A stretch of 12,821 bases of DNA. It comes from Octopus sinensis (Eukaryota). The first letter of the stretch is position 1, and every line of letters begins with the position of its first letter. The position numbers and the translations under genes are program-made. The notes under the pieces are model-generated. The model made no database searches. It was not told the DNA's origin and was given only the letters and a program-made list of their open reading frames with translations. The stretch covers positions 1-12,821 of the forward strand of contig NW_021826465.1 of NCBI RefSeq assembly GCF_006345805.1, written 5' to 3'. Shown here in pieces: positions 1-12,821 of this stretch.

Positions 1-177
1 AAGGACACCTTCCCCGCTTGATGTAAGCTCAAAATCTTTTCTGCTTGTCGGCTGTTACTAATAACATTCAAATTAAAGTCAATCTCCATTCAACTCACAA
101 CTCTTGATAAACTTAATGGAGCTCACAGACTGATATTAGATTTTTCCCTTCCCTTGTGATAAAAACAATACCATTTG

Positions 178-275
178 TACCATCAGCATCATCATCATTG
201 TTGTTGTCATCAACACTACTCTTCATGCAATAACATCATTGGTAACCAATAATTTTCTCCACCACCATCAGCACC
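178..275. repeat. Degenerate (CAT/CAC/TTG)n trinucleotide low-complexity tract
   Basis: catcagcatcatcatcattgttgttgtcatc...accaccatcagcacc. Confidence 0.6.
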
Positions 276-327
276 ATTTTTTTCTTTTTATACTTTCTTC
301 TAAACTAAATTTTTGACTTTAATTTAG

Positions 328-450
328 AGGTTGTTAATAACACTCAACAAGTGGAAAACACTTGGGTCTGGCTCAAGTGAGGAAATAAACAGTGTTGTGA
401 TACAAAATGTCGCCACAGCTTCCAATAAGTCCAGCAATGGGGACTTATGA
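328..450 (+). CDS. Candidate terminal coding exon (RLLITLNKWKTLGSGSSEEINSVVIQNVATASNKSSNGDL*), product unknown
   Basis: A long pyrimidine tract ends in aatttAG at 327. It is followed by 40 open codons to TGA at 448-450, GC-richer than the flanks, and then AT-rich UTR-like sequence. No homology recognised. Confidence 0.3.
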   Translation, partial: RLLITLNKWKTLGSGSSEEINSVVIQNVATASNKSSNGDL

Positions 451-778
451 TTAGCTAAAATTACTTAACTTTAAATGCTTTCAACTTTTTTAGTATAAAC
501 TTCTAAGAAAACATCTGATTTTCAACATCAAAACTACATTTTTTGAAAATTTGAAACACTTTAAGTGGTTGGAAGAAATTTTACAAGACACTTGATATAG
601 AAGAAAGGATTATTCAGAAAGTAAAATTAATTTGGCCGATTTTATCATGAATAATATTTTTTGCAGATGTAGACCTTACACTGTAAGGAAGGGTACCCCA
701 CTTCTATTACTGTGCATATAAGATATAAGTGCTGATTTGCAAGAGAGAAAACTGTATTGTGCAAGAGAGAGGACTGTT

Positions 779-853
779 CTTTGGTAGGCCCAGGGCTAGA
801 GTAGAAGACACTTGGCCAAGGTGTCACATGGTGGAATTGAACTCAGAGCCATG
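779..853 (-). mobile_element. SINE family A head fragment (tRNA/CORE-like)
   Basis: gtagaagacacttggccaaggtgtcac...gaactcagagccatg matches the head of the intact copy at 3011-3413. Confidence 0.8.
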
Positions 854-1210
854 AGGAACCATATATGTGTATATATATATGTGTGAGAGTGTGTGTGTAA
901 AATGTTAAAAATAATAGCAGGAAATCATAACTTCCACGTATGGTGATGGCCTGCATTTCAGCTTACGGAGAGGAGTGTCTAAGTGAGTCTAATCCACAAC
1001 CACTACTTGTATCTTCCCAGTCTTAGCTTCTCGGAACTTAGCATACCCTAATTCCAATCACACCTTATTTCTATTACTGGTATCATCTCCCATCATGTCA
1101 ACCAACCATTCTTCTTTTTGTTGGATTTGTTTATTAGAAAAAAAGCGAAACATCAGCACATGTTAGTTTTATCTTTGAGAGACTTAGGAAGGCAGTAAGT
1201 ATGTGTTTGT

Positions 1211-1222
1211 GAGAGAGAGAGA

Positions 1223-1268
<46 letters not shown>
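1211..1268. repeat. (GA)n microsatellite
   Basis: Read directly; one ACAA interruption. Confidence 0.95.
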
Positions 1269-1272
<4 letters not shown>

Positions 1273-1434
1273 AAAACAATATTGATAGACAGTATATATT
1301 AGTATTACATAAGTATTTATAAATAACTGTGTGTGTGTGTTTATTGTCAACATATTGTTTATAAGTTTCATCTTGGCCCGCATTGATGTACTTATAAAGA
1401 CATGAATGAAATTTTGGCAGCAATAGTAATATTA

Positions 1435-1515
1435 GAGGGGGGGGGGGTAGTAAATGAGAGAGAGAGGGGGAGAGAGTAAGAGAGAGACAGACAGACAGAG
1501 ATAGCTAGACAGACG
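1435..1515. repeat. Poly-G run followed by (GA)n/(GACA)n/(GATA)n
   Basis: Read directly. Confidence 0.85.
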
Positions 1516-1584
1516 AATTGATGGCTACATCGATAGACAGAGAAAAGGAGGAGAGAAAGAGAAGTTAAATGAAGAAGATACAGT

Positions 1585-1680
1585 AGTGTGTGTGTATATA
1601 TATATTATATATATATATATACACATACGTATATACATATATACATAAACACACACATAAATACATATGTACATGTATGA
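1585..1680. repeat. Compound (TG)n/(TA)n/(CA)n microsatellite
   Basis: Read directly. Confidence 0.9.
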
Positions 1681-2385
1681 CTGTATGATAAGATGTTTGC
1701 TTCCCAACCACATAGTTCCAAGTTCAGGTCCACTGTGTGGCACCTTGGGCCACTCTCTGCTGACCACAGCCACGCGAGTGGATTTGGCTGACAGAAACTA
1801 AAGCAGCCTGTCGTATATACATCATCACCAGCATCATCGTCGTTTAACATCCATGTTCCATGTTGGCATGGGTTGGATGACTTCACAAGGATCCATTGAG
1901 TCGTTTGACTGCATCATGCACCATTGTCTGTGTTGGGTTGGTTTCTACAACTGGATGCCCTTCCTAACATGCCAACCACTTTACAGAGTGGACTGGATGC
2001 ATTTTATGTGACACCAGCACTACTGAGGTCACCATGTAGATTGCAGTTCTACAAAACCTGAGGAATGGCAGTGGAATTCCTGTGTGCTTTTGTTAGGGTG
2101 AAAAAGGAGGAATTTGGAGAACAGCAACTTCATGTTGTAGACATTCTAAGTGGCTACACATACATATATATCTACGTGTATGTATCTTTGTGTTTGTATT
2201 TGTTCCTCACTACCACTTCACAACCAGTGTTGGTTTGTTTATGGCCCTGTAGAGATTGCAGTTGAGTAAAAGAAAGCAGGCATTAAAAAATGTACAAAGG
2301 TCAATGTGTTTGACTAAACCCTTCAAGGTTTTGCCCCAGTATGGCTGCAATCCAATGACTGAAACAAGTAAATGATAAAAGATAG
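1672..2385 (+). mobile_element. SINE family A, degenerate, split by a nested family C insertion (head 1672-1820, body about 2155-2385)
   Basis: The head ttgcttcccaaccacatagttccaagttcaggtccactgtgtggcaccttgggc and the 3' end ccaatgactgaaacaagtaaatgataaaaga are both the reverse complement of parts of 3011-3413. Confidence 0.8.
1821..2150 (-). mobile_element. SINE-like family C with (GAT)n tail, nested in family A
   Basis: catcatcgtcgtttaacatccatgttccatgttggcatgggttgg...ctggatgcccttcctaacatgccaaccact is homologous to 6453-6657 and 9731-10102. The right boundary is approximate and the strand is inferred from the tail. Confidence 0.75.
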
Positions 2386-2389
2386 ATGA

Positions 2390-2443
2390 ATACATATACT
2401 TGTATATGTGTGGGTGTGTGCATATATTATATATATATAATAT

Positions 2444-2478
<35 letters not shown>

Positions 2479-2482
2479 CATA
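2390..2482. repeat. (TG)n/(TA)n microsatellite
   Basis: Read directly. Confidence 0.9.
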
Positions 2483-2502
2483 CACCACTGCATGTTCTCC
2501 AC

Positions 2503-2742
2503 TTATCATTATCCCTTTATCATCTACTTTTCCTGCTTACGTGGGTCAGCAGAATTTGTTGAAGCAGCTTTAATACAGATGGACTCCTATCCTGTTGCCA
2601 ACCCTCACCTGTTTCAAGTTAAGTAATGCTTCCTCATGGCCAGACATATTCTCACAAAATAGTGGAAATGGAGGGGATGTCGCATGTATGACTGTGTCAC
2701 TCATTTACAACTATCATAGAATGTCAAGGAAATACATACACA

Positions 2743-2781
<39 letters not shown>

Positions 2782-2981
2782 TCTAGCACACACACACAGA
2801 GGCATGAGCATACATACATTTAATATATATACGACAGGCTTCTTTCAGCTTTCTTCTACTAATCTACTCACAAGGCTTTTGTCGGCCCAAGACACTTGCC
2901 CAAGGTGCCATGCAGTGGGACTGAACCCAGATCCCTGTAGTTGAGAAGCAAGCTTCTTACTACACAGCCATGCCTGTGCCT
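2503..2981 (-). mobile_element. SINE family D (family A head with a different body), internal (CT)n at 2746-2783
   Basis: Head gacacttgcccaaggtgccatgcagtgggactgaaccc...cacagccatgcctgtgcc. The body cagaatttgttgaagcag...cctgttgccaaccctcacctgttt is homologous to 7570-7964. Confidence 0.8.
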
Positions 2982-3010
2982 ATTATATCTATATACATAC
3001 ATATATATAT

Positions 3011-3413
3011 ACTCTTTTACTCTTTTACTTGTTTCACTCATTTGACTGGGGCCATGCTGGAGCACCGCCTTTTAATCGAGCAACTCGACCCCGGCACTTA
3101 TTCTTTTGTAAGCCCAGTACTTGTTCTATCGGTCTCTTTTGCCGAACCGCTAAGTGACGGGGACGTAAACACACCAGCATTGGTTGTCAAACAATGCTAG
3201 GGGGACAAACACAGACACACAAACACACACACGCATATATACATATATACGACGGGCTTCTTTCAGTTTCCGTCTACCAAATCCACTTACAAGGCTTTGG
3301 TCGGCCCGGGGCTATAGTAGAAGACACTTGCCCAAGATGCCATGCAGTGGGACTGAACCCGGAACCATGTGGTTGGTAGACAAGCTACTTACCACACAGC
3401 CACTCCTGTGCCT
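3011..3413 (-). mobile_element. SINE family A, near-intact tRNA-derived CORE-type SINE
   Basis: On the minus strand: A-box-like TGGCTGTGTGG (3392-3402), B-box-like GGTTCAGTCCC (3349-3359), then ATCTTGGGCAAGT resembling the start of the CORE domain, an internal microsatellite and an (AAAAGAGT)2 tail. Many CpGs are retained and (TA)n flanks both sides. Confidence 0.9.
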
Positions 3414-3414
3414 A

Positions 3415-3457
<43 letters not shown>

Positions 3458-3545
3458 GTGTTTATATACATGTGTTTGTATGTGTGTGTTTATGTGTGTG
3501 TGCATATATGTATGTTTTATACATGTGTGTGTATGTGTGTGTGTG

Positions 3546-3580
<35 letters not shown>
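3413..3580. repeat. Compound (TA)n/(TG)n/(CA)n microsatellite
   Basis: Read directly. Confidence 0.9.
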
Positions 3581-3581
<1 letters not shown>

Positions 3582-4098
3582 TATGCTGGTATGTAATAAT
3601 ATCAAAGGATAATCTGAAATATTGAAATTCCCATTACCAGTGGCCTAGTGTGCAAAAGATTTAGTCAATTCACTATATATTATTCAATAAATACAGTGTA
3701 CATTCAAACACACTTAAGAGGTATCCATCATAGGACTACTGCACGCTAGAGAGGACAGTTAAATTCCAAACCACTATTGGGATATGAAAAATAAAATCAT
3801 ATATATATATATATATATATACTATAACACCAACTAAAAAAAAGGTCTGAAAACCCATTGGTCCAGAATTTAATGGTAAATGATTTATTTTTCATATCCC
3901 AAATAGTGTTTGGAATTTAACTGTCCTCTCTAGCGTGCAGTAGTCCTATGATGGATACCTCTTAATGTGTTTGAATGTACACTGTATTTATATGAATAAT
4001 ATATAGTGAATTGACTAAATCTTTTGCACACTAGGCCACTGGTAATGGGAATTTCTAATATTTCAGATTATCCTTTGATATTATTACATACCAGCATA

Positions 4099-4100
<2 letters not shown>
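3580..4100. repeat. Long inverted repeat: arms 3580-3800 and 3880-4100 (221 bp each) with a 79-bp spacer
   Basis: Manual reverse-complement alignment of the arms gives 0 substitutions and 6 single-base indels. Confidence 0.97.
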
Positions 4101-4130
<30 letters not shown>

Positions 4131-4212
4131 CACACACACATAAACACATACATATATATATGCACACACACACACATACACACATATATATATTATATAT
4201 ACACACACATAT
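4098..4212. repeat. Compound (TG)n/(TA)n/(CA)n microsatellite
   Basis: Read directly; loosely mirrors 3485-3580. Confidence 0.9.
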
Positions 4213-4530
4213 ATTCTTTTATGCTTTTACTTGTTTCAGTCATTTGACTGCAGCCATGCTGAGACATTACTTTTAAACATATTCTATCAGTCTATTTTGC
4301 CAAACCACTAAGTTACGGGGGACGTAAACACACCAGCTTCGGTTGTCAAGTGATGCTGGACACAAACACACACAAATATATATACAATGGGCTTCTTTCA
4401 GTTTCTGTCTACCAAATTTACTCACAAGGCTTTGGTTGGCCTGTGGCTATAATAGAAGACACTTGCCCAAGGTGCCTAGAACCATGTGGTTGGTAAGCAA
4501 GCAACTTACCACTCAGCCACTCCTGCACCT
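4213..4530 (-). mobile_element. SINE family A with internal deletions (B-box lost)
   Basis: cttttacttgtttcagtcatttgactgcagccatgctg...gcccaaggtgcc|tagaaccatgtgg; the gcagtgggactgaaccc segment is absent. Confidence 0.88.
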
Positions 4531-4570
4531 ACATATATATATATATATATATACACATACACATATATAT

Positions 4571-4752
4571 TCGCCATGATAGATTGGTAGCCGCTAAACC
4601 TTTTTCTATTTTCTCTCCCTGCTTATTTCTGTGTTTCCTTTATCTTGAAGAGCTTTCGCTTGAAACATAAAAGACTTTCTCAGTTCTTGAGAGTTAAAAT
4701 AATACATCTGTTTGTTGTTTACCACACCTGATTTTTTTTATAAATTCCCCTA
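4571..4752 (+). mobile_element. Probable Penelope-like element terminal (pLTR) remnant
   Basis: Carries the ...TGAAGAGC-loop-GCTTGAAACAT motif typical of PLE termini (CTGATGA...CGAAACGT). It also resembles a repeat I recall from octopus; boundaries are approximate. Confidence 0.5.
4638..4673 (+). ncRNA. Degenerate type I minimal hammerhead ribozyme motif (probably inactive)
   Basis: cttt|atcttga|a|gagc-tttc-gctt|gaaa|cat|a|aaag parses as stem I 5' strand, core (vs CTGATGA), stem II hairpin, GAAA, minimal stem III (vs CGT), cleavage nucleotide and stem I 3' strand. Confidence 0.5.
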
Positions 4753-4917
4753 CCACACACACACCACCACACACACACACACACACATATTATATATTAT
4801 ATATATATATATGTATATATAATTATATATATATACATATATATACATATATTTGTATATATATATATATATATATATGTATACATATATTTATATACAT
4901 ATAATATATATATATAA

Positions 4918-4955
<38 letters not shown>

Positions 4956-5030
4956 TGTATACGTATATTTATACATACATTATATATATATATATATACA
5001 CACACCACACACATATATATATGTATATAC
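4753..5030. repeat. Long (CA)n/(TA)n compound microsatellite
   Basis: Read directly. Confidence 0.95.
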
Positions 5031-5156
5031 AAGATGGGCTTCTCCCTTTTTACTGTCTACCAAATCCACTCCCAGGCTTGGTTAAGCTAAGGTGCCACAC
5101 AGTAGGACGGAACCCAGAACCAAGTAGTTGAGAATCAAGCTTCTTGCCACACAACC
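5031..5156 (-). mobile_element. SINE family A head fragment with internal deletion
   Basis: ctgtctaccaaatccactcccaggcttgg...aaggtgccacacagtaggacggaacccagaacc. Confidence 0.8.
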
Positions 5157-5316
5157 AAGATAAATGATAATGAAAACCCTTAATAAAAGGCTTGATTTAG
5201 GTCACTCTGGGAGCAGTATTTTAGCAGTAGCAGACAATTGAATCATCACAGGCTGAAAGCATTGACAGACAAAATGAATCATCGGGGTTTTATAAACCTT
5301 ATTTATAAAACCTACA

Positions 5317-5780
5317 TCAGCCGGCTGTAGTCAGTGAACAGTTACGACTGGGAGAAAGGCATGTATATTGACGAGTGATGTGTGACTTTAAATTGCACCT
5401 GGTAGGGGGACCCCGGTCTGAAGAGTGTGGAACCACCGCTTTGCAGGTACTGTTCCCAAGTCTCATCCGACTCATTGGAGTCATAGAAGCTGTTAAGGTC
5501 CCATCTATGGGATGCAACATGGTGGATGTGAACTGTTTTGTCAGATGAACTTATAGTCAATGGTAAATATTACCAGATACAGAAAGGAGGAACTGACAAC
5601 AAAATGTCAATGGCCTGGACCAACCTGTTCAGTTGGGGAATTACTGCTATCATGGTGTTGTCATGGTGTGAGCAAACGAGAAAGACCAATGTGACTAAAA
5701 CCCACACTAGATATTCATGCTTTGTTGCTTGATTTGGGGTGGCTGGCATGGAAGGGTTGCTTTGGCCTGGACAGATTGAC
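5317..5780. other. Unique, GC-richer coding-like island (exon, retrocopy or decayed RT fragment; unresolved)
   Basis: The minus frame 5342-5779 has a single internal stop (TAA 5570-5572). Plus frames 5372-5548 and 5538-5732 are open. A plausible plus-strand acceptor tgttttgtcAG ends at 5544. Confidence 0.35.
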
Positions 5781-5828
5781 TAAACTGAGAAGACTAAGTC
5801 TCCATTGTACAGACAATAGACATACAGT

Positions 5829-6434
5829 TATTCTTCTATTTGTTTCAGTCATTTGACTGTGGCCATGCTGGAGCATCACCTTTAGTTGAAGAAATCAACT
5901 TATTCTTTGTCAGCCTAGTACTTATTCTATTGATATCTTTTGCCAAACCGCTAAGTTTTGAGGATGTAAACACATCAAGATTGGTCGACAAGTGATGTGG
6001 AGGGGGGGGGGGGAGCTGGCAGAACCGTTAGCACACCGGGTGAAATGCTTAGCAGTATTTCGTCTGCCGTTACGTTCTGAGTTCAAATTCCGCCAAGGTC
6101 GACTTTGCCTTTCATCCTTTCGGGATCGATTAAATAAGTACCAGTTATGCACTGGGGTCAATGTAATCGACTTAATCCGTTTGTCTGTCCTTGTTTGTTT
6201 AGCCCCTTGTGGGTAGTAAAGAAACAGATGTTGGGGGGACAAACACACACACAAACATATACATATATATACGAAGGGCTTCTTTCAGTTTCCATTTACC
6301 AAATCCACCCATAAAGCTTTGGTTAACTTGAGGCTATAGTAGAAGACACTTGCCCAAGGTGCCACGCAGTGAGACTGAACCCGGAACCATGTGGTTTGTA
6401 AGCAAGCTACTTATCACACAGCCACTCCTGTGCC
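5829..6434 (-). mobile_element. SINE family A (host of a nested family B insertion)
   Basis: Collinear with 3011-3413 on both sides of 6006-6226. Confidence 0.9.
6006..6226 (+). mobile_element. tRNA-derived SINE family B, near-intact, nested with probable TSD
   Basis: A-box-like TGGCAGAACCG (6017-6027), B-box-like GTTCAAATTCC (6081-6091), tail ttgtgggtagtaaagaaa. Flanked by gatgtggagggg (5994-6005) and gatgttgggggg (6227-6238). Confidence 0.9.
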
Positions 6435-6452
6435 TGTTATATTTAACATTAT

Positions 6453-6657
6453 ATTCATCATCATTTAAAGTCTGGGGTGTCCATGCTGGCAAAGATTTGG
6501 ATGGTTTGACCAGAGCTGGTAAGCCAGGAGGCTGCAGCAGACTCCTGTCTGATTTGGCATGGTTTCTACAACTCAAAGCCATTCCTAATGCCAACCACTT
6601 TACAGAGTGTGCTGGGTGCTCTTGCATGGCACTTCATGGGTATTTTTACATGACACT
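6453..6657 (-). mobile_element. SINE-like family C
   Basis: catcatcatttaaag...ccatgctggc...ttcctaatgccaaccactttacagagtg is homologous to the copies at 1821 and 9731. Confidence 0.8.
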
Positions 6658-7029
6658 GTATAATAGAAAATAATTAATAGAAAATAATTAATTCACAATG
6701 GCAGGTGTAAAATTGTAGACAGGGTCTCTGATAGGAATGACAGCTCTGGTCAGTAATGATGAGGTTTATAAGGGTGACCTTGCTTTGCCTAATGCATCCA
6801 TATGAGCTTTTGCTATGATAGATATCTATGACATCAAGCATATCTATTATGTATGAGTGTGATTATGAGATAAGTCATGGTGCTCCTGAAACAGGTGTCG
6901 AGATAAGATTATTATTACATTACTCCTTTCATTTTCTTGATTTCTTTATTTTACACTCTATTTTGTAGTCCATGTAAATCTACACGTTAACCCTGATTGC
7001 GTTTATCTACCTTTCCACTTTCATACCAG

Positions 7030-7078
7030 CTCAATGAGGATTGTTCTTACAGCTGAGCACAAAGGAGTTGAATTTTAA
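7030..7078 (+). CDS. Candidate short terminal exon (xSMRIVLTAEHKGVEF*)
   Basis: Strong 3' splice site ccctgat...ttatctacctttccactttcatacCAG at 7029. One frame is open to TAA at 7076-7078; no homology recognised. Confidence 0.22.
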
Positions 7079-7147
7079 GATCTCTTCTGTCTGGGCACTA
7101 TTTTGTGGGTATCTATACCACACTTACTTTGTATCCTTCCACACATT

Positions 7148-7170
7148 GTGTGTGTGTGTGTGTGTGTGTG
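7148..7170. repeat. (TG)n microsatellite
   Basis: Read directly. Confidence 0.9.
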
Positions 7171-7345
7171 CATGCATGTATGTGTACAGTCTGTTAAATT
7201 TTACTGTATTTGACCTCTATGATGTCATTTCAAAAATAGCAGTGCATTTTTCTTTTCTTTTTTTTAATTTTGTGTGCGTGTTTCTTTTCTGGTTGTAAAG
7301 AAATGGGTCTCAACAATAGATTTTCTTGTCATTATTATTTGTTGT

Positions 7346-7440
7346 GAGGGCGTTGAATTGGCAGAATCGGTCGCATGCCAGACAAAATGCTTAGCAGCAT
7401 TTCTTCCGGTTTCACATTTTTGTGCCTATAATAGAAAGGA
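7346..7440 (+). mobile_element. SINE family B, internally deleted (head joined to tail)
   Basis: Head ttggcagaatcggtcgcatgccagacaaaatgcttagcagcatttc. The tail tgtgcctataatagaaagga is the reverse complement of 11050-11069. Confidence 0.75.
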
Positions 7441-7519
7441 TTACTCCTTATTACTTTTAATTATTCTTCGTTATGCTCCAGTACCATTGTTATTTTTGAA
7501 TGCTTTTCATATGTTTCTT

Positions 7520-7580
7520 AATCATCACCATTATCATCATCGTCATCATCATTATCACCACCACTACATTCATCATCATT
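7520..7580. repeat. Degenerate (CAT)n tract at the family D tail
   Basis: Read directly. Confidence 0.85.
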
Positions 7581-7964
7581 TAACATGAATCAGACAGAAT
7601 TTGTTGAAGCAGGTTTACTATGGCCAGATACACATCCCTGTTGCCAGCCCTCACCTGTTTCCAAGTGGGGTGAATATTTCCCATTGGCCAGACATATTTT
7701 CACAAAAGACAGGAACTGAGGCACACAGCTTGCATGACACTGACGTCCATTGACAACTGTCGTATGAAGTCAAGGCAAGGAGACAACAACACACACACAT
7801 ATAATGAGCTTCTTTCAGTTACCTTCTACATAATCCATTCCCAAGGCTTTGATCGGCTTGGGCCAATAGTAGAAGGCACAATTGCCCAAGGTGTTGCTCA
7901 ATAGAACTGAACCAAGGACAATGTGGTTGGGAAGCAAACTTACTACGCAGCCATGTACCTGTAC
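7570..7964 (-). mobile_element. SINE family D
   Basis: Collinear with 2503-2981 (body, short microsatellite, A-type head). Confidence 0.8.
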
Positions 7965-8134
7965 TGACTCTATTTAGCAAATGGTTGGATGGACAAAGAT
8001 AATTGTATATAAAGATCAATAGACAGAAAAGATAATGACAACGATAAGAACAAGAGACAGATTTACAAATGTGGATCATAAATGAGTAACACTGAGCAAT
8101 GAATCACACACACAGGTTCAGCTTTGCATTCATA

Positions 8135-8169
<35 letters not shown>

Positions 8170-8283
8170 TATTTAAATGTATAATCATAATTAAGGGCAC
8201 TGGAATACCAGCACCTATACGCTAGAAGTAGATGTCAAATACCAACAACCCACTCTAAATTTGTTCTCTATTTATAACCCCAG

Positions 8284-8295
8284 GTCGAATGCGAG
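8284..8295 (+). other. Candidate 12-nt symmetric microexon GTCGAATGCGAG
   Basis: ctctaaatttgttctctatttataaccccAG|GTCGAATGCGAG|GTaatg; length is a multiple of 3 and no phase contains a stop. Confidence 0.25.
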
Positions 8296-8379
8296 GTAAT
8301 GAGCAAGATTTACAAAACTGTGGATAATCCTATATCTTAAGATTTCATGCTCTCTAACGAAGATTACTTTACAATCTTC

Positions 8380-8464
8380 AGTAGGGATAACCGACAAATA
8401 TATAAACGAAAAATACATATACATAAATATATATATATAATATATATATATAGATTACATATAC

Positions 8465-8520
<56 letters not shown>

Positions 8521-8597
8521 GTAATATATATATACATGTATGTATGTATGTATGTATATATGCAGACACATACACCCATACATAATATACATACATA
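8380..8597. repeat. (TA)n/(TATG)n compound microsatellite
   Basis: Read directly. Confidence 0.9.
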
Positions 8598-8599
8598 GC

Positions 8600-8942
8600 T
8601 TTTGTATTTTATTTGTTTCATTCATTGGACCGTGGTTTTGTTGAAATCCTACCTTGAAAGGTTAGTCAAACAAATTGATTCCAATATTTGTTTTTAAGCC
8701 AGATACTTCTGTTATCAGCCTCTTTCTCCAAACCACAAAGTTACGGGAATGTAAACCAACTAACACCAATAGTCACGCATTAAATGGAGAACAAGCACAA
8801 ACTCATAGATACACACACTTATAAATACATACACACATATATGGCAGGCTTCTTTCAGTTTCTGACTACCAAATCCACCCACAAGACTCTGGTTGACCTA
8901 GGGCTATTGTAGGAGATACTTGAGCAAAGAGCTGTGTAGTAA
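8600..8942 (-). mobile_element. SINE family A, old, head-truncated
   Basis: tttgtttcattcattggaccgtgg...ggcttctttcagtttctgactaccaaatccacccacaag. Confidence 0.75.
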
Positions 8943-9044
8943 TACACATATCAATGAGTGCAGACTTTCCTTACTGAATGAGTTTTGTGAAACTGGATGA
9001 TAGGAAAATATATAATTTTATAGCTATGTACACAATACATGTAC

Positions 9045-9090
9045 GGACGTGTGTGTGTGTGTGTGCGTGCCTGTGCATGTGTGTGTGTTG
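9045..9090. repeat. (TG)n microsatellite
   Basis: Read directly. Confidence 0.85.
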
Positions 9091-9259
9091 TGTACTGCAA
9101 GTGGTGTTAATAAAGCGTGTACAATGTGCAGTGTTTAAACCGATTAACTTCATCACCTTGGTGATACACACTGAATTAACTGGGCTATTTCACACACAAT
9201 ATCCATTGGTTACTGTTCTAAAAACTCACAACCTCATGTCTATCTCTAAAGGATGATTA

Positions 9260-9420
9260 TCAACCCCCTTGTTATGGTATTTCTGTAGAAATACGCTACA
9301 CCTTTGTTTCAATTAATTTTCAAAATAATGAAGAATTTAATTAAATAACTTTGTTGTTATTAAGTTGATGCCTGAAACAAATGAACATGAAATTTTGGTT
9401 TAGATCATTTTAAAGAGTCT
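9260..9420 (+). mobile_element. Possible one-ended piggyBac-like MITE fragment
   Basis: It begins tcaacccccttgtta, resembling a decayed TTAA-CCCT terminus. The AT-rich body resembles a repeat I recall from octopus; no matching AGGG-TTAA end was found. Confidence 0.4.
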
Positions 9421-9582
9421 TATTCACTGGTTGACAAATATTGCATTACGAAACTTTAATTTTAAACTGTTTTTGTGTACATACATGTGCATTTAGCACT
9501 GTCACATGTATTCCATACTCAAGAAAATCTCACTTGGGTACAGTTCTGAAGGCCTACACAGAATGAGTGGGGTATGTCAAAC

Positions 9583-9667
9583 CACACACACACACATGTA
9601 TATATATATATAAGAAAAATAAAAGTTTTTCCTATATTCCTATATGTGGAATAAAATAACTTTGTTT

Positions 9668-9702
<35 letters not shown>

Positions 9703-9725
9703 CTCCTTGTGTGTGTATGAGTGTG
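9583..9725. repeat. (CA)n, (TA)n and (TG)n microsatellites
   Basis: Read directly. Confidence 0.8.
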
Positions 9726-9730
9726 CACGG

Positions 9731-10102
9731 TTATTGTTTAATGTCTGTTTTCCATGCTGGCATGGGTTGGATGTGTGTGGCGGGGTGACTGGTGTTAGGG
9801 TGGTGAGGAGACTGCACCAATCTCTTCTGTCTGATTTGGCATGGTTTCCTATGGCTGGATGCTCTTCCTAATGCCAACCACTCTGAGAGTGTGGGCTGGA
9901 TGCTTTTTATGTTGCACCAGAAGCAGCAGTGCAGCTATCAAATAACTTACAAGACAAGACATCCCCCCGCCCCCGCCTCAACTGAGGTGGGGTGTCTAGC
10001 ATTGACAAAGATGGCTTTGTGCCAGACAAGAAGAGGTTAGAGTGTGAGGGACTGAAATAGGTGTCTTGCATGCAGTAAGAAGAGATTACATGACACCCTC
10101 AG
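9731..10102 (-). mobile_element. SINE-like family C, longer copy
   Basis: tttaatgtctgttttccatgctggcatgggttgg...ggctggatgctcttcctaatgccaaccactctgagagtg; right boundary approximate. Confidence 0.75.
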
Positions 10103-10103
10103 T

Positions 10104-10158
10104 AGGAGAGAGAGAGAGAGAGAGATGGAGAGAGAGAGAAAAGGAGGAGAGAGAGAAA
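10104..10158. repeat. (GA)n microsatellite
   Basis: Read directly. Confidence 0.9.
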
Positions 10159-10169
10159 ATGGTGGAGGT

Positions 10170-10367
10170 GTATTTATGTGCAATAAATTCGTTATTCTTC
10201 TGCAAAATACTTTTTACAATTTTTTAATACGATTCCAAATAATATTTAATTAGGAAAACATATTAGGATTTTTTAAACATCAAATTGCTACAAGGGCCAG
10301 TCTGAGTAAAAAGGGAATAAAAGGGGTCCATTGGTTAATAATGTTTTTGAGAAACACTGGTTTAGAT
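10170..10367. mobile_element. Possible one-ended hAT/Charlie-type MITE
   Basis: It ends tttttgagaaacactg (10344-10359; reverse complement CAGTGTTTCTCAAAAA), followed by GTTTAGAT, which fits the NTCTAGAN-type 8-bp Charlie target. The other end is missing. Confidence 0.45.
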
Positions 10368-10369
10368 AA

Positions 10370-10536
10370 GTAAATTGACCCTAGCACTTTTTTTAAAGTC
10401 TGGTCACTTTTGGATGTTAACAAACCAACACCAGTTGTCAAGTGGTTATGGGGACAAACACAAACATGTATCTATATACATACATACATACATATATATA
10501 CACATATATATATATATATATATACACATACATACA

Positions 10537-10578
<42 letters not shown>

Positions 10579-10642
10579 GTTTCCATCTACCAAATCAATT
10601 CACAAGGCTTTCGTTGGCCCAGGTTAAGTAGGAGACACTTTT
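10370..10642 (-). mobile_element. SINE family A fragment with an expanded internal microsatellite (10468-10572)
   Basis: aaaccaacaccagttgtcaagtgg...gggacaaacac [TA/CA expansion] cagtttccatctaccaaatcaattcacaaggcttt. Confidence 0.78.
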
Positions 10643-11049
10643 CTATGTGTGTGTGTGTGTGTGATAGGCTTCATTCAGTTTCCATTTATCGTATCCACAA
10701 ACGATAATGATAATGATTGTTTTTTCATTTGTCAGAGAATCAAAGGTGAGGGGTAGATCAGAAGGAGAGTCTGTAATTTTTATTGGGGTTTACATAAAAG
10801 ATATGAGGCAAAAAAAGGAAGAGACTGTGAAATAGGATAAAAGTATACATCGACTACAAAGTATGTGATAACACGAATGATGCAGGAGAACCTCCAGCTT
10901 GGGCCAACGAAGAAGGAAGCCCCCACAAGATTATCCCGACCATCAAAACCCTCACCCAACTGTTGTTCTCCAATCCACAGATGCATGCAGAGAACAGGTT
11001 CAAATCATCCTAATGGTTTTACCCTCAAGTCACCAAACAGAAACAGTAA

Positions 11050-11242
11050 TCCTTTCTATTATAGGCACAAGGCCTGAAATTTTGGTGTGTGTGTGTGGGG
11101 GGGGAGGGGCGACTAGTCAGTAACATCAACCTCAGTGCTCAACCATTTCATCAACCCTGAAAGTATGAAAGGCAAAGTAGAGCTCAACAGAATTTGAACT
11201 CAGAATGCAATGTTTGTTCAGCACACTAACAATTCTGCCCGC
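11050..11242 (-). mobile_element. SINE family B variant, copy 1 of a head-to-tail pair
   Basis: cctttctattataggcacaaggcctgaaattttgg...gaaaggcaaagt...gaatttgaactcagaa...aattctgcc. Confidence 0.82.
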
Positions 11243-11463
11243 TTTGTATTATAGGCACAAGGCCTGACATTTTGGGGCAGGGGGATAGTGGATTGCATCG
11301 CCCCCCCCCCCGCCCAAGTATATGACTGTACTTATTCATCGACACTGAAAGGATGAAAGGTAAAAAGTCGAGCTCAGCAGAATTGAAGTCAGAATATAAA
11401 GAAACAAAATACTACTTGGTAGTTTTCCCCGGCATATGAATGATTCTGCCACCTCACTGCCTT
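11242..11463 (-). mobile_element. SINE family B variant, copy 2
   Basis: ctttgtattataggcacaaggcctgacattttgggg...ggatgaaagg...gattctgcc. Confidence 0.8.
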
Positions 11464-11472
11464 AGCTTGCTG

Positions 11473-11479
11473 TAATAAT

Positions 11480-11523
<44 letters not shown>

Positions 11524-11547
11524 GAAGAAGAAGAAGAAGAAGAAGAA
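11473..11547. repeat. (AAT)n(AAG)n compound trinucleotide microsatellite
   Basis: Read directly. Confidence 0.95.
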
Positions 11548-11860
11548 TCTTATTTTTTATTTGGTCATGCTGGGGCACCACTTTGAAGGGTTCAGCTGAA
11601 CAAATTGACCCTACTACTTATATTTGAAATTTAGTATTTATTCTGTCAGTCTCTGTCAGACCAAATCACTGATATAGGGATGTAAATAAACCAACAATAG
11701 TTATCAAGCAGTGATGTAGCAAACACATACACGTTTCTTTCAGTTCTGTCTATGAATCCACTGACGAGGAACTGGTAGGCCTAGTGTTATAGTAGAAGAC
11801 ACTTGCCTAAGCGTGACAGAAAGCAAGACCACATGGTTGGGAAGCAAGTTTCTTAACAAC
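11548..11860 (-). mobile_element. SINE family A, degenerate
   Basis: ggtcatgctggggcaccactttgaaggg...agtagaagacacttgcctaag...acatggttgggaagcaag. Confidence 0.78.
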
Positions 11861-12060
11861 GGGGTACCTCCGTAAGTGTGTCCCGCACCCCAGTGACTTT
11901 GTTTCCTCATAACTTTCAGAAAAATGGATATATTGTTTTTTGATAAAATTTTCTTCAAATACCTTTCAGACGGTATAAATCAAGATTTTATCGGAATGTA
12001 ACGTAAAGAAAAGACAAATACTGACAGATCATAATTTTTTTCCGAATTTCAAGTTTGTTT
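11861..12060 (+). mobile_element. MITE-like family E, copy 1
   Basis: ggggtacct...ccccagtgactttgtttcctcataactttcagaaaaatggatat is homologous to 12270-12410 (inverted) and 12694-12821. Confidence 0.6.
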
Positions 12061-12108
12061 TGTTTTTTTTTTTTATTTTGTTCATACGTCCTTGGTCCTG
12101 TGAGAATG

Positions 12109-12130
12109 AGAGAGAGAGAAAGAACAGAGA

Positions 12131-12164
<34 letters not shown>

Positions 12165-12206
12165 AGAGAGAGAGAGAAAGAGAGAGAGATGAGAGAGAGA
12201 GAGAGC

Positions 12207-12270
<64 letters not shown>
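12109..12270. repeat. Long (GA)n microsatellite
   Basis: Read directly. Confidence 0.97.
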
Positions 12271-12274
<4 letters not shown>

Positions 12275-12410
12275 GACGCCCCAGTAATTATTTTCCGTGA
12301 AGTTCCCATGTAATCATAATCTATACCTCTGAAATGAATTGGTAGAAAATTTAATTAAAAAAATATCCATTTCTCAGAAAGTTATGAGGAAATAAATTCG
12401 GGGTCGTACT
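12270..12410 (-). mobile_element. 141-bp MITE-like family E copy with terminal inverted repeats
   Basis: Ends AGTACGAC...GTCGTACT form a perfect 8-bp inverted repeat that extends imperfectly (gccccagtaattattttcc vs cccgaatttatttcc). Confidence 0.6.
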
Positions 12411-12424
12411 TATGTACTTATGCC

Positions 12425-12485
12425 AATAATAATAATTATAACGATGATGGTAATAATAATAACAACAACAACAACAACAATAATA
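12425..12485. repeat. (AAT)/(GAT)/(AAC) compound trinucleotide tract
   Basis: Read directly. Confidence 0.85.
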
Positions 12486-12519
12486 GAAGATAAGCAAGAG
12501 AAAGAAAGAATTTAGAAAT

Positions 12520-12630
12520 GCGATAGTTTTAGCGGTGGCGCTAGAACATGTCAACCCCGCCCACGTTTCGAGAGGAAAATCTCGATGGAAATTCCCCACG
12601 CTTATTTCGCGATTAATAAAAATTCGCGCA
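12520..12630. promoter_or_regulatory. CpG-rich candidate promoter or enhancer
   Basis: 12 CpGs in 12521-12628; Sp/KLF GC box (minus-strand TGGGCGGGGT, 12554-12563); kappaB site (minus-strand GGGAATTTCC, 12587-12596); E2F-like TTTCGCGA and ATTCGCGC. Confidence 0.4.

Positions 12631-12633
<3 letters not shown>

Positions 12634-12672
<39 letters not shown>
12634..12672. repeat. (GA)n microsatellite
   Basis: Read directly. Confidence 0.95.
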
Positions 12673-12673
<1 letters not shown>

Positions 12674-12693
12674 TATATATGTTAATATGTCAA

Positions 12694-12821
12694 AGGGGTT
12701 TACCTACACAAGAGTGCCCCATCGAGTTTGTTTCCTCATAACTTTCAAAAAATAGGTGTAGGTTTATTTTAATGAAATTTTCAACTAAGACGTTTTATGT
12801 CATAGGTGTAGCGGCATACCT
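12694..12821 (+). mobile_element. MITE-like family E, copy 3 (runs off the window)
   Basis: ggggtttacct...gagtttgtttcctcataactttcaaaaaatag...ttttaatgaaattttc. Confidence 0.55.

Follow-up and report, generated by a model that had tools for sequence, protein, structure and literature searches.

The DNA analysed here, which we call the window, is a stretch of 12,821 nucleotides from Octopus sinensis (contig NW_021826465.1) in which microsatellites and SINE fragments are dense. One octopus SINE is represented by at least ten copies, whole or fragmentary, at 2790-3412, 4215-4530, 5828-6445, 7782-7953, 8577-8922 and elsewhere, and these copies are 68-87% identical to each other. Several carry a TA-rich microsatellite at both ends, as if they had entered TA tracts or older copies' tails on integration; across the window and O. 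bimaculoides loci, a TA/CA microsatellite is found at the SINE 3' end in 5 of 11 cases. Two of the copies flank a near-perfect palindrome (Table 1). Both have the tRNA-like head on the minus strand, and the two regions align with each other directly rather than inversely (3124-3453 with 4282-4570, 75.5% identical by BLAST). SINE copy 1 shares 89% identity over 401 bp with a chromosomal locus of O. bimaculoides, 50 kb of DNA from that species yields 15 matches to the SINE, and SINE-derived peptides match uncharacterised Octopus bimaculoides proteins. No exon-like ORF was found in the 12.8-kb window, a Pfam search of ten window ORFs returned only noise (E > 0.05), and no tRNA genes were found in the window. 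The palindrome sits in non-coding, repeat-rich octopod DNA.

Table 1. Features of the palindrome and its surroundings (positions in the window)
Feature	Position	Strand	Description and basis
SINE copy 1	3012-3412	-	tRNA-like head at right end; left boundary, outside the palindrome; direct repeat of 4215-4530
Outer TA tract	3413-3447		Proposed outer half of the recipient (TA)n, with the outer junction; edge fuzzy; palindrome alignment starts at 3448
Left outer arm	3448-3579		Compound microsatellite (TG/TA/CA) mirroring 4101-4214; from alignment and flank scores
Left unique arm	3580-3799		220 nt; proposed inverted copy; from gapped alignment with the right arm
(TA)11	3800-3821		Proposed inner half of the recipient TA tract, with the inner junction
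Unique spacer part	3822-3880		59 nt; symmetry centre 3840 in its A8 run
Right unique arm	3881-4100		220 nt; proposed source; from gapped alignment
Right outer arm	4101-4214		Compound microsatellite directly joined to the SINE copy 2 3' end; from alignment and flank scores
SINE copy 2	4215-4530	-	Orientation as in copy 1; right boundary of the structure

Gapped alignment of the left unique arm to the reverse-complemented right one gives 217 aligned columns, no mismatches and six indels of 1 nt each. Of the extra bases, C 3713, C 3771 and A 3793 belong to the left arm and those at 3903, 3992 and 4056 to the right; half of the six (3771, 3793 and 3903) fall in short homopolymer runs. The arms are separated by a spacer of 81 nt (3800-3880), in which (TA)11 adjoins the left arm and 59 unique nucleotides follow. 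Symmetry is centred on 3840, within the A8 run of the unique part and outside the TA tract. When an arm was compared with the whole window by BLAST, its partner was the sole match (97.7% identity with gaps, E = 2e-98), a match for which chance is far too weak an explanation. Neither SINE similarity nor any other window repeat was found in the arms by BLAST against the window and by SINE comparison, and BLAST located no second copy of spacer positions 3822-3880 in the 12.8-kb window. An initial annotation had reported a near-perfect palindrome with 221-bp arms and, between them, a 79-bp spacer that begins with (TA)10. The palindrome is confirmed with slightly different dimensions (220 nt, 81 nt and (TA)11), and gapped alignment reproduces what was reported of the differences: no substitutions, and six 1-nt indels that give each arm three extra bases and of which three are in homopolymers. 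The description of the arms as unique, non-SINE sequence is likewise borne out, the window search having returned the partner arm only.

Mirror symmetry continues outside the unique arms: it runs first through CATATG and next through the compound microsatellite, (CA)n(TA)n(TG)n and onwards, with its limits at about 3448 (left) and 4214 (right). The alignment of the outer flanks contains 11 mismatches and 18 gap columns, all of them in microsatellite. Scored against each other, the flanks reach 143 in inverted orientation, versus 85 in direct orientation; no other microsatellite block of the window, much longer ones included, gives more than 120. The landmark TGCATATAT is common to both flanks and in register. 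These scores argue that the outward extension of symmetry into the flanks is probably real, but it is weaker evidence than the unique arms because each (TG)n(TA)n(CA)n block is self-complementary. The loose symmetry first noted at about 3485-4185 holds and reaches somewhat further, and it stops at about 3448 and 4214 because the SINEs on either side are direct, not inverted, repeats. The CATATG beside the unique arms is itself palindromic, and the ends fade into TA/TG/CA microsatellite, so that neither a terminus nor a target-site duplication can be defined. Self-complementary (TG)n(TA)n(CA)n compound microsatellites, capable of forming hairpins, occur at 3519-3586 and 4089-4180 and also at 1585-1658, 8523-8596 and 10443-10574.

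The remaining repeats of the window differ in kind. A second inverted pair, 11895-12007 and 12292-12399, is 113 nt long and 77.9% identical, with its members 285 nt apart; it flanks a (GA)82 microsatellite (12108-12271), and a related direct copy lies at 12717-12795. Another family, distinct from the main SINE, forms an inverted pair at 6013-6157 and 11313-11455, and other interspersed families are represented at 1925-2000, 6526-6623 and 9806-9907 as well as at 2546-2732 and 7590-7778; copies of the non-SINE families are 72-83% identical. Two very long, imperfect (AT)n tracts, 4787-4998 (about 108 units) and 8413-8561 (about 76 units), are self-complementary and would therefore inflate unfiltered genome-wide counts of near-perfect local inverted repeats. 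Across 63 kb in all, made up of the window and 50 kb of O. bimaculoides DNA, every other inverted pair whose members lie within 3 kb of each other consists of SINEs or other repeats and is only 70-87% identical. Judged by these alignments, two unique-sequence arms that are about 100% identical are locally conspicuous, though their class is already known.

The nature of the differences between the arms bears on both their age and their accuracy. Repeat copies in the window differ by 245 substitutions versus 49 indel events, 22 of those being of 1 nt. Under ordinary divergence, six indels among six differences would thus have a probability of about 2e-5, a rough value given that the repeat pairs compared are not fully independent. 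This contrast in pattern indicates that the indel-only differences are almost certainly long-read consensus errors and that the true arms are probably identical. Short-read polishing uses reads that have no unique placement in identical arms; because of this, and because nanopore calls are poor in such DNA, indel-only consensus errors are to be expected in a real palindrome. Nanopore base-calling of true inverted duplications is known to be poor, with bases missed (PMC7229812). As to age, the SINE copies in the window have diverged by 13-32%, versus no substitutions between the palindrome arms (0 of 217, which places the 95% upper bound on arm divergence at about 1.4%); the arms are therefore either very young or kept identical. 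By this comparison the event appears young relative to the SINEs. Both earlier suggestions fare well here: that the indels reflect long-read error is supported by the 245:49 ratio and the P of about 2e-5, and "very recent" stands in the form that the arms are very young or kept identical. Arm-to-arm disagreement by indels only could also be put to use, as an internal gauge of the consensus error left over in a long-read assembly.

With moderate confidence, we interpret the structure as a real, young, local inverted duplication, produced by a switch-and-return template switch into a TA tract and likely neutral, in which the six 1-nt indels would be consensus errors that have survived in a duplicated, hairpin-forming region. 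A switch-and-return event makes an inverted repeat in a single step (PMC5453318), and the locus does contain such a pair: one segment matches, in reverse complement, sequence close by on the molecule, with 0 mismatches and with an extension to about 3448 and 4214. The left block (3448-3799) has TA tracts on both sides, at 3413-3447 and 3800-3821, and this bracketing is consistent with the layout expected of an inverted copy dropped into a single TA tract.

The layout itself is read directly from the alignments; from it we infer the following steps. A polymerase would have left its template while copying the TA microsatellite beside the head of SINE copy 1. About 770 bp away, it would have primed again through TA microhomology where the microsatellite tail of SINE copy 2 has its TA-rich distal end. 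About 330 nt would then have been copied as reverse complement, from 4214 down to 3881, before the polymerase went back to the TA tract. The product of such an event would have the order (TA)n, reverse complement of 3881-4214, (TA)11, 59-nt spacer and source, and would belong to type 1-4-3-2 of the four-point model class, with an unusually long copied fragment. The polarity of the event, with the right arm as source, is weakly suggested by sequence context, because SINE copy 2 runs at its 3' end straight into the right microsatellite and 5 of 11 SINE 3' ends carry microsatellites. Both junctions lie in low-complexity DNA, where microhomology and exact breakpoints are unreadable. A point against a template switch is that the symmetry of the outer arms depends on microsatellite alignments; moreover, gene conversion, instead of youth, could account for arms that are identical.

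Simple self-priming of a (TA)n hairpin was also considered as the main model and rejected, since the TA tract is off-centre and 59 unique nucleotides precede the right arm. A (TA)n-primed fold-back fits poorly because self-priming should place the TA tract at the centre with almost no asymmetric spacer. The initial annotation had proposed a fold-back or template-switch duplication seeded at (TA)n; the TA tracts at the junctions agree with that proposal, but (TA)11 lies away from the centre at 3840.

We regard it as rather unlikely that the animal has only one arm and that the second stems from chimeric fold-back long reads or from a mis-join in the consensus. The six indel-only differences are what a locally poor consensus of long-read type would contain, about 0.55-0.6% of genomic reads from ONT are of the fold-back type, and such reads have junctions enriched in homopolymer and dinucleotide repeats and can recur at one site (PMC12870357); the junctions here are in TA repeats. 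Fold-back chimeric reads (PMC12870357) and the palindromes of whole-genome amplification (PMC6218980) likewise juxtapose near-perfect forward and reverse-complement sequence at simple-repeat junctions. In a fold-back artefact read, however, the second half is the reverse complement of the first, symmetric about the midpoint (PMC12870357), and the mirror runs to the read end. Instead of extending to read or contig ends about a single junction, the symmetry found here ends at about 3448 and 4214, bounded at about 350 nt per side by SINEs that are not mirrored but direct. An artefact would accordingly need two separate switches, and the chimera would also have to prevail in the consensus. No adapter-like sequence occurs in the spacer: comparison with SMRTbell, ONT, Nextera and TruSeq adapters revealed no similarity, with local scores of at most 9. 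The poor consensus does not favour an artefact either, as a real palindrome also yields indel-rich nanopore calls. A long-read palindrome artefact, which had been put forward as the second option for this locus, is made less likely by symmetry that ends on both sides and by flanking SINEs that are direct repeats.

It is also unlikely, in our estimation, that the structure is a non-autonomous foldback-type DNA transposon or a long-TIR MITE inserted into the TA/CA microsatellite between the two SINEs. Its size of about 520-770 bp, with inverted arms taking up nearly the whole length, would suit such an element, as would TA-rich ends compatible with a TA target-site duplication. The arms of Drosophila FB elements have short tandem repeats towards their ends, and so does the palindrome; in foldback transposons such as FB and in long-TIR MITEs, the arms likewise fill most of the element and the outer parts are short tandem repeats. 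Those families, however, are multi-copy and have termini and target-site duplications, whereas the octopus palindrome occurs as one copy in the small sample searched. Searches of the window, of the 50 kb of O. bimaculoides DNA, of metagenomes, of viral sequence and of predicted proteins brought up no further copy of the arm, whole or partial, though these are weak tests. Specifically, the O. bimaculoides DNA held no copy of the arm where the SINE matched 15 times, and the amount of cephalopod DNA searched is small, such that only a SINE-like copy number is ruled out. When metagenomes were scanned for exact matches to a 24-mer and a 23-mer of the arm, there were 0 matches, as in the viral scan; exact look-ups of the ORFs spanning SINE copy 1 and the left arm, and the spacer and the left arm, returned nothing on record; and a comparison of all open arm and spacer frames, concatenated, with proteins gave 243 word candidates, none of them scoring. 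In addition, neither a defined terminal motif nor an unambiguous target-site duplication is visible, and the lack of substitutions would demand a very recent insertion of a master copy whose arms were identical.

An older inverted repeat is a less probable explanation, and we give it little credence. On this reading, intrachromosomal gene conversion or quasi-palindrome correction would have preserved the identity of its unique arms, with drift in the microsatellite parts. Such a history would account for outer microsatellite arms with 11 mismatches and several gaps beside unique arms with none. Microsatellites mutate orders of magnitude faster than unique sequence, and the same contrast is equally expected in a young duplication. 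Template switching is known to turn imperfect inverted repeats into perfect ones (PMC5453318), a point in favour of correction.

Least probable of the DNA-level readings, and very doubtful, is a retrocopy made by target-primed reverse transcription, in which a 5'-truncated read-through transcript of SINE copy 2 and the flank downstream of it would have inserted in opposite orientation into a nearby TA tract as an orphan 3' transduction: the left block on the plus strand does correspond to the RNA sense of a minus-strand transcript running from SINE copy 2 through the microsatellite and the arm, and the insert is bracketed by TA tracts as SINE copies 1 and 2 are, but the source arm is followed by the 59-nt spacer before TA, whereas the copied arm adjoins (TA)11, which would need an extra deletion, the end of the copy has no poly(A) or SINE-type tail, and the first run of T4 or longer on the minus strand lies inside the spacer rather than at the arm end. 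The absence of the 59-nt spacer and of a tail from the copy led us to rank this candidate low. Read on the minus strand from SINE copy 2, the first runs of at least four T are those at 3836-3843 (A8; T8 on the minus strand) and 3852-3855, both in the spacer. Pol III read-through of SINE copy 2 would therefore be expected to end there, including one arm and forming no hairpin.

A young duplication by template switching, the reading we prefer, would also have consequences for nucleic acid structure. As single-stranded DNA, positions 3561-4119 are predicted to fold with -260.3 kcal/mol (z = -48), and on this prediction the palindrome is able to adopt a hairpin or cruciform shape. When the spacer of the yeast Alu-IR system is lengthened from 12 to 100 bp, inverted-repeat-induced recombination in double-stranded DNA falls 300-fold (PMC10164571). 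Because the octopus spacer measures 81 nt, the persistence of identical arms of 220-350 bp is unsurprising. The element is most likely neutral.

As RNA, positions 3500-4180 have a predicted folding energy of -460.7 kcal/mol, versus -145.8 +/- 5.9 for shuffled sequences (z = -53). This prediction lends support to the stem of about 220 bp envisaged earlier for a spanning RNA, with more than 220 bp in the predicted fold; a transcript containing the locus would form a dsRNA stem of 220-300 bp. Processing of the stem by ADAR or Dicer is something we infer purely from the predicted fold.

Whether the locus is a functional hairpin-RNA locus, acting as a source of endo-siRNAs or as a dedicated ADAR substrate within a transcript, is a separate question, and we consider it highly improbable that it does so. 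The predicted stem is extremely stable, hyper-editing in octopus is exceptionally strong and tied to long near-perfect dsRNA (PMC5625713), and young Drosophila hpRNAs arise by inverted duplication (PMC10317233). Against these points, neither an exon nor a protein domain was found in the 12.8-kb window, the arms match no Rfam family, and the folding potential is not special. Local inverted repeats of near-perfect identity are reported to be unusually common in octopus, where for 0.44% of random 50-bp loci an inverted partner of >95% identity lies within 2 kb (PMC5625713), and fold potential alone is therefore unremarkable; the figure is probably inflated by self-complementary (TA)n, the survey having used no low-complexity filter. 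An Rfam search at E values up to 1 found nothing in the arms and, in the flanks, only sub-threshold matches to mir-297 and mir-466 (RF04217 and RF04052), with scores of 60.3 versus a gathering threshold of 90 and 58.2 versus 85. These matches occur only in the (TG)n(TA)n(CA)n flanks and in other microsatellites of the window, and they appear on both strands because the flank blocks are self-complementary; they are a low-complexity resemblance to rodent microsatellite-derived miRNA families and not evidence of miRNA genes. Drosophila hpRNAs typically derive from their target gene (PMC10317233). For the octopus arms, no such target homology was found, all open frames matching no protein among 5.8 billion.

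A bolder version would combine the template switch with function, and it too has very little probability: a switch of ~330 nt inside a transcription unit would have given birth to a hairpin-RNA gene whose perfect stem of at least 220 bp already serves as an endo-siRNA source or as a strong ADAR hyper-editing substrate or sink. RNA hairpins and new miRNAs have been found to be created by template switching (10.1101/2021.04.15.439925; 10.1101/2023.04.19.537475). If the octopus locus were indeed such a newborn gene, hairpin birth by template switching would extend from miRNA-sized stems to long dsRNA, and this in a cephalopod. Even on the plainer reading of a real but probably neutral duplication, loci of this kind would be raw material for dsRNA, ADAR hyper-editing and small RNAs, as well as potential sites of DNA fragility.

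Several known systems share parts of this architecture. Inverted SINE or Alu pairs and palindromic repeats that act as ADAR hyper-editing substrates (PMC5625713), along with Drosophila hpRNAs (PMC10317233), have a similar potential for long near-perfect dsRNA; the octopus arms differ in being unique sequence at about 100% identity, versus 70-87% for nearby SINE pairs. The yeast Alu-IR constructs (PMC10164571) have comparable identical arms of about 220-350 bp and a short spacer, and they represent the class that extrudes hairpins or cruciforms. The octopus spacer of 81 nt falls within the range where fragility in double-stranded DNA is strongly reduced in that system.

Fold-back inversions and origin-dependent inverted-repeat amplification (ODIRA; PMC4689423, PMC10766183) are, like the event proposed here, replication-based strand switches that give inverted duplications, and they take place at short inverted or self-complementary sequences. 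Their products are inverted triplications of kb to Mb or hairpin-capped molecules with the seeding repeat at the centre. The octopus palindrome, unlike those products, is sub-kb and interstitial, consists of two copies only and has its TA tract off-centre.

A close likeness is to the four-point template-switch mutations of Loytynoja and Goldman, types 1-4-3-2 and 3-2-1-4 (PMC5453318), in which a perfect inverted repeat with an asymmetric spacer likewise arises in one event. If real, the octopus palindrome would be a natural and clean case of switch-and-return over a long stretch (about 330 nt), its two junctions each lying in a TA microsatellite, and it would illustrate how a perfect long hairpin can arise in a repeat-rich cephalopod genome by a single step; the event itself is of an ordinary kind. 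In four-point template switches the points of leaving and returning are close together (PMC5453318), and here both would lie within one TA tract. Genome scans for template switches mostly report copied segments of tens of nucleotides, whereas the segment copied here would measure about 330 nt.
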